A stretch of DNA of 64,000 nt from a virus (lineage: Duplodnaviria > Caudoviricetes), in IMG/VR virus record IMGVR_UViG_3300028591_000130, positions 40,761 through 104,760 of that record; one strand, written 5' to 3'. Under the pieces are notes generated by a model. That model worked only from the letters and a program-made list of their open reading frames with translations. It was not told the origin of the DNA and made no database searches. The position numbers and the translations under genes were made by a program. Of this stretch, positions 1-64,000 are shown piece after piece. Position 1 is the stretch's first letter; each line of letters starts with the position of its first letter.

Positions 1-831
1 CGCGGTGCAGTCTTTGTTAAAGAAGTTAATATTGCAGCAGCAGTCACAGGATCCAACCAAGTCTTTGAGACTGCAGCAGGCTATACCGTAGGACAAGAGC
101 AACTTGAAGTTTACGTTGACGGTATTAAATTGCCTCGCAGTATTAACGGTTTTTGCGAGATAGTCGATACTGTTAATCCTACAGTTGACTACTCTTACGT
201 TGATGACTCTCTTGTGACCAGATATCAAGATACGATATCGCATCATTTTAAGGTTGTTAAAAATATTACTGTAGGACAGACTATTACTTGCCGTATATCA
301 AGACAAGTTTGGAATTACGATCAGCTTGATACGTTAGTCTCTAACATAAAGGCTTACGCTAACAGTGCAATGTCTGTAGCCAACAGCGCTCTTGAACAGG
401 TAGAAACTCTTAACACTAACTTTATTTCTAACTGGAATGATATCAAGGATTTAACCGATACTATCCAAGAGAACATAGCTGATCTTGATAACTGTTACAA
501 ACAAGGAACAACTATAGCGCTGTCTGATATTCCTGCACAAGTGAGAACAGGTGTAATATCAAATTCCTTTGATATCATTGTTCCGATAACTTCTACTGTC
601 CTTACTGTAAATAACGTTAATATCAACGATGTATTTTCTGTCTATTACGTTACAGCAGATAACGTCAGATTGCTTATTCAAAATGGAAGTAACAGAGATA
701 TCCAGGATATTGATTATGACATACAAAGACTAACTGATACTCAAGTCAAGATTATCTTAAGAGATGACTTAGTTATTCCTAACACAAAGCTTTACGTTAG
801 GGGATTCAAGAGAGGTGTAAGCAGTGGATAA
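1..831 (+). CDS. Putative virion structural protein (5'-truncated)
   Basis: Frame is open from base 1 (RGAVFVKEV...LEVYVDGIKLPRS), upstream of the ORF-track start at 130. VYVDG module is shared with neighbouring structural proteins. Confidence 0.6.
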   Translation, partial: RGAVFVKEVNIAAAVTGSNQVFETAAGYTVGQEQLEVYVDGIKLPRSINGFCEIVDTVNPTVDYSYVDDSLVTRYQDTISHHFKVVKNITVGQTITCRISRQVWNYDQLDTLVSNIKAYANSAMSVANSALEQVETLNTNFISNWNDIKDLTDTIQENIADLDNCYKQGTTIALSDIPAQVRTGVISNSFDIIVPITSTVLTVNNVNINDVFSVYYVTADNVRLLIQNGSNRDIQDIDYDIQRLTDTQVKIILRDDLVIPNTKLYVRGFKRGVSSG

Positions 832-1273
832 GGCACAAATATCTTGGTATGCAAAATGTTTATCTGACGAACGTTACTCTGTTAATAATGACTTTTACGC
901 TGGTAAGTATACTAATGAGGACCCCATAGTAGTTGATATCCAACTTTGGAATAACAGATGGGGTACAGAAACCGTAGCAGATCTTACTAACTATGACATA
1001 TGCTTCTTCTTTGATTGTGTAGAAGATTCTGTACTGCTTGATTACTGCACTATTATTTATAATGACAGTAATATTATTCCTTTTTACGTTACCGGGCGCA
1101 AAGCTGTTCTTTCTATGGATACTAAGCCTGTCTTGTCAGGAACTAAAAACAACGGGTCAAGTGCAGACAATATCGATCACTTTCTTCAACTTAGATTAAT
1201 CTTTAACGCTACAGAAGAAAAACTAAAGAATAACGACTTAAAGTCATTGTACTTTGAAGTACTTGAAAGATAA
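824..1273 (+). CDS. Hypothetical phage protein
   Basis: 149 aa, GAGGTG RBS, overlaps the upstream stop. Confidence 0.75.
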   Translation: MDKAQISWYAKCLSDERYSVNNDFYAGKYTNEDPIVVDIQLWNNRWGTETVADLTNYDICFFFDCVEDSVLLDYCTIIYNDSNIIPFYVTGRKAVLSMDTKPVLSGTKNNGSSADNIDHFLQLRLIFNATEEKLKNNDLKSLYFEVLER

Positions 1274-1335
1274 GAAATATCTTATCTGCAGTAATATGGT
1301 TTGTAAAGGAATTCTGTAAAAAGGAGGTAATCAGA

Positions 1336-3303
1336 TTGTCTACAGTTAGGTTCGTTGACAAAGATACGTTATACAGCAGCGAACGATCAACTGCTCAAGA
1401 AGTTAACTATCCTGTAGCTACTGTGGTGTACGCAGTATCTACCGAACTTCCTGTTAAGCTGCCAAAAAATGTACTTTTATACACTACTGACACAAGAGAA
1501 TTGTATATCGGTACAGGCGATAAATTGGTCAGAGTTAACATAGGCTCAGACGGTGCTGTTGTAAGCTTGGCTGACTACCTGACAGAAGCACAGTTAGGTA
1601 ATACCTACACAAAACTTGAACGTTTTAATCCCGTCAAAGATCAAGTAGACGCACTTAATGTTCAGCTTGGTCGTCTGCAAGACTCTATTAGTACCGTCAA
1701 TATCAAACTTGACAATAAAGTTGATGACGATGATATCTTTACAGTCAGAGAGATGCAGAACACCTTTGTTAAGAATGAACAGTTTATTAACGGTCTTGAC
1801 AATAAAGTTAACGTACGTGTTAATGATCAGGGCAATGAGTCATATCACGTTAACACTAAAGACGGATCTGTAATCCAGTTTATTAACGGTCAAACGAAGA
1901 TAACGTCAAAAGTCAGTGTTCAAAAAGATAATGTTACGTTACAAGCTTTAAATAACTCTAACTTGGGTAGTCGTTTGTTCGTTAAACAGACCGGTATCTT
2001 TTATACCGAAGACCAAGAGACACCAAAAGAAAAAGACAGACTGGCCACACAAGACGATATTGACAAGTTACAAAATATGTACAGTGATCTGGTATCAAGA
2101 GTAGAAGGTATTGAGATACAGCACGGGCAGGTTAAGGCACAAACTGACAGTTTTGAACTTAACCTTGCTCGTATGATTGCATCTTTGGAAGCAGCAAGTG
2201 CTGACGCCACCGAAATAAGAGATATTGCAACAAGAGCAGACAACCTGGCAAGTGTTACTAACAATAACTATATTGACTTGTATAACACGGTAGGTTCTTT
2301 AAATTCTGCTGTGCAAAACATATCTTCTACAGCGCAAGCTGCCTATACCGACGCAAACTGGAGTTCTGATGCCATAGCACAATATCGTCTTGAAAATGAC
2401 GCAAGGGTTACCACTCTTGAACAAAGTCTTGACAGGTATATGGGTGCACAAGTTATTTATAGCGTCATAGATAACCCTGCAGCAAAAGTTATCACAAATA
2501 TTGTGCCCGGTTATTACGTTAATAATCCTGTTAATATTCTTGAAGTTCCTTACGGCACTAAAGATATTGCCAGTAAGATAGCAGCTGTTGATGCCGATAA
2601 CGTTCTTGTAGCTGCAGTTACCGAAAGTGATATGCCTTTAACTGTACCTGCGGGTATATCTTGGGACTTCACTATGTACAATCCTACAAATTATCAAACA
2701 GCTGTAGTTTACGCAGGTAATATTAAAGAAACGGCAGATCTTAAATTGCCTGTCGGCAGTACGCTAAGACCGCAGATTGTTATCAAGGTTAAAGCACCTG
2801 ACAATATCTTACCTGTTGACATAGCTGATAACGGATGGATTGAGTACTTTGTTATGCCTATTAACTGTTATATGGTTAGAGATTTCGCATCTTCATTTAT
2901 CCAAAAGAGCATAGGATCTGAAGAACTTATGGGTATAGATCAGAACGGCGAACCTGTTATTCGTACTGTACGTCTGGATCTCGTAGGTGCACTTAACGAA
3001 AGAGACGAGACACAAGAAAATCCGGTTCTAAAGACCTATACAGACTTAACGGATACAACTGACGTTCTTGACAGTAAGTTTATATCCAAATATCCTGAAG
3101 GTTTGGAAGTTCCTGTCAGACTCAACAATGAAGACACCTTTGATGAGTATGAAACAGAATGTTATCACGCAGGTGCGTTTATCAGCAACGGTGCATTCTG
3201 GTATAACCAAGATTCTGACTGTCTTGTGTTTGATAACAGAAGTCCTGTTAACTTGGTTTACAAGATATATACTATTAGTCCTTCTTCTGAAGGAGGTGCG
3301 TAA
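1336..3303 (+). CDS. Putative tail fibre/virion protein with coiled coil
   Basis: AGGAGG RBS; N-terminal YTTDTRELYIGTG motif typical of fibre N-termini; central heptad region; N-terminus paralogous to 3924..6092. Confidence 0.6.
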   Translation: MSTVRFVDKDTLYSSERSTAQEVNYPVATVVYAVSTELPVKLPKNVLLYTTDTRELYIGTGDKLVRVNIGSDGAVVSLADYLTEAQLGNTYTKLERFNPVKDQVDALNVQLGRLQDSISTVNIKLDNKVDDDDIFTVREMQNTFVKNEQFINGLDNKVNVRVNDQGNESYHVNTKDGSVIQFINGQTKITSKVSVQKDNVTLQALNNSNLGSRLFVKQTGIFYTEDQETPKEKDRLATQDDIDKLQNMYSDLVSRVEGIEIQHGQVKAQTDSFELNLARMIASLEAASADATEIRDIATRADNLASVTNNNYIDLYNTVGSLNSAVQNISSTAQAAYTDANWSSDAIAQYRLENDARVTTLEQSLDRYMGAQVIYSVIDNPAAKVITNIVPGYYVNNPVNILEVPYGTKDIASKIAAVDADNVLVAAVTESDMPLTVPAGISWDFTMYNPTNYQTAVVYAGNIKETADLKLPVGSTLRPQIVIKVKAPDNILPVDIADNGWIEYFVMPINCYMVRDFASSFIQKSIGSEELMGIDQNGEPVIRTVRLDLVGALNERDETQENPVLKTYTDLTDTTDVLDSKFISKYPEGLEVPVRLNNEDTFDEYETECYHAGAFISNGAFWYNQDSDCLVFDNRSPVNLVYKIYTISPSSEGGA

Positions 3304-3305
3304 GA

Positions 3306-3920
3306 ATGAGTACAGTTACAAGAGCTGATATCGAAGAACTTAAAAATTACTTACAAAAAATAGTTCTTGCAGACAATCTTTCTTCTAATCCGGAACTCAG
3401 ATCTCACGCATTACTTGAAAAGAATGCCAAGCTTGAAACGTCAACCAAGACTGTCATAGGCGCCATTAACGAACTTGTAAGACGTATTAACACAGAGACT
3501 AAAAGTAATCGTCAAGTTATTATGTCCTTGCTCAGACTGGTAGGAGACCCTTACCTGCACCCTAATCTTGTTGATCAGGTATTACGACAAAGTACGTCAC
3601 TAACCCAAATGGTATTAGACTTAACACGTAAAGTTAACGAAGTCAAAAATGCGTCAAGGACAGTTTACTATCAAGTATTTTCTGTTACCAACAACGACTA
3701 TCTCAATAACTTTACGTATAAGCTTGATCATGTGCCGGTAAAAGAGTCAGTTAAGTTTATCCTTAACGGTGTAACCTATATTAAGGGATTTATTGTTAAT
3801 CCTAATGAGTGTACTGTTCAATGGACAGACACAAAGGAAGCAATGGGTGCAGCAGGTATTACACCTGAGGTTGATTCAAGCATTATGATAGAGTATGTAG
3901 GCATAGAAGTGGAGGATTAA
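3306..3920 (+). CDS. Putative virion protein
   Basis: LETSTKTVIGAINEL fibre-type motif; C-terminal KLDHVP..VKFILNG module. Confidence 0.6.
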   Translation: MSTVTRADIEELKNYLQKIVLADNLSSNPELRSHALLEKNAKLETSTKTVIGAINELVRRINTETKSNRQVIMSLLRLVGDPYLHPNLVDQVLRQSTSLTQMVLDLTRKVNEVKNASRTVYYQVFSVTNNDYLNNFTYKLDHVPVKESVKFILNGVTYIKGFIVNPNECTVQWTDTKEAMGAAGITPEVDSSIMIEYVGIEVED

Positions 3921-3923
3921 GAT

Positions 3924-6092
3924 ATGGCTTCAACGTTAAAATTCACAGGTAACGTTACAGGACAAATTAAGGCAAGGGGATCTTACGTTACAAAAAGTTA
4001 TCCTACAAGTGCAATCCTATACACTACAAGTACAGAGTTGCCGGAAAAACTTGACGAAAATGCACTGATCTTCACAACCGATACTGCTGAACTTTTTGTA
4101 GGTACCAAGACAGGTATTCAAAAGTTAAAACTTGGCAGCGAAGCTGATCTTAATCCTGCAATTTACCTTACTATTGCTAACGCCAAAAACACCTACCAAA
4201 CAAAGGAAGGTATGCAAAAGGTTAAGGACGATATCTACGAAGATATCTACACCTTACAAAATAACGTTTATACCAAGGAAGCTATTAATGACTTTATAGC
4301 TAAAGATTATGACAAAGACGGTGTTTTGGATAACCTTCAAACTTATACAATGCAACGTATTGATGAGTTGCTTGGTGAAAAGGCAGCTTCTTCTGATATT
4401 TACTCCAAAAGAGAAACTAACGAACTCTTGTTGAACAAGGTAAACTATGATGACTTTACACCTGTTCAAAGCGCAGTTAATGCAATGTCACCCGTATTAA
4501 CTCGTCTGTCTTCTGATATCACAACGAAGGCAAACAAGGATGACGTTTACAGACAAACTGAAATTGACAATAAGTTTGTAGCTGTTAACACAAGCATTCT
4601 TGATATCCAAAATAGTGTAACGGCACTTGACGAAGCAGCAGCCAAACAAGCTGACGTCACAGATACCGTAAGAGAGATAAACAACAGGATTGACGCCCTG
4701 GATGACACAAAGACTTCGCTGGCTTACGTTAATGAGCAAGATCTTGCTATTAAAACAACAGTTGGCAGTTTGTCTCGTGATCTTTCTGACTTTAAGACTA
4801 CTGTTTACAACAAAAGTGAAATCGACTCTAAAGTTAGAGAACTTAACAGCGCTGTCCAAGATACCAATACTGCTATTAATAACAGTGTTGCTGAAATCAA
4901 TGAAACAATAGCAACGTTAAGTCACGATATCATAGATAACAGCGCTGCAATCGGCAATAATGTTCGTGATATTACCACTAACGCAAGAGATATTGCAAGC
5001 GCAGTCATAGATATCAACACGATCAAAAGTACCTTACAAACTAAAGCTAACAGCACTGACGTTTATACCAAAATTGAAGTTCAAAATCTTCTCGAAGGTA
5101 AAACTGATCTTACCGCCTTGTATCGTACTATAGAAGAGTATAACGAACAAACAATCAAGGAAATGTTTGAAAGAGAAGATGCCCTTGACTTAACATTATT
5201 CTATACAAAGACTGAAGTTGACAATCTGTTAGCTAACAAAGCAAGCAGTACTAATCTTGAAACTCTTGTTGAAAGAGTCTCAACCATAGATCGTGACGTT
5301 ACTCGTATTCTTGAAACAAAGTTACCGGCTATCACTAATGATATGTCTACTATGGCAGGACAAATTGACAATGCCTTGTCTACAGTTAACGATAATACTA
5401 TAGCTGTAAGGTCAGCCAATCGTAATTCTCTTGAAGCTAAAGTTAACGCTCAAAATGCCGTTGACACAGCAAACAACGCTCTTAATATTGCGAATAGTAC
5501 TATCGAAAAAGGCGATAAGGCTATTGTTGACTCTGCTGCTGCACTCAGTGCTGCTACTGATGCTGCTGCTGCAGTTGAAGGTGCAGTCAGAGCTGCAAAC
5601 AATATCCAAGACTTGATAGCAGGCGTTCAGCTTGAATTCGCAAACCTTAAGAATAATACAGTGAATACTGCTACCTTTACTGCCGAACTTGCAAAGAAAG
5701 CTGATATCGTTGCACTTGAAAATAAGGCAAGCAAAACAGAACTTACTACAGGTTTGTCTCTTAAGGCAGACAAAAGTGCACTTGAAGATCTTGCTGACGT
5801 TGTAGCAATAAAGAGTACGGTAGAAAGTGCACTTGCTACTAAAGCTGACACAACAACAGTTGACTCAAAAGTTAGAGAAATAAACAATAGTATAACAAGT
5901 ATTATAAATAGTGTAGAAGATCTCAATACTAAGCTTGAAGCTGCCATAAATGATACATCTTACGTTGATACTGCACTTCAAGAGAAGGCTAACATAACTG
6001 ATGTTTACACAAAAGCTGAAGTTGACGAGATTATTAATGATACTGTCAGACAGGTAATGAACACGTTAACCCTTAAGTTATTGGGACAGTAA
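3924..6092 (+). CDS. Putative long coiled-coil tail fibre protein
   Basis: Repeated KA(N/D)xxDVYTKxEV(D) motifs; N-terminus similar to 1336..3303. Confidence 0.65.
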   Translation: MASTLKFTGNVTGQIKARGSYVTKSYPTSAILYTTSTELPEKLDENALIFTTDTAELFVGTKTGIQKLKLGSEADLNPAIYLTIANAKNTYQTKEGMQKVKDDIYEDIYTLQNNVYTKEAINDFIAKDYDKDGVLDNLQTYTMQRIDELLGEKAASSDIYSKRETNELLLNKVNYDDFTPVQSAVNAMSPVLTRLSSDITTKANKDDVYRQTEIDNKFVAVNTSILDIQNSVTALDEAAAKQADVTDTVREINNRIDALDDTKTSLAYVNEQDLAIKTTVGSLSRDLSDFKTTVYNKSEIDSKVRELNSAVQDTNTAINNSVAEINETIATLSHDIIDNSAAIGNNVRDITTNARDIASAVIDINTIKSTLQTKANSTDVYTKIEVQNLLEGKTDLTALYRTIEEYNEQTIKEMFEREDALDLTLFYTKTEVDNLLANKASSTNLETLVERVSTIDRDVTRILETKLPAITNDMSTMAGQIDNALSTVNDNTIAVRSANRNSLEAKVNAQNAVDTANNALNIANSTIEKGDKAIVDSAAALSAATDAAAAVEGAVRAANNIQDLIAGVQLEFANLKNNTVNTATFTAELAKKADIVALENKASKTELTTGLSLKADKSALEDLADVVAIKSTVESALATKADTTTVDSKVREINNSITSIINSVEDLNTKLEAAINDTSYVDTALQEKANITDVYTKAEVDEIINDTVRQVMNTLTLKLLGQ

Positions 6093-6119
6093 TGTCTGAA
6101 AAATCGGAGGTATAACAAA

Positions 6120-7817
6120 ATGGCTGAATTAAAAAATCTTGAAACATTGGCTCAGAATGTTGCTAACGCTGCAGCAGCTGCTCGTACTGCTGATATCAAC
6201 GCAGCTAAAGCTGACGTTATCAACACAGTAGAAACTACTGTTGTTGAACGCGTTATCAAAAACACCCTTGACGTTGATATCAATCAGCTTGCTACTAAAG
6301 CTGAAGTTACTGCTGTTGCTGACGCTGCGGCGAGCGCACTTTCTACTGCTATCAGCGGTGTCAATACCACTATCGAAACTAACCGTCAGGCAGCAAGTGA
6401 TAGTCTCGACAACTATCGTAGTACTGTTAACACAACAGTTGAAGGTATTAACGCTGATATCCAGGCTAACGCTGACGCTATTGCAGCTAACGGCGCAAGC
6501 ATTACTCAGCACACTAACGATATCGCACAAGCACAAGCTGATATCAGTGCTAACGCTACGGCTATCGAAAATGCTAATGGTCAGATTGCTCTTAAAGCTA
6601 ACGCAGCTGACGTTTATACCAAGGCAGAAGTTAACGCTCTTCTCGGCAACGCTGCCAACGTAGAGGAAATCGTCGGTACTTACACTAAGGATAAGATTGA
6701 CGAACTTCTTGCTCGTGAAATGGACGTTGAGAACACTTATTCTCAAGCACAGGCTGACGCAAAGTTTGCAACTATCACAAACCTTAACGCAGCTACCGAT
6801 CGTGTAACCGAACTTGAGACCAAGTGTGCAACTGTTTTGACAAGCGTTCAAGCTAACGCCACTGCAGCAGCTACTGCTAACCAGAACGCTACCGACGCCC
6901 TTACAACTGCTAATAGTGCAAAAACTCTTGCTGACGACGCACGTACTCGTTCAACAACAGCAAAAGAAATTGCAGAAGAAGCTAAAGGTATTGCCAGCAC
7001 TGCGTCAGGTAACGCAGCAACAGCTCTTGATACTGCTAACACTGCAGCGTCAACTGCTACTACAGCTGACGGTAAAGCTGATACTGCTGTTACTACGGCA
7101 GGTACTGCTGTTACCAAAGCAGAAGCAGCACAAGCTGACGTAAGCACTCTCTCTGAAGACTTTGAAACTTACAAGACCACGACTGACGCAGCTCTTGCTA
7201 CTAAGGCAACAACGACTGCACTCTCTGACGCACAGTTTGCACTTCAGCAATCTATTAACGCCAAACTTGACACTGCTACTTATAACACAGATATCGCAAC
7301 CAAAGTTGATACCGAAACCTACGAAGCAGGTATGGCCCTTAAGCTTGACGCGGCAACATTCCGTGATCATATTGCTGATTCCTATACCAAGGATCAGCTT
7401 TACACGAAGTCTGACGTTTATAACCAGACTGAAGTAAACAATCTCTTACAAGGGTACGTTACAACTGCTAACCTTCGTACTCTTGAAACTGAACTTTCTT
7501 CAACCTTTAATAATAAAATTGATAAGGACGATTATCAAGAAGATCAAACTGCGTTACAAAACACTATTGCTACTCTCGCTGTTGCAAATACTGTTAACGC
7601 AGCTATTGCTCTTAAGGCTGATCAGGCTACCACCTATACCAAGACTGAAGTTGACGCTGCCATTGCACCCCTTGCTACTACTGCAAATGTAACTGCAGGT
7701 CTTGCTCTTAAAGCTGACGCATCTGATACCTATACCAAGGCTGAAGTTGACGCTGCCATTAACGCGGCCATTGCTGAAGTCCTTGAGACTATCCAAGCAC
7801 AGCTTGCAGGCGAGTAA
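6120..7817 (+). CDS. Putative Ala/Thr-rich coiled-coil fibre protein
   Basis: Multiple ALKADxxxTYTKxEVDAAI repeats; strongly biased codon use; GGAGG RBS. Confidence 0.65.
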   Translation: MAELKNLETLAQNVANAAAAARTADINAAKADVINTVETTVVERVIKNTLDVDINQLATKAEVTAVADAAASALSTAISGVNTTIETNRQAASDSLDNYRSTVNTTVEGINADIQANADAIAANGASITQHTNDIAQAQADISANATAIENANGQIALKANAADVYTKAEVNALLGNAANVEEIVGTYTKDKIDELLAREMDVENTYSQAQADAKFATITNLNAATDRVTELETKCATVLTSVQANATAAATANQNATDALTTANSAKTLADDARTRSTTAKEIAEEAKGIASTASGNAATALDTANTAASTATTADGKADTAVTTAGTAVTKAEAAQADVSTLSEDFETYKTTTDAALATKATTTALSDAQFALQQSINAKLDTATYNTDIATKVDTETYEAGMALKLDAATFRDHIADSYTKDQLYTKSDVYNQTEVNNLLQGYVTTANLRTLETELSSTFNNKIDKDDYQEDQTALQNTIATLAVANTVNAAIALKADQATTYTKTEVDAAIAPLATTANVTAGLALKADASDTYTKAEVDAAINAAIAEVLETIQAQLAGE

Positions 7818-7853
7818 TCTTAATAGACTATATTATAGTTAGATAAAATAACC

Positions 7854-7908
7854 GGAGGTAATCGGAATATAATCTGTACAAAGATAAAGTCCGGTTACCT
7901 CCTGTTTT
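7854..7908 (+). terminator. Stem-loop, terminator-like
   Basis: GGAGGTAATCGGA (7854-7866) pairs with TCCGGTTACCTCC (7890-7902), followed by TGTTTT. Confidence 0.45.
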
Positions 7909-7923
7909 AACAAAAGGAGGTAT

Positions 7924-8586
7924 ATGGCTTTGGTTAACTTACAAGCGTTAGCACAAAATCTTGCAACCAGCATATCGCAGTCACAAGAAACAAAAATAAC
8001 GGCAGCTAACGCTGCTACTATCGCTAAAGTTAAAGACGAAGTAATATCAGATGCCATTAAGGAAAACCTTGGTGTTTCTGCTATGTCAGGATTAGCTACT
8101 GACGCTGAACTTACTGCAGCTCTTGCGTCTTACGTTAAGACTGATGATATCTTTAAAAACGGATATTTTTATACCAAGAAAGATAACGCTGACGAATCTT
8201 ACGCTTTGCTTTGGAACGAAAGTGACGGTGGCGGTTCACAGTACTATAACAAAACAGCTGATATCATTTCTTACGTGGGAACCAATGACGGTAACGCTGA
8301 CGGTATAGCTGTACAAATTTACTCTAAGTATAAAGACGGTATCGGTGACAATACCGTCAAAAACAGTGGGGTTCGTATTAACGTCAATCCTAAAGGAGCT
8401 TATTACACTAAAGGTACTGACACAACTGCAACAGGCGGATCCGTCGATAACGAGATAGCAGTTAAGGGCGATATTACTGCGTTACTAAACAGGATATCAG
8501 ATCTTGAAAGTTTGGTTACTACCCTTCAGACAGCTCTTGCTAACGCTGTTGACGGCAATGGTAACGCAGTCTACTCATTGCCGTAA
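7924..8586 (+). CDS. Putative virion/fibre-associated protein
   Basis: N-terminus (NLQALAQNLA) resembles 6120 (NLETLAQNVA); beta-rich core resembles the middle of 1336..3303. Confidence 0.6.
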   Translation: MALVNLQALAQNLATSISQSQETKITAANAATIAKVKDEVISDAIKENLGVSAMSGLATDAELTAALASYVKTDDIFKNGYFYTKKDNADESYALLWNESDGGGSQYYNKTADIISYVGTNDGNADGIAVQIYSKYKDGIGDNTVKNSGVRINVNPKGAYYTKGTDTTATGGSVDNEIAVKGDITALLNRISDLESLVTTLQTALANAVDGNGNAVYSLP

Positions 8587-8624
8587 AATAAAAATTTCGA
8601 TATCATAAAGAGGTGTAACATTCT

Positions 8625-11441
8625 ATGGCAATCTTAATTAAACGAAACCAGATTGATGGTTTGGTAGCAATGTATGATCTGTTGCATCAGATCGACGAAA
8701 GCTATCCTGCGTCTAAAGTTACTACTGAAGTCGTTAAAACACCCGGTGACAGCAGTAATCCTCCGGTGTTGTATAATGCTGAAGATCTTGTTGAAGAGTT
8801 AAAAACTAACGTTGATAACATAATGGGTGGCGCCAACAATATCAGTCTTCCTGAACTTGAACGCGCCATTGGACAACTTAACGCAGAACTCAACGGCGGC
8901 AGTTATTATACTACTGTCGGCGGAACCAGCACGTCAGTTTTAGGTTTAAAGAATAAACCCATTAAAGACGTAGTACGCCTTGAATACAGCTGGATAGGAC
9001 CTTCGTCAGGAAGTACGGCTACTCTTGTAAACGGTGAGAAAACTGCTAATCTTACAAGCAGTGACTCAACTGTTGCAGATCAGAGTGACGTTCTTTATAA
9101 TACACAGCTTATTCCTTATACTGTTGAAGGTGAACGTATTGTTTCTTTTGAAAATAATACAGCAGGTGATATCACCTTTAATATCCAGACAGGAACATTC
9201 AGCAGTGATCCTTATATTATCGACTTTGAAGGTACGGTAGGATCTTACGGATCTAACAGGGAAACAGGGGCCGCTGTTGAGCCTGATCAAATTGTTTATA
9301 AACGTTTCCAAGGAACCAGCAGTGATCCTGTAAGATTTAAAGTATTCCCACGTGGCAAGTGGACTATTGAAGATCTTCCTACTAACGCACTTTTAGACAA
9401 TAACGAACTGCAGCTTATCGCTTATGATCAAGCCTTAAAAAAGGTCGTTATCCAACTTGCCAAAGATACCAATCTTGTTAACCGGATAATTGAAGCTGTA
9501 GGCGTTGAAGCTATTGATGAAGCTATTGCTGCTCACTCTCAAGTTATAGATAATCGTCTTGATCTTCTTGAAGGTGTAGCTACTCCTGACAATACAACCA
9601 TACCTGCAAGTGAACAAATAGGCAGAGCAGCAGTCAGATATCAGTATGTTCAAGGCGCACCTGCAAAAACTGCCACTGCTTATAACGCAACCGGTGTTGC
9701 GTCAACTGCTACAATTAACGCCAGCGCTGAGTCTGTTACAAAGACCACTGTAGTACCGACAAAGAAATATGTAGATGACGCTATCACAGAAATTAAAACT
9801 TATGCCGTAGGCAGCGTCAATGATACGCCTGCCATTAACAGTAGCGGCTACGTTACTTTAGGTACAGCATTTGCAGAAATCAACGGTATTAAAGACAAGA
9901 TGTTGTACAAAGATAAACTTATCGTTGGTGTCAAAAGCTCTCTTACTGCAAGCCAGGCTGTTACAAATAATACTATTGACGAAAAATCTCTTGTTACAAA
10001 ATTTGCCAGCGTTGACGCAAACCACGCATCGTTAAGAAGTGATTTTGATCACTTCGTTACAGATCCTGACACTGTTCCTAACTCAGCCAGAGATCTGTTT
10101 GTACAATTTAGCGATGACGTTATTAATACATTTACTAAGGTCACAAAAGTTAATGATACTTATACCTTTGTTGACGCTGATTCTGATCACCCTGACGTCA
10201 CAGGTATTAGAATCTTTAACGAAAAAACGTCAGAACTTATTGATACAATAAAAGAAAACGATGACTCGTCTTACAAATGGAAATATATTGTTACTGCTCC
10301 TTCGTATACCGCAGCTACTCCTGCTCTTGCTTATTCTTCTGAAGAATCACTTAGCAGCAATGGCGGTATTACAGCCAAACCACTGGAAACAGCAGCAAGT
10401 CAAAGTACAGCAGTTTTATCTGAGCAATACACACGTTATCTTATTAGAGAAGAAAAGGAACGTGCCAGCTATAACGAATTACACATCTATCAGGATGCTT
10501 ACTTGTGGAACAACATTACTAACGGAACTAAGGACACTGATAACGTGTCTGTTACTGTTCCTACGTTTAACAGTGTTACCGGTGCGGCAGGCAGTGATAC
10601 GCTAAAAACGGGCATAGCAACCGCAGCAAATGACAAGACTGTTGACGAAAAAACTCAAAGCATTAACGTACCTTCTGTTAAGTGGACACAGTATCGTATT
10701 GCAGAAGCCAAGAAGATTGCAGAGCTGAGAACAGAGGGTGTTAGAGACGAACTTCTTGCTCGTATAGCTTATGAACACGTTTACGCTGCTAACGCTCTTG
10801 CTGCTGCAGTTGAAGAACTTAATACTACAATAGCAGCGCTTGACGCCAAAACTTATGACTGGTCTCATATCGTAACAGCGAGCAGTCACGCTGCAATTAC
10901 CGACTCTGCAGGTGTAACTGTTCAAGCTGCCCTTAATGCTGAAACCGCTGTATCAGAAAATACGGCTACGGTATCTAAGCAGTATGTGGATCAACAACTT
11001 TTGGTACACAAGGCAGAAGCTATCGTTGAAGCACACAATATTGCTTATAATCTTGATCGTCGTCTTGACGTTGTTGAAGCTATTACTCCTATAAGAGAAA
11101 AACTTTCAGTTAATATTGTAAAAGATAGTGTAACCGGAGAGGTAACGTCAGAGACCTTTACATTATCGCAAATTCCACTTGACCTTAACGAACTTGTTGT
11201 TTCTGTTAACGGTGTTAACTATTACTATTTCGATCAAATCTTTACAGTCGCCCGTAACGCTAAGGTTGTTACGTGGAAACTTAAGAATGTCAATGGCAGT
11301 GCAGGCTTTAATCTTAGCGAAGTTCTTGATAATCCTGCTACAGTTGTTGCGTCATACAACTACGTTGCGACCAACAAGCTTACAAACAATAATTACGCAG
11401 ACAGCGCTCTTGCAACCGTACAAGTCGGTTTTATAGAGTAA
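8625..11441 (+). CDS. Large putative virion/fibre protein
   Basis: 938 aa; repeated (T/S)KxYVD fibre motifs; C-terminal FTLSQIP..VVSVNG module. Confidence 0.6.
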   Translation: MAILIKRNQIDGLVAMYDLLHQIDESYPASKVTTEVVKTPGDSSNPPVLYNAEDLVEELKTNVDNIMGGANNISLPELERAIGQLNAELNGGSYYTTVGGTSTSVLGLKNKPIKDVVRLEYSWIGPSSGSTATLVNGEKTANLTSSDSTVADQSDVLYNTQLIPYTVEGERIVSFENNTAGDITFNIQTGTFSSDPYIIDFEGTVGSYGSNRETGAAVEPDQIVYKRFQGTSSDPVRFKVFPRGKWTIEDLPTNALLDNNELQLIAYDQALKKVVIQLAKDTNLVNRIIEAVGVEAIDEAIAAHSQVIDNRLDLLEGVATPDNTTIPASEQIGRAAVRYQYVQGAPAKTATAYNATGVASTATINASAESVTKTTVVPTKKYVDDAITEIKTYAVGSVNDTPAINSSGYVTLGTAFAEINGIKDKMLYKDKLIVGVKSSLTASQAVTNNTIDEKSLVTKFASVDANHASLRSDFDHFVTDPDTVPNSARDLFVQFSDDVINTFTKVTKVNDTYTFVDADSDHPDVTGIRIFNEKTSELIDTIKENDDSSYKWKYIVTAPSYTAATPALAYSSEESLSSNGGITAKPLETAASQSTAVLSEQYTRYLIREEKERASYNELHIYQDAYLWNNITNGTKDTDNVSVTVPTFNSVTGAAGSDTLKTGIATAANDKTVDEKTQSINVPSVKWTQYRIAEAKKIAELRTEGVRDELLARIAYEHVYAANALAAAVEELNTTIAALDAKTYDWSHIVTASSHAAITDSAGVTVQAALNAETAVSENTATVSKQYVDQQLLVHKAEAIVEAHNIAYNLDRRLDVVEAITPIREKLSVNIVKDSVTGEVTSETFTLSQIPLDLNELVVSVNGVNYYYFDQIFTVARNAKVVTWKLKNVNGSAGFNLSEVLDNPATVVASYNYVATNKLTNNNYADSALATVQVGFIE

Positions 11442-11480
11442 AAGAAAATAACTGACAGTAAAATAACGCTTATCCTTTGA

Positions 11481-11540
11481 TATAATCCCAAAGCAAAAGA
11501 CGATCAAAAAATTTTGATCGTCTTTTGCTTTGGGATTATA
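11481..11540. repeat. Perfect 29-bp inverted repeat with 2-nt spacer
   Basis: TATAATCCCAAAGCAAAAGACGATCAAAA-AA-TTTTGATCGTCTTTTGCTTTGGGATTATA. Confidence 0.95.
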
Positions 11541-11598
11541 AAAAGGTAATACTGTTTTTAGAAACTTACAAGAGTTATAAGACAAGGAGGTTAGGGCT

Positions 11599-11952
11599 GT
11601 GGAGCAATATGCTATACAACTTTTTTCTGTCGTAATCAACATTATTCTTCTTTACGCTTTTAATAGATATAACGACAAACAAAAAGAAACATACAAGAAA
11701 CAAATTGCTATCGAAAACGGACTGCGCAGTTTACTGAGAGACAGGATTATTTACCAGTCATTGCACCATATCAAGGTCGGACTTGTGTCTGTTGAAGATA
11801 TCGACAATATAACTTCGTTGTATAACGCATATAAAGATCTTAACGGTAATGGTGCAGTAGACAACGTTTACAATAAACTGCTTTCTTTACCTACGGTTAC
11901 GTTACACTCAGAGATATCACACGGCAGTGAAACAGTAGTGCAAGAACACTGA
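11599..11952 (+). CDS. Holin-like membrane protein
   Basis: N-terminal TM helix, then LLRDRI...LYNAYKDLNGNG motif typical of small Firmicute phage holin-like proteins. Confidence 0.6.
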   Translation: MEQYAIQLFSVVINIILLYAFNRYNDKQKETYKKQIAIENGLRSLLRDRIIYQSLHHIKVGLVSVEDIDNITSLYNAYKDLNGNGAVDNVYNKLLSLPTVTLHSEISHGSETVVQEH

Positions 11953-11966
11953 GAGGAGGATATACC

Positions 11967-13643
11967 TTGGCTTCAACTGATTTTAGCGGTATTATCGGGA
12001 AAGGCGTAAGAAAGGTCAGTGAGCAAACTGTTCAAGAAGGTCGCGCTCTTATCATAACAGAAGAGAACGAAAATGAGTACTCATGGGAAGATATTCCTAA
12101 CGGTTCTCTTAAAGTTAACGGTTCTACAGGACTGATAATGATAAAAATAGCAGGTCAGTCTAACTGGGTACCGTCAAACATACGCCTTGATATCGCAAGA
12201 AACGAAGAAGGACAAATTCTTGATATCAACGGTAATGTAGTAACAGATCCTACCTATCTTGAAATTGTAGAACGTGCAGTATCACAAGGCGGGCATACTC
12301 TTTCTATAGCCAAAGACGCAATTATAACAAGAGAGAATTTTACTATTGTTGAAACTGACTTGCCACACAATAAGTTTACTTACAGAGATGAAAATGATCG
12401 TCTTTATTATAGCGATCAAAATGACAGAGGATTTTGGTTCGAACTAAAGAAAGGACATTACGCACCGGGACGTAATATGATCGAAGTAACGATAGATGAC
12501 GTATTGGTTCGTTCAGCAGCTACCGGAGGAATAACAGAGATATCAGAAACAAGATTTATAATGCCTGAAAAGCTTGAACCCGGTATGGAACTCACGGTGC
12601 GTTACTATCAACTTAACAGGATAGGTAATCCATATCCGCGTATTTATCTTAGAAAAGGCAACTACTCTGTTGATCAAGAAAGTTACGAAACTCTAACTGG
12701 TACTGATGATTCTTGCACTCCTGAAAATGCAGAAATAGGTGATATCTGGTTCGACTATAACAGTAATCCTGAGAATGTTGACAGCTTTTTAGGTGATATC
12801 AGACCTGAAGACGTAATATCATATGACAGGATAGCAGGAATGCCCGCTACTGTAGCTGATGCTGCTGCCAAAGGATTAATGGTTGACGCAGTTGCAAAAG
12901 GCCACAGACACAGTGCAGGAGAAATTATAGATCTTGACTTTCAGGTACAAAACCTGGTTAACGAAGCCTTAAAGAGAAAGACGTTACCTGCAGTACCTTA
13001 CGCACAGTCAGCGGGAATGGCTACAACGTCAATGAATACGATGTGTCTTAACGGCAACGTTGTAGGATTACAAAAAGGCAACATAGTTGCTGTAGGAGCC
13101 AACGGTTTCATTTCTGACAAGTTGATATCATATAACTGCAGATCGATATCCAAAATGGTAGACTACTCTATCCATATGAACAACGTTAAGAAGTTGATAT
13201 CAAGCTTATTGCCAAGGGGTACTATCGTCGCTTGGTATGGTTCGCCAGATAATATTCCTGAAGGATGGGCTATTTGCGACGGAGAAGAACATACGGCTAC
13301 TGACGGCATTACAAAGGTCTTAACACCCGATCTGCGCGGAAGATGTATTATGGGTGTTGATGACAGGAATTACGATAACAACAAGTTTAAAACTTGGGGC
13401 TCAATTCTTGAAGCGGGATTACCGAACATAGCAGGCGAGATAGGCGGAAGCGGATCTCAAGAGAGCGGTATAGTCGGCGGTGCCTTTTACGTTAACCAAA
13501 GTACGGGTGCACCCGGTGTTAATGATACCAGCTACGGACAGAAGATAAGCTTTAGTGCTACAAGATCGGATCCAATTTACGGCAGAAGTGATACCGTACA
13601 ACCTCCTGCAGTAACACTCTATTATATTATGAGAACAGACTAA
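11967..13643 (+). CDS. Tail fibre protein with tail-collar domain
   Basis: C-terminal LPRGTIVAWYG...PEGWAICDG...TPDLRGRCIMG...LPNIAG...VQPPAVTLYYIMR. Confidence 0.8.
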   Translation: MASTDFSGIIGKGVRKVSEQTVQEGRALIITEENENEYSWEDIPNGSLKVNGSTGLIMIKIAGQSNWVPSNIRLDIARNEEGQILDINGNVVTDPTYLEIVERAVSQGGHTLSIAKDAIITRENFTIVETDLPHNKFTYRDENDRLYYSDQNDRGFWFELKKGHYAPGRNMIEVTIDDVLVRSAATGGITEISETRFIMPEKLEPGMELTVRYYQLNRIGNPYPRIYLRKGNYSVDQESYETLTGTDDSCTPENAEIGDIWFDYNSNPENVDSFLGDIRPEDVISYDRIAGMPATVADAAAKGLMVDAVAKGHRHSAGEIIDLDFQVQNLVNEALKRKTLPAVPYAQSAGMATTSMNTMCLNGNVVGLQKGNIVAVGANGFISDKLISYNCRSISKMVDYSIHMNNVKKLISSLLPRGTIVAWYGSPDNIPEGWAICDGEEHTATDGITKVLTPDLRGRCIMGVDDRNYDNNKFKTWGSILEAGLPNIAGEIGGSGSQESGIVGGAFYVNQSTGAPGVNDTSYGQKISFSATRSDPIYGRSDTVQPPAVTLYYIMRTD

Positions 13644-13663
13644 AAGAAAGGAGGGTATAGATA

Positions 13664-15148
13664 GTGAAAAGCGTTAACAAAATTAGGGCACGTGACCTGG
13701 ATTCTGACTTTTTGTTAGATATTTACGGCAGTAAAACAGCAGGGCAACTTCAAACGTTATTGTCAGGTTATCTTAAAAAAACTGATCGTGTTAACCGAAA
13801 CAGTTTGCCTGAGGATTACGTTAATGATATCGATAATCAAATTAAAGCAGTTCAAGGTGATATAGCTGATATCAAAGACGAATACCGTAAAAAAGATGTA
13901 GCCATTAACCTCAGTGACCTTGATCAAAATGTAGTTGATATCATTAATGGACTCTCTTACTTTATCCAGAACGTCAGAACTGACAGAGGTAATACCTTAG
14001 TAGCAGAAACTTCAACAGGACAAAGAGCTATCAAGGTAAGAGATAACACAGGTGAAGAACATATAGTTATTCTTCCCGATACTTACTATGAACGTTCTGA
14101 CGAAGCAGTTAGTCTTCAACTTATGGCTGACAGAGTCAGACAACTGCAACTAAGGTTTACAGTTCTTGAAGAAACCATTAAGGCTGTTATAAAAAGACTT
14201 GACGGATTACCTGCTCCTACTATTGATACGTCATTGCCTTATTATCCCGGGGGCGGTGACAGTATGATTCTTCCCCCTTATGATACACAAGGTACTGTTA
14301 CTTCTTCTTTGAGTATTTCTTCTGATTATGAAACGTTAATAAATGAAGTTAGTGATTTCCTTTATGGTGACGGAAGCTCTTCTCTGTCTTTTATCAACAA
14401 CAAAATAGGGCGTCTTCAAACTTCTGTTACTAACCTTGAAGGCAAGGTGAGCTCAGGTATCAAACGTACCAGTCTTGAAAGCAGCGTACAAAACGATCTT
14501 AACAGGATATCGGAATTTGCAACAAGAATAGGTAATCTTGAGATTACAAAAATGACGGAACCTACTCTTGATAAAAGCGGTTATTTTTACTGTAATCGCA
14601 GTAGTGACAATAGCACTATATCCTTACGAACACCTGTCATACGGGCACTTTTATGTTACGACAACAGTTCTGTAACAAGTGCGATATCTACTATGGAACC
14701 TTACATTATTGACTGCACACAAGGTATAGTGTACAACTACAACAGCACTACAAACACTTACCTTAGCAAGAGCCTGTCTGAATCAACCTTGTATGATAAT
14801 CTCTTTGTAATGGACGTAACTACTAACATTATCGAATATATTATCATAGACGGCACGCTGGCTAAACTTAATAACGGTAAAAACAGTGCAACTAACATAG
14901 GCGCAAGCAGTATCAGTACACGAACGGTTACTATAGCAAGCAATAACTCTGAACGGATAGGACGTGTTAATAACCTTAAAAAGTATCCGCCTACAGTTCT
15001 TGTTTACGATAACGACATAACAAGTCGTACTAATGGCAGTTATATTAATAATGAAGGCGTCATTACGATATCTCATAATACTGACAGCTTTGTAGTTTAT
15101 AACGACAGCGATAAGACAATTGAAGTACTGATAATAATGGGGGATTAA
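13664..15148 (+). CDS. Putative virion protein
   Basis: 494 aa, strong RBS, coiled-coil segments, in the structural block. Confidence 0.55.
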   Translation: MKSVNKIRARDLDSDFLLDIYGSKTAGQLQTLLSGYLKKTDRVNRNSLPEDYVNDIDNQIKAVQGDIADIKDEYRKKDVAINLSDLDQNVVDIINGLSYFIQNVRTDRGNTLVAETSTGQRAIKVRDNTGEEHIVILPDTYYERSDEAVSLQLMADRVRQLQLRFTVLEETIKAVIKRLDGLPAPTIDTSLPYYPGGGDSMILPPYDTQGTVTSSLSISSDYETLINEVSDFLYGDGSSSLSFINNKIGRLQTSVTNLEGKVSSGIKRTSLESSVQNDLNRISEFATRIGNLEITKMTEPTLDKSGYFYCNRSSDNSTISLRTPVIRALLCYDNSSVTSAISTMEPYIIDCTQGIVYNYNSTTNTYLSKSLSESTLYDNLFVMDVTTNIIEYIIIDGTLAKLNNGKNSATNIGASSISTRTVTIASNNSERIGRVNNLKKYPPTVLVYDNDITSRTNGSYINNEGVITISHNTDSFVVYNDSDKTIEVLIIMGD

Positions 15149-15152
15149 CGAT

Positions 15153-18100
15153 ATGATAATAAAAGTAGCTACAGGCAAAGATGAGAATAATAACATACAA
15201 TGGACGCCACTTTATGCTGCAGCTATAAGAAACAGACTCAGAAGAGATAATAACTTGTCTGACGTTACTGACATTGTTGCAGCAAGAGAGAATCTTGGTA
15301 TCGACAGTAACTTTGTATCCATATTTCAATCTTTTAAAGACGATATCACACAGTACGTTAACGAACAAATTATGAAAGAAGGGGAAGATGTGGCGACAGT
15401 ACTTGCACAGATAAGCGATATCTTAACTGCACTTACTCTAAGATTGTCAAGCTGGGAAAATGCACTTACTACTAACTGGGGCGGCAGTAGCGTAGATCTT
15501 GAAAACTATTTATATTACGTAGGTGAGATGGCTAACTTTCCCGAAAGTCCTCAAGTTGGTTGGACTGTTTGTATTGACGGGATTATTTATCTCTATACCG
15601 GCAGTGCTTGGGTACAACTTAACGGAACTATTACTGCCGGTGGTGGATCCGGTACTATAGAAGGTGGCGGAGGATCTGGTATTCTTCCTTATCCTGCAGT
15701 TAAATACGATAACTATAGTATACCTAAGGTGACAGAAACATTCCCCGTTCTCGTTGACGCTGATCAGTGCAGGTACAGACTAATATTCCCGCTTGAAGCT
15801 GCACCTACTACAGAACAAGGTCTAATGATATCAGGATATAACACAAGAGAAGCATATACTCACTACGTCAAAGGACGTTTCGCTATGCACGGCAGCAATG
15901 CTGTTTTATATCTCCCTAAAAGTTTTGCTATCCAAAATAACGACCGTGCTATGACACAAAGAATATTTCCTCCTGAAGGTGTGACAAGAGACCCCATAGA
16001 CATATCTAATGATCTTACTTTTGAGTATGACGCGATGCCACCAAGTTCACAATATATAGTTGTAAGACTTACAAGCAGTGTGCTGAATTCTATAAGAGAC
16101 ACTTGGGGGATGGCAAATATAACGGGTATGCGTTTAGTTCTTGATTACAGTTACGCACAAGGATTAGCAGTAGGCAGTGACGTTACGGTTAAAATTTATC
16201 GTTTTGTACCGGAAGGAGAAAGTCCGTTATCTAATGAAAGTACTATTTTGCCAAAAAGTGACTTATGGAAAATGTGGCTGTCTGACGATGAACTAAGATT
16301 GTCAGAACCTACTGCAAGTTATAACAGTACATTATCTTATGTACTTAACGGACAATATCCGATTGAATGGCAAGAAGCTGTTAACGTTAGTGCACAATAT
16401 GCGTCACCTCTTTCTTACAGCTATAGTCTGTTAGGTGAACCTATGTTAAGACTAAGCGATATATCAACAACAACAGCTATTTATCGTAGTTTTAGTAACG
16501 CCGCTTATACTAACTTGGCTATAGCTTGTTGGAGTGAGACAGAAAAAAAAGGCGAAGATGACGACATTAAACCATTACCTGTTACGACATTGCCACCTTT
16601 TCAGGAGCCTTCTACGTGGATAACAATTTGTCAAGGTATCGACGAACCTGTTGGTGACGATGAAACACTTGTCAGTCTTGAGTTTGAGATTTTCGCTCAT
16701 AAACAGGTTAACAAGGTTTTTGCTGTTCAAGAAAATTTAAATCTTTCTGTTGACCACACACGGCTTTATCAATGGGGTACTAACAAAAATAGTAATTACT
16801 TATCTCTTTATCTTCCTGCTGACTTTATGACGAAACGTGGTGCTAACCGTGATATCACATTTGAACTGTTAGACGGAGTTGATGATAGCTATATACCGAA
16901 AATTTTCTTACTGCCGTCAGAATACGGTAAGATGTATGTTAACTGGTCTCTATATAATAATACCTTCCCTGGTGTTAACGAAAGTTTAAGAGAAATACCT
17001 TATGCACAACTGTCTGACTATAAAGACGATTCAAGTTGGCAACCGTTTACTTACGTTATGAAGAAAACAAATGATGGTGAACAAGTTATTATCAGTATAG
17101 ATAAAAATTTAGTAAACACTTATGTTAATGATCTACCATACGATATCACAAATCTTGCTTTTGACTCTACGGGAAAGTATATGTATACCAGTACAGGAGG
17201 CTATGGCACGCATCAAACTAATAAAAGATTATTGTTGCAATGGAAAGTTAAGAGACATACAACTGGACAAGCATATTACTACGAAAAGTATATGTGGCAA
17301 CATAAAGATCAAGCTTTATCTAAAACAAGTGCATGTTTTGATGTTATAGCAAAACAGGGAACAGAAACTACAAGGTACAATAAAATTGTAACACCTATAG
17401 ATGCCAAAAATAAACTCGAAGATGGTAACGCAGCTTACGGACAAATTACTATTTCCGATGGTGATGTTTCTTGGAAGTACAGTGATAGCAGCCATATTCG
17501 AGTAGTTAGCAATGGTGATACAACAAACACAACTACAAGAATAAGAACTTTGTCATATGCACCTGTCAATAACGTAACAAACTTTTATTACGAACCTGAA
17601 AATCTTTACGTTCGTCTCATTTACAATAAATTGCTCAATCACTTCGGTTCTGTTAGTGATCCTCCACCAAAAGAACCGGATCCGCCACCTTCACCGTCAC
17701 CAGGTATTGTTCTTGGTATTGATAAAAAGTTTGACGATGGCTTCCCTGACCTTCTCGATATCTGTAAATATACTTTACCTGCGCGTAACTATAAGTTTAT
17801 TTTTACCCTTGAAGATTATAGCCCGAATATATTGAAATACGGATATAACGCTTATAGAATACAATCACACAATACAAAACATAGCAGTGTATCAGATATT
17901 ACTCAATGTGATGGCACTGAGGGCGCTTACACACAACGAAAACACCAGGTTAGTGGACGTTTTATGTATAACCAACGTGTAGACAGACTAGACAATACGT
18001 CACCCCCTGCTTTAGGTGCGTCATTGTTTTTGCCTGAGAGCTTTTTCGATGAAGCTGTATACGAAGAGATGTTCATTGCAATAAGAGCACCACAAGGTAT

Positions 18101-19091
18101 AGCTACAACTACAGTTAATCTTTATAATTCTACTACTAAACCAAAAGATTTTATATGGTTACGTAACGCAGATAAAGATAATGACGAAGCTCCCAGTGAC
18201 GGATCTATTGTTGTTTATAAGACAACAAGTAAACATAAACTTACTTGGTCTTCAACTTGTACATATCAAACTTATAAGTCAACTGATAAGTTTTCAGAGA
18301 GAACACCATATCCGGGATACCGTGTTATCCATGTGCCTCAAGAAACTTTAGACAGAATAACAGGTGGATGGAATTGCAACGTATCTAAAAAGAATCTTAG
18401 TAACTTACAGTTAATGATATCATATACCTTGAAATCAAGCATTTTTAGTGATCTTGAGTTACCTAAAGACCAAATGAATAAGATTAGGTCGCGACAAGTA
18501 GTTGTTAGGAATCTTGTTGCAGAATTTTTCAAAGATAATTATACGAGCTTATATACTACCGAACGGAAAAGCGCCATAGATCAAGCGAATGATGCACAAA
18601 CTATGAAACACTTTGTTTTTGCAGGAACTAAGGGTAATAATAACGGTGGTTTATCTCTAGAATGGCCTGGGCAAATTAGTCTCGGTTATAGCAATCGAGG
18701 AGTTCCACGTATTATTTTGCCTTACGAGATAAATAATTACAGTGTAATTTTGCAAAACAGATATATAGCAGGTGCTAGCGTTGTAACATGGTTGACTAAT
18801 GATGCTACACGTAAAACCTTACACTTAATACCGGGCAAAACTGATATGTCTAAAATATTGCCTGGACAATATTATGATATGTCACAATTATCTTCTGTTA
18901 ACAGATTCGTATTTGACGACCAGTATGATCCTTCTTCAAAAGAGTACTATATGGATGCTTTTTATAGTCATATATGGATTATTCCTCAGTCAAGATATCC
19001 GGACGGGATAGATACTGATGCCTTCTATATGAACGAAAGTACTGTCGGTAAGTTTCACAATACTGCTATGATAATTTATGAAGAACCTTAA
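15153..19091 (+). CDS. Large putative tail fibre/receptor-binding protein
   Basis: 1312 aa; NNLSDVTDIVAARENLGI fibre motif; Gly-rich and Pro-rich linkers; internal repeated domain. Confidence 0.6.
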   Translation: MIIKVATGKDENNNIQWTPLYAAAIRNRLRRDNNLSDVTDIVAARENLGIDSNFVSIFQSFKDDITQYVNEQIMKEGEDVATVLAQISDILTALTLRLSSWENALTTNWGGSSVDLENYLYYVGEMANFPESPQVGWTVCIDGIIYLYTGSAWVQLNGTITAGGGSGTIEGGGGSGILPYPAVKYDNYSIPKVTETFPVLVDADQCRYRLIFPLEAAPTTEQGLMISGYNTREAYTHYVKGRFAMHGSNAVLYLPKSFAIQNNDRAMTQRIFPPEGVTRDPIDISNDLTFEYDAMPPSSQYIVVRLTSSVLNSIRDTWGMANITGMRLVLDYSYAQGLAVGSDVTVKIYRFVPEGESPLSNESTILPKSDLWKMWLSDDELRLSEPTASYNSTLSYVLNGQYPIEWQEAVNVSAQYASPLSYSYSLLGEPMLRLSDISTTTAIYRSFSNAAYTNLAIACWSETEKKGEDDDIKPLPVTTLPPFQEPSTWITICQGIDEPVGDDETLVSLEFEIFAHKQVNKVFAVQENLNLSVDHTRLYQWGTNKNSNYLSLYLPADFMTKRGANRDITFELLDGVDDSYIPKIFLLPSEYGKMYVNWSLYNNTFPGVNESLREIPYAQLSDYKDDSSWQPFTYVMKKTNDGEQVIISIDKNLVNTYVNDLPYDITNLAFDSTGKYMYTSTGGYGTHQTNKRLLLQWKVKRHTTGQAYYYEKYMWQHKDQALSKTSACFDVIAKQGTETTRYNKIVTPIDAKNKLEDGNAAYGQITISDGDVSWKYSDSSHIRVVSNGDTTNTTTRIRTLSYAPVNNVTNFYYEPENLYVRLIYNKLLNHFGSVSDPPPKEPDPPPSPSPGIVLGIDKKFDDGFPDLLDICKYTLPARNYKFIFTLEDYSPNILKYGYNAYRIQSHNTKHSSVSDITQCDGTEGAYTQRKHQVSGRFMYNQRVDRLDNTSPPALGASLFLPESFFDEAVYEEMFIAIRAPQGIATTTVNLYNSTTKPKDFIWLRNADKDNDEAPSDGSIVVYKTTSKHKLTWSSTCTYQTYKSTDKFSERTPYPGYRVIHVPQETLDRITGGWNCNVSKKNLSNLQLMISYTLKSSIFSDLELPKDQMNKIRSRQVVVRNLVAEFFKDNYTSLYTTERKSAIDQANDAQTMKHFVFAGTKGNNNGGLSLEWPGQISLGYSNRGVPRIILPYEINNYSVILQNRYIAGASVVTWLTNDATRKTLHLIPGKTDMSKILPGQYYDMSQLSSVNRFVFDDQYDPSSKEYYMDAFYSHIWIIPQSRYPDGIDTDAFYMNESTVGKFHNTAMIIYEEP

Positions 19092-19109
19092 GATCGGAGT
19101 TGATATTTA

Positions 19110-20873
19110 ATGTATCTTATGTCTGATCTTTTTGACAAAATATCGGCCCCTTCTTTGTCTATAGGTTCTATTTCTCAAAGCATAGACAATGACTGGCACG
19201 TTAGTGTAACTAAAGATACAACAACAAGCTGCAATAATGCCTTTAAACTTAACTTTCAAATTCCCTATGATCCTTCCTTAAAAGTTTTACGTGGCAATAA
19301 AGGCGAACAAGGTCCTGCTGCTACGATTCGACTGGGCACTGTAACAACAGGTATGTCAGCTGCTGTTACTAACACAGGCAATGAACACGACGCCATTTTT
19401 AACTTTGTTTTGCCAAAGGGCGATAAAGGGAACAAAGGTGATAAAGGCGATAAAGGAAGCAAAGGCAGCAAAGGAGACAAAGGCGATCGAGGCGAACAAG
19501 GAGCTGCTGCTGTCGTTAAGGTAGGCGACGTTGACTTCTCTACAACAGGTCTTGTCAGAGTAACTAACAGAAGCATATCAGGTATTGACGGTACTGTAGA
19601 AACACTTTTGGACTTTCATTTTCCTAAAGTCATTGTTAACTCTCTCAGCAGTTTGAGCTTCTACGGTGCAAGCAGTATTTTGTTTCCTGATAATACTACG
19701 CTTATAGAAAAATATAATGATATCAAGGCTGATATCACAAAGCTTACAACAACAATGGCAGATCAAACGATATCAATGTCGTCTGTTATTATTAATAACA
19801 ATATGACGTTACAGCAGTATCTTGAACAACAAGAAAGCAGCTATGACGCAGAACAACAAGTCTTTTCCTTATCGGTAGCAGAACCTGTCTTTGAAGGTAA
19901 CACAGTAACTGTGGCTAACATAGGCAGTGAGAGTAATCCTAATCTCTTGTTTACTTTTCCTGCTGATCTTGAAAATTTCTCTTTATCAAGCACTATACAG
20001 CAGCCTGCTTCTATGACCACTGCAATGTTTTCTTCTTGGCCTGTGTTCCTTGACGCACACGGCAATCTTAACCTTGAACAAACTAACATAGTTCCTGTAA
20101 GTCCTAACGAAGGAACTATAGGCACTTACTCGTTACCTTTTGCTAACGGTGCTTTTACACATCTTGTAATGGGAGAAAGACCTTTACTGCAAAGAGAAAT
20201 CTTTACTATCAACGGTACCTTTCAGATACCTGAAGGTGTCAACACCTTGTTTATTACTGCAGTAGCAGGAGGAGGCGGAGGTGCCATAGGTACAGGTGGT
20301 GGTGGTGGAGAAGGCTGCGTAAAACGTGTGCTTGACGTTAAGGGGTTACGATCAATTGACGTCATAGTAGGATATGGTGGTGCAGGTAACAGGATTGTTT
20401 ACGACGGTCTTAGTAACACTTTCTGTGGTACCGCTTTTAAAGGGCAAGACGGAGGCAATACTATTGTAGGATCCGTAATGTTACAAGGTGGCAAAGGTGG
20501 AAAGGTACAGTTTGATATCACACCTGTTTGGACAGTAGGAAGCAGTGGAGGCAATTACGCTTGCCACGGTGCTAACGCTACATTATTTGATATCAAACAA
20601 GATAACGTCATAACGATATCAGAAAAAGAAAACAAGACAGATATCCTTTACATTTGGAATGGCGGATCCGGAGGATCAAGCTTACTTGGATCGGGTGGTA
20701 CAGGTGGTATGATATCATATCGCAATATCATTACAAAAATAGAAGGATCTAACGGCTGCGGTTTTGGATCTGGCGGTGGCGGCGGTGCTATTGTCAAACA
20801 AGGCAATTACTTCTTGATCAACACAGCAGGAGGAACAGGGGCACCTGGTATTGCCATTATCGAATGGGAGTGA
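19110..20873 (+). CDS. Collagen-like / glycine-rich tail fibre protein
   Basis: G-X-K triplets plus C-terminal Gly-rich domain (AGGGGG...GSGGGGG...GAPGIAIIEW). Confidence 0.75.
   Translation: MYLMSDLFDKISAPSLSIGSISQSIDNDWHVSVTKDTTTSCNNAFKLNFQIPYDPSLKVLRGNKGEQGPAATIRLGTVTTGMSAAVTNTGNEHDAIFNFVLPKGDKGNKGDKGDKGSKGSKGDKGDRGEQGAAAVVKVGDVDFSTTGLVRVTNRSISGIDGTVETLLDFHFPKVIVNSLSSLSFYGASSILFPDNTTLIEKYNDIKADITKLTTTMADQTISMSSVIINNNMTLQQYLEQQESSYDAEQQVFSLSVAEPVFEGNTVTVANIGSESNPNLLFTFPADLENFSLSSTIQQPASMTTAMFSSWPVFLDAHGNLNLEQTNIVPVSPNEGTIGTYSLPFANGAFTHLVMGERPLLQREIFTINGTFQIPEGVNTLFITAVAGGGGGAIGTGGGGGEGCVKRVLDVKGLRSIDVIVGYGGAGNRIVYDGLSNTFCGTAFKGQDGGNTIVGSVMLQGGKGGKVQFDITPVWTVGSSGGNYACHGANATLFDIKQDNVITISEKENKTDILYIWNGGSGGSSLLGSGGTGGMISYRNIITKIEGSNGCGFGSGGGGGAIVKQGNYFLINTAGGTGAPGIAIIEWE
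19419..19502 (+). repeat. Collagen-like Gly-X-Y coding repeat
   Basis: GDKGNKGDKGDKGSKGSKGDKGDRGEQG. Confidence 0.85.
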
Positions 20874-20883
20874 TACTACGATT

Positions 20884-21642
20884 ATGACCAAAAAGATATT
20901 ATTTATCGGTGACGACCTGTTAGATATCAATAACGGTATTCCTACTGTAGATCAAAGCTATCTTCACTGGTTAGAACTCTTCGAAAGTCAGGTTCCATTT
21001 GCTTGTTGCTTTTTGGGACGTTGCGGTACTACAACTACGACTGTTTTGTCAGAGATAGAAACAGCTGTTGACGAACAACAACCTAATCTTGTGGTCTTTT
21101 CCTGCGGTCTTAATGATATCATAGAAGGGGTCTTACCTGCTGTTGCTGCGGTTAACGTTAGACAAATCTTTAAAAAAATTCACAACAAAGGCAAGCTTGG
21201 TTTGATGCTGTTGCCGCCTATGGAAGGTAACGATCGTAATATCATAGAAAAGAACGAACAGAGATATCAGGAATTTTCTCGAGCTTGCCTTGCCCTTAAC
21301 TTTGAACAAAGTTATGACTGCACAGTTAATCTTGCAGGACTCCATCTCGGACTAACGGGCAGTCTTGATAAAACAAATTATTATGACGATCTGCTATTGA
21401 CAGCCAAGGGACATAATCACGTTGCAGAAATTGTGATACGCTCTGTCACGAGAATTTTAAAAGATACAGACAATGATATCAGAAGTGATATCAAGATTAG
21501 CAGCAAGATTTACGCTGACAGGCTTAACAGGCGTCCTGTTCATATTAATCTTGGTACTGTTCAAGAACCTGTTTGGAAAGAACTATGGTTTAACGCCGAG
21601 AGTTTATCGTCAATTACTGTTAAACCTGAATGGAGGGCTTAA
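20884..21642 (+). CDS. SGNH/GDSL-fold protein, apparently catalytically degenerate
   Basis: ILFIGDDL (block I), GRCG (II), CGLND (III), DDLLLTAKGH (V). Start moved to ATG 20884. Confidence 0.7.
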   Translation: MTKKILFIGDDLLDINNGIPTVDQSYLHWLELFESQVPFACCFLGRCGTTTTTVLSEIETAVDEQQPNLVVFSCGLNDIIEGVLPAVAAVNVRQIFKKIHNKGKLGLMLLPPMEGNDRNIIEKNEQRYQEFSRACLALNFEQSYDCTVNLAGLHLGLTGSLDKTNYYDDLLLTAKGHNHVAEIVIRSVTRILKDTDNDIRSDIKISSKIYADRLNRRPVHINLGTVQEPVWKELWFNAESLSSITVKPEWRA

Positions 21643-21645
21643 GAT

Positions 21646-23811
21646 ATGTCATTTGCAGCAGGATTTCCTGCAATCTTTGATGACGCAACAAAAAAATGGA
21701 CAGAAATCTATATCGGAACTAAAGCCTCTGAAGTGTTCTTTTCTGATGGGCAAACCCTTGAAGAAAAAATACACAGTGGGCAATTTAACGGTAAAGACGG
21801 TATTGACGGCAAGGATGGAGTAACAACGACCATAACTGTTCCGGGAACTGTTTTTTGGAAAGAGATAGATGATATCATAACAGAAGAAAATGGCGGCCTT
21901 ATTTTTAGCAACAGTCTTAATAACGGTGCTACCTTTGTAAAGTTTCACTATAAAGATAAGCTTAAAAATGTGTATGACTGCTATGGTTACTGGATGAAAA
22001 CTGACGAAACCGGTTACGGAGTAACGGCTTCTTGGACACCTGAACACGGCGTATGGCAAATGTTCGGTCTTGCTGACGGTACTATGACTGTAGAAAGAGT
22101 ATATCCCATAGACAAAACCATATGGTTACCCGTAGGCGATATCAGTCTTAACACTGGCGGTTATGACATACACCAAAAGATCTTAAACGATGGCTTTTGC
22201 TGTTTCTCTGCGAGAATAGCAGGACGCAACGGTTATGGATGGTGGCTTCGTAACGAGACAGAAGGATCTGGTTTCTTCTTTGACCTTACAAACAATATCT
22301 ATCTTATCTGGAAAGACAATATTACCTTAAAAGGTAAGTTGATATCGCAGGGTACACAAAGTACTGTTATCAAGGACTTTGAAACATTCTCTTGGAAAGA
22401 AGTTAAGATATCAACTCATGACGGCGGTAAGATATTAAGAGAAAACACTGCACAAGGTTTTAACTGTGTGAAGGCAATTGTAGATAACGTTAACAGCTTT
22501 GGTTGGTGGCTTAACTATAACGCCCTTTACGGTATAGGTTTATTTCTGTCTTATTCTGTCTCTGACGTTGATATCTGGATTGGTTACTCTTTTGGTGAAG
22601 ATCTTTTGCATCGCTTTTCCGTTTTTGGCGTTGATACCGGTACTATAGACACAGCGTCTCTTAACAGTATAGTCAGTAAGGCTAAAATGTCTATTATTCC
22701 CCAAAACGTTACAAGCAGTAACGAAGATAAAATGTTAAGTAATTTGTTAGACCTCAACGAAGGTGCTAACGTTATCCAAGGAAAGTTTAAGAATAAAGAC
22801 AGTATGGGTTTGTGGTTTAACACGAAGCCTCAAGGAACAAAGCGACAAGGGTCAGGTTTAATCTTTTCTGATAACAGTATATCGTGGGTTAGCGGCAATA
22901 ACGACAAAAAATTTATTGTACAACAATTATTTTCTCTTGCAGAAACTTCTAATGATATCAACTTAACAAGCAGCACCGGTATAACCAATCTTGGTTACGT
23001 TAACGTTAATAAAAGTAACGCTACGACAGGAAATACTGCTGCAGTGTTTGATATCTTACCTGACGGATTTAATCCCGTTAAATTCTTTCTTGTCCTTTCT
23101 GACGGTTCAGTTGAACGTTGTAACGGATTTTGGGTTAAGACAGGAGCAACAGGTATAGGGCTGCTTATAACTAATGACGACACAAGTTCTTCTGTAGCCA
23201 AGAGTTGTTGGACTGCTGTTAAGACAGGAATGTCACTTCAGTTTACAAGAGTATGGCCTGCAGACAGCAGTAACGCTTCTTTTGTTACCTTGTTGAAAGA
23301 TGTAGGTTCGATTTCAGAAATCAAAGGTAAAGATATCAACAATTGTCTTGTTAAAAATGGCGTTCACGCGTTAAAGATTAACGTTAGTGGCAAATCCTAT
23401 ACAGGTATGTGGTTAAAGGCAGATGACAGTAACGGCTTTGGTTACTTTGTAGACAGCAAAGGAGAACCTTACACTTTTACTAAGACCGACGAACAACGAA
23501 AACTTTTAATTCAACCCATAAGAGCTGATACAAGCAACCTTGTAGGTTTCAAAAAAAAAGGTAGCATATTAGAGATATCAGGTGACGCAGCAAAGACCAT
23601 AAACTTTACTGACGTTATGTCTAACCTTGCTGTAGGTGAGTATATCGACTTAACAGCTAAGATCTTGTACGAAGAGAAGATTCTTGACTGCGAAGGTTCA
23701 TTCATAAAAATGACTGATAAGTATGGTACGGGTATCTTGTATAACTCTATGAACAAGCTACGCTTTACACTGTCGGTCTATAACAACAAAGGTAAACTTA
23801 GTTTATCGTAA
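21646..23811 (+). CDS. Putative fibre/adhesin protein with about 7 internal repeats
   Basis: N-terminal SEVFFSDGQTLEEK and GKDG motifs; repeated G..VK...GxWxKxxxxGxG units. Confidence 0.6.
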   Translation: MSFAAGFPAIFDDATKKWTEIYIGTKASEVFFSDGQTLEEKIHSGQFNGKDGIDGKDGVTTTITVPGTVFWKEIDDIITEENGGLIFSNSLNNGATFVKFHYKDKLKNVYDCYGYWMKTDETGYGVTASWTPEHGVWQMFGLADGTMTVERVYPIDKTIWLPVGDISLNTGGYDIHQKILNDGFCCFSARIAGRNGYGWWLRNETEGSGFFFDLTNNIYLIWKDNITLKGKLISQGTQSTVIKDFETFSWKEVKISTHDGGKILRENTAQGFNCVKAIVDNVNSFGWWLNYNALYGIGLFLSYSVSDVDIWIGYSFGEDLLHRFSVFGVDTGTIDTASLNSIVSKAKMSIIPQNVTSSNEDKMLSNLLDLNEGANVIQGKFKNKDSMGLWFNTKPQGTKRQGSGLIFSDNSISWVSGNNDKKFIVQQLFSLAETSNDINLTSSTGITNLGYVNVNKSNATTGNTAAVFDILPDGFNPVKFFLVLSDGSVERCNGFWVKTGATGIGLLITNDDTSSSVAKSCWTAVKTGMSLQFTRVWPADSSNASFVTLLKDVGSISEIKGKDINNCLVKNGVHALKINVSGKSYTGMWLKADDSNGFGYFVDSKGEPYTFTKTDEQRKLLIQPIRADTSNLVGFKKKGSILEISGDAAKTINFTDVMSNLAVGEYIDLTAKILYEEKILDCEGSFIKMTDKYGTGILYNSMNKLRFTLSVYNNKGKLSLS

Positions 23812-23824
23812 AGGAGGTGTTACC

Positions 23825-24679
23825 TTGTTAAGCTTATCGTTGCTTGTTCAACAAATGCAGTTGCAGCTTGCAGAAATTCAAAGACGACTTGACGCAGGCG
23901 AAGGCACGTCAACACAAACTGGCAGTACAACCCCTTCAGCAGAAACTGTAAGCAGTTTTGACTTATCCAATATCAAGGTACGTCCTCGTATCTTCTATAC
24001 GGATGAGTATCCTACAGTAGAACTGGAACAGGAAGACAATAATATCTTTTTTAAGTTTACACTGCCAAGACCTATAGACAGTGCAGAAAGATTTGGCGTT
24101 ATAGTAGCAGAAACTATGACAGAAGACAGAGTGCAAGTAGTGCCGTTAAAAACAAGTGAAATAAAAAGTATACCCCTTAACGATAAACCGGTATTCCCTG
24201 TTATAGTTTTTGTAGGCGGTTACAGTTACGTTGAAGCTTATAAAGACAGTCCAAGATCTGCTGTAGCTCCATTTATCGTTGACAGAGAAAACAAAAAGAT
24301 TTTGTGGTACAGCACTAACGCACGTCGTGCCCTTAAAAATGACTTGGCTGAGTGCGCTTTTATCCTTTATAAAGTTGCTGTTACTACAGAAACTGTCAGA
24401 CACCGTATAGATATATCAACCTTAATTACCAATAACAGCTTTACGCTGCCTTCTGTTCCTACTAACGACGAAGTTACTATCATTATTAACGGTATCTACT
24501 ATCATGAAAAAACTGATATCTATCTGCCCGGTACAAGTGTAGCAAGAAGACAGTTTATGGTACAGCGTACAACTACGCCTGCAGTCATTTACTGGAATTC
24601 TGACGTTACAGGATTTTCCTTAAACAGCAACCTTACAGGTTATATCGACGTGTTGTATAAGATCCAAATTGATATCTGA
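23825..24679 (+). CDS. Putative virion protein
   Basis: Two copies of the L..P...V(F/I)(V/I)(N/G)G module; AGGAGG RBS. Confidence 0.55.
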   Translation: MLSLSLLVQQMQLQLAEIQRRLDAGEGTSTQTGSTTPSAETVSSFDLSNIKVRPRIFYTDEYPTVELEQEDNNIFFKFTLPRPIDSAERFGVIVAETMTEDRVQVVPLKTSEIKSIPLNDKPVFPVIVFVGGYSYVEAYKDSPRSAVAPFIVDRENKKILWYSTNARRALKNDLAECAFILYKVAVTTETVRHRIDISTLITNNSFTLPSVPTNDEVTIIINGIYYHEKTDIYLPGTSVARRQFMVQRTTTPAVIYWNSDVTGFSLNSNLTGYIDVLYKIQIDI

Positions 24680-24697
24680 ACAACGATAGTTATCAAG

Positions 24698-24723
24698 AAG
24701 AGGACTTAACAGTCCTCTTTTTT
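24698..24723 (+). terminator. Rho-independent terminator
   Basis: AAGAGGACT-TAAC-AGTCCTCTT followed by a T run. Confidence 0.8.
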
Positions 24724-24759
24724 CTAAGGTAGTGATATCAAAGAAAGGAGGTTATATCT

Positions 24760-27700
24760 TTGGCAACACCTTACGACTTTGACTGTAACTGTGACAAAGA
24801 CTTTTTCGGACGCCTTTCTTCGATGTTTCTTAATCGTGATTTACACAATGTCTATGAGGCAGTTAAACACCTGATTGATTATCCTGATAAAGAAACTGCT
24901 ACACCTGTTGCAAACCACCTTAGTTCTCTGTGGTTCGACAGACGTACTAACCAACTCTATTCATGGATAGGACAAGGTAACCAAAATGATAAGGCAAGAA
25001 ATGGATGGCTGCCTGTCTTTCAAAAAAAGTTTCAGATCTTTGATACTATGACGTCTGAAGCACCTGACGCTAACCCTATCAAGGGACAGCTTTGGATCTA
25101 TAACGATGTCTTGCTGTTTTTTGACGGTGCTTCATGGAAGCCGGTCAGAGCACTGGAACAATCTGAGTCACAGTTTAACACAGCTATGTTTGCTGACTTT
25201 ATGATAGCCTCACCTCTTAACAGAATGGGATCTGCAGTGATATCAGACTTTGAGCTGGAAGCTTATCTTGAATTTCAAAGAAGATATCTTGAAAATGACC
25301 TTGATATCAGAAACAATGCTGATATGTCTATAGGAAAAAGATGGGACTGGGGCGATATCAAAAAGCATGAACATATTTCTATCGGCTTTGACGCTAAAGA
25401 TATTGTCTACCAATACCTTGTTCCTAACATAAAACTTGATCGTATCTTTGTTGACGATCGTCTAGATACTAACTACGTTACTCAAAACAACTGCACCATA
25501 CAGTATAAAAGGTCATTCTTACTGGAAGAAGATCCTATCTATGATGACGATACACCTGTAGTAGCCCACGTTAAGGTGCCGTCTCTTGTTCACGTTAATC
25601 CAAGCAAGATATCGGGAATGACAAAAAGACTGATCAAGGTAGATCGTACCAATCCAAAAATTTACTGTTCTGCACACAATACCGAGTTTTACGGTTACTA
25701 CCCGGGTGATATCAAAGGACACTTTTTAAGACCTTGTAAGCCTGTAGAACAGAATATCCAAGAGAATCAACAGATCCAAGATCATATGGCTAAGAACAAC
25801 GAAATTCTTGAGCAATATGCTTACGGTATGGCTGATATCATAAAGAATACTTTGCTAAAAAGAGAAGGCGATTACGAGATATCAGATAACTGCATTATCC
25901 TTTCTGATAAGGCTTCACAACAGTACAGTTACATTCTTGCAGTAACCTTTTCTTTCTCTTGGATTAACGCTAAAGGTAACTTAAAAAAGTGTGACAGCAA
26001 AACAGGATCTTCTTCCTTTTACGTACCTGATCGTTTAGGTGCTGTTAATATTTTTATCAACGGCTTTGACTATGAAAACAGCTATTACTCTTTTGACTCT
26101 GAAAACAAAGTAGTTACCGTAGCTGAAGATATTTCTGACAAAGAAAAATATGATATCTCCGTTATGAGTGTTTTTAAACACGAGTACGGATTTATAAGGG
26201 AAGTTAATATCGCAACTGACAACAGAACTGCTTATATCTCTACGATTACAACATTTAAGCACCCGCTTGTCTTTGTTAATGGTGAAGCACTATGTCGATC
26301 TCAGTGGAGCTACTATAATAAAGAGACTTTACGAGATAACGAACCTTCCAAGCTATGCTTTAAGATACCGGGTGTTAAGAAAGACATGTGCTGGACCATT
26401 ATCGATATGTGCAATGAAACACCTGTCTATGACGAGAATGGTATTTTAACAGACACTGTTATAACTGATATCTGCATAGAAGATAACGGTTATATTCCGT
26501 TAACTCAATATGCTGTGGATAGTTTCGGCAATCCTGCGATAAGGATACCAAGTAATATAAAGATATCTTACGTTACAAAAAATACTCTGACCGTATACAG
26601 AGAACCTAAAGTAATTCTGTTTGTTAACGGGCTTATGATTAAGAAGGAAGACGTCAAGTATGATTTCTCTCTTAACGTTATAACCTGTAACGGATTAAAA
26701 CCCGGTATGCATTACGTATTACTTAACGATACCGACGACAGTCTGTATACCGAAGATATGGAAAATGGTATTATGCCTGCGTTATCTTTAGGCAAGATCG
26801 ACGAAACACTTGTTTATCATAACGGATTCTTACTGAACGAAAAGGGCTCTTACGAAACTAACGCTAACAGAGAAGCGGCCAAAACTAGTGCAGTACACGG
26901 CGAAGTTAGGGAATTTACCGAAAATAATACCTGGGCAATTTTTGACGCTACTGACGCAGATCCTGGCTCCGGTATTTACGGTGTTTGGAAAGAACTGACA
27001 GACAAAGACATTGCTGATATCAAAAGTTTTAGTAACTCATATACTAATACCCGTACTGCCATAGCATTAGCCAAACAGATCTCTACAAGATCTGATAACC
27101 AGATTGTCGTGTTTGGATATCAGCTTGCAGGCTTAATTGAAAATCCAGTTACACCTGTTAACTACTTTTTACACCTGAACGACAACGGCAGTATATTCCT
27201 AAAAGAAGCAGGATACAGTAATGATTTTCTGCCGATAGTTCAAGCAGATAAGGCAAATGCTGTTTATTGTAACAAACTTAATCCGTCAGATCCAACGTTG
27301 ATATCAGACTATAAGGAAAACAGATACTCTTACTACTATTTCTTGTTACAACAATTTAACAGATGGAAAGAACAAAGGAGTATTACAGGAAAGATATCCG
27401 ATGCTGCACTTGTAGCACAATATCTCTCTGACGCACAATCTAAACCTATAACGTTATCAGGATATTTTTACGAAGAAGTCTACATGCGCAATGACGCAGA
27501 CAAGGAACAATACTTGTTATTAAAAGACAAAGGTCTTGGATCCCTGTGGGTTAACAAAATGTTCTTAGGCAAGGATTTCGATCCTAATCATGATTACGTA
27601 GCTGTATGGATTAATGGTATCAGACAATATCCTAATATCCATTACGTTATCGAACCGGTTTACTACGAAGAACGAGGCGAAAATATCTTTAAGGGATACA

Positions 27701-28572
27701 ACCTTGTTTTTGGATATCTTCAAGGTAATAGCGTAGTTAAGACGGTTAGTGTAGAAGGCTTTGTTGATACACCTGTAGGTGAAGGACACAGGCTACCCGA
27801 ACGTTTTAGAGAAGAGCCATTAACCGGACTCGTGTCATACGTTATCTATCGTGCTGACAAAGGTGACGGCAAAGTATGCCGCTACACAATTCTTGACGAC
27901 AAAAATATGATATCAGGGCACCAAAATGTCTACACTACACGTGACGTTACAAACAAGAACGTCGACAAATATTCTTTTGTAAGAGACACAAGCCAAGACT
28001 TTTCTCTTTATCCCGGTACGGTAACTGTTTACGTTGACGGTATAAGACTACCTAAGGAAGCCTATACAATCTTAGATAACTACACTTTTGTTATTCATGA
28101 CTTTGTTCCTTGGGTAGGTGGTAACAGATATCCTAACGAAAAGTATCTTGATCACAACGAGACCTTACAAACGTTTAGGCACCTTCAGCCTGAAAGATTA
28201 CTGGTGGAAGTCAGAGATGACCCTAAGATAACAGAAAGAACTGTTACGGTTAATAATAACTTTACGGGTAATCTTTATATCTATGACGAGAACGTCAATC
28301 TTCCTTATAGTATTTTAGATACACAAGATACTATTATGATTTTTGTTGACGGTATGTTTTACGGTTTATCTCAAAATGACGGCTACGTTATTAGCAAGAC
28401 GTCAAGTACGATATCACTTAATGACAACAGTGTTATTTCTGCTATCAGAGAAGATAACCTTGAACAGTACAGCGCTATAGTTGATATCAGAGATATCAGA
28501 AAAGAAGAATTGAATGCTTATAAGCTAAGACGTTCCAATAAGCAACACCAAATTACTATGGAATGGAGGTAA
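24760..28572 (+). CDS. Large putative baseplate/virion protein
   Basis: 1270 aa with many IFING/VFVNG/LFVNG/VWING/VYVDG/IFVDG beta modules. Confidence 0.6.
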   Translation: MATPYDFDCNCDKDFFGRLSSMFLNRDLHNVYEAVKHLIDYPDKETATPVANHLSSLWFDRRTNQLYSWIGQGNQNDKARNGWLPVFQKKFQIFDTMTSEAPDANPIKGQLWIYNDVLLFFDGASWKPVRALEQSESQFNTAMFADFMIASPLNRMGSAVISDFELEAYLEFQRRYLENDLDIRNNADMSIGKRWDWGDIKKHEHISIGFDAKDIVYQYLVPNIKLDRIFVDDRLDTNYVTQNNCTIQYKRSFLLEEDPIYDDDTPVVAHVKVPSLVHVNPSKISGMTKRLIKVDRTNPKIYCSAHNTEFYGYYPGDIKGHFLRPCKPVEQNIQENQQIQDHMAKNNEILEQYAYGMADIIKNTLLKREGDYEISDNCIILSDKASQQYSYILAVTFSFSWINAKGNLKKCDSKTGSSSFYVPDRLGAVNIFINGFDYENSYYSFDSENKVVTVAEDISDKEKYDISVMSVFKHEYGFIREVNIATDNRTAYISTITTFKHPLVFVNGEALCRSQWSYYNKETLRDNEPSKLCFKIPGVKKDMCWTIIDMCNETPVYDENGILTDTVITDICIEDNGYIPLTQYAVDSFGNPAIRIPSNIKISYVTKNTLTVYREPKVILFVNGLMIKKEDVKYDFSLNVITCNGLKPGMHYVLLNDTDDSLYTEDMENGIMPALSLGKIDETLVYHNGFLLNEKGSYETNANREAAKTSAVHGEVREFTENNTWAIFDATDADPGSGIYGVWKELTDKDIADIKSFSNSYTNTRTAIALAKQISTRSDNQIVVFGYQLAGLIENPVTPVNYFLHLNDNGSIFLKEAGYSNDFLPIVQADKANAVYCNKLNPSDPTLISDYKENRYSYYYFLLQQFNRWKEQRSITGKISDAALVAQYLSDAQSKPITLSGYFYEEVYMRNDADKEQYLLLKDKGLGSLWVNKMFLGKDFDPNHDYVAVWINGIRQYPNIHYVIEPVYYEERGENIFKGYNLVFGYLQGNSVVKTVSVEGFVDTPVGEGHRLPERFREEPLTGLVSYVIYRADKGDGKVCRYTILDDKNMISGHQNVYTTRDVTNKNVDKYSFVRDTSQDFSLYPGTVTVYVDGIRLPKEAYTILDNYTFVIHDFVPWVGGNRYPNEKYLDHNETLQTFRHLQPERLLVEVRDDPKITERTVTVNNNFTGNLYIYDENVNLPYSILDTQDTIMIFVDGMFYGLSQNDGYVISKTSSTISLNDNSVISAIREDNLEQYSAIVDIRDIRKEELNAYKLRRSNKQHQITMEWR

Positions 28573-28580
28573 AGCAGACA

Positions 28581-30812
28581 ATGTCGAGTAATCTTCAAAG
28601 AGTAGGAACAACCTTGCTTGATATGGACGGTGTAGCTACTCAACTACACATTAAAGGTGTACTTACGGGTTTAGATAACGACACAGGAGAAGAACAGTAT
28701 TCACCTTTTATTACAGTTAAAGACATCACAATGGCAGGTAGTGATAAGGCACTTATCCAGTATCTTGGTGTGAACAGCGATGGCGTACCTTTACCTGTTT
28801 CTAACGTTGCAGTAGCTTACAAAGAAGCAGGTGCAAGCACGGTAGATCGTAGTACCGTTCGTAACGCCAAGTATCTTGATAATAAAGCACCTGCATATTT
28901 CTTTCCTGCAGAAGACGGTATTAACATAGATCTTACAGCCAGAAATATGGCAGAACGTTTTAACAAAGAGATTGCTGATATCAAAGCAGAACATATACAA
29001 CTTATGTCTTACATAGCAAAGAACGGTTTAACAGATAACTACCGTCCCTTCGCAGGTTTTTACGACACTTTCAGAGAGAGCTACCCCTTACATAAAATAG
29101 AACGTTTAGGAACAGCTTTTGTTGACTCGGCAGCACAAAATACTATCAGGGTTAAAACAGAAGAGATAGGTAACTTTTCTGAAGGTGATTTTGTCGTTAT
29201 CGTTAACGGTGACGATATCACCAGCAAAAGTCACAGAACAATCTTAAAGATTGACAAGATTAGCGGAACTACTATTACCTTTGACGGCTATACCGGCTTT
29301 GATATTAAAGCCAACAAGGTACACTTGTACAAATCTTACGGTACAAGTTACGGTAACTCTTTTGTCTTTGGTTCCTTTTTGGAACAAGCACCAGGTGACG
29401 CAATATTCTATACCGGTGTTGATGACGATAACTATCGTACTCGCAGAAAGATTAACACCAGCCATACCGGTTTTGCTACTACGTTCAGGGTTAACCCAAG
29501 CAGGGCTAACGGCAGTGCAGCTTACTATCTTGACACTATCGAGATCTGTGCCAAAAAGATAGGTACACCCGGAGCCCTAAAATGTTATGTTATTAATGCT
29601 GCTGATATCAGTAACTTCGAAGATCCTGAACAAGCAAAAACAAATGGAATTTTAATAGCAGAAAGTCAACCCTTAATTCTTGATGTCGCAACAGGAGAAA
29701 CAATTGTTGAGTTTAAATTTGAACAAAACGGAGTATTACCATTGTTAGACAATATCGATCAAGGTATGGATGGTGACGTAGGAAGAACACGCTTCTGTAT
29801 GATAGTAGAAGCGATATCAGCAGATGCTACCAACTATTACGAGATATTGTTCTTACAACATTACGATCAAACTACAGGTACGCTGTCTGATCTTCAAATG
29901 AACAACATAGTCTACGAATATTCTTTACAGCCAAGTTTGGATCTTATGTCTACCGACTACTTTAGTCCCCTTGTAACAAGTAAGACTATTAACAGTGCTG
30001 ACATGTACTATGGTGTATCGTTGAGGCCCGTCATAAAGAGTTCTCTTGATCCTGCAGATAAAGGCGTGTACAGTGCTGCTTTTAAGACCTACGAACCTGT
30101 TACCGTTAACAGCGCACGATTAACCTTAAGGATAGCAAGGGAAGGTTACTACACGGTAGCTGCTACAAGTGCCAACGAAAGCGATAACGTTACTGACGAA
30201 GGCACGATAAGATATCTTGAAAATAAAAGTTATCGTGTAACTGACGAACAAACACTCGTTCAGAACGGTATGTCTATCGTGTCAGATAACTACGAAGAAG
30301 GTAATCGTAACATAGCAATAGGCAATCACATAACAGAAGTTAAGAATATTAGCGGTGATAAGATTACAATATCCAAGGGTGCAAATATTGCTGAAGGAGA
30401 TCCTGTTTACCCGATAGGATATATTGCTACTCTCTTATGTTCTTGCAAGAAATGGGACGCAACCAAACAACAACTCGTTCCTGTAAGCCCTGCTATCAGA
30501 ATACCCCTTAAACTTGTATCGATACAACCTGCCTTTTTTGATCGAGAAGTTAATATGATTAGAGACAGTATCGACAACAGTACTACACTACAACCGTTAC
30601 AGCGTTCAAGACTTAAAGATAAAGTTATGATATCAGACAACATTATCTTTGAAGCTGACATAGATAACGAGAAAGAGTATAACTGCTTTGAACTGCAAAT
30701 CTTCTGGCGCACAATGGCAAGCACTGTCTTAAAAAGTTTCACGGGGCGTATTTACGATCTTTCTCTCAGTCTTAATCGCAAAGTCTTTTGGGACACTACG
30801 GTTAGTGCGTAA
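28581..30812 (+). CDS. Putative virion structural protein
   Basis: Long beta-rich ORF; start at ATG 28581 after GGAGG. Confidence 0.55.
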   Translation: MSSNLQRVGTTLLDMDGVATQLHIKGVLTGLDNDTGEEQYSPFITVKDITMAGSDKALIQYLGVNSDGVPLPVSNVAVAYKEAGASTVDRSTVRNAKYLDNKAPAYFFPAEDGINIDLTARNMAERFNKEIADIKAEHIQLMSYIAKNGLTDNYRPFAGFYDTFRESYPLHKIERLGTAFVDSAAQNTIRVKTEEIGNFSEGDFVVIVNGDDITSKSHRTILKIDKISGTTITFDGYTGFDIKANKVHLYKSYGTSYGNSFVFGSFLEQAPGDAIFYTGVDDDNYRTRRKINTSHTGFATTFRVNPSRANGSAAYYLDTIEICAKKIGTPGALKCYVINAADISNFEDPEQAKTNGILIAESQPLILDVATGETIVEFKFEQNGVLPLLDNIDQGMDGDVGRTRFCMIVEAISADATNYYEILFLQHYDQTTGTLSDLQMNNIVYEYSLQPSLDLMSTDYFSPLVTSKTINSADMYYGVSLRPVIKSSLDPADKGVYSAAFKTYEPVTVNSARLTLRIAREGYYTVAATSANESDNVTDEGTIRYLENKSYRVTDEQTLVQNGMSIVSDNYEEGNRNIAIGNHITEVKNISGDKITISKGANIAEGDPVYPIGYIATLLCSCKKWDATKQQLVPVSPAIRIPLKLVSIQPAFFDREVNMIRDSIDNSTTLQPLQRSRLKDKVMISDNIIFEADIDNEKEYNCFELQIFWRTMASTVLKSFTGRIYDLSLSLNRKVFWDTTVSA

Positions 30813-30823
30813 TAATAAGAACA

Positions 30824-30864
30824 AAAAAGACAGCTATGGTTATTAAAACCGTAACTGTCTTTTT
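30824..30864 (+). terminator. Rho-independent terminator
   Basis: AAAAAGACAG...CTGTCTTTTT stem-loop. Confidence 0.7.
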
Positions 30865-30906
30865 CTGTTGGTAATATACAAATAGAAAAAGAAAGGGAAT
30901 GATATT

Positions 30907-31779
30907 ATGATTAATACGGCGTTAAACTTTCAAAGTGCACTGACTTATGTTATGACCGAACCTGATCCCCTTGCCGTATCTTTTGAAGGTGATATGAAGG
31001 CAGCAGCACTTAACGCAGTATTTCAAAACATAGAAGATCAGATTAACTTCTTGTACGAGAAGACGCGATTACTTGAAGATATCAGAGACTATACCCACAG
31101 TTTTGTCAACAAAGCTATTGAAGAAAGGCGTGCCAAAATTGTTGAAAATCTCAAAATGATAGAAATGGTTTATGACGAAGTAGACGATCCTTCTTGTATC
31201 GTAGAACCGATCATTGTACAAAAAGGACAAACAGTAAAAGACAGAGATGGTACATTGTTGCCTGTCTTTGATATCATAAACAATGTTTTGGTTATGCCGG
31301 GCAGAGTACTTGGTACTAACGATATTTTAAAGGTATCAGTTAAGGAACAGACACAGAAATTATCTGATAGTGAAACAGTTTACAAGACAGCAGGTGTTGT
31401 TGAACCGTTAGTCCAGGTATCGGTATCGACTTCTGACAATAAACAGTTCTTTCTTGACTCTTACGCTAACAATAAACCTGCAGAAGGTACTGTTACAACA
31501 ACTTACGAGATTTTGTTTGCAGGTAATAAACTTTGCAATTATGTCAGTTTTTCTGCTGTTAACGATAATGTCATAAAGATTGTCCTTTATGATATCGACA
31601 ATAATATGCACCTTGTAATGTCTGACACTGCTTATACTAAACCTTTAAGAGTTGTTAAGGCACTTGTCACCTTACAAAGTAAAGGTTACGTCAAATATCC
31701 TGTACAGTTACCTTTTGCCAGTTCTGCTTCTGACTCTTTCTCTGATATTCAAGGAGGCAACGATAGTTATGACATTTAA
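30907..31779 (+). CDS. Hypothetical phage protein (likely structural)
   Basis: 290 aa; first gene of an overlapping-ORF operon. Confidence 0.6.
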   Translation: MINTALNFQSALTYVMTEPDPLAVSFEGDMKAAALNAVFQNIEDQINFLYEKTRLLEDIRDYTHSFVNKAIEERRAKIVENLKMIEMVYDEVDDPSCIVEPIIVQKGQTVKDRDGTLLPVFDIINNVLVMPGRVLGTNDILKVSVKEQTQKLSDSETVYKTAGVVEPLVQVSVSTSDNKQFFLDSYANNKPAEGTVTTTYEILFAGNKLCNYVSFSAVNDNVIKIVLYDIDNNMHLVMSDTAYTKPLRVVKALVTLQSKGYVKYPVQLPFASSASDSFSDIQGGNDSYDI

Positions 31780-33133
31780 CCTAACTGACGCAAAACGTTT
31801 GTTAGCTAAGCAGCAACGACGACGAAGCGCACATAATAACCTTGTGATATCAGATTTGATATCAAAGAAAAATAACGAGATCAAAGATAAAACACAAAAT
31901 AGCAGCGTAGCGTTAGCTGACAAGAATTTTGTTCTTAAAAACGATAATGTTAAAAACACTATTACTGTACAGTCAGGAACACAAAAAGTGTATAACGCTA
32001 TCAGAGACGTAAGCAGTCGTTACCCGACTTATAATGACACATTGTCTGACGTAAGACGTAGACGTAACAGTAAGATAATCTCAGACAATACCAATAACTA
32101 TGACTACGTTACACTTCCTGCTACAGAACAGGACTCTGTAATATCAAAGGTATTATCCGATCCTGACAAACCTAACACAGTACCGGATAATAGCAATGAG
32201 TCAAAACGGAGCGATATTTTTAACGTTAGAACTCTGTACGAAAGAAACACTAACGTTAATCCTTACGAGTATAACTACAGTAACAGCATTAACAATAGCA
32301 ATATAAATTTGGATCGTATTGTGTCATTTTCTGATCAAGGTGTTATCACAAGCACTGCAGGTAACTACAGTATGCCGCGATATCACCTTATTCCTGCCGA
32401 TCAACTTGTCCAAAAAGAACAGTACAGTTCGGTTATGACTCCTTATAGTTTTAACAATATACCTTCTGACTTTGTTGTCGATCTTGACGAAGAAGAATTT
32501 GTGCCAAACAGTCGAACTTACAAAGATTATAAATATCGTTACTCTTACTGCCTTAATAATCCTATTATGCAGTATAAGGATATCAGCAAAGCTGCCGGAT
32601 TTGTGTCACAACCCATTAGCGTCAGTTCTTGTTCTTACGTTGAGCTCAGTGCAGAGCAAACGTTAGGTGTAGAGTATTACGTTATCGACGGTAACGTTGA
32701 GGTACCTATCTTGCCGCGCGATACCAATTACGTAAAAGAAGAAAAACTATTTTTTGGTTTTATGCCGCGTTTTGCAGTAGCCGAACCTAATGATATCATT
32801 GTTAAGAAAAACGGTATTCTGACAGGCATTACTACTATGTCTGACTTGGAAACTTTTTTAATCGCAAACACTGTGAAGGGTTCAGGTGTTTCGTTTGACA
32901 ATAACTATTCTTATACAATATCTTATAAACCTAACGAGAGTGCAAAACGCTACTTTCCAAAAAGTGATATCATAAAGGTTAAGGGTATACAAAGAATTAT
33001 TGTTGATATCATACCTTGCAACATTAACAATATCAAGATTCTAAAGTTTGGTAATAAACGACAATGGCAGCTGTCTTCCTTTGAAAGTGATATTGACTAT
33101 AATCCTGCTAACCCGGTAAACAGAAGGGGATGA
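31769..33133 (+). CDS. Hypothetical phage protein
   Basis: Start reassigned to ATG 31769 after AGGAGG. Confidence 0.6.
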   Translation: MTFNLTDAKRLLAKQQRRRSAHNNLVISDLISKKNNEIKDKTQNSSVALADKNFVLKNDNVKNTITVQSGTQKVYNAIRDVSSRYPTYNDTLSDVRRRRNSKIISDNTNNYDYVTLPATEQDSVISKVLSDPDKPNTVPDNSNESKRSDIFNVRTLYERNTNVNPYEYNYSNSINNSNINLDRIVSFSDQGVITSTAGNYSMPRYHLIPADQLVQKEQYSSVMTPYSFNNIPSDFVVDLDEEEFVPNSRTYKDYKYRYSYCLNNPIMQYKDISKAAGFVSQPISVSSCSYVELSAEQTLGVEYYVIDGNVEVPILPRDTNYVKEEKLFFGFMPRFAVAEPNDIIVKKNGILTGITTMSDLETFLIANTVKGSGVSFDNNYSYTISYKPNESAKRYFPKSDIIKVKGIQRIIVDIIPCNINNIKILKFGNKRQWQLSSFESDIDYNPANPVNRRG

Positions 33134-33139
33134 GAGCTT

Positions 33140-35179
33140 TTGAACTACGTAGGAATTGAAAGCATAAAGAATGCTTATCGTGATCTTTTACAAGAACAGA
33201 ATAGATATCAAGAAGCTTCCTCATTAGAACTCAAAGAGTTTACAGATCCTATCTTTGACGGATATCAGGTGCATCCTGAAGACACACCTTCTTTAACAGA
33301 TATCAATAACGCACTACAACAGATATCAGTTGATCTTGTTGCTCTGACGTCACAGTACAGCAGTGCGGCACAACGATATAACGATCTTGCAGAAGAGATT
33401 GTCAGTAATCTTGCAGCTGTTGACGAAATAATAGAAACAGAAAAGGAACGTATTCAAGATATCAACATTATCGCAGGCAATATCTCTGCGTTTACAAGCG
33501 TTAAGACATTAAAAGCAACAGATCTTTCAGGCACTTGTTCTACAGAAGACGATTATACTTTTATGTGTGCCGCTACTGACAGAGTCAGTACAAGACTTAC
33601 AGTGCAAGACGTTTTTGGCAACGGCTACGAAGGTAACGCCTATGTCTATAACGATAATATTTTCGAAGTTAGCGCCGTTAACACAAGTCAAAGAAGTAAT
33701 ATGATCGACTATTACTCAACAACCTGTTACGAGTACAGCAGACTGACTTCTGCTGTAAAAAATGATATGTATCCTGTTGACGTTAACTATGACGACAAAG
33801 AAGCAGAATGCAGTATAGTATTAACAAGTCCTACAAGCACTTTTAACTTTCTTAGGATACAGTCTGATATCACTAACATATCTGTTGAGCAGATATCAAC
33901 GTCAGAAGATGGCGGATTATCTTTTAAGGATTTGTTGACAAAGTCTGTAGAAATCCTTAATCCTTCCAAAAAGTATGAAGATGACACTTATATCTACGGA
34001 AGCGGTATTTTGAATTTCCCTACTACCAATGCCGTTAAGATTAAGCTGAAGTCAAACGGTGTAACAGCAGACAATCTTGCGTTTGCCAGAACAGTGTTGG
34101 ATAACGTTATTTTCCTTAAGGATATTGTCTTTGATATCAACAGTTACGTTTCTGATTATCTGTTCCCGATATTTTTTTCTCAAAGTATCAATAACGTTTA
34201 TACTGTTACAGAAGCAGACGATACTGCTGAAGCAACAACGTGCAGTTGTCCCGTTAGCTTGTTGATAGCTGTTTCTCTTCTCAGAACAAGAAACAAGCCT
34301 GCTGCCGTAGGTGCCTTTAATTTTTGGGATCTTGACTATACTGTCTTTAAAGACATAGAAGATATTACTGTAGAAGAAGATACCAAAAAAGCAGCCTTTT
34401 ATAACAGAAGAGACAGTTGTAACGCCATTCTAAAAGTCGTAGGAGCTAATGACGATATCATAGACTTGTTAAAAGAATACGATAGTCTTGCTGAGAAAAC
34501 GGTAGACAGCTTGGCAACTCTTGGATATCAGATCTTGACAAAACTGACAGGAACCAGTGATATTACGACCTATGACAAACTCAAGGATATTTTGTTGACA
34601 TATAGCTTAACCGACTATGACACAGCAACGCCGTCGTCTAAAACCGAAGAACAATATCAACAGTATGAAAGGTATTTTGTAAGGCTAGATCAGCAACAGG
34701 ATAATTATGAACAGTCACTCAAAGATGCTACTACGATAATGCCGCTAACCGGAGTTAAAAGACACCTTATTAGAGTTAACGAGATAACTGCGTTTAAGGG
34801 GTCGTTTACAACAACGTCATATCTTGAAACCGGAGAACTCTTACCGGGGGCCGTTGACTGTATAGCTATTTTTGCTAACGAGTATATACCGCCTACTTTT
34901 CCTGCAGATCGCTCAACCATAGGGAACCAAAAGTATTTGTCTTACTATCTTACCGTTAACGAGAAAACGTTTGAGATTGTGCCCGTTAACAGCCATAAAG
35001 CAGGTATCAAAATAATCAGGTTTTCTAACTACACGGTAGCAGAAGATTACACGAAACACATATCCGAACCGATAAAAAGTGCCAAACTTAAGGTTAAGTT
35101 TTATACACCTGATACGTCATGTACGCCTTATCTTTCTAAACTTAAAGTATGTTTGGGAAAGGCGGTTATCCAGCCATGA
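33140..35179 (+). CDS. Hypothetical phage protein (likely structural)
   Basis: 679 aa; N-terminal coiled coil, beta-rich termini. Confidence 0.6.
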   Translation: MNYVGIESIKNAYRDLLQEQNRYQEASSLELKEFTDPIFDGYQVHPEDTPSLTDINNALQQISVDLVALTSQYSSAAQRYNDLAEEIVSNLAAVDEIIETEKERIQDINIIAGNISAFTSVKTLKATDLSGTCSTEDDYTFMCAATDRVSTRLTVQDVFGNGYEGNAYVYNDNIFEVSAVNTSQRSNMIDYYSTTCYEYSRLTSAVKNDMYPVDVNYDDKEAECSIVLTSPTSTFNFLRIQSDITNISVEQISTSEDGGLSFKDLLTKSVEILNPSKKYEDDTYIYGSGILNFPTTNAVKIKLKSNGVTADNLAFARTVLDNVIFLKDIVFDINSYVSDYLFPIFFSQSINNVYTVTEADDTAEATTCSCPVSLLIAVSLLRTRNKPAAVGAFNFWDLDYTVFKDIEDITVEEDTKKAAFYNRRDSCNAILKVVGANDDIIDLLKEYDSLAEKTVDSLATLGYQILTKLTGTSDITTYDKLKDILLTYSLTDYDTATPSSKTEEQYQQYERYFVRLDQQQDNYEQSLKDATTIMPLTGVKRHLIRVNEITAFKGSFTTTSYLETGELLPGAVDCIAIFANEYIPPTFPADRSTIGNQKYLSYYLTVNEKTFEIVPVNSHKAGIKIIRFSNYTVAEDYTKHISEPIKSAKLKVKFYTPDTSCTPYLSKLKVCLGKAVIQP

Positions 35180-36369
35180 CTTATGCCGATCAAAAGAAAA
35201 AGATAGATTACTATCGTACAAGGATTATTCAAGATCTGACAAAGAAAGGGATCTATCCTGACGATCAAAGGATAGCTGCGATCTTATCTAATATTAATAC
35301 GTCACTTGGTATTTTGCAGTATGTCAACGTAGGTAAGGGAGAAGAATTTGACACCAAAAAATTTAACGAAGATATGTTAAGAATATGGCAAGACCTTAAA
35401 ATCTTGTACACCTTAGCTTACGATATCACAGTTAAAGATTACGAAGAACTCAAAGTATGGTCTGAGGTTAAGCTTGAAGAACTCAAGAATATGACAGATA
35501 ACTATCGTTATAAAACTAAGTTTGAACTTGACAGTACTTACCTTGGTACTACTATCTTCTTCCAAAGTGTAGGTTATGACATTAAAAACGAGAACGGTGT
35601 AGTCAAGGTTAATCTTGGTACTGTGAGTGCTGAGGCCCAAGCAAAACTATTTTGTGTCTTTGACTGTGACGCCGTTAATCCGCGTAACGTTATCTTCTCG
35701 TTTAAGAACAGTAAAGGTCTTATCAGTAACTGTTCACCTTATGTTTATAACCGTGACTTCTTTACCGTAGAAGGCACCTTAAGAAAGAATACTTATAATG
35801 TAGTACTTAACGGCGAGAAAGTCAGAACTTCTTTCATTTGTACACCTGCAAGTTTGGCAGGTAAGGTATCTCACGATAACAAGTATAAACTTTACGGAGG
35901 AAAGGGTTTCATAACCAAGGGTTACCTTGCAAAGAAGTATGCTGCCGTTACTCTTAACGTACCCATAGAGATAGGCGGTGAAGGAGGTATAGTTACGTTC
36001 TTTATCGTTAACGGCAGCTACGCTACATTTTCTTTCTCTGAAGAACCGCAGCACAAAAACTTCAACGGTACCGATATCAAGAATATGCCTTACTGCCAGA
36101 AGATAGTCATAGAACATTATAAAGACATATCCTTTACGTTTAAAACCGACGGTACAATTTTTGCTACCTGTCACGACGGCAGTATTGTTAACGGCGAACT
36201 TTTGTATCCCGCTGCAGATCCCGTTAATGATATTATGATAGAAGAATACACCGTAGGCAGTAAACAAAGCTATGACGTCACCGTTACTGCAGGTCCTTTT
36301 AATGACGGCAGGATTCCTGATATCAAAATTATTGCTATCAAGCAAGTATCTATGTTGGAGGCGATTTAA
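35176..36369 (+). CDS. Hypothetical phage protein
   Basis: ATGA overlap with the upstream stop gives start 35176. Confidence 0.6.
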   Translation: MTYADQKKKIDYYRTRIIQDLTKKGIYPDDQRIAAILSNINTSLGILQYVNVGKGEEFDTKKFNEDMLRIWQDLKILYTLAYDITVKDYEELKVWSEVKLEELKNMTDNYRYKTKFELDSTYLGTTIFFQSVGYDIKNENGVVKVNLGTVSAEAQAKLFCVFDCDAVNPRNVIFSFKNSKGLISNCSPYVYNRDFFTVEGTLRKNTYNVVLNGEKVRTSFICTPASLAGKVSHDNKYKLYGGKGFITKGYLAKKYAAVTLNVPIEIGGEGGIVTFFIVNGSYATFSFSEEPQHKNFNGTDIKNMPYCQKIVIEHYKDISFTFKTDGTIFATCHDGSIVNGELLYPAADPVNDIMIEEYTVGSKQSYDVTVTAGPFNDGRIPDIKIIAIKQVSMLEAI

Positions 36370-36590
36370 TGATCCTTTACAACTTCAGATATCGCGGTCC
36401 TTATGAGTATGACAAGTATGTTAATAACATACTGCAGTTCTACAACGAAGTCAGACTTGGAGAAAAGCTGATATCAGATAATATTGTTAATGAACAAGTT
36501 AAGGAACTTGATACTGTTATAAAAAATCTGACAGACGAAGGTTGTATCTTACAGCAACTATTTTTGATATCAGAACAGATAGGAGGTTAA
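36369..36590 (+). CDS. Small hypothetical protein
   Basis: 73 aa, GGAGG RBS, TAATG coupling. Confidence 0.7.
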   Translation: MILYNFRYRGPYEYDKYVNNILQFYNEVRLGEKLISDNIVNEQVKELDTVIKNLTDEGCILQQLFLISEQIGG

Positions 36591-36593
36591 AAA

Positions 36594-37673
36594 GTGTCTG
36601 TACATCAAGTTACGTCAAAGCAACTAATGGAAGTTCTTGGCAGTGCACAAAGTCGTTTAGAATCCTTAGTTAACAATAACGATACATTAGTTCGTAACCT
36701 TAACAAGCGTCTTACCGTCATTAGAAATATCCAAGAATACGAACAGCAACAAATGGAACAACTTCTGTTACTTCTTGACAGCAATCAGCAAATTCAACAG
36801 TATCAAAAGATTGTCTTTGTAAGATCTAACATTGTACAAGGTATTTACGACAAGTTTGGATCAACAATATATCCTCAGTTGTTAAAGGAACCAACCCAAG
36901 TCTTTAACTTTAAAACTGCAGCAGGTTACGTCTTTAAGGATAATGCTACAGTAACCATAACAACTAACGATACCGGTAGAACGTTGCCTGAGTACGCGTC
37001 AATACTTGCTGAAGATACGGTAACAGGAAAGGATATCTTCTTCGAAGAATATGATACCAATACTATACAGATTAGTGTCAGAGTTAATCCTGGCGAACTG
37101 TTAGGAAGTACGGCCTTTAACCTGCTGGAGATAGTGCCTTATATTCCCGGCAGTTTTGATATCACAAGCCTTGAGATATTTTCGATGCAAGGTTATTACA
37201 CGGGAGACACCCAACCTGCGTCAAGTTTCCCTAACAGAATTAAGAAAGTAGGAATATCAAGGTTCTTGATCGATCAAACTATCAATCTTTATGAGCTAAG
37301 AATGACTGTATCTCTTAACTTCAGAAACAACAATGGTAAGTATCCGTTCGGCATAAAACACCTTTACTTCCTTAACGCGTCATTTAACAGTAATTCTTAC
37401 GTGACAGTGCAAGTTGATACTAATCGTAACCTTGATATGATATCGGAAGATGTAACCGTTGTTGATCAAAGCGGTATTGTTAACAGCACCTGTAAGGAAG
37501 AAAGAATAGGACTGTTCTCAAGTTGGAATAACGGTTTAGGCACCGACGAGATCGCTACAAGTAAGGGTTTAACTTATAATCCTGTTACAAGAAATATCAA
37601 AACATTTTTTGTACACTATCCTATCTTACGATCTGTTACGTCACTTCAGTTTAACGAAGTTGTACTGCGGTAA
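36594..37673 (+). CDS. Hypothetical phage protein
   Basis: 359 aa, AGGAGG RBS; last gene of the structural block. Confidence 0.65.
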   Translation: MSVHQVTSKQLMEVLGSAQSRLESLVNNNDTLVRNLNKRLTVIRNIQEYEQQQMEQLLLLLDSNQQIQQYQKIVFVRSNIVQGIYDKFGSTIYPQLLKEPTQVFNFKTAAGYVFKDNATVTITTNDTGRTLPEYASILAEDTVTGKDIFFEEYDTNTIQISVRVNPGELLGSTAFNLLEIVPYIPGSFDITSLEIFSMQGYYTGDTQPASSFPNRIKKVGISRFLIDQTINLYELRMTVSLNFRNNNGKYPFGIKHLYFLNASFNSNSYVTVQVDTNRNLDMISEDVTVVDQSGIVNSTCKEERIGLFSSWNNGLGTDEIATSKGLTYNPVTRNIKTFFVHYPILRSVTSLQFNEVVLR

Positions 37674-37713
37674 TAAGATTAACGAGAAGCCTCCTCTTAA
37701 TGTTAGTAGCCTC

Positions 37714-37742
37714 TTGACAACTTAATGTCAAGGGGCTACAAT
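37714..37742 (+). promoter_or_regulatory. Sigma70/SigA-type promoter of the replication operon
   Basis: TTGACA-17 nt-TACAAT, embedded in a 14-bp inverted repeat (37706-37739). Confidence 0.75.
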
Positions 37743-37769
37743 CTTATTTGGCAAAAAAGGAGGATAATA

Positions 37770-38489
37770 ATGCTTTCAAAAGATCTTACAGATTATTTTT
37801 ACAAGAATATTGTTGGACACAGTGTTTCTGACACTAACGAAGCAATCACAACACTGACTTTACAGTATCTGCTGGAAAACGATCTGACAGAAACTGAGAT
37901 TAAAAGCTTGCTAATGTCTTATCAGGAAGAAGTTGTAACGCCTTATAACTTACCTGATATTTTGTGGATAGTTAATCCTAAAATAAAAGAAAACAAGAAG
38001 ACCGGTGAACTCTATGAGGTTAACGACAACCTTGTTAAACGTAACGAGTATTATTATCACCCTTGCCTTATGTTACGAAGCAAACTGCCTGTTATAAAAA
38101 ATGGTAAAGAAGTTATCGAACCTTACTTTTGTGAACCAAGGTGTCGTTTCACGGTAGATCACCTGATAGATTATTTCTGTACCAAGATTGGGACTCACGC
38201 AATGTATATGGATACGCAGTACTCTGTGAACAGTATCTTTCAAAACTTCAGGGTGTATCAGAACGCTATAACAACCATAGACCCGTTAGATATCTTGCTT
38301 TACTCTATTGACTTTGCTGCAGAACAAGGGAACTACTATTTTTCGACTTTTATGCAGTTACAGCAATATCTTGGCACGGTAATAAAAGAGATACAAGAAA
38401 GGATAGCTTACGTTAGAGCTTTCGGGTATGACAAAATAGTTTGGAGGTCTGATCAATGCCTTTTGCAGAGTTCGGAACAAAACTTGTAA
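37770..38489 (+). CDS. Hypothetical protein upstream of primase
   Basis: ATG 37770 follows AGGAGG. Confidence 0.7.
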   Translation: MLSKDLTDYFYKNIVGHSVSDTNEAITTLTLQYLLENDLTETEIKSLLMSYQEEVVTPYNLPDILWIVNPKIKENKKTGELYEVNDNLVKRNEYYYHPCLMLRSKLPVIKNGKEVIEPYFCEPRCRFTVDHLIDYFCTKIGTHAMYMDTQYSVNSIFQNFRVYQNAITTIDPLDILLYSIDFAAEQGNYYFSTFMQLQQYLGTVIKEIQERIAYVRAFGYDKIVWRSDQCLLQSSEQNL

Positions 38490-39502
38490 GATCCGGCAAG
38501 GATACTTTTGTAAGAGAAACTTACGACGTTACTGACGAGAATGCTGTACTTACAAACAAAACTAACAAGTATAATAACGTTGACGTTTATCGCAGTATCT
38601 TTACCTATGAAAACGTTGATCTTGGTAACAGCAGAATTTTAGGTCCATTGTTCTTTGACTTTGATATGCCGCAAAACGGTGATGCCAAGTTATTACAAAC
38701 TGAAGTAAGAGCAGCTGTTGCTAATCTGCAAAAGATCTTTAACATAAGCACTTCTGATATCAGAGTATTTTTTTCAGGACACAAGGGATTTCACGTTATT
38801 GTTCCTACAGAAGTCTTTGGTAATCGATTTTATGACTACACAATTCTAACGAAAACGTATCACGCCATTGCGCAAATCCTTGTCAGTTGTTGGCACGAAT
38901 TTAAACCCGGTGCTGTGTCATGTCTTGACTTACGGATTTACGATCACAGACGTATGTTCAGACTTCCTAACTCTGTTAACAGTAAGAGTAATCTTTACAA
39001 AATTGAAATACCCGTTAGTTTTTTAAAGCGTTATTCTTTCTCTGATATCAGAGAGTTAGCAATACAGCCTTGTAAAACTTTGTCTGATATCAGCAATTAC
39101 AACCAAGTTGCAAATACTGTACTGTGCAGGGCAATGCAAACTGTTAAAAGTGACAATAAAAAGGCAGAGACAAAGATTACAAGGGAAAAGAAGAAAGAAA
39201 GAAAAATGTTGCCCTGTATAGAAAACATTCTTTCTACTTCTGTCAGCAAAGGCAAAAGAAATAACGTTGCGGTAGCCCTTGCAAGCGCCTTATTTCAACT
39301 GCAGATCTCTTCTGACGACGTCATAAACATAATGCAAGAATGGAACGACAACAATGATCCGCCCCTTGACGAAGACGAATTGTTTAAGGTTATAATGTCT
39401 GCCAAACGTATGGATGATAAAGAAATGTACTACGGCTGTACCGGAATTAAAGACATAGGTTTTTGTGATAACAGTTGCAGTATCGGAAAGCACAAGAGGT
39501 AA
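38456..39502 (+). CDS. Archaeo-eukaryotic-type primase (AEP) with C-terminal PriCT/Cys-rich domain
   Basis: FFDFD (motif I), FSGHKGFH (II), LD..IYD.RRMFRLPNS (III), PC...GKRNN, C-terminal Cys cluster. Confidence 0.85.
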   Translation: MPFAEFGTKLVRSGKDTFVRETYDVTDENAVLTNKTNKYNNVDVYRSIFTYENVDLGNSRILGPLFFDFDMPQNGDAKLLQTEVRAAVANLQKIFNISTSDIRVFFSGHKGFHVIVPTEVFGNRFYDYTILTKTYHAIAQILVSCWHEFKPGAVSCLDLRIYDHRRMFRLPNSVNSKSNLYKIEIPVSFLKRYSFSDIRELAIQPCKTLSDISNYNQVANTVLCRAMQTVKSDNKKAETKITREKKKERKMLPCIENILSTSVSKGKRNNVAVALASALFQLQISSDDVINIMQEWNDNNDPPLDEDELFKVIMSAKRMDDKEMYYGCTGIKDIGFCDNSCSIGKHKR

Positions 39503-39507
39503 GGATT

Positions 39508-40701
39508 ATGACTAAAACTATTGCTGAACGTTTTCGTGACGAACTGTTACAACAAGACAACAATAACGATCAACAAGAACAGCAACAATATCAAGACTAC
39601 TTTGAACAAGCACAAGAAAGTTATAACAACTTTAATAAACAGTCTTGGAAAAAAGGACAGGGTTACGTGATGCCTGAAGGACATTTTCCGATCTTTGACA
39701 ACAAGATAGAAGGTCTTGAAAGCGGTTTGTTCTTATTTGCAGGAGAACCTAACTGCGGCAAAAGCGCCTTGGCAACGGAGTTAACCTTAAGATATGCCAG
39801 CAATCCTGTCAATAAACTCATAGGTCTGTACTTTTCTCTTGACGATACCAGTGACAAAATTATTCCGCGTCTCTTGGCAAGCCATGCGCAATTACTTGGA
39901 CAGGAATCACCGGGCATACCTATATCGGTCTTTTCCAAACCCGCACGATACCTTGAGAAGTTAAAGACATTAGACCTTGACAGTGACGAAGCTGCTGTGT
40001 ATTATTCTTATCTGTACGACGATATCACAGCAGGAGGTACGCTTATAGCAGATAACCTTAACGAAGATCCCGATACCTTCGAGACTAGCACAAGATATCG
40101 CGCTTACTCATGGTTAAAAGAGACGACGTCATATTTTCACCTTGTTGACGGTACCACTATCCGTACAGGTGAAGAGTTGATCGACTTCTGTAAAAGGTTT
40201 AAAAATTATGTGCAACTTGACACAGGTGATACTGACTACAATCTTCTTGTTTGTATTGATTCTTTTTCTGATATCTTTTGGGCAAACAGGAAATTTAGCA
40301 CAGATAAAGAACTTAATGATTATACGTCGTCTCGTATGAAAATGCTTGCCGTAGAAGAACTCAAGTGTCCTATCTTTGGCACTATCCATCTCAGAAAGGT
40401 TGATCAAAACAAGAGACCTACAATAGCTGATATCAAAGAGTCAGGAAGATGGGCTTACGAAGCAAGCCTTATATGGTTGCTGTACAATGACGTATCTCGT
40501 AGAGGTGAAGCAGCTGCTATCTACTCTGTAGAAGACGACAGCGACTTCAAACTGCCTGTTATCGAGATATTGTGGGCCAAGAACAAACAGTCGTCTTTTA
40601 AGGGAAGAACATTCTGTTACTTTAAAACAGACTTTTCAAGAGTATGGGAATGTAGTCAGGAAGCAATGGATCGTTTTTCTGCATTAATCTACAATATCTA
40701 A
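39508..40701 (+). CDS. DnaB-like (SF4) replicative helicase
   Basis: Walker A GEPNCGKS, YFSLD, Walker B IDS, HLRK..RPTIADIKESG..YEA. Confidence 0.85.
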   Translation: MTKTIAERFRDELLQQDNNNDQQEQQQYQDYFEQAQESYNNFNKQSWKKGQGYVMPEGHFPIFDNKIEGLESGLFLFAGEPNCGKSALATELTLRYASNPVNKLIGLYFSLDDTSDKIIPRLLASHAQLLGQESPGIPISVFSKPARYLEKLKTLDLDSDEAAVYYSYLYDDITAGGTLIADNLNEDPDTFETSTRYRAYSWLKETTSYFHLVDGTTIRTGEELIDFCKRFKNYVQLDTGDTDYNLLVCIDSFSDIFWANRKFSTDKELNDYTSSRMKMLAVEELKCPIFGTIHLRKVDQNKRPTIADIKESGRWAYEASLIWLLYNDVSRRGEAAAIYSVEDDSDFKLPVIEILWAKNKQSSFKGRTFCYFKTDFSRVWECSQEAMDRFSALIYNI

Positions 40702-40722
40702 AACAAGAGGAGGTTTAGCAGA

Positions 40723-41178
40723 ATGCTGACACAAGATAAAGGACTTGAAGGTTTTTCGTTGCCTATTCTCGGCACTGATTATTACGTTAGGTGCGTTAAG
40801 GCAACAGACATGCCTGACTGGTACTTCAAAGAGAACAAAGGTTACTGTGATCATACTGTTAAAACTATAACCGTAGAAGATTTGGCTACAAGAAGCAATG
40901 ACTATAACGATATTCTTGGTGATCTGGAAGAGATAACGAATCAAACTTTAAGACACGAAATTATTCACGCCTTTTTAAGAGAATCAGGATTGGGTGACGA
41001 AAGTGATATCAGTGAAGTCTTTATTGACTGGCTGGCACTTCAGGCACCCAAAATTTTTAAGACTTTCTGTCAAGCTAAAGCTTTATCTTCGGAACAGATA
41101 CGAGAATGTACTGACGCTTTTAACAGACAAAACGTAAAGGAAAGTGATATCAATGGCAATACAAGGATTACAAACTAA
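40723..41178 (+). CDS. HExxH zinc-metallopeptidase-like phage protein
   Basis: GYCD...TLRHEIIHAFLRESGL...E..DW. Confidence 0.7.
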   Translation: MLTQDKGLEGFSLPILGTDYYVRCVKATDMPDWYFKENKGYCDHTVKTITVEDLATRSNDYNDILGDLEEITNQTLRHEIIHAFLRESGLGDESDISEVFIDWLALQAPKIFKTFCQAKALSSEQIRECTDAFNRQNVKESDINGNTRITN

Positions 41179-41428
41179 CAGTCAAGCATTAATATACGGT
41201 AACAGATCAAGCTGTTGTTGGTTCTGTGCAGAAGAACGTATGCAAGCTAACAGAGAAGCAAAAAAACGTACAGGTATTAACCATGATACTGCAGCAAGAG
41301 AACTGGAAGGACAGTTTGCAACAAAACCTATGTTTAAGTTCCCTATACCCGGAGGACCTTATCTTATCTGTCTTGATCATATGAAGAAGTTCGTACACAA
41401 GATGGAAGAACTAAGCACCGTACAATAG
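41153..41428 (+). CDS. Small zinc-finger-like protein
   Basis: CWFC...ICLDH. Confidence 0.55.
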   Translation: MAIQGLQTNSQALIYGNRSSCCWFCAEERMQANREAKKRTGINHDTAARELEGQFATKPMFKFPIPGGPYLICLDHMKKFVHKMEELSTVQ

Positions 41429-41445
41429 AAAGGGAAATCATTACT

Positions 41446-41709
41446 ATGAAGGACATTGTTGAAGAGTACAATACAATTTGGTCATTACCGAAACAAAAAT
41501 ACTTAGATCTGAGAGTGGGTAGTTTCGTTAACATTAAAGTAGAAAATGCCTATATCCAAGGTACAATAACGTGTAACGGATTCCAACTTGATCAAAAGAC
41601 TTGGGAAAGTCCTTGGTGATTTAACGAGCAGAGTACACATTACCTATCAGCTGAAGTGACATTAACGTTAGACAATGTTCAAGTCAGTAAGAAAGAAGTC
41701 TTGCTATGA
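41446..41709 (+). pseudogene. 87-codon ORF interrupted by an in-frame TGA at 41617
   Basis: RBS plus ATG 41446; the frame continues past TGG-TGA to a stop overlapping the next ATG (ATGA at 41706). Confidence 0.55.
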
Positions 41710-41915
41710 AAACAAAATACGATACTCTAGGCTATCAACATTCTTGTGCTAATTATGATCCGTGCCCCTTGTGCTGGGGGTGTCGTTCTTATGATCCAAG
41801 TTATAAAAAGTGTGAAATGTGCGAAGCTGACAAGAAACGTAATGTTTGTAACAGAAAAAAACATACTCCCCAGTTGTTGGCTAAAATGATTAGGAGGACT
41901 GTACTTTATGTCTGA
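41706..41915 (+). CDS. Small Cys-rich protein
   Basis: 69 aa with 7 Cys (CPLCWGC, CEMC). Confidence 0.65.
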   Translation: MKTKYDTLGYQHSCANYDPCPLCWGCRSYDPSYKKCEMCEADKKRNVCNRKKHTPQLLAKMIRRTVLYV

Positions 41916-42363
41916 TATCAAGCAAGAAACTATAGATCGTTATCTTTCAACAATAACTACTTCTGCACTTGCTAAGTTTGCTCAAGAAGCTGTAACAAAA
42001 TACGGTACAGAAGAAAAGTTGCAAGAAGCAAACAAGGTAATCAGTGTATTAAAAGCACTATACACAAAAAAGGGTATTATTCGTCCTAACTGTGATCCTT
42101 ATTTCATTGAGCTAATGGAAACCGCAGCCTTTGTTCACAATCTATTCTATGACGGTACTTGGATCTCTTGTTTTAGGGCAAGGGAAAAACTTGCTGATCT
42201 TGCAAAACAATGTGATATCAAAGGTGAGCACGTAGAACATATTTTTAGTATAGTAGAAGGACAACTTGGTGTTGATATGCCTGTAGTCAGTGCACGTCCT
42301 AATCCTAATACACCGGTAGAAGATTTTGCTCTTTGCTGTTGGATAGTTAAGGTACTCTTATGA
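41908..42363 (+). CDS. HD-domain-like helical protein (degenerate)
   Basis: LMETAAFVHNL resembles the aAllHD motif with D>N. Confidence 0.4.
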   Translation: MSDIKQETIDRYLSTITTSALAKFAQEAVTKYGTEEKLQEANKVISVLKALYTKKGIIRPNCDPYFIELMETAAFVHNLFYDGTWISCFRAREKLADLAKQCDIKGEHVEHIFSIVEGQLGVDMPVVSARPNPNTPVEDFALCCWIVKVLL

Positions 42364-43130
42364 GCAAGGTTATAACTCTATCAGAAGATCAGATATGGTC
42401 TTACAGTAACTGTCCTGTACAGTTCGAAATGGCACAAAGAGGAGTCATACCTATAGTACCGAGAACTTTCAAAAGCTGTATCAACAAGGTTAGCAAAATG
42501 TTCTTCACTAATCTTATGGAAGGTACAGTTCTTGATATGCAAACTTTGAAGCTTGAATGGGATAAGGTCTGGGCGGCTAACTCTGACCTTATCAATCAGA
42601 GAAAAGGACTGCAAGGCTACGCAGCTCTTAACTCTTTATACAAGTGGGCTGAAAGTGTACAACTTCGGATATTAGATATTATGATTCCTTACGCACTATT
42701 GTTTTATGGTAAGGATAACTTGGTGTTTGATATCAGAGGACAGATACCTTGTGTATCGATTAACCAAGCTAATCAACCTGCAGTTCTTATTATGGACTAT
42801 AACGATAAACACACTGATCAGGTTAGAACCGATATGAACCTAAGGTATTCCCTTGCTTGTTTTGCACTGAAACAACAAACAGGACGCAATATAGGCATTC
42901 ACGTTAGGAATACAAAACATTGTACCGATACCTTTTCTTACAGGGCAGAATCTGATTATGAAAGACTAAAAACGACTATTACAAATATAGGTTACTGTAT
43001 AGCTAACAAAATCTTCTATCCAAGAGAAGGTCCTGTTTGTACGTCATGCAGCGTTATGGGTGCCTGTCGATCTTGGACTCACGCAGTTGAAGGGAGGAAT
43101 AAGCCATGGTTGAAATCAAAGAATATATAG
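42360..43130 (+). CDS. RecB/AddB/Cas4-like PD-(D/E)XK-fold protein, active site degenerate
   Basis: LS..QI..Y..CP N-terminus, RGQI, IMDY, C-terminal PREGPVCTSCSVMGAC. Confidence 0.7.
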   Translation: MSKVITLSEDQIWSYSNCPVQFEMAQRGVIPIVPRTFKSCINKVSKMFFTNLMEGTVLDMQTLKLEWDKVWAANSDLINQRKGLQGYAALNSLYKWAESVQLRILDIMIPYALLFYGKDNLVFDIRGQIPCVSINQANQPAVLIMDYNDKHTDQVRTDMNLRYSLACFALKQQTGRNIGIHVRNTKHCTDTFSYRAESDYERLKTTITNIGYCIANKIFYPREGPVCTSCSVMGACRSWTHAVEGRNKPWLKSKNI

Positions 43131-43249
43131 GACACAAACCTGTTGAGATAAAGACAAACGTTAATAAGAAGAAAAAGAATACTGTTAAGAAAGATACCAA
43201 GAAGGAAGACAAAGACAATGGCGTACAAGAAAACGACAAAAAGCAGTAA
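43106..43249 (+). CDS. Small Lys-rich protein (47 aa, not in the ORF track)
   Basis: GGGAGG RBS; MVEIKEYIGHKPVEIKTNVNKKKK...; bridges two flanking genes. Confidence 0.55.
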   Translation: MVEIKEYIGHKPVEIKTNVNKKKKNTVKKDTKKEDKDNGVQENDKKQ

Positions 43250-43778
43250 GACAAGCAAAGGATACGAGATAGACGGAATAACGTACAAGTCAAAGGTTCT
43301 TGCAGAATATCACAAGGAACTGAAGAACAACAAGTATGTTAAGACCTTTCACTTACCTGAAATGTCTGAGGATAAGAAGGCGCGAAATGGTAAGTATAAC
43401 TCTTACAAGGTTAGCATTAATGATATCACATTTGACTCGATTATGGAGTCAAAATTTTATCTTCTGTTATTAACAATGCAAGCTGACAAAGAAGTTATCG
43501 GTTTTGAGAACCAAGTTACCTTCGAATTACAGCCTAAATTTAAGGACAAGAATACGGGGAAAAGTGTAAGGGCGATAACCTACATAGCTGATTTCGTAGT
43601 TACAATGTCTGACAAAAGAGTTATTGCAGTAGACGTTAAAGGAAAAGAGACAGACGTATTTAAGATTAAAAGAAAGATGTTTCAGTACAGATATCCTGAT
43701 ATCGAACTTGTCTGTATGAGACTTGTCAGTAAAACTAACCTATGGTTAACGGTAGAAGAGATCAAGAAAGGTAAGTAA
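43218..43778 (+). CDS. DUF1064-like PD-(D/E)XK endonuclease
   Basis: ITFDS..E..FY, QVTFELQPKF, YIADF, VDVKG.ET.VFKIK.KMF..RYP. Confidence 0.85.
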   Translation: MAYKKTTKSSKTSKGYEIDGITYKSKVLAEYHKELKNNKYVKTFHLPEMSEDKKARNGKYNSYKVSINDITFDSIMESKFYLLLLTMQADKEVIGFENQVTFELQPKFKDKNTGKSVRAITYIADFVVTMSDKRVIAVDVKGKETDVFKIKRKMFQYRYPDIELVCMRLVSKTNLWLTVEEIKKGK

Positions 43779-43784
43779 TCAAAG

Positions 43785-44678
43785 ATGAAAAACACCGTAC
43801 AAACCCCTGGTACGGTAGAAGAAAAAAAATACTATTATAAGAATATAAATGAGTGGCAAGAAGTAGAAGACCTTGTAATGCAATATCAAAAACAGTTTAC
43901 GGACCCTTCAGCTAAGGAACAATCAGACCTTGCAATGATGTCACTATTAGACAAGTTTTATCCTTTGTTTAAGAAATACCTTATCCTTCTAAAAAGTGCC
44001 CAGATTAACTTCGACGACGTCGAAATGAAACGTTTCATTCTTAACTTTATCGGAGATCCAAAGTTAAAACAAGCACTAAAACGTAACCAACAAAGTGCAA
44101 CAGTAAGGGCACCCATTTACTATCGTTTTAACTTTATCAGAGAAACTTATGGGTCTTTGCCTGAAGCAGAGATTATGAATGACCTGCAGTTTGCCTTTAT
44201 GGTTATGGCACAAAGATATCGACAACTTGGTCGTAACTTTACGGGATACATTTATAACGCTTACTGTTACGAGGTTGCGAGAAACATAAAGAAGTTCATT
44301 GATAATCCTGCCAATATCCATTATCGCAATATCGAGTATGAAGAGTACATGCAAAAGTACAGTTCTGAGTTTGTAACAGAGACTAATCCTTTTGAAGGCA
44401 GCTTGTGTGAAAATGAAATGGGTATTCCTGACACAAGCTGGATTATAGGATTAGGTTGTTCTCGGTTATTTGAAAGACTTACTCCCCTTGAAAGGAAGAT
44501 TATTGTCAAGTATTACCTTGAAGACTGGAACGACAGACAAGTAGCAGAAAGATTTGGCTTGCACATTAACTTCGTTAACGCGAGAAGGCGTTCTGCAACG
44601 GAAACCCTGGCAGGTATTTTAGCCTTAGATAAGTCTAACATAAAAAGGAATCGTAAAGGAAACAACAAAAAGACATAA
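43785..44678 (+). CDS. Phage RNA polymerase sigma-factor-like protein
   Basis: Region-2-like NFTGYIY; region-4 HTH LTPLERKIIVKYYLEDWNDRQVAERFG. Confidence 0.75.
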   Translation: MKNTVQTPGTVEEKKYYYKNINEWQEVEDLVMQYQKQFTDPSAKEQSDLAMMSLLDKFYPLFKKYLILLKSAQINFDDVEMKRFILNFIGDPKLKQALKRNQQSATVRAPIYYRFNFIRETYGSLPEAEIMNDLQFAFMVMAQRYRQLGRNFTGYIYNAYCYEVARNIKKFIDNPANIHYRNIEYEEYMQKYSSEFVTETNPFEGSLCENEMGIPDTSWIIGLGCSRLFERLTPLERKIIVKYYLEDWNDRQVAERFGLHINFVNARRRSATETLAGILALDKSNIKRNRKGNNKKT

Positions 44679-44700
44679 CAAGTTTAACAAAATTGTGTCC

Positions 44701-44727
44701 CTCCTTGAAAAAGTCAAGGAGTTTTTT
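44701..44727 (+). terminator. Rho-independent terminator
   Basis: CTCCTTGA-AAAAG-TCAAGGAG-TTTTTT. Confidence 0.8.
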
Positions 44728-44728
44728 A

Positions 44729-44757
44729 TTGCCAAACTTGCTGTCTTATGGTATAAT
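44729..44757 (+). promoter_or_regulatory. SigA-type promoter with extended -10
   Basis: TTGCCA-17 nt-TATAAT with TGn; upstream of the recJ RBS. Confidence 0.8.
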
Positions 44758-44783
44758 AAAGGCTAACAAAGGAGGACGTTGCG

Positions 44784-46463
44784 GTGAAATGGATCATAAA
44801 AGACAGAGAATACTTTAAACCTTACTTACAAATTGTACAAAACGAGTACAAGAAGATAGGCATAGGTAATGTTATGGCAAAGGTACTGTTAAACAGGGGA
44901 TACAAGTACGAAGATATTAAAAGAATTATAACAGACCCTGCTAACTGTCTTGACTACCCGGACGAGATATATGGGTGCAATGAAGTATCTGCTGCCATTA
45001 TTAAAGCTGTTAACGAAGGCAAGAAAGTAATTGTGTTTGCTGACTATGACGTTGACGGTTTAACAGCGGGATACATTATGTGTAACTATCTGAAAACACT
45101 TGGCACTGATGTCTCTGTTTACTATCCTGAGAGACACGAAGGCTACGGTCTCAGCTTATCGTTCTTACAGAAACTTAAAGGCGACGAAGTTATAGTAACG
45201 GTAGACAACGGCATAGGCGCCCTGCCTGCTATCAGGTATTGTAAAGATCATAACATTACCTTGATCATAACGGATCACCACCAACCTAAGGAAGAGATAA
45301 AAGACATTCCTGTCTGTGATCCCTGGTATGATCCTAACGGTAAAGGACACCACTTGTGTGGTGCTGCTGTAGCCTGGAAGGTCTGTATGAATATAGATGA
45401 CATTTTAGGGAAGGAAGAAGCTTGGAAGCTTGTGCCTTATGCTGCCATAGGTACAGTAGCTGACGTTATGCCTATGACGCTGGAGAATATGGTTATTGTA
45501 AGAACAGGCTTACAGATGATCGAACAAGGATTTGTACCCAATATCCAAAAATTCTTTATAGCTGAAGGGATATCACAACCTACAACAGTTGACATTGCCT
45601 GGAAACTTGCGCCTAAGCTTAACGCCGCAGGACGTATGGGCAAGGTTAAACTTGCGTCAGATTTTCTGTTTTATGAAGGTGATACGGCAGGTCTTGAGAG
45701 AAGGATAATAGATATTGACAGTATTAATAGAGACAGGAAGGCGTTATCAAAGCAAGCTGAAAGTATAGCTCTGGCACAAAACTATGACTTTAATGCCTTC
45801 TGCTTATTTGACGCTACTGACTATCCTGCAGGGATATCAGGCTTGATAGCTAACAAACTTGTTGAGGTATTTAACAAACCCGCTATTGTTTACACAAGGA
45901 CTAACAGTACTACTTGGCCTGCAAGTATGAGATCTAACGGGTTTGATATGCTTCCTTATCTTGAAAGACTAAAACAACAAAGTATAATCTATGACTATGG
46001 CGGGCACAAGCAAGCTTGCGGTATATCCTTATTTCCTGATCTTGAAACATTTCAGACAAAGCTCAACGGTTATATCAGGATACCTTTGTCAGAGTTTAAA
46101 CAAGAAGAACAAGTAGTTGAAGTTGACAAAGAGATATCGTTGGCTGACGTTAACAACAAGCTTATGTCTGATATCGCTATGATACCGTCAGATAATAACT
46201 TGTTTCCTGAACCGGTATTTATCGTTAAAGGGTTAACCGTTGTTGATATCGAACATTCAAAGAATAATCCTAACAATATTAAATTGCACCTTGTTGACAG
46301 AGACAAAAACCTTTACAAACTTTGGGCTTGGAACAAGGATAAGACATACAAGGCTATAGGAAGTCCAAAGTATGTCGATATCATAGGTAAGGTTACAAGG
46401 GGCTTTGGTAACGAAGCCGGGAGTGCAGTATTTAACGTGGAGGACATAAGATGCGCGATTTAA
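44784..46463 (+). CDS. recJ: ssDNA-specific exonuclease RecJ
   Basis: DYDVDG, TVDNG, TDHH, GTVADV, PKLNAAGR, GGH motifs. Confidence 0.93.
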   Translation: MKWIIKDREYFKPYLQIVQNEYKKIGIGNVMAKVLLNRGYKYEDIKRIITDPANCLDYPDEIYGCNEVSAAIIKAVNEGKKVIVFADYDVDGLTAGYIMCNYLKTLGTDVSVYYPERHEGYGLSLSFLQKLKGDEVIVTVDNGIGALPAIRYCKDHNITLIITDHHQPKEEIKDIPVCDPWYDPNGKGHHLCGAAVAWKVCMNIDDILGKEEAWKLVPYAAIGTVADVMPMTLENMVIVRTGLQMIEQGFVPNIQKFFIAEGISQPTTVDIAWKLAPKLNAAGRMGKVKLASDFLFYEGDTAGLERRIIDIDSINRDRKALSKQAESIALAQNYDFNAFCLFDATDYPAGISGLIANKLVEVFNKPAIVYTRTNSTTWPASMRSNGFDMLPYLERLKQQSIIYDYGGHKQACGISLFPDLETFQTKLNGYIRIPLSEFKQEEQVVEVDKEISLADVNNKLMSDIAMIPSDNNLFPEPVFIVKGLTVVDIEHSKNNPNNIKLHLVDRDKNLYKLWAWNKDKTYKAIGSPKYVDIIGKVTRGFGNEAGSAVFNVEDIRCAI

Positions 46464-46744
46464 CAGAAGGTAGCAATAAGGTAAGAGAAAGACACCTTAA
46501 GAAAGGCGAACATTACGAACTTTGGTTTGCAGATAATACTTTAATACCGTTTAAAGTTAGTATGGTGAAAAACGGGATACAGCGGTATGAAAGACAAGGT
46601 AATCTTGCAGCCATTTGTAACCTTGCAGCAAAAGGTATGAACAAGGCTTTCTTTATGCATACCGTTCAACAGTTTTTGTACGAAGGTATCGAACTTGCAG
46701 AAAACCTGTGGGATAAGAAGATTTACCTTATTGACCATACTTAA
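46451..46744 (+). CDS. Hypothetical protein
   Basis: 97 aa, GGAGG RBS. Confidence 0.65.
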   Translation: MRDLTEGSNKVRERHLKKGEHYELWFADNTLIPFKVSMVKNGIQRYERQGNLAAICNLAAKGMNKAFFMHTVQQFLYEGIELAENLWDKKIYLIDHT

Positions 46745-46760
46745 AAAGGGAGTGAGAGTT

Positions 46761-47126
46761 ATGACCGATATTGTTCTCGTAAGTAACAGAAACAAAGAAA
46801 AGACACTTGGTGATATCGACAGGTATTGCTTTACTTACGAACTTGGCAGTGAAGGCCTTATTTTAACAGTTAAGGAAAAAGGCCTTATTTTGACAGCTAA
46901 GGAAAAGCTGTCGTGTACTATTACCGCTATAGGTAATGACGACAAAACAATCGTTTTTAATGACGACCAAGAGACTATGATAGGCACTCTAGAATATCCG
47001 GGTGATATCAGGATCTTACATATGGGGACAGGAGTAGCGCTGTCTAACAATATATTAGAGTACAGGCTCCCGTTGACTAACAATATTTACACTATCGTAG
47101 AAGGGCCTCCAAATGAACAAGCCTAA
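46761..47126 (+). CDS. Hypothetical protein
   Basis: ATG 46761 after GGGAG; contains a 27-bp tandem duplication (GLILTVKEK/GLILTAKEK). Confidence 0.6.
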   Translation: MTDIVLVSNRNKEKTLGDIDRYCFTYELGSEGLILTVKEKGLILTAKEKLSCTITAIGNDDKTIVFNDDQETMIGTLEYPGDIRILHMGTGVALSNNILEYRLPLTNNIYTIVEGPPNEQA

Positions 47127-47310
47127 CAGATGGTCAAGACTGCAGAGAGTTCACGCTGTCTGTGATATCTGCAAGTACAAAAATAACTGTAGCGTTTGGT
47201 GCTTTGGTGATCTCTTTGAACAAAGTACAGGACAGATTGTTAAACAAAGTTTGATATCAAAAGTTATAGCTTGGATTAAGGGGGATACTAACGTTAAAGA
47301 TAAAAACTGA
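47113..47310 (+). CDS. Small Cys-containing hypothetical protein
   Basis: CDICKY..NC..WC. Confidence 0.5.
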   Translation: MNKPNRWSRLQRVHAVCDICKYKNNCSVWCFGDLFEQSTGQIVKQSLISKVIAWIKGDTNVKDKN

Positions 47311-47423
47311 AGATAAAATAGAAACTGTAACTAATGGGTGGAAGACAGTAGAAATTACAGAAGAAGTAAAGACAGTGAAGCACTATGTAAGGCTATAACG
47401 ACTGTTTGGAGGTAGACTAAAGA

Positions 47424-48071
47424 ATGGCAGGAAAACTGATAGTGTTAGAAGGCATTGATAGGTCAGGTAAAGAGACACAAGCAAAGATTTTGTATGACAG
47501 ACTTATAAAAGAAGGCTTTTGGACCAAACTGGTAAGCTTCCCTAACTATGGTTCAGAGTCTTCTCTTCTTTTACGGAAGTATCTTAATGGTGACTTTGGA
47601 CAGAAACCTGAGACAGTTAGTCCTTACGCCGTAGCTATGTTTTACGCGCTTGACAGGTTTTTAAGTTTAGACAGTTGGTATTCCTTCTATCAACAAGGTG
47701 GTGTTGTTGTCTGTGATCGTTACGTCAGTTCTAACGTAGCATATCAAGCTTCCAAGATTGTAAAGAAGACAGAGAGAAACAGTTTTCTTGATTGGGTGAC
47801 GTCACTTGAGTACACAAAGCTTGGTGCACCGCAGGCGTCGCTAACCTTGTTTCTTGACGTGTCACCTTCGCTGTCTTTAAAAATGGGACAAAGAGACAGT
47901 TCTGATATTCACGAGGAGAACATTCATTATCTTGAAAAGGTCTACAACGTTTATAAAAGAATGGCAGGCAAGCGTTCTTGGGCTACTATTTACTGTACTT
48001 ACGGTACCAGCATAAGACCTATTGCTGATATTAGCAATGATATCTGGCACTTGGTAGAACCGATCTTGTAA
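47424..48071 (+). CDS. tmk: Thymidylate kinase
   Basis: LEGIDRSGKETQ P-loop, FPNY, CDRYVSSN.AYQ, DIHE. Confidence 0.92.
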   Translation: MAGKLIVLEGIDRSGKETQAKILYDRLIKEGFWTKLVSFPNYGSESSLLLRKYLNGDFGQKPETVSPYAVAMFYALDRFLSLDSWYSFYQQGGVVVCDRYVSSNVAYQASKIVKKTERNSFLDWVTSLEYTKLGAPQASLTLFLDVSPSLSLKMGQRDSSDIHEENIHYLEKVYNVYKRMAGKRSWATIYCTYGTSIRPIADISNDIWHLVEPIL

Positions 48072-48091
48072 AAGGATGGTGACGCGTTTTT

Positions 48092-51000
48092 ATGACAGGT
48101 TACGTTGGATTGCACCAGCATAGTACATACAGTCTTCTTGACGGTTTTTGTAAGATACCCGATCTTGTCAGAAAGAGTAAAGAACTTGGATGGACTGCTA
48201 CAGCAATAACGGATCATAATCACCTTGGAGGCATTCCTGACTTTCAACAAGAATGTTTCAAGCAAGGAATAAAACCGATCTTAGGAATGGAAGGATATTT
48301 TACGGTGAGCACAAAAATCTTGTCTGCGCCCATCGAAGAAAGACACAAGATTGCAGAACGTGACGCTATTCTGTCAGGTAAGTGGACTGAGGCTGATATC
48401 AAAAGTTTAGACAAGCAAGATCGTAAACAACTTTGGCAAGATTATGGTTATGACACGTCAGGTTTTCATATCTTGTTCTTGGCTAAGAATCAACAAGGGT
48501 GGAACAACCTTGTTAAGATCCAAAGCGAAAGCAGCAAAGCTTGTACCTTTAACGGCAGATATCACTGTGATATGAATATCTTGAGAAAGTATCATGACGG
48601 GGTTATCTGTACTACAGCATGTGTAGCTAACTTTGCTGCTGCAATGATTAACAACAGAAAGACGTCTCTTGCTGCTTGGTACCTTAGTCAAATGCAAAAG
48701 ATCTTTAGTGACGACTTTTACCTTGAAATTCAACCGTTAAATATTAAGAAGCAACAGACAGTCAATCTGTTCTATCATACCTGGGCACAAGATCATAGCG
48801 TTAAGGTTATTGCTACTAATGACTCTCACTGGATAAATCAAAGTGACGCTGCTGATCATGACGTACTCTTGTGCATAGGTACGGGCGCCAAGCAAGCTGA
48901 TATGGCACGTATGCATTACTCGCCTGTGTTTTGGATTAGAAGCGAAGAAGAAATGATATCGGCCTTTGAAGAACAAGCCGATAGTATGGTAGAAAAGTTT
49001 TCTAAGTTTAAAGAACAAGATAGAGAAGATTATCTTAGCTTTTGTAAGCAAGCGTTAACTGCTACCCAAGAAATAGCTGATAAAGTAGATCCTGATATTA
49101 AACTTGGATCAGAGTATCACCTGTTTCCTGCTGTTAAGGTAGAAGAAGGTAAGACTGCAGAATTTGTCTTGTATGAGAAAGCTGCTACCGGACTCTTTGA
49201 ATATCTTTACGACAATCCCGATCTTGACAGAGAAGTCTACAAGACAAGACTTGTAGAAGAACTTGATATTATATGTTCTAAAGGTTTTGCGCCTTACTTC
49301 CTTGCCTTTGAGGAACTGGCTACATGGTGTGATATCAACGACATACCTACAGGTCCCGGCAGAGGATCTGCAGCAGGAAGTTTGACACTCTTGTGTTTAG
49401 GTGTAACCAAGAAGATCGATCCTATCAAAATGAAACTTTGGTTCTCTCGTTTTATGACAAAAGACAGAACAGCTATTCCTGATATCGATTATGACGTATC
49501 TTGGGCACAACGTGACAAAGTTATCAAACACCTCAAGGAAACTTACGGTACAAAGTTTGTCGCACACATAGGCACTTTCACTACTCTTAAGGTTAAGAGT
49601 GCTATTAAGGACGTAGCCCGTGTCCTTGGTCTTGAGTTTACGGAAAGCCTTAAAATATCCAAGGCTATTGACGCTCTTTCAGAAGATCCTAATCTTTCTT
49701 TTAAAACGATAGACAGTTGGGCTGACGGATCTTTAGATGACAGAGAAAGGTATAAACGTTTTCAAGAACTTGAAAGCAGTTATGAAGATATCTTTGAACT
49801 TGCAAGAAAATTTGAAGGTATACCAAGACAAATGGGTGTACACGCAAGCGGTATTCTGGTAATGCCGAAACCTGTCAGTGATCTCTTCCCTGTCAGATAT
49901 CTTGACGGTGTAGCTGTTACTCTTTGGACAGGCACACAGGTAGACGAGATGAAAGCTTGTAAGCTTGACCTGTTAGGATTAAAAACTCTTGACCTGTTAG
50001 ACACAACCGTTAAAAACGTAGGACTCTCAATAAGAGACATTTACGAAACAGTTGATATCAACGATAAAGAGTTATACAAAGCTATCAGAGAAAAGAAAAC
50101 TAACGCTGTCTTCCAGCTTGAAAGTAATCTTATGAAACAGATTATCGACACTATCCAACCTACCTGTTTTGACGACGTGATCGCAATTAACGCACTTGCA
50201 AGACCGGGACCTTTGTCTTGTAATATGCACGTTGACTATGCTGCCGTTAAGAACGGAGAGAAAGAGATACAATATCCGATCAGGGGTTGTGACGATATTC
50301 TTGATATCACTTATGGTGCTATAGTGTATCAGGAACAGGTAATGGCCATTTCTAAAAGAATAGCAGGTTTTGACGACAACCAAGCAGACAATATCTCGAG
50401 GAAGATTATCGGCAAAAAAATAGCCAAGCTTTGGCCTATGCTGGTTCGTTGTCATACCTATGGTAAGAAAAATTGCGAAGGACCTGACGGATGGGAAGAT
50501 AACGACAATCTGCCTTGGTATGACCCCAAGGGCAAGTACGGTGATGAGATAGAAGGTGCTATTAACAGAGGTTACAGTGCTGACGAAGTAATATCATTCT
50601 TTAACAGTATTGAGAACTACGCAAGCTACGCTTTTAACCGTAGTCACGCTGCCTGTTATAGCCTGCTGGGAATCTATACTATGTACGTTAAGCTGCACTA
50701 CCCTGTTTACTTTTGGGCGTCAGTTTTGTCGATAGCAGAAGATGCCAAGAAAGAAAAGTACTTTGTTACGATCAAGGAACAGGATATTCAGTTTGCTGTT
50801 CCTGATATCAACAAGTCTAACAAGGATTTTACAGCTGACTCTAAAGGAAAGAAAATTTTCTTTGGTCTTAATAGCGTTAAAGGGATCGGGGAAAGTACAG
50901 TAGCTGATATCTTATCTGACAGAGAGAAGAACGGATTTTACAAGGGTGTAGAAGATATCAACAGTCGTCTTCCAAAAAAGACGTTGCGCCTTAACGTATT

Positions 51001-51469
51001 TCTTACCCTTGTTCTTGCAGGTGCCTTTGCCTTTGAAGATGAAAATCGTTTTATTCTTTACAACAAGGTCCTTGATATCAGAAAAGATAAGAAGACAAAA
51101 AGAAAGAACGTCGATAAGTGGAACGAAGACGAGTGTAAGAAACTTGAGAAAGATCTGTTGGGTGCAAGGATAACTTACAGTAGCTGGTGGGACAGTATTA
51201 AAAATGGATCTTCCTTTAAAGATATCAAAGTTAACAGTGTAACAGCGATATCAGAACGTACAGACAAAAAAGGGCGTTTAATGTTATTCTGTAACTTAAC
51301 CATAGATGCCTGTAAGATAAAAGCGATTATGTTTGCAAGTGACTACGCTAACCATAACGGACAAGCACTCAAAGACAAAAAAGGACCGTTTGTGATAGCA
51401 GGAAAAAGACAAGATGACACAATCCTGATCAAAAACGTTAAGATCGATATTGAAGAAATCTTAGAGTAA
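48092..51469 (+). CDS. dnaE: DNA polymerase III alpha subunit (DnaE-type)
   Basis: PHP domain HQHS.YS.LDG, TDH, TNDSH; GPGRGSAAGS, PDIDYD, HASG, KLDLLGL, FQLES, YAFNRSHA. Confidence 0.95.
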   Translation: MTGYVGLHQHSTYSLLDGFCKIPDLVRKSKELGWTATAITDHNHLGGIPDFQQECFKQGIKPILGMEGYFTVSTKILSAPIEERHKIAERDAILSGKWTEADIKSLDKQDRKQLWQDYGYDTSGFHILFLAKNQQGWNNLVKIQSESSKACTFNGRYHCDMNILRKYHDGVICTTACVANFAAAMINNRKTSLAAWYLSQMQKIFSDDFYLEIQPLNIKKQQTVNLFYHTWAQDHSVKVIATNDSHWINQSDAADHDVLLCIGTGAKQADMARMHYSPVFWIRSEEEMISAFEEQADSMVEKFSKFKEQDREDYLSFCKQALTATQEIADKVDPDIKLGSEYHLFPAVKVEEGKTAEFVLYEKAATGLFEYLYDNPDLDREVYKTRLVEELDIICSKGFAPYFLAFEELATWCDINDIPTGPGRGSAAGSLTLLCLGVTKKIDPIKMKLWFSRFMTKDRTAIPDIDYDVSWAQRDKVIKHLKETYGTKFVAHIGTFTTLKVKSAIKDVARVLGLEFTESLKISKAIDALSEDPNLSFKTIDSWADGSLDDRERYKRFQELESSYEDIFELARKFEGIPRQMGVHASGILVMPKPVSDLFPVRYLDGVAVTLWTGTQVDEMKACKLDLLGLKTLDLLDTTVKNVGLSIRDIYETVDINDKELYKAIREKKTNAVFQLESNLMKQIIDTIQPTCFDDVIAINALARPGPLSCNMHVDYAAVKNGEKEIQYPIRGCDDILDITYGAIVYQEQVMAISKRIAGFDDNQADNISRKIIGKKIAKLWPMLVRCHTYGKKNCEGPDGWEDNDNLPWYDPKGKYGDEIEGAINRGYSADEVISFFNSIENYASYAFNRSHAACYSLLGIYTMYVKLHYPVYFWASVLSIAEDAKKEKYFVTIKEQDIQFAVPDINKSNKDFTADSKGKKIFFGLNSVKGIGESTVADILSDREKNGFYKGVEDINSRLPKKTLRLNVFLTLVLAGAFAFEDENRFILYNKVLDIRKDKKTKRKNVDKWNEDECKKLEKDLLGARITYSSWWDSIKNGSSFKDIKVNSVTAISERTDKKGRLMLFCNLTIDACKIKAIMFASDYANHNGQALKDKKGPFVIAGKRQDDTILIKNVKIDIEEILE

Positions 51470-51485
51470 AAGGATAAAAATAAGA

Positions 51486-51582
51486 CCTGTACCTTAGGTA
51501 ATGAAAGTTATAAGAAATACCGGCAGAAAATCTTCGTACTTGTCTGGCGGTAAATTACAAAGGTACAGGCTTTTCTCTTTTT
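51486..51582 (+). terminator. Extended intergenic stem-loop ending in a U-tract
   Basis: CCTGTACCTT..GTAAT / ATTAC.AAGGTACAGG with an inner hairpin, followed by CTTTTCTCTTTTT. Confidence 0.55.
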
Positions 51583-51646
51583 CTGTTAAAGATACATTGT
51601 CGATCAGAGGAGGCTTCTTGAGAATAATGTCAAGGAGCGAGACACA

Positions 51647-52036
51647 ATGTTATCAGAACATTTTAGCGAGAGCGAATTCTGGTGTCGTGGTCAAGATCAA
51701 GGCACCTGTAACTGCGGACATAGCCTTAAGGTTGATCCACGTCTGATCGAATTGTTAGAAGAACTTAGATCTAACATTGGCGGCGTACCGCTTATAATAA
51801 ACAGTGCGTACAGATGCCCTATGCATAACCAAAGCGTGGGCGGAGTACCTAACTCACAACATACTAAAGGTACCGCCGCTGACGTAGCTTGTCCAAGCGG
51901 GTTAACTATGCCAGAGTTCTTGTGGTACGTAGAACAAATGGATTGGGACGGAATCGGATACTACCCCTATTCTCAGTTTATCCATTGTGACTGTCGTGAG
52001 GGTGGGATTGGTGCACACATCTACTGGGAAGGATAA
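51647..52036 (+). CDS. Peptidase M15A-family (D-Ala-D-Ala carboxypeptidase-like) protein
   Basis: HFSESEF, INSAYRC..HN..VGG..NSQH..G.AAD, FIHCD.R. Confidence 0.9.
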   Translation: MLSEHFSESEFWCRGQDQGTCNCGHSLKVDPRLIELLEELRSNIGGVPLIINSAYRCPMHNQSVGGVPNSQHTKGTAADVACPSGLTMPEFLWYVEQMDWDGIGYYPYSQFIHCDCREGGIGAHIYWEG

Positions 52037-52039
52037 GAG

Positions 52040-52456
52040 ATGAACCAAAATGAGAGAGATTCTTATTACCTTGAGATTGCCAAGACAGTTAGCAAAAGAT
52101 CTACCTGTTACTACGGTAATTTGGGATGTGTTATCGTTGACAAGGACGATAACGTGATATCAACGGGATATCTTACTGACAAAAGTGGTATTATCAACTG
52201 CAGAAAAAGCGGTTATTGCTCTTTTGCTGAAAGAGAAGGCATTACCGATAATTATGGAACGCCTGAACAGTGTGACTATATGTTCCCTGAGGTTAGTGCT
52301 ATACTGGCGGCTGACAGGTCAAGATTACAAGATTCAAGCTTATATCTTTACTGCGAAGATCTTACAGGACATATTATAGAGCCCAAGATAGAGAAAACTA
52401 TAGTTAGAATTCTTCGTAGTGCAGGAGTAAAAAGGATTGTGTTACCTAAGCAATGA
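52040..52456 (+). CDS. dCMP deaminase-like protein lacking canonical zinc ligands
   Basis: YYLEIAKTVSKRSTC, GCVIV, ISTGY, AGVKRIV; HAE is FPE and PCxxC is absent. Confidence 0.75.
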   Translation: MNQNERDSYYLEIAKTVSKRSTCYYGNLGCVIVDKDDNVISTGYLTDKSGIINCRKSGYCSFAEREGITDNYGTPEQCDYMFPEVSAILAADRSRLQDSSLYLYCEDLTGHIIEPKIEKTIVRILRSAGVKRIVLPKQ

Positions 52457-52470
52457 AAGGAGATTACTCA

Positions 52471-52743
52471 ATGCAAAAGATCAAGAGTACTGTAGGTGCA
52501 GTCTTTGGGTTGACACCTGTTGAAACAGAGGTTTTAATTCAAAGTATGATCGTAAAACTTCAGCCTGCCTTGTTAATATTAGCAAGACTATTATTTATCG
52601 TAGGTTTTGTCTGCTGTCTTATAACGTATCCTTTGCCTGCTGTCTTTATTGGTGTGCTTGGTTACTATCTTGTCGAGCTTGAAACAAGAATTGACTTGTT
52701 AGAGAGAAAAGCCAAAGAACAGGAAAAGTATTATCCAAGATAA
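52471..52743 (+). CDS. Small membrane protein
   Basis: Hydrophobic hairpin followed by a short coiled coil; AAGGAG RBS. Confidence 0.6.
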   Translation: MQKIKSTVGAVFGLTPVETEVLIQSMIVKLQPALLILARLLFIVGFVCCLITYPLPAVFIGVLGYYLVELETRIDLLERKAKEQEKYYPR

Positions 52744-52790
52744 TATCATAAGAAGGGATAACCAAAGAAGTTTTATCTGAAGTAAGGTCA

Positions 52791-53198
52791 ATGACGGCAT
52801 ATTGTAGAAAGAAGATACTTGTCATACTAAGGAAGATTTTGGCATTGGTTAAGATCAAGTTTACGAAGTCGTCACTATCTGTACAAGAGAAGATATCTGA
52901 TATCATAAAGGAAAGTAAGCATATACTTGTAGAAAAAGGTTACGTTACCGAGGAACAAAACATTATTTTTACAGACAATATGATATCAATACCTATCTTT
53001 GATATCAGTAAAATTCCTTTCTTACTAAGGTATTCTTTTAAGACAAAGAACAAAGTTATTATACTTTGTCATGACACATTATTGGAGGCTTCTTTAGACT
53101 TATACTGCTGGACATGTCTGTTACCGGGATTGAAACACAGTACTTATCAGCAGTATGAAAAGGAGGCTATGGTGTTATGGAAATGGTTAACAAAGTAG
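52791..53198 (+). CDS. Hypothetical protein
   Basis: 135 aa ORF, start uncertain. Confidence 0.5.
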   Translation: MTAYCRKKILVILRKILALVKIKFTKSSLSVQEKISDIIKESKHILVEKGYVTEEQNIIFTDNMISIPIFDISKIPFLLRYSFKTKNKVIILCHDTLLEASLDLYCWTCLLPGLKHSTYQQYEKEAMVLWKWLTK

Positions 53199-53554
53199 GA
53201 CGCATTACTGACGTCTGTTTTGGCCTCGTAAGAAAGTATGTATCAGAGATCATTATTTTAATGTTTATCGGATTGTTCTTCTTATGGTCTATAGGTTATC
53301 TGGCTAACGCGATTTACGGCTATCATTTCGACTTGTCAAGTTGCTGGGGCGGCTTTTCTGCCATAGGCGGAGCAGGTGTCTTGGCAGCTATCAAATATTG
53401 CACAGACAGCTGGAAAAACAGCCCTGAAGGTGAAATGCCTGCAGATAGTGATATCTTGAAACTGTTTGATAAAAACTGTGACGGCAAAGTTACATTTTCT
53501 GAAATAAGATCTTCACTTATGGATAAAACTAAGGATATGATAAGCAAGGTTTAA
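53177..53554 (+). CDS. Holin-like membrane protein with an EF-hand loop
   Basis: Two TM segments; DKNCDGKVTFSE; directly upstream of the GH25 lysin. Confidence 0.6.
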   Translation: MEMVNKVGRITDVCFGLVRKYVSEIIILMFIGLFFLWSIGYLANAIYGYHFDLSSCWGGFSAIGGAGVLAAIKYCTDSWKNSPEGEMPADSDILKLFDKNCDGKVTFSEIRSSLMDKTKDMISKV

Positions 53555-53585
53555 AAGGAAAGAAGAAGAGGAGGAAGAGAATACC

Positions 53586-54179
53586 GTGAGAGTTTTTGAT
53601 ATCTCTTTTTGGCAATCTGATAACATAATAGATTACCTTGTAAAGCTTAACGCTAATGGTATTATCTTACGCTTAGGTTTAACCTATAACGGTGTCCCTG
53701 AGCTTGACGAAAAATTTACGCTTTTCTTAGATAAAGCAAGACAGGAAGACTTACCTGTAGGTATTTACTATTACTCTAAGATGAATACTTACGAACTGGC
53801 TAAAGTTGAAGCACAGTTCATTAATGACAAAGTTTACGAGTTCTGGGGCGGTTACGATGAACCTGCACTGGGTGTATGGTGGGATATGGAAGACGAGACT
53901 ACTAAAGTGTCTGATATCCATGAGATAACTATGTACGCAGTTGATACCTTGCTTAACTGGGAATTCAAGAAAGTAGGTATTTACGCAAGCTACTCTTACT
54001 TCCATGACTATCTTGATATCAAGGATATTGCTACAAGACAGATACCTGTGTGGGTAGCACAGTACAGTCGTCATAATGATCTTAAACGTGAAAACCCCGA
54101 ACTTAACCATTACGGGTGGCAGTTTACGGAAACATATGACGGTAATACTCTTGACGGCAACGAATGGTATAAACTTTAA
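53586..54179 (+). CDS. GH25 muramidase (endolysin)
   Basis: DISFWQ, GIYYYS, WDME, GIYAS, WVAQY, WQFT, LDGN. Confidence 0.9.
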   Translation: MRVFDISFWQSDNIIDYLVKLNANGIILRLGLTYNGVPELDEKFTLFLDKARQEDLPVGIYYYSKMNTYELAKVEAQFINDKVYEFWGGYDEPALGVWWDMEDETTKVSDIHEITMYAVDTLLNWEFKKVGIYASYSYFHDYLDIKDIATRQIPVWVAQYSRHNDLKRENPELNHYGWQFTETYDGNTLDGNEWYKL

Positions 54180-54233
54180 AAAAAGAGCAAGTGTTATAAG
54201 GGAAGAAAAAAAAGAAGAGGAGGATTTTCTGTT

Positions 54234-54557
54234 ATGGCAGAACCTATGCTTGTTTATAAACCTTCTACTGTTAACAGTGAAATTAACCGTAGTAACTCTG
54301 AAGAAGAAAGCACTATCGGTATTGACACGTCAGAAAATAAGGATAAACTTGGCCTTTATCAGTTGCCTAACCGTGTTAACAGTGCACACAACAGAGGCGT
54401 TGATAACGAATTAACCGATACACCCTGGCCGGTTATCAGAGAACCTGATACTTGGAACGAAGGTATTGATATCATATCAGTTTGTGGTACAAGCAACGCT
54501 ACCGACATTTGTCAGGCACGGGTAGAAAAAACAACGAGGAATATGTGGGAACTGTAA
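54234..54557 (+). CDS. Hypothetical protein
   Basis: 107 aa, GAGGAGG RBS. Confidence 0.65.
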   Translation: MAEPMLVYKPSTVNSEINRSNSEEESTIGIDTSENKDKLGLYQLPNRVNSAHNRGVDNELTDTPWPVIREPDTWNEGIDIISVCGTSNATDICQARVEKTTRNMWEL

Positions 54558-54692
54558 AGATGCGCTTAGAATGCTTGTCTTTTGTTACTCTACGCAATCG
54601 TTAGGTAGCAGACGTTAGAAAGGGCAAACTAACAGGATCCAAGCCATGCTTGTAAGACTTTACATATTTCCTAAGGGAGGATTTTTACGGCC

Positions 54693-55010
54693 GTGATAAA
54701 TCCTGCTAATAACACAACTATTTGGTATTGTATAATTAAGAAGGATAAAATTAATACTGTAAGGCAAAAAGGTTTTCAGTGTTTCTCTGATCCGATATCT
54801 GACTGGGTACCATATCGCACACCATGGATAACCGTCACAACAGAGCCAGACAGTGACGGCATAGTTTGTGAGGTTGATCTTGCGGATATCTCTGAACATG
54901 ATACTCAGTGGGTCTTTTCACCAAACAGTAATCAAAAGAGACTGCGTGTCTTTAAAGACATAGCTGCCAACAAGATAAAAATTTTAAAAGAGACAGATCT
55001 TCGTGCCTGA
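54693..55010 (+). CDS. Hypothetical protein
   Basis: 105 aa, GGGAGG RBS, GTG start. Confidence 0.6.
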   Translation: MINPANNTTIWYCIIKKDKINTVRQKGFQCFSDPISDWVPYRTPWITVTTEPDSDGIVCEVDLADISEHDTQWVFSPNSNQKRLRVFKDIAANKIKILKETDLRA

Positions 55011-55026
55011 TCTGTCTCTTTTTTTT
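54988..55026. terminator. Probable bidirectional terminator at the strand switch
   Basis: AAGAGACAGATC-9 nt-GATCTGTCTCTT plus T run, between convergent genes. Confidence 0.8.
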
Positions 55027-55040
55027 GAGAAGGATTAACG

Positions 55041-55442
55041 TTAACTTTGTAGCAGTATCTGTAGCAATAGGATAGCAAAAATTACCTGATGATACAAGAA
55101 GAGAAATTTACTGTTAAGGACGTTATGCTTCTTAAAAAAGAGATCATAAGTGTCGATAGCGCCTTTTAACCATATCTTCTCTCTGACGTCAGGATCTGTG
55201 GTAGAATTAACGATACTGTCATTTTGCGCAATCCGATATAAGTCATTAAAGATTAGCACTCTGCACGTTATCATTGCCGATATCATAATGATTACTGCAA
55301 ACACCAAAACATTAAAGTCACGATCCAGCAGAAAAAAGCGTACTATGATTGCTGACTGCAGTACGATGGCTATCCCGAATTCTTGTAAGCTTGATATTAC
55401 AAGATAAAGTCGAGGGTATTGTACTCTAATATCACCAAACAT
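55041..55442 (-). CDS. Membrane protein (about 3 TM)
   Basis: Three hydrophobic segments; overlaps the upstream gene; AAGGAG RBS. Confidence 0.65.
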   Translation of the reverse strand: MFGDIRVQYPRLYLVISSLQEFGIAIVLQSAIIVRFFLLDRDFNVLVFAVIIMISAMITCRVLIFNDLYRIAQNDSIVNSTTDPDVREKIWLKGAIDTYDLFFKKHNVLNSKFLFLYHQVIFAILLLQILLQS

Positions 55443-56691
55443 ATACTATCTCCTTCTTATACTTTCTTATGACAGGCATAATAGCATAGAATTGTTGGTG
55501 AGACAAGTGTTTCCAGTTAATAAGAATGTATCTTGCGTTAATCAAGATGTTACGATCGATCTTTGATTTGGTAGGATCGACAATCTGTACCCAAGGATAC
55601 TGCTGTGATATCTTATTTTGATAGTTAGGATGCCCACCAAAGAGAACGACGCCCTTGCCTTCAGGAATAACCGGTTTCTTGTTGCTGTCTTCTGTTTTAA
55701 CTTTTTCGATAAAGTTTTGTGCTTGTTCGATAAAAACAACGTAGTCATTAACACTCTCAAGTTCTTTCTGAAGATCTTCTATCTTCTGCTGTTGTTTATC
55801 GTACTGCAGTTGAAGTTTGTTAAGATCGTCTTGTTTCTTCTTTAACAGTTTCTTGGTATCAATATCTTCCTTAATAATGACCTTGGGTTCTGCCGGTTCC
55901 GTCTTCTTTGTCTCGTTAAGCTTCTGCTTTAGGAATTTAAGAAACAGTTTTGCAAGAATAGCTACGCACGACGCAAAGTAGGCCTGCTGTATCTGTTCTT
56001 TTGTGCTGTTGACATTGAGGTTACGAACGTTAACGAAAAGACGGTCAAAACTGTCTACAGCCAATTTTTCTTTCTGATTATCGTTAGCATCGAGTAAAGC
56101 AGCTACTTCGTAACCTATCTCTTTACAATCTTTGGTAGAAAGCTGTATCTTTCCAAACTCTTCAAAAGACACATCGTTACGAAGAAAAATATCGTGTAAC
56201 ATTGCAAAGAGTTCGTAAGATCCGCTGAGACCAAAAACTAACGGCATAGACATAAGAACATTCTCACTGCTGAGAGTAATGGCTTTCTCAAGGTCAGAAT
56301 CTTTTGTTTTTTTTGCGTTATGATACATCAGGCCTAATAACTGCTTTTCAAGAATATCAGGTTCTTGCCATTGTCCTAATAACAGTTCACAAACTTTGTA
56401 AAGAGCAAAGTGTGATATCACTGTTGTAGGATTAAGCTTACGCTTAGCTAAAAAGTCTCTAAACCTGACGCCATTCTTAACGTAAGAAATAACCGGCGAG
56501 AAACTGTCTGACAGAACTTCTAAGATCTCTTTTTCGTTCTTTTCTGATATCACTGTCATTACCTGATCCTTGATATCAGGTAGTTCTTTCTTTTCAGGGT
56601 ACATGTGCTGATAAGCACGACTGACTTTTTTTACCGTCTTAGCGTTAGCCTTAACAGTGGGCACTAAAATGTTTAAGATATTAACTTCCAC
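55432..56691 (-). CDS. Coiled-coil protein with DUF2325-like C-terminal domain
   Basis: C-terminal VVLFGGH...ILINWKHLSH...K(E)IVYV; AGGAGG RBS. Confidence 0.6.
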   Translation of the reverse strand: MEVNILNILVPTVKANAKTVKKVSRAYQHMYPEKKELPDIKDQVMTVISEKNEKEILEVLSDSFSPVISYVKNGVRFRDFLAKRKLNPTTVISHFALYKVCELLLGQWQEPDILEKQLLGLMYHNAKKTKDSDLEKAITLSSENVLMSMPLVFGLSGSYELFAMLHDIFLRNDVSFEEFGKIQLSTKDCKEIGYEVAALLDANDNQKEKLAVDSFDRLFVNVRNLNVNSTKEQIQQAYFASCVAILAKLFLKFLKQKLNETKKTEPAEPKVIIKEDIDTKKLLKKKQDDLNKLQLQYDKQQQKIEDLQKELESVNDYVVFIEQAQNFIEKVKTEDSNKKPVIPEGKGVVLFGGHPNYQNKISQQYPWVQIVDPTKSKIDRNILINARYILINWKHLSHQQFYAIMPVIRKYKKEIVYVW

Positions 56692-56715
56692 CAGATAACA
56701 GCCTCCTTTAAAAGT

Positions 56716-56745
56716 AAAAAGCTATCAAGAGTAGTCTTGATAGCT
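56716..56745 (-). terminator. Terminator or operator inverted repeat
   Basis: AGCTATCAAGA-4 nt-TCTTGATAGCT, followed by a T run on the minus strand. Confidence 0.65.
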
Positions 56746-56746
56746 A

Positions 56747-56775
56747 ATTTTATCATATTGCTGTATTGTTTACAA
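56747..56775 (-). promoter_or_regulatory. Possible SigA-type promoter
   Basis: TTGTAA-17 nt-TAAAAT with TGn extension. Confidence 0.5.
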
Positions 56776-58013
56776 CTGCCACATAGGTTTTCCTGTTACC
56801 GGATCTGGACCGGTAGGTGCTGCCCAGCAAGAAAACGGATCTATGCCACAGTTCTCTACACTTGTAGTTCTTTCGTTGCCAAGGTTAGAAGGGTTTTGGG
56901 TACCAAACTCAAGGTGAAGATGTATAGATCCGGGGCTGCCTGTATCACCCATAATACCAATATCTTGTCCTTTTGTAACTTCGTCACCTTCGTTAACAAG
57001 CACTCTTCTGCAGTGTAAATATCTGCTAAAGGTACCGTCATAGTGTGCGACATAGATTGCGTTACACCATGACTCTAACCCTGCGTAAATAACTTTGCCG
57101 TCTTTAACAGCACAAAACGAGTAATTTTTGTCAGGACGTTCGTTACAGTCAGCAGTACAAAGATCTACACCTTCATGTTCGTAATATCCCCTACTGTTTC
57201 GCCTTGGTTCTCTAAACGGCGCAGTCATAACTACCATCTTTTCTGCGTCATCATTCATAGCTGCTTCAGTGAACGGGAAGCCCCATTCAGGACCATCGAA
57301 TTTTGTAGTCTTTATGCTGTTTACCATACCGGCAGTAAGGTAACAGATAGCAGGATACAAAGATAACCCGTTAGTGCTGCTTGTACCTTCTTTTTCAATG
57401 CCTTTCTTGATCTTTTCTGCAGCTTCAGTCCAAGTAACATTATCTGCGTCAGGCTTGTTGACTGCAGGTTGTGTGTCGGTAGTACTGCTGCTGCCTCCTG
57501 TAGTTGTAGAGTCACCTTCAAGATAAGCATCAAGAGTACCGTCAATGTACATTTTAACAATATTCTCACTGGTATTCATTGCTGTCCAAACAAGGGCAGG
57601 ATTTTTGGTGCCTAACCTTTGTGCTATCGCACGATATTTAGTTATGATATCAGCGTAATTCTCGTTATTGTTCATTGCAGTACCGGCTGCAATAACTGAC
57701 ATAACGTCTAGGTCATCGCTATTACCAATTAACTTTCTAACTTCGTCACTATGATTAGTGTAATTAGTAATAGCAAGATCAAGTTTTTGTTCAGCAATAG
57801 CTTTGCCATCGTCAATGTAGCTTCTTAACTCTGTTCCACTATAGCTGTCCATTGCTTGTTTATTTTTAATGTTAGTGTTTGCAACAGCCACAGATCCGTT
57901 AGAAGAAGCAGTTATGCCGGAACCACTGCCGCCTGATCCTGAACTGTAATTTGCCGCAATGTCCTGCCAACTTGCAAGACGACCTAATCGTGAGCCGTCG
58001 TCATCGATCGCCT
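56770..58013 (-). CDS. Exon 3 of the split Cys-rich/M23 peptidase gene (M23 domain)
   Basis: HEGVD, YLH, HLHLE M23 motifs; frame is open from the group II 3' splice site at 58013. Confidence 0.85.
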
Positions 58014-60791
58014 ATGTCCATAGGTAAGGGTTTGAAGTTATCTCCCCCTTTTCCCCGGACCCACACCGGACATAAGATTTTCACCTTATCCGGCGTTCCC
58101 CCTATGCTTACTTTCTTTTATAACGATAGTTCTGATTTTTCAAGTTTTCCTTTTCTTGCTAATTCTTCTTGTTGCGTATACTACAGATGGTTCACATATA
58201 CTTCTAAGTTTATTCACTTTGGCTATCATTTTGGAATCAAGATTACATTCCTTTGTTAACCTTTCTATTGTTTCTTCATTAGTACTGTGTATCAGCAAAT
58301 GAATCTTTTCTTCTACACAAACTAAGTTACTGTATTCGTCTGTACCTCCAAGCTTCAACGGGGTTTTATGGTGACAGTGAATCTCTTCAGGGCTGACGAA
58401 TTCTCTACCTGTTATTGCGCATTTGCCGTGTTGATTGACGTAGCAACTGAGTTTGTTGTTTTGATATTCGATGCTTCTATCTCCGCTTCCCATATTAACT
58501 TCTGCTAGCCATTCAAGTTCATTAAGGTCTATTTCCTTATGAATAAGATATCTACCTTCTTCACTGAATGCGCATATATGTCTATTTAGCGGTTTCGGAT
58601 ACTCACACTGAACATAAGCTATCGGATATAGCGGTTCTCCGCTAGACTTTTCAAATCGTAACATTTTACTTTGTCCAAATCTTCTAGCTTCCGACCTTGT
58701 AAGTTCTCTACCCATTTTGTCTAGTCTTCCTTTTCTTTTAACACTTTTCAACTTTATCAACATAGCATTGTTTATTTGATATCCTATTTCTCTACAATCT
58801 ATATTGACCATAGTTGCATATCTGTAATAATTTTGGAACCCTATGACTTTTCGGTTAAACTCAGCTACCCTTTTCCTAGCTTGTCTTGGATCTCTACTGT
58901 GTGATATCAGTTCTAGCATAAATTTCAGCTTTTGCTTAATTCTAGCCTTTGCCTTCTTACAGATCCAAGTTCTTGCTATGTAACTTTTACCTTTTGCTAC
59001 TGCCTTAAAGATGAACCCAAGAAATTCGATCCCCTTTTCTTTTAGATTCACGATTATACTTTTTTCTTCTGATATTTCTAGTTTTAGGTTTCTCTTTAGG
59101 AAGTTTTTACACGCTATTAATATTCTTCGACATTCTTCATTATTCTTTCCGAAGATAATTACGTCGTCGGCATATCTAACGTGATACATTTCTTTAAGAT
59201 TACCTTTACGCATTTTCTTGTAACTTTCACCTTTATGCAGTACTCCCGGTTTTACTTCCCTAGCTTTCCTTATCGCACGCGGGTTATTTATCCATTGCCT
59301 TTCTATCCATTTATCAAATTCGTCTAGTACTATATTAGCTAAGAGTGGTGAGATTATTCCTCCTTGCGGCGTTCCTTTTGTATTCTCAATCAGTTCTCCG
59401 TTTGGAAGTTTAATCTTTGCTTTCAGAATCTGTCTTATGATATAGATTAGCTTTTTATCCCTGATACCGTATGACCAAATTCTCTTAATGAGTCTACTAT
59501 GGTTTACGTTATCAAAGAACTTTGTAATGTCAATCTTTATTCCATAGTACATATGACTTTTGTTTATTCTATAGTTTACGTCTGCAACTGCGTGTTGTGC
59601 ACTATGACAAGTTCTAAACCCGTGACTGTATCTGCTAAATTTTGCTTCACAAATAGGTTCCATTACTTGATATATGCACTGTTGAATTAATCTGTCCCAT
59701 ATACTAGGAATGCCTAGCGGTCTAAGATCTCCATTCTCTTTAGGAATTTCAAATCTTCTTACTGCTTTAGGCTTATAGCCCGCTTTACTTAATGTAAGGT
59801 TTTTAACTTTGTCAATCACTTCCGACATAGTCATTTCCTTTATGTCGTCAATAGTTTCTCCGTCTGTTCCTTCCGTAGAACTTCCTTTGTTACTCTTGAC
59901 ATTTCTGTATGCTAGCCTAATGTTATTGTCTGAGAAGATCAGTCCTGTTAGGTTTTCAAAGTTGTCACCGATGCTGCTTCTGTAATGAAGCATATCGAAT
60001 ACTTCCAGCATACCTTCAATCTCCGCGTTCCTAATGTTAGCCTTAATGTTTTCTCTTCCGTATTCGTTTACCATAGGGCGACACCTCCGTGTTCCTTTTG
60101 AAATTCCTTCGCCTATCTCTAGGTTACTATTATCCCTATGTAGCTAATAATTCTTGTAAGCATAGGCTTGAGTTCATTACTACTTCTCACATTATATGAG
60201 ATATCAACGCTTCGATCTCTACTTTTCAGCAGGGATTAAGAGTGCTTATTTTCTTCGTCACTCAACTTCTTTTTTTCCCGTTCCCTACCTTTCAACGTTC
60301 CTATATACTTATCACTTGTGTCCTTAGGACCCGAATATAAGCCTGCTAACTTGATACTGCCCGCTTCTTTCGATTCGCAGTATAGGGAATTTCATAGGCG
60401 ACATTATTACTTTACCCCATTAGCCCTATTTACATAGTAAATGCCCATTCGACAATTTCTAACTTTTAGACCCTTTAATTTCTCCGGTTCGTCAACCTTT
60501 TACGGTATACTATCCATAGACACATTATACGACTTCCGGCCTATCAGTAACAAACGTACCGCTACGTTCTTTTCCACTCTCATACTTTGTTAGTATTGTA
60601 GGGTTACCTTCAGCCGACTTTATCCCGCTTCACACAATTTAGCTTTCGCTTATAACTGCGTGGGGAAGTCTCAAAGTTAGCCTTTCAGGACGTTACTCCT
60701 TCATTCGACTAATCAGTATACAAGTTGTACCTAATTTCTTAGGCCGCGCAATCCCCAAGTATTTCTACTCTTTCTGCGCAACATTTCGCAC
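58014..60791 (-). mobile_element. Group II intron (2778 nt, probably bacterial class B)
   Basis: 5' GTGCG at 60791; domain V ACGCCGGATAAGGTGAAAATCTTATGTCCGGTGT (58096-58063); domain VI ending ACCTATGGACAT at 58014. Excision restores the frame (NWR-Q-AIDDDG). Confidence 0.93.
58140..60074 (-). CDS. ltrA: Group II intron reverse transcriptase/maturase with HNH endonuclease
   Basis: RPLGIP..WDR, GTPQGGIISPLLANI, RYADD, FLGF, domain X, CAITG...HCHH...N...H. Confidence 0.95.
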   Translation of the reverse strand: MVNEYGRENIKANIRNAEIEGMLEVFDMLHYRSSIGDNFENLTGLIFSDNNIRLAYRNVKSNKGSSTEGTDGETIDDIKEMTMSEVIDKVKNLTLSKAGYKPKAVRRFEIPKENGDLRPLGIPSIWDRLIQQCIYQVMEPICEAKFSRYSHGFRTCHSAQHAVADVNYRINKSHMYYGIKIDITKFFDNVNHSRLIKRIWSYGIRDKKLIYIIRQILKAKIKLPNGELIENTKGTPQGGIISPLLANIVLDEFDKWIERQWINNPRAIRKAREVKPGVLHKGESYKKMRKGNLKEMYHVRYADDVIIFGKNNEECRRILIACKNFLKRNLKLEISEEKSIIVNLKEKGIEFLGFIFKAVAKGKSYIARTWICKKAKARIKQKLKFMLELISHSRDPRQARKRVAEFNRKVIGFQNYYRYATMVNIDCREIGYQINNAMLIKLKSVKRKGRLDKMGRELTRSEARRFGQSKMLRFEKSSGEPLYPIAYVQCEYPKPLNRHICAFSEEGRYLIHKEIDLNELEWLAEVNMGSGDRSIEYQNNKLSCYVNQHGKCAITGREFVSPEEIHCHHKTPLKLGGTDEYSNLVCVEEKIHLLIHSTNEETIERLTKECNLDSKMIAKVNKLRSICEPSVVYATRRISKKRKT

Positions 60792-61170
60792 GCCTCCAGT
60801 TAATATGCGGCTTTTGTTCTTCAAGTGGTACTAACGACCAATTCATAACAATACCAGGGCCCCATATATCGTTAAGACCTGCAGCGTCATTACCTTGATC
60901 TTTTAGTACCTTAGTCAAATCTATCTTACCACTTTTAGGTTGATTAACGTATTCTTCTACTCTGGACATTCTAACGTATTCTTCGTTATTCGTGTATGAC
61001 ATTTGTAGATCATCTAACACTTGCGCTACGTTGACACCGATATCATTCATACATTCGTATACCTGACCAAATATAGGCTCAAAACGTGTACAACAAAGGC
61101 ACTGATCAATTTGTACCAGAGCAGCATCGCCAACGCGATCATCTTTCATACAACGGATACAACGATATTT
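60792..61170 (-). CDS. Exon 2 of the split gene
   Basis: KYRCIRCMKDDR...KPHINWR between the group I terminal G (61171) and the group II GTGCG. Confidence 0.8.
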
Positions 61171-61446
61171 CAGTTTTGTTATCGTAAGGCTTTTTATCCT
61201 TACTTCTACATCATTACAATGTAGCTCGGCGTACCTTTTTACGTAATATATAACTTTTTACAAGTTACTTGTTACAACGTAACGCGGACTCTTGGATCTA
61301 TTATTTCAAGATCTACGCTCTGCCCCTGACTATCCAGTTGTGGATATCACTGTGTCACCACAGTTTAGTTTACTGTTAAACGCCTTCGGTTCGGGTTGCC
61401 TGACACTGTAAAAGTATCGTTACGGCTTTCCTGCTTAATTCCGCGT

Positions 61447-62472
61447 TCATACTCCAAAGTCTTCTGTAACATTTGACTTTGGACGAGTTATGATTTGGCT
61501 GAATATGTCATGTTTTCTGTCAAGATAGATAGTTGCTTCATCATATAAAAACCTGTAAATATCTTGAAGTCTATATACTCCACTGTACGCTATTGCTTGA
61601 GTATTAATGTTCCAACTTTTTTGATGTATCCTTTTAGTTGGTTTTTGGTTATGACAGTGAGATAATAAGATACTTTCATAAACATCTAAGAAAGCAGGAG
61701 TTCCTAATACCTGAAATACGCTATTATAAATACGACTTTTTACATTAACGTATCCGTCACCGTCAAAATAACCGCGCATAAAATGGTTCCTATACTGTTT
61801 AGGAAGCTGTTCTTCAGATGGAAAAGTTAAAACTAAAGACTTCTTTTGTACACATCCTAAACGTATTAAGTCATTAGTGACTTTTATTGAACAAACATTT
61901 AAGCTATAAGCATTGACTCTTTTTTCAAAACGTAATGGAATATGTCCTTCAATATTATGTAAAAACTTTTCAAGATGCAGTTTATCAGAAGCTTTCAAAG
62001 TAATTACCAAGACACCACGCTCTGCAACATATCCATCAGCATAAATAAACCCTAACCAATACGCTTGATCTTCTGAAGATATTTTAGAGAAATAGTTTTC
62101 ATTAAATAAATATTTTCTGTTTTTCTGAATACCATTATCATCTCTAGCGCCAGTATTTATGCCTTTAGCAAATAATGCTTGATATACATAATGTGTGCTA
62201 ATACCAAGCTCATCAGCGACCTTACGTATTGAATAATATTGATTATAAGAGTCTGCTACTGCATCTGCAACTTTTAGCACCTTTGGACTAGGTGACATTA
62301 ATTGATATTTGTGTAAGATATTTAAAATGCCATGCTTGCTTAAGCCGAAAGTTTGAACAAGTTCAGCAACTTTACTGCCTTGCCGAAAAGCGTTACAGAT
62401 TTTTTGATCACGTTTTTGAATATCATTATCTTGACTATTTGTATCTATAACCAGTGAAATATTTTCAGACAT
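61447..62472 (-). CDS. LAGLIDADG homing endonuclease with N-terminal HTHs
   Basis: YWLGFIYADGYV and HFMRGYFDGDGYV; ATG 62472 after GGGAGG. Confidence 0.9.
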   Translation of the reverse strand: MSENISLVIDTNSQDNDIQKRDQKICNAFRQGSKVAELVQTFGLSKHGILNILHKYQLMSPSPKVLKVADAVADSYNQYYSIRKVADELGISTHYVYQALFAKGINTGARDDNGIQKNRKYLFNENYFSKISSEDQAYWLGFIYADGYVAERGVLVITLKASDKLHLEKFLHNIEGHIPLRFEKRVNAYSLNVCSIKVTNDLIRLGCVQKKSLVLTFPSEEQLPKQYRNHFMRGYFDGDGYVNVKSRIYNSVFQVLGTPAFLDVYESILLSHCHNQKPTKRIHQKSWNINTQAIAYSGVYRLQDIYRFLYDEATIYLDRKHDIFSQIITRPKSNVTEDFGV

Positions 62473-62496
62473 ATTGTCTTCCTCCCTCTTCATCTG

Positions 62497-62526
62497 ATTA
62501 TAGCTTACAATACATTACATTGTCAA
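62497..62526 (-). promoter_or_regulatory. Intron-internal SigA-type promoter for the endonuclease
   Basis: TTGACA-18 nt-TATAAT. Confidence 0.8.
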
Positions 62527-62535
62527 CCCTTCATT

Positions 62536-63471
62536 CTCAAATGTCGTTTGCCCACCGTAGTAGTGACAATTTATCATTACTCGTGCACCCATACGAAAGA
62601 GATATCTTGAGAACGTTGAAATATTATTTTCGATACGAACCAAGCGTTTTTCGATAGCGTCACATTGGCTGACAACTGCCTTAGCAGCTTGTAAACCGTG
62701 ATTGTGAGTGTCTAACGTGTAGATCTTTACTCTTGGTAAATGTGTTTCAAATTCTTCTATTTTTTGATCTACGGGAAATGGATCTCTGTTCTGCGGCGGC
62801 TTGCCTGAGTTTGGTTCTTTGAAGTCATTCTTAAAGGTTTTAAAGTTAAGAAGGTGTTGTCTTGCACGGATAGTAGTAGCGTTACCTAAGATTGACGAAA
62901 GTTCTGCACCGCCTACGGATCCTTGAAGTTGTGATATCACCTCAGCATTATCCGTACCGTACAGAGTTTCGTTGATTCTCTTCATAGCTGCCGCAAGATT
63001 ATTAGCTTTAGCTATAGCTTCAGCGTTAGCTTGTTTTGTCTCTTCAGCTATCCTTTTATCGTAAGCTTCCTTAGCTTTTTGTAAGGCTTCGTCACTTGCG
63101 TAATAGACACCGTCAACTACTCTTTCGGGGTGTTGTGCAGCAAGAGCAGCGTTACGTACCTTCTCTTCTTCAGTCATAGTATTCTTGGCTATAGCTGTTG
63201 TAACTTCGTTAGTAGGTGTCATTGCCTTATATTGTTCAAGAATTTCTTCTCCAGCTTTGATCTGTTTTTCTATTTCTGTTTGTGTAGATTGTGTCCTTGT
63301 GATATCAGCGTTAATACTTTCTTCTGTATCATTCATTGTCCAGTTAGTAGGATCCTTAAGTTTCTCTCTTAGTGCGCCAATGCTGCTTGTAGCGTCAGAA
63401 GACATTTTTCTTAACCTTAACAGTTCTTCTTCAATTTCTGTAATCTTAGCTGTAAGCTCAGTTTGGGTCAT
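62536..63471 (-). CDS. Exon 1 of the split gene (coiled-coil N-terminus)
   Basis: ORF ends ...INCHYYGGQTTFE just before the intron promoter. Confidence 0.78.
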
Positions 63472-63492
63472 GATATCACCGCCTTCTGTGAT

Positions 63493-64000
63493 TTATGGCT
63501 TAGGAGTTGCTCCAGATTGTCCCGATACAGTAGTTGTATTGTAAGCTTCCTTATATCTCAATACGTAAGTCCAAGAACGCCCTTCAATACGATAATAATC
63601 TATTTCTTCACCTTGATCGCCTGTTTCAGGACTTCCTTGTCCACTATTAACACCTGACGCTTCTACTGTTCTGTTACTCTCTATAGCTATGGCTGCGTGA
63701 TGCCCTTCTCTTATTAGGATATCGCCACGTAAGATATTTCTGCTAACGTCAGCGTAATTATAACGCTCCCATCCACCAAGAGATTCAAGTGCGTTCCAGA
63801 TACTGTCAGCGTCACAAGGATAGCCGCCGTTGGCTTCAATAACCTTAAAGCCCCCTGCGTCAAGTGCGTAAGAGACAAAAGAAGAGCAGTCATAATCAGG
63901 ACCTGTTCTGTTATCTTGAGAATAGCCATGACTTTGATCATCTGCTATACTTTGTGCCCATGATATCATTGCTTCTATACTGGCGATAACAGAGTAAGAA
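63493..64000 (-). CDS. NlpC/P60-type peptidoglycan hydrolase domain protein (5'-truncated)
   Basis: GYSQ..R.GPDYDCSSFV, RGDILI..GHHAA; frame is open to the window end. Confidence 0.85.
   Translation of the reverse strand, partial: SYSVIASIEAMISWAQSIADDQSHGYSQDNRTGPDYDCSSFVSYALDAGGFKVIEANGGYPCDADSIWNALESLGGWERYNYADVSRNILRGDILIREGHHAAIAIESNRTVEASGVNSGQGSPETGDQGEEIDYYRIEGRSWTYVLRYKEAYNTTTVSGQSGATPKP

Follow-up and report, generated by a model that had tools for sequence, protein, structure and literature searches.

We analysed a 64,000-nt stretch of DNA (hereafter the window) belonging to a record of 104.8 kb, estimated to be 45% complete, of an uncultured phage from the sheep gut. Three reading frames on the minus strand, at 63471-62536, 61170-60792 and 58013-56770, join into a single frame encoding a protein of 852 aa with an M23 peptidase domain; the three exons measure 936, 379 and 1244 nt (stop included), that is 853 codons for 852 aa. 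They are separated by intron 1 (61171-62535, 1365 nt), a group I intron of an IA-like phage family, and by intron 2 (58014-60791, 2778 nt), a group II intron, and all features described below lie on the same strand. At the DNA level, this phage cell-wall hydrolase gene really carries one intron of each class, and our analysis established how the DNA is organised, where each boundary lies to the base, how both RNAs fold and which protein each intron encodes.

Exon 1 (62536-63471, 312 codons) ends in ACA TTT GAG, is colinear with the full-length homologues P0004-P0010 and aligns, over its residues 204-308, with the uninterrupted homologue L001. Exon 2 (60792-61170, 379 nt) encodes a Cys-rich module that is 46% identical to L001 across 126 aa and reaches 89-97% identity with P0001 and P0012. 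Exon 3 (56770-58013) encodes a Gly/Ser linker followed by the peptidase (Pfam Peptidase_M23, PF01551, 62.2 bits for a cut-off of 28.7), in the translation of which the predicted zinc motifs HEGVD (HxxxD) and HLH (HxH) can be found; Cys-rich middle, linker and M23 domain are all present, as an earlier note on this DNA had described. An intrinsic terminator-like hairpin (56720-56745), made of an 11-bp stem and a T run, directly follows the stop codon. The gene product would be an 852-aa peptidoglycan hydrolase composed of an N-terminal helical part, the conserved Cys-rich module, the linker and the M23 metallopeptidase. Some homologues contain a phage tail lysozyme domain (PF18013), the sole hint at an association with the virion.

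More than ten uninterrupted homologues, which lack intron 1, are continuous over both joints (YYGGQTTFEKYKCIRC, HINWRQSINDDGS) with the same joint spacing as the three frames, and confirm the earlier proposal that these frames form one gene with the exon limits given above. In P0004-P0010 the three exon translations are colinear and a single residue occupies each joint (E and Q). Exon 2 ends in AACTGGAGGC, immediately followed by the GTGCG of intron 2, and exon 3 starts with AGGCG, and the resulting C|AG joint forms the in-frame Gln codon that had been predicted. The predicted joined peptides were recovered from uninterrupted homologues: P0008 carries INCVYYGGQTTFEKYKCIRCM, and the motif HINWRQ(A/S)I(D/N)DDGS, which spans the joint, occurs in about 30 proteins. 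When 15 homologues were aligned, the invariant columns were concentrated at both insertion sites; both introns interrupt the protein at its two most conserved motifs, which fits the expectation for homing elements.

Intron 2 starts with GUGCG at 60791, in agreement with the GUGYG start, and ends in GGACAU. Using the Rfam models, we found domains 1 to 4 (RF02004) at 60729-60525 with 144.9 bits (gathering score 34.5), the entire length of the model being covered, and domains 5 and 6 (RF00029) at 58098-58024 with 46.5 bits (threshold 40). From the fold and the RF00029 alignment, domains 5 and 6 occupy 58014-58098, with a domain 5 of 34 nt and, in domain 6, a bulged A (58021) as branch point at position -8 from the 3' splice site; the fold has a z-score of -3.7 and none of 200 shuffled sequences was equally stable. 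The final 12 nt of exon 2 comprise IBS2 (UUAACU) and IBS1 (GGAGGC), and their partners lie 65 nt apart in domain 1, within 60394-60464: EBS2 (AGUUAG, 60464-60459) forms 6 bp with IBS2 and EBS1 (GCCUAU, 60399-60394) pairs at 5 of 6 positions with IBS1, one being mismatched, in an assignment made by script and by eye. The protein encoded in domain 4 (58140-60074, 644 aa) combines reverse transcriptase, maturase and HNH endonuclease; it matches the NCBIfam equivalog TIGR04416 (327 bits, cut-off 300), the Pfam domains RVT_1 (2.7e-38) and HNH, and group II reverse transcriptases of the PDB (E 1e-46). The Rfam domains, the branch-point A, the EBS/IBS pairings and this protein together make intron 2 a complete group II intron.

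The ribozyme core of intron 1 was drawn from six family members, in which P2, P3, P4, P5, P6, P7, P7.1, P8 and P9.1 covary and the crossing of P3 with P7 forms a pseudoknot. In this core, 93.5% of cells are paired and 25 of 41 pairs show compensatory changes, values matched by none of 500 shuffles and to be set against 25-38% for slid controls, the structure having been drawn from the same sequences on which pairing was scored and being biased towards itself; for the 3' domain of the family, 97.7% are paired and 21 of 27 pairs are compensatory. In the window, P2 is formed by 61482-61475 and 61461-61454, the 5' strand of P3 by 61447-61440 and that of P7 by 61320-61314 (A61319 bulged); these are followed by the P7.1 hairpin (61313-61295), P3' (61288-61281), P8, the 3' strand of P7 (in 61235-61227), P9 (61224-61206), P9.1 (61203-61184) and the terminal G (61171). 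Pair 14:207 of P7, preceded by one bulged nucleotide, is G-C in 14 of the 15 sequences, the counterparts in the window being G61318, C61231 and, for the bulge, A61319; by analogy with the Tetrahymena P7, we take this pair to be the guanosine-binding site. All family members end in GAUAACA-N5/6-G, the terminal G is the last alignment column and invariant in all six, and a joint after it fits the homologues.

A covariance model of the 3' domain (R1), built from six sequences including the terL intron of phage JCL1032, gives 156 bits at 61171-61328, matches this single place in the whole 104.8-kb genome and retrieves nine phage introns outside its training set, the I-BasI DNA-polymerase intron of Eyuki among them. 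By contrast, the Rfam group I model (RF00028) has no match in intron 1, even at E<=10; it is also without match in two related introns, those of KLEB27-3 and 6ec, and the Rfam model therefore fails to reach the family of intron 1. It has been reported that Rfam and GISSD models may miss phage group I introns (PMC11878797).

The loop of P1 holds an endonuclease cassette. A sigma-70-type promoter (TTGACA-N18-TATAAT, 62497-62526), the only 12/12 match in 7.1 kb, lies inside the intron ahead of the gene and is followed by a ribosome-binding site, GAGGGAGG (62488-62481). The LAGLIDADG homing endonuclease frame extends over 61447-62493 (348 aa as listed), with a likely start at ATG 62472, behind the ribosome-binding site. 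The protein matches phrog_4645 'endonuclease' (2e-60), Pfam LAGLIDADG_3 over its second motif only (30 bits, cut-off 22.5) and, weakly, PDB 2dch (E 0.021); both motifs, LGFIYADGY and MRGYFDGDGY, are visible in the single chain. LAGLIDADG is not among the endonuclease families listed as typical of phage introns (PMC3984707).

The 5' splice site of intron 1 deserves separate mention. Only a joint after UUUGAG preserves the spacing of the homologues and it places a G (G62536) before the splice site, at the E|K joint, a feature overlooked in the earlier note. The internal guide sequence CUCG (61484-61487) abuts P2 and pairs with exon UGAG (62539-62536), from which a G-C pair (G62536:C61487) would form at the cleavage site; intron 1 has no U before this site and no U·G wobble, the pair held to be completely conserved in group I introns (PMC11835236). 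The canonical alternatives, at 62539 (one residue fewer) and 62533 (one residue more), both lack P1 support. In four relatives (L006 introns 1 and 2, L007 and KLEB27-3) the guide aligns with GCCG and the exons end in GGU, and in L059 a GUCG guide faces exon UGAU, giving U·G. A U precedes the site in all the introns that could be checked (KLEB27-3, JCL1032, both L006 introns, L007 and L059), unlike the G of intron 1. That intron 1 splices after a G, through a Watson-Crick rather than a wobble pair, in a gene that would be an exceptional hot spot for introns, is a tentative proposal to which we give somewhat less than even chances. Should this site be used, a rule by which current databases filter would be broken, and this is the main point of interest to specialists.

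The explanation that we consider very probable is that of one hydrolase gene carrying two independent mobile introns, each of which should remove itself from the transcript. Intron 1, whose ribozyme belongs to the IA-like group I family that is common among Firmicute phages, would be removed by a guanosine-initiated reaction and with use of its terminal G, and its P1-loop cassette (promoter, ribosome-binding site and LAGLIDADG gene) may spread it by double-strand-break repair (homing). The bulged A 58021 would excise intron 2 as a lariat, helped by the domain 4 protein (reverse transcriptase, maturase and HNH), which may also drive retrohoming into UUAACUGGAGGC|A. The reading frame would be restored once both introns had been excised, and we infer that both are spliced in the host. 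Three points count against this explanation: the missing Rfam group I match, the G before the 5' splice site and the mismatch between EBS1 and IBS1. None of the RNA-run contigs examined at the group II joint spans it.

It is unlikely that the gene is instead fragmented through a loss of splicing by one intron, above all the group I intron, or by both, with the parts yielding separate polypeptides or none. The missing U·G wobble is consistent with such a loss, each part could have its own start and stop (an exon 1 frame of 318 aa, ATG 61149 for 136 aa and GTG 57891 for 373 aa), and gene callers do split relatives into separate proteins (P0001 and P0012). Yet the internal starts show no obvious ribosome-binding site by eye, and an M23 part made alone would be deprived of the conserved module that is fused to it in all full-length homologues. 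Moreover, the exons are still in frame and conserved, the group II intron possesses all required elements, and the group I ribozyme core is intact, with 99% conservation in a pair of phages that differ by 11-23% in their exons.

One gene with two self-excising introns is also to be preferred to a reading in which intron 1 is a free-standing endonuclease cassette or another insertion rather than a ribozyme. The lack of an Rfam group I match and the cassette's own promoter would suit that reading, which is nevertheless very improbable: the endonuclease frame is followed on its 3' side by about 320 nt of strongly covarying non-coding RNA with a group I topology, which has relatives in the JCL1032 terL intron (an annotated join) and the I-BasI intervening sequence of Eyuki, and copies of this RNA without any ORF split the same gene elsewhere in L006 and L007. 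Least credible of all is that assembly stitched mobile elements from other genomes into a metagenomic contig: the window does derive from a metagenome assembly, and in run X2 the intron-free allele is the deeper one (23x, against 9x with the group II intron), but contig 6 of that run, from another study, covers the entire group II intron plus both exon flanks, the independent ENA assembly L006 has this group I intron in an identical position, and both boundaries are exact to the base where the conserved frame is restored. The earlier note is supported in its view that two introns, of group I and of group II, split this one gene at the junctions it stated.

Alleles without the group II intron were found in DNA from other sheep-gut samples, and the gap corresponds to 58014-60791 exactly to the base. 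This segment is missing in L001, L006, L007, L059 and contig 5 of run X2, a run in which alleles with and without the intron coexist; in contig 5, 58013 is joined to 60796 and the intervening change is only a synonymous Arg codon, and L007 has an empty site with an identical IBS1. Without any group II intron, L006 carries the group I intron, and L007 and L059 carry different group I introns. The earlier note had suggested that the two elements home together; since they are distributed independently in relatives (L006, L007, L059 and the run X2 alleles), there is no co-homing. Between L006 and the window, intron 1 is 97-98.7% identical and the adjoining exons 77-89%, and the population data, in which alleles that have and alleles that lack each intron occur side by side, show a recent and mutually independent spread of both elements. 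In L006 the intron endonuclease has a 540-nt internal deletion and is decaying.

A phage gene with both intron classes has already been published, in the virion RNA polymerase beta' gene of the Bacillus jumbo phages AR9/PBS1 (Merk, Jones & Eddy, NAR 2025, PMC12350094), and the same study reports group II introns in 9,229 IMG/VR contigs; the combination found here is therefore already known in kind, and the novelty claimed for it earlier was overstated. Both cases have the two classes in one protein gene and similar evidence (Rfam D1-D4 and D5/D6, intron-less homologues, EBS/IBS). The AR9/PBS1 introns, however, encode related EDxHD/Vsr-like endonucleases, whereas here the proteins are an RT-maturase-HNH (group II) and a LAGLIDADG enzyme (group I), and the two mobility mechanisms therefore differ. 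The host gene is a transcription enzyme in AR9/PBS1 and a cell-wall hydrolase here. What the locus offers is a clean, base-exact case of both self-splicing classes in one phage gene, each with its own classical mobility protein (LAGLIDADG endonuclease or reverse transcriptase), in a gene belonging neither to DNA nor to RNA metabolism. It also teaches that gene callers fragment such genes and that Rfam overlooks the group I family of intron 1.

The 3' domain of intron 1 is shared with the terL intron of the Lactobacillus phage JCL1032 (annotated as a join in its record), of which we take the LL-H intron to be a relative, with the I-BasI DNA-polymerase intron of Eyuki (Bacillus, Bastillevirinae) and with the tape-measure introns of Staphylococcus phage 6ec and Clostridium phage phiCP13O. 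R1 gives 43-134 bits on these Firmicute-phage introns, and P7, P7.1, P8, P9, P9.1 and GAUAACA-N5/6-G are common to all. As in intron 1, the guide abuts P2 and an endonuclease cassette lies in the 5' part, a similar cassette being held by the 6ec intron; they differ in having HNH enzymes or none, in place of LAGLIDADG.

Proteins that share 42-57% identity with that of intron 2 occur in 40 bacterial genomes, of which many are ruminant gut MAGs, and no close copy (>60%) was found among the bacterial genomes searched. The domain order of the intron 2 protein is that of the RT-X-En group II introns of gut and rumen Firmicutes (Lachnospiraceae, Oscillospiraceae, Selenomonadaceae), from which the present copy differs by its position inside a phage structural or lytic gene.

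Several self-splicing introns per gene, with short exons between them, are known from Twort orf142 and the SIOphi DNA polymerase (PMC11878797); these are group I introns only, in contrast to the two classes present here. The locus constitutes a natural system in which to study how rumen phages gain and lose introns. In the related rumen phages this gene shows five group I sites (four besides that of intron 1) plus one group II site; three of the five fall within 18 nt, and in one relative a micro-exon of 18 nt separates two introns.

The right end of the window holds a minus-strand block of five consecutive ORFs, namely a 318-aa ORF (63471-62515), a 348-aa LAGLIDADG ORF, a 136-aa ORF, a 644-aa reverse-transcriptase ORF and a 373-aa M23-peptidase ORF (Pfam, 62 bits), three pieces of which had been proposed in the earlier note to form a single gene split by a group I and a group II intron. 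Uninterrupted homologues and sound intron assignments bear this out. The exons (63471-62536, 61170-60792 and 58013-56770, of 936, 379 and 1244 nt) add up to 852 codons and a stop. An IMG/VR relative of 1131 aa (L001) is uninterrupted through ...YYGGQDHRAKYKCIRC... and ...NTNWRQDINHPDG..., and the exon 2 query against longer proteins returned 37 homologues. In the full-length homologous proteins P0004-P0010 (1011-1044 aa) the three exon translations are colinear, with exactly one residue at each joint, Glu at joint 1 and Gln at joint 2, and the joint peptide that the earlier note had predicted is present in P0008 (YYGGQTTFEKYKCIRC). When 15 homologues are aligned, the invariant columns concentrate precisely at both insertion sites; homing elements usually insert at such conserved positions. 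The INPHARED phage collection yielded no relative by DNA search or by tblastn with exons 1 and 2, its matches to exon 3 being generic M23 domains only, and exon 1 had no match in IMG/VR. The contigs of two sheep-gut metatranscriptome runs (X6 and X19) cover parts of both introns and exon 3, and cross neither joint.

The second intron (60791-58014, minus strand) is a complete group II intron, which begins with GUGCG and matches the Rfam model group-II-D1D4-5 over its full length with 144.9 bits, and the D5/D6 model with 46.5 bits. Domains 5 and 6 fold as expected, with a bulged A at 58021, 8 nt from the intron end, and the IBS in the final 12 nt of exon 2 (UUAACU GGAGGC) could pair, with one mismatch, with AGUUAG and GCCUAU, 65 nt from each other in domain 1. 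The ORF carries an HNH tail and scores above the NCBI equivalog cut-off for group II reverse transcriptases/maturases (327 bits against 300). The closest bacterial relatives of its protein (42-57% identical) belong to the Lachnospiraceae, Oscillospiraceae and Selenomonadaceae, many of them from ruminant guts, a taxonomy that fits a Firmicute host and names no specific one. The strongest evidence for this intron comes from DNA, in the form of alleles that lack it. One 4.4-kb contig (23x depth) of run X2, which belongs to a different study, passes straight from 58013 to 60796, a synonymous change of AGG to CGC in the Arg codon at the insertion site being the sole change between these positions, and a second X2 contig, at 9x, carries the group II intron with both flanks. 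Alleles with (depth 9) and without (depth 23) the intron thus coexist in a single sheep-gut sample. The site is also empty in three relatives of the locus, L006, L007 and L059; immunity of the target through an altered IBS1 is ruled out as a general rule, since the empty L007 site has an identical IBS1. Excision would release a lariat branched at A58021 and leave the predicted exon joint AACTGGAGGC to AGGCGATCG.

The first intron (62535-61171, minus strand) is a group I intron despite the silence of Rfam, whose group I models gave no match at the gathering or E<=10 thresholds in searches of 64 kb, 7.5 kb and 341 nt, and were also blind to related introns searched as comparison. According to two recent papers, Rfam and GISSD models can miss phage group I introns, and phage introns are mostly IA-like (PMC11878797). 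Intervening sequences with ends similar to the final 70 nt occur in many genes of Firmicute phages, including the tape-measure gene of Staphylococcus phage 6ec, the helicase gene of Bacillus phage KLEB27-3, terL of Lactobacillus phage JCL1032, where the CDS is annotated as a join, and the I-BasI-carrying DNA-polymerase intron of Bacillus phage Eyuki. From six family members we derived the element order guide sequence (the internal guide pairing with the 5' exon end), P2, P3, P4, P5, P6, P7, hairpin, P3', P8, P7', P9 and P9.1, followed by GAUAACA-N5/6-G, in which the crossing of P3 and P7 forms the group I pseudoknot. On the MAFFT alignment of these six members, counted with pseudoknot brackets for P3 and P7, 93.5% of cells are paired, with compensatory changes in 25 of 41 pairs; none of 500 shuffles was as good, and slid controls reached 25-38%. 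A covariance model of the 3' domain only (R1) recovered nine additional phage introns outside its training set with 43-105 bits, and over 16 sequences 97.7% of cells of this domain are paired, with 21 of 27 pairs compensatory. Across the 104.8-kb record R1 matches in one place only, and no further group I (R1) or group II (Rfam) intron was found. In two cultured phages, 6ec (1600-2570 of our locus L004) and Clostridium phage phiCP13O (L013), the tape-measure gene is annotated as two CDSs flanking an HNH gene; these interruptions look like unannotated introns, because the 3' domain modelled by R1 directly precedes the second CDS. The P4-P6 region of the 6ec copy seems much reduced.

Related loci show that the introns are mobile independently and that the gene is an intron hot spot. 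L006, from a 344-kb phage contig of another assembly, lacks the group II intron and carries at site A (the 62536/61170 joint) a counterpart of window 62535-61171 (L006:5166-5979), which is 97-98.7% identical, its ribozyme core 98.7%, against 77-89% for the exons. Its endonuclease gene has a 540-nt internal deletion that leaves only a 126-aa HTH fragment called, which resembles the decay phase in the life cycle of homing endonucleases. Exon 1 of L006 also contains two ORF-less group I introns of the same family, i1 (L006:4258-4548, equivalent to window ~62795) and i2 (L006:4798-5147, equivalent to window 62554), the latter 18 nt upstream of the site-A intron, so that an 18-nt micro-exon (GGACAGACGACTTTTGAG) separates i2 from the site-A intron. 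L007, whose exons are 93-97% identical to the window, also lacks the group II intron, and its exon 2 is interrupted by an ORF-less group I intron (L007:81-450) inside the Val codon of ...GQV/YE..., at the position between 61061 and 61060 of the window. Runs X2 and X7 contain alleles of this type, and the many database proteins that begin at MNDIGVN, just past the site, suggest that an intron at this position is common. L059, a diverged homologue of the gene in a 133-kb IMG/VR contig, likewise lacks the group II intron and bears a group I intron (L059:1298-2770) with a related LAGLIDADG gene (42% identical) 6 nt, or two codons, upstream of site A. Three group I sites fall within 18 nt, inside the most conserved motif of the protein. 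Since L006, L007 and L059 have group I introns without the group II intron, the co-homing of both elements suggested earlier is not supported. The combination of both classes within one phage gene is not new, as it has already been published (PMC12350094); worth following up are this dense intron polymorphism and a non-canonical group I splice site.

The family pattern and the terminal G (61171) set the 3' end of the group I intron, and the sole 5' site that preserves the spacing of all homologues lies after GAG (62536). The guide GCCG(U) adjoins P2 in four relatives (L006 i1, L006 i2, L007 and KLEB27-3), and JCL1032, which is without P2, has GCCGU immediately upstream of P3; in 5/5 of these the guide pairs with an exon ending in ...GGU, the cleavage-site pair being U·G. 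L059 has the same canonical pair, with the guide GUCG and an exon ending in UGAU. By contrast, the window and the independent assembly L006 at site A have CUCG at the guide position and an exon ending in UGAG in the same register, which gives a G-C pair, both partners of which differ between the window and L059. A Watson-Crick pair at the cleavage site impairs the first step in the Tetrahymena ribozyme. The U·G pair at the group I 5' splice site has been treated as completely conserved (PMC11835236). Canonical sites after U62539, where the conserved Glu is lost, and after U62533, where one residue is added, each leave at most one exon-side base pair with the guide region. Among alternative guides, UCAGAUG in the promoter region would place the wobble pair so that the frame breaks, and an 8-bp match (ACAUUUGA/UCAAAUGU) falls within the P2 loop, lacks a wobble pair and is not conserved in L006. 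A metagenome scan for variant guide sequences gave four chance matches, without an intron. Two readings remain, either that the intron uses an unusual splice site or that it splices weakly. Use of the G-C site would give ACATTTGAG joined to AAATATCG; a canonical U site would give ACATTT joined to AAATATCG and shorten the protein by one residue.

Between the 5' splice site and the guide sequence lies a perfect minus-strand promoter, TTGACA-N18-TATAAT, the only 12/12 match in the region, followed by a ribosome-binding site and the LAGLIDADG gene, the 3' end of which extends over the guide sequence, P2 and the beginning of P3. The ORF as called starts at ATG 62493 (minus strand); the real start is probably ATG 62472 (341 aa), because the -10 box extends to 62497 and this second ATG is the one preceded by the ribosome-binding site GAGGGAGG (62488-62481, minus strand). 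Phage group I introns mostly carry GIY-YIG, HNH, PD-(D/E)xK or EDxHD enzymes (PMC3984707), so LAGLIDADG, absent from these types, is a less usual case. Relatives of the protein occur in 25 IMG/VR contigs, and the putative intron-less target site reads …GGTGGNCARACNACNTTYGARAARTAY….

The window is the final 64 kb of a 104.8-kb IMG/VR virus record (CheckV completeness 45%) and is contained in reads from gut metagenomes of sheep and goats. Most of its large proteins (ORFs of up to 1312 aa, plus strand, 1-54200) fall into no PHROG family; a family-B-type DNA polymerase (48092-51469, plus strand) and a RecJ-like nuclease/exonuclease (44784-46463, plus strand) are recognisable and uninterrupted. A protein atlas query with the conserved module of the intron-bearing gene gave no usable match. 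The product of the split gene contains an M23 domain in which both zinc motifs are present, homologues join the same conserved Cys-rich module to amidase_2, SLT, M15 or 'phage tail lysozyme' domains, and, judged from its sequence, it is clearly a peptidoglycan hydrolase. Its upstream neighbour (63493-64000, minus strand) is the C-terminal part of a large Amidase_5 / NlpC-P60 / 'endolysin-like' protein, of 848 aa in L006, and two large cell-wall hydrolase genes therefore adjoin.

Follow-up and report, generated by a model that had tools for sequence, protein, structure and literature searches.

A mobile group I intron in a phage tail-lysin-type gene with a predicted 5′ splice site after a guanosine paired to cytosine

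Introduction

A U·G wobble at the 5′ splice site counts among the defining, almost invariant traits of group I introns and is taken to be a recognition element for the catalytic core. In studies of the Tetrahymena intron by Barfod & Cech, Doudna et al., Knitt et al. and Strobel & Cech, swapping U·G reportedly lowers first-step activity and fidelity. How, then, is the 5′ splice site chosen in a group I intron that follows an exon ending in G? We addressed this question for an intron in a tail-lysin-type gene of a sheep-gut phage, which lies in a 64,000-nt stretch of IMG/VR record IMGVR_UViG_3300028591_000130 that was analysed as a whole and is called the window here. An earlier note on this DNA had described a group I-like intron with a non-U 5′ splice site and a guide presented to the exon in a hairpin loop within the endonuclease gene. 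An endonuclease gene in the P1 loop is a known architecture (PMC2504315, PMC8395846), and related introns are known to shift sites by P1 changes (PMC2504315).

Results

The intron and its family

Sequence comparison identifies the interval 62535-61171 as a mobile group I intron of a large phage family, for which splicing is predicted. The principal features of the locus are as follows.

62536-63471, minus strand: exon 1, virion-associated peptidoglycan hydrolase/tail-lysin-like, ending ...GGQTTFE (GAG at 62538-62536)
62535-62536, minus strand: 5′ splice site, with G62536 as the last exon base and A62535 as the first intron base
62535-61171, minus strand: group I intron, 1365 nt
62515-62517, minus strand: UAA stop that ends the read-through of exon 1 (tail NEGLTM, then the stop)
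61447-62472, minus strand: ORF for a LAGLIDADG homing endonuclease with HTH domains at its N terminus; it occupies the terminal loop of P1
61171, minus strand: omega-G, the last intron base, in the context AACAAAACUG|AAAUAU
60792-61170, minus strand: exon 2, KYRCIRCMKDD ... HINWR

The family is defined by its 3′ domain (...GAUAAAAA-N7/8-GAUAACA-N-G) and has approximately 100 loci in IMG/VR; it also includes introns in the S-CoN_Ph1 TerL, PJN02 RecD-like helicase and KLEB27-3 DnaB genes. The window intron matches the HMM of this domain with 109.7 bits (nhmmer, E = 6.7e-32), follows the family order of guide, P2, J2/3 and P3, and shares with the family the core, the P7 variants, P7.1, P9/P9.1 and the omega-G context. 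The core helices of group I introns (P3, P4-P6, P7 and P8, with the P3/P7 pseudoknot) are all present. Introns of subgroup IA carry extra helices (P7.1/P7.2) between P7 and the 3′ strand of P3 (P3′); one covarying hairpin of the P7.1 type occupies this place in the window intron, and the core is probably IA-like. A check against the Rfam group I model did not recover it, RF00028 having no match in the window (gathering scan; E ≤ 10). RF00028 also had no match to the ORF-less introns A and C of the relative L124 (E ≤ 1), and the whole family, not only the window intron, is missed by this model.

Exon 1 had no match in the 'phages' collection (megablast, tblastn) or, as the query, in a related-locus search, and a degenerate pattern for the CIRCMKDD codons matched only L002. 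The tail-lysin gene is an intron hot spot with at least seven group I sites in relatives, one of which has an 18-nt micro-exon in this gene; the copy in the window also holds a group II intron, which starts at the end of exon 2.

Uninterrupted homologues place the junction after G62536

We found 120 uninterrupted homologues of the host gene, approximately 70 of which carry the motif (YY)GGQ-xxxx-KYxCIRC. The closest of them read GGQTTFEKYKCIRCM, which equals ...GGQTTFE of exon 1 followed by KYRCIRCM of exon 2, and homologues read GGQTTFEKYKC across the junction. In an intron-less allele, found in contigs of DNA runs X2 and X7 from two independent sheep-gut studies, the distance from 61161 to 62561 is exactly 34 nt (YGGITTFQKYR), and a cut after 62536 with a restart at 61170 is the sole fit to this spacing. 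Among the sequencing runs listed for this sequence there was no RNA run. The GAA repeat at the 5′ site allows three other pairs of cuts that yield the same mRNA, none of which (0/3) places the 5′ cut after a U. The same GAG|A junction is found in three intron-bearing relatives (L124, L126 and L127).

The junction is therefore fixed by data that are independent of any RNA model. These comparisons confirm the FE|KY junction that the earlier note had predicted, with G62536 and not a U as the last exon base, and the group I rule that the exon ends in U does not hold for the window intron. At the other end, AACAAAACUG|AAAU is identical in L007, L124 and L126, and the G at the omega position is conserved across the family in the context GAUAACAAAACUG|. 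The spliced mRNA would read ...ACAUUUGAG-AAAUAUCGU....

The hairpin upstream of P3 is the P2 of the family and contacts the P8 region through its loop

The following elements of the core were assigned, P4-P5-P6 by eye against L086, L118, L011, L004, L126 and L127.

61453-61483, minus strand: P2 hairpin of 9 bp (strands 61483-61475 and 61461-61453) with a 13-nt L2 loop (61474-61462)
61464-61471, minus strand: L2 bases UGUUACAG, pairing with UUGUAACA (61277-61270) of the P8 region in a tertiary kissing contact
61440-61447, minus strand: 5′ strand of P3, AACGCGGA, pairing with 61288-61281 and beginning at the last base of the ORF stop
61322-61436, minus strand: P4-P5-P6
61314-61318, minus strand: 5′ strand of P7, GCGUA, pairing with 61233-61229
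61295-61313, minus strand: P7.1-type hairpin GAUCU/AGAUC, between P7 and P3′ and followed by a conserved CCAAGAG
61281-61288, minus strand: 3′ strand of P3, UCCGCGUU
61241-61280, minus strand: P8 region, which holds the partner of L2 (61277-61270)
61229-61233, minus strand: 3′ strand of P7, UACGC
61184-61224, minus strand: P9 (61224-61206) and P9.1 (61203-61184)

Several of these helices vary with compensation across the family. In an alignment of 29 sequences, P7 is 100% paired with compensatory changes in three of its five pairs, and P7.1 is 99.3% paired with all five pairs changed on both sides; the strands of P3 remain complementary though their sequence differs, and P2 also varies with compensation among relatives. 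The P7 reported in the earlier note, GCGUA/UACGC, was recovered as a common family variant that occurs in 23 members, against GCAUA/UAUGC in 42. The formal pair counts for P9 and P9.1 are weak because alignment A1 is out of register by one column. The P4-P6 domain has the subfamily motif CAACCCGAACCGAAGG and an extended, branched P6, and P4 of the window copy contains an A·C mismatch (CAGG/CCCG). J3/4, J4/5 and J5/4 are identical to those of canonical relatives, so no compensating change of the core is visible.

The subfamily of the window intron shares the kissing interaction, by which the L2 loop docks on the P8 region through 8 bp. When the energies of cognate and non-cognate L2-P8 duplexes were compared among 16 members, a permutation test gave p = 0.0004, and covarying pairs were found in L011, L066, L069, L021 (two introns), L124 intron C and L126.

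These results bear on the loop guide of the earlier note, which had proposed that the exon is recognised by UCAAAUGUU (61476-61468), mostly within the loop of a 9-bp hairpin, and that the intron represents a new group I subclass. The hairpin exists, and the proposed guide lies just upstream of P3 and has 9 bp of complementarity to 62545-62537 (-10.4 kcal/mol), but pairing with the end of the exon is as good or better at two other places in the ORF (-12.8 and -10.2 kcal/mol). Moreover, the hairpin is the P2 of the family. This guide would occupy part of its stem and some of the loop bases engaged with P8, and in this register the splice site would fall outside the helix, opposite a G·G mismatch. 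The covariation of loop and exon expected among homologues was not found: L124 has U in place of A62542, which creates a U·U mismatch with an unchanged loop, and there is no equivalent helix in L126, L127, L004, L007 or L010. We consider recognition by the loop extremely unlikely.

A triplet directly 5′ of P2 is the candidate guide

In approximately 35 inspected family members, the guide triplet lies directly 5′ of P2 and reads GCC, GUC, GGC or GCU; this G-[C/U/G]-[C/U] pattern covaries with the exon ends GGU, GAU, AGU and GUU, for which in-frame P1 solutions of 7-13 bp were found in relatives. Most other members target GGU|AAA in P-loop codons. An automated P1 search solved 27 of 46 non-redundant members; the failures in the others were technical (wrong P2 call, recoded stop, short flank) and do not prove a non-canonical site. 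The window intron has the following strands at the equivalent position.

62512-62539, minus strand: 5′ strand of P1, consisting of exon UGAG, the unpaired A62535 and then the segments AUGA, GGUUGA, AUGU and AUGU
61484-61513, minus strand: 3′ strand of P1, with CUC (61487-61485) opposite exon GAG and G61484 opposite U62539

By its position in the family alignment of elements, the real guide is predicted to be CUC(G) at 61487-61484, directly 5′ of P2. The earlier note was thus right to look for the guide inside the last codons of the ORF, although not in the loop sequence. The exon would be recognised as elsewhere in the family, with the triplet 4 nt upstream of P2 pairing with the exon end; in the family, G-N-N pairs with exon N-N-U through a U·G wobble, and in the window CUC would pair with exon GAG. 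C61487 occupies the position of the wobble G of the family. Because exon GAG is paired with CUC, the reactive phosphate would follow G62536 in a Watson-Crick pair with C61487, and A62535 beside this cleavage-site pair would be unpaired.

The extended P1 comprises 21 bp and encloses the endonuclease ORF. Its duplex of 62512-62539 with 61513-61484 has an energy of -19.4 kcal/mol (RNAduplex), which is equalled at only one other site in the intron and in 27 of 11,632 background windows. A structurally matching stem, built from another sequence, is present in L126 (-23.3 kcal/mol) and is the top site in its own intron. The exon side of P1 has only 3-4 bp, the chance of three Watson-Crick matches is approximately 1 in 64, and GAG/CUC is invariant among the four introns at this position (site B: window, L124, L126 and L127), so this pairing rests on positional homology and not on covariation.

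For P10, no convincing pairing of AAAUAU with the bases 5′ of the guide was found. Inspection by eye and with RNAduplex gave no convincing local P1 hairpin by the 5′ splice site and, in agreement with the earlier note, no convincing P1 helix for the U-ending sites U62533 and U62539. The 5′ strand of P2 with a bulge was also tried as a guide and rejected because P2 is conserved.

Two other registers would retain a canonical wobble. One is a cut after U62554 (GGU|GGG) guided by CUCGUC (61487-61482), which would skip the 18 nt 62553-62536 and give an in-frame protein without GQTTFE. It offers a canonical-looking P1 of 6 bp and a P10-like pairing, and the same GGU site is the genuine intron A site in L124. 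However, the skipped 18 nt encode GQTTFE as in the homologues, their length agrees with the intron-less allele, and their three differences from L124 are all synonymous. The pairing also requires two bases of P2, its GUC is the conserved spacer of the family plus the start of P2, and the exon reads GGA in L124, L126 and L127, which weakens it. This register is thus quite unlikely.

The other register is cleavage at U62539·G61484, with GAG as the first intron bases on CUC and an mRNA that lacks the E codon (TTF|KY). This U·G pair is conserved in all four site-B introns, and GAG/CUC would then resemble the intron-side P1 extension of the family. The exon side of P1 would nevertheless be a single pair, with a wobble partner only 1 nt away from P2 versus 3-4 nt in the family. 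The three-residue GGQ-KY spacing that results occurs in none of approximately 70 homologues, the intron-less allele has 34 and not 31 nt, and the E specified by GAG is the consensus residue in the closest homologues; we regard cleavage at U62539 as very unlikely.

The site-B introns are retained in diverged phages

In all four site-B introns the wobble position of the guide is a C and the exon ends in G. The other inspected family members differ in having G there, and their exons end in U wherever the junction was solved. L124, L126 and L127 share ...UUUGAG|A... and a conserved CUCG followed by P2, with an unpaired A at +1. The combination of G(-1)/C with an A(+1) that is left unpaired is thus seen repeatedly, in three diverged lineages of phages. 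The exon 1 protein is 64% identical to that of the window in L126 and 75% identical in L127. L127 has no ORF and has a local P1 hairpin, and its contig ends inside the intron.

An inaccurate self-splicing reaction, whether due to the need for a protein cofactor (e.g. a LAGLIDADG maturase or a host factor) or to a defective gene copy, would be compatible with the lack of a wobble, the short exon pairing, the lack of P10 and the mismatch in P4. Against this reading, L124 and L127 lack an intact endonuclease ORF and yet keep the core, and four genomes from several studies and years keep the site-B intron. In the comparison of L124/L125 with the window, the intron core is 98.9% identical and exon 1 is 91% identical, a signature of recent spread and not of decay. 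Inaccurate splicing is therefore unlikely.

Because the intact core is kept in several diverged phages and the gene would be broken unless the intron is precisely removed, we infer that the ribozyme cleaves after a G-C pair, and well enough in vivo. Guide-directed splicing after G62536-C61487 is probably the best explanation overall.

The endonuclease ORF overlaps the guide, P2 and the start of P3

The ORF is predicted to encode a LAGLIDADG homing endonuclease with two motifs in one chain (...GFIYADGYV... and ...RGYFDGDGYV... in the translation), and it matches Pfam LAGLIDADG_3 (PF14528) with 30 bits versus a cut-off of 22.5, plus HTH_50. The likely start is AUG 62472 with GGAGG 8 nt upstream, and the longest ORF runs from 62493; the database cluster P0121 has 341 aa. 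P0242 is a full-length variant of the ORF.

As the earlier note had pointed out, the ORF lies wholly 5′ of the ribozyme core. The last base of its UGA stop (61449-61447) is also where P3 starts. With the ORF in the P1 loop, coding sequence extends through the 3′ strand of P1 (61513-61484) and the whole of P2 into the first base of P3. This makes gating of splicing by translation plausible, in which translation of the endonuclease and formation of P1/P2 would be mutually exclusive on one transcript, but such gating is not new in principle.

Discussion

The window intron belongs to the P1-loop-endonuclease architecture that is already known, with the guide in the place that is usual for its family, and is unusual in its cleavage-site pair; a distinct subclass, as suggested in the earlier note, is not indicated. 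Like the known P1-loop-ORF introns, it has an ORF between the 5′ splice site and the guide, a P3-P9 core, an omega-G and an early in-frame stop after the 5′ site. It differs from them in that the cleavage-site pair is G-C and not U·G and in that codons run through the guide and P2 up to the start of P3. A Watson-Crick cleavage-site pair is shared with engineered Tetrahymena and other group I ribozymes (Barfod & Cech 1989, cited in PMC6545197); these are laboratory mutants with reduced first-step activity, whereas the window intron is natural and apparently kept by selection. In the literature searched, we found no usable natural exception to the U·G rule.

The approximately 100 phage introns of this family are invisible to the Rfam group I model. 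For experiments on the site-B introns, the ORF-less L127 provides a small starting construct, the 3′ part of which must come from a relative.

On balance, we favour the view that a natural group I lineage, with an otherwise canonical core, splices after a G paired to C next to an unpaired +1 A at one tail-lysin site in at least three diverged phages. The window intron thus offers a rare, naturally occurring case in which 5′ splice-site selection by these ribozymes can be examined, and canonical relatives with the same core offer a ready comparison for what the wobble contributes and what may substitute for it. If this view is correct, 5′ splice-site choice in vivo would not require the U·G wobble, and the cut would instead be fixed by where P1 lies with respect to P2.

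The interrupted hydrolase gene

The source record, an IMG/VR virus of 104,760 bases from sheep gut, carries a virion-associated cell-wall hydrolase gene on the minus strand that is interrupted twice, with the following layout:

63471-62536, minus: exon 1, 3' end ...INCHYYGGQTTFE
62472/62493-61447, minus: LAGLIDADG ORF with HTH domains (Pfam)
61446-61171, minus: structured RNA of ~280 nt, 3' of the LAGLIDADG ORF
61170-60792, minus: exon 2, N-terminal start KYRCIRCMKDD
60791-58014, minus: group II intron 3' of exon 2 (Rfam RF02004 and RF00029), with a reverse-transcriptase/HNH ORF at 58140-60074

The group II intron, which interrupts the same hydrolase gene, begins with GUGCG at 60791. Relatives without the group II intron (loose ends at 60796) read W-R-Q-A-I-D-D-D-G, and an exon join that recovers this sequence requires a 3' end at U58014, 10 nt past the point where the Rfam domain V/VI match stops (58024).

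The exon junction

The junction of the group I intron was fixed without recourse to an RNA model. L002, a related contig, encodes an uninterrupted 1131-aa homologue of the hydrolase, and a search with this protein yielded 120 uninterrupted proteins, with the motif visible in ~70. Nearly all of the latter read YYGGQ, four residues and KYxCIRC, and the closest homologues read GGQTTFEKYKCIRCM, which is window exon 1 plus exon 2. In sheep-gut DNA from two studies (runs X2 and X7), one intron-less contig per run joins 61161 to 62561 via 34 other letters that code for YGGITTFQKYR. The 25 nt of 62560-62536 and the 9 nt of 61170-61162 add up to exactly this length; cuts after U62539 or U62533 would give 31 or 37 nt, respectively. 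A GAA repeat at both intron borders makes four cut pairs equivalent, among which only G62536/G61171 provides a terminal intron G and none an exon-final U. The 3' end of the window's intron, AACAAAACUG^AAAU (caret, cut), is the conserved 3' end of its family. Because of the homologue spacing, the 34-nt intron-less allele and this 3' end, the FE^KY junction with G at -1, which the earlier note had read from the sequence alone, stands.

The intron family and its core

Many phage records match the intron from P7' to its 3' end, and an IMG/VR pattern scan followed by a 3'-domain profile gave a family of ~100 members. Close reading of three introns, those in TerL of Staphylococcus phage S-CoN_Ph1, DnaB of Bacillus phage KLEB27-3 and TerL of an uncultured phage, showed the same core, a terminal G and an exon ending in U in each. 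The intron in the RecD-like helicase gene of Bacillus phage PJN02 shares the window's architecture, with the ORF first and then a core of ~330 nt. Across 29 aligned sequences, P7 pairs in 100% of cells and three of its five pairs show compensatory changes; the P7-P3' hairpin is 99.3% paired, all five of its pairs being changed on both sides. The GCGUA/UACGC P7, previously regarded as a variant, is indeed present; because 23 members have it, compared with 42 for GCAUA/UAUGC, it is ordinary here. The window's intron is genuinely group I and belongs to a large, ordinary phage family whose architecture is known, and the proposal of a distinct subclass does not hold.

Rfam returned no group I match in the window, even at E <= 10, and RF00028 did not match the family members tested, including the ORF-less introns A and C of the ENA scaffold L124. 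Family members (IMG/VR loci L011-L123 and these two introns) will escape routine annotation. Upstream of the family intron in L003 (MT835539.1, 1150-1400), the TerL exon contains several in-frame TAG codons, which suggests that this phage reads TAG as an amino acid.

The guide and P1

In PJN02 and the related loci L003, L004 and L010, the P1 loop holds the ORF, and exon-end GGU together with the start of the intron pairs with (U)UUGCC at the extreme ORF end, directly 5' of the P2 hairpin; in S-CoN_Ph1 this P1 is a local hairpin. In ~35 members with clear P2 and P3, the triplet found here reads GCC, GUC, GGC or GCU, its first base being G in every inspected member. Because these triplets match differing exon ends (GGU, GAU, AGU, GUU; helices of 7-13 bp in an automated in-frame P1 search), the guide place is supported by covariation. 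Endonuclease genes inside P1 (PMC2504315, PMC8395846) and altered P1 in related introns at different sites (PMC2504315) have already been described.

In the window, the four nt upstream of P2 (61483-61453) are CUC (61487-61485) and G61484, the latter able to pair with U62539. Because CUC occupies the family's guide place and is complementary to exon GAG (62538-62536), the junction derived from proteins and alleles would fall exactly opposite the wobble position, with G62536-C61487 as the predicted pair. A cut at a U62539·G61484 wobble would instead leave an exon helix of one pair, place the wobble partner 1 nt from P2 (3-4 in the family) and lose the consensus E codon. A canonical-looking P1 is available at U62554, where GGU^GGG (62551-62556) is fully complementary to CUCGUC (61482-61487), 18 nt upstream of the productive site and coinciding with the intron A site of L124. 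Cutting there, however, would delete the conserved GQTTFE, and the pairing uses two P2 bases and is weakened in relatives; U62554 is possibly a cryptic canonical-looking splice site.

With the cut after G62536, the intron 5' end past the unpaired A62535 pairs with 61513-61490 in four segments (AUGA/UCAU, GGUUGA/UCAGCC, AUGU/ACAU, AUGU/ACAU). This extended P1 totals 21 bp and -19.4 kcal/mol, a score equalled at one other place in the intron and in 27 of 11,632 windows across the whole 64 kb, and is the long stem expected for an ORF in its loop. The segment 61388-61420 (P5 region) pairs with the intron 5' end at -20.5 kcal/mol, about equal to the P1 3' strand, and could be a competing alternative or chance.

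The L2 loop

The loop of P2 (L2, 61474-61462), which the earlier note had taken for the exon guide, carries UGUUACAG, the complement of the P8-region sequence UUGUAACA (61277-61270). Relatives pair L2 with P8 through differing sequences (ACCACA/UGUGGU, ACCGA/UCGGU, ACCGUC/GACGGU, ACUACC/GGUAGU, ACUAUC/GAUAGU, GGUUGUA/UACAACC and AACACAG/CUGUGUU), and loops form stronger duplexes with their own P8 partner than with non-cognate P8 sequences (permutation p = 0.0004). We rejected the loop-guide mechanism because of this covariation and because the 9-bp exon complementarity is at chance level, equalled or exceeded by two chance ORF sites, absent in the related loci L126 and L127, and broken in L124 by an exon change that is uncompensated in the loop.

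Other copies at the same site

L124 and a second ENA scaffold, L125, were found through the database cluster of the ORF; their intron core is 98.9% and their exon 1 91% identical to the window's, and their ORF has a 542-nt deletion. In L124 (2030-3770, identical in L125), three family introns lie within ~170 nt of hydrolase coding sequence. Intron A, after GGU 18 nt upstream of the window's site (site B), leaves an 18-nt micro-exon (L124 2918-2935) with three differences from the window, all synonymous. The exon-1 ORFs of relatives (P0245-P0272; window 62518-63471) stop after PNAGK, FPVD, EEF, VHQI, EKRLV, YYG or TTFE. With seven or more such end points, these ORFs mark this part of the lysin gene as a hot spot for intron insertion.

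L126 and L127 (exon 1 proteins 64 and 75% identical) also have an intron at site B, with ...UUUUGAG^AAAGG... and CUCG followed by P2. The L126 intron ends in AACAAAACUG^AAAUAU, followed by an exon 2 starting KYRCIRCLKDD, and its long P1 stem, unlike the window's in sequence, is the best site in its own intron (-23.3 kcal/mol). L127 has no ORF, and its P1 is a local hairpin. All site-B copies have A immediately 3' of the cut, facing A or C.

An unlikely alternative is that splicing depends on a protein cofactor or that this copy of the gene is defective, which would fit the A·C mismatch in the window's P4 (CAGG/CCCG), where L126 and L127 have CGGG/CCCG. No compensating change is visible in J3/4, J4/5 or J5/4, which are the same as in canonical relatives. 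The mismatch (61432 and ~61392) also occurs in the L124 copy; P4 is CGGG/CCCG in L004 and CAGG/UCUG in L124 intron A.

Discussion

Several independent lines support the non-U 5' splice site, which is the interesting part of this intron; the literature searched yielded no natural precedent, and one may exist. The predicted G-C cleavage-site pair is conserved across diverged phages, whether or not the endonuclease gene is intact, and from this conservation we infer that site-B introns are probably removed accurately in vivo.
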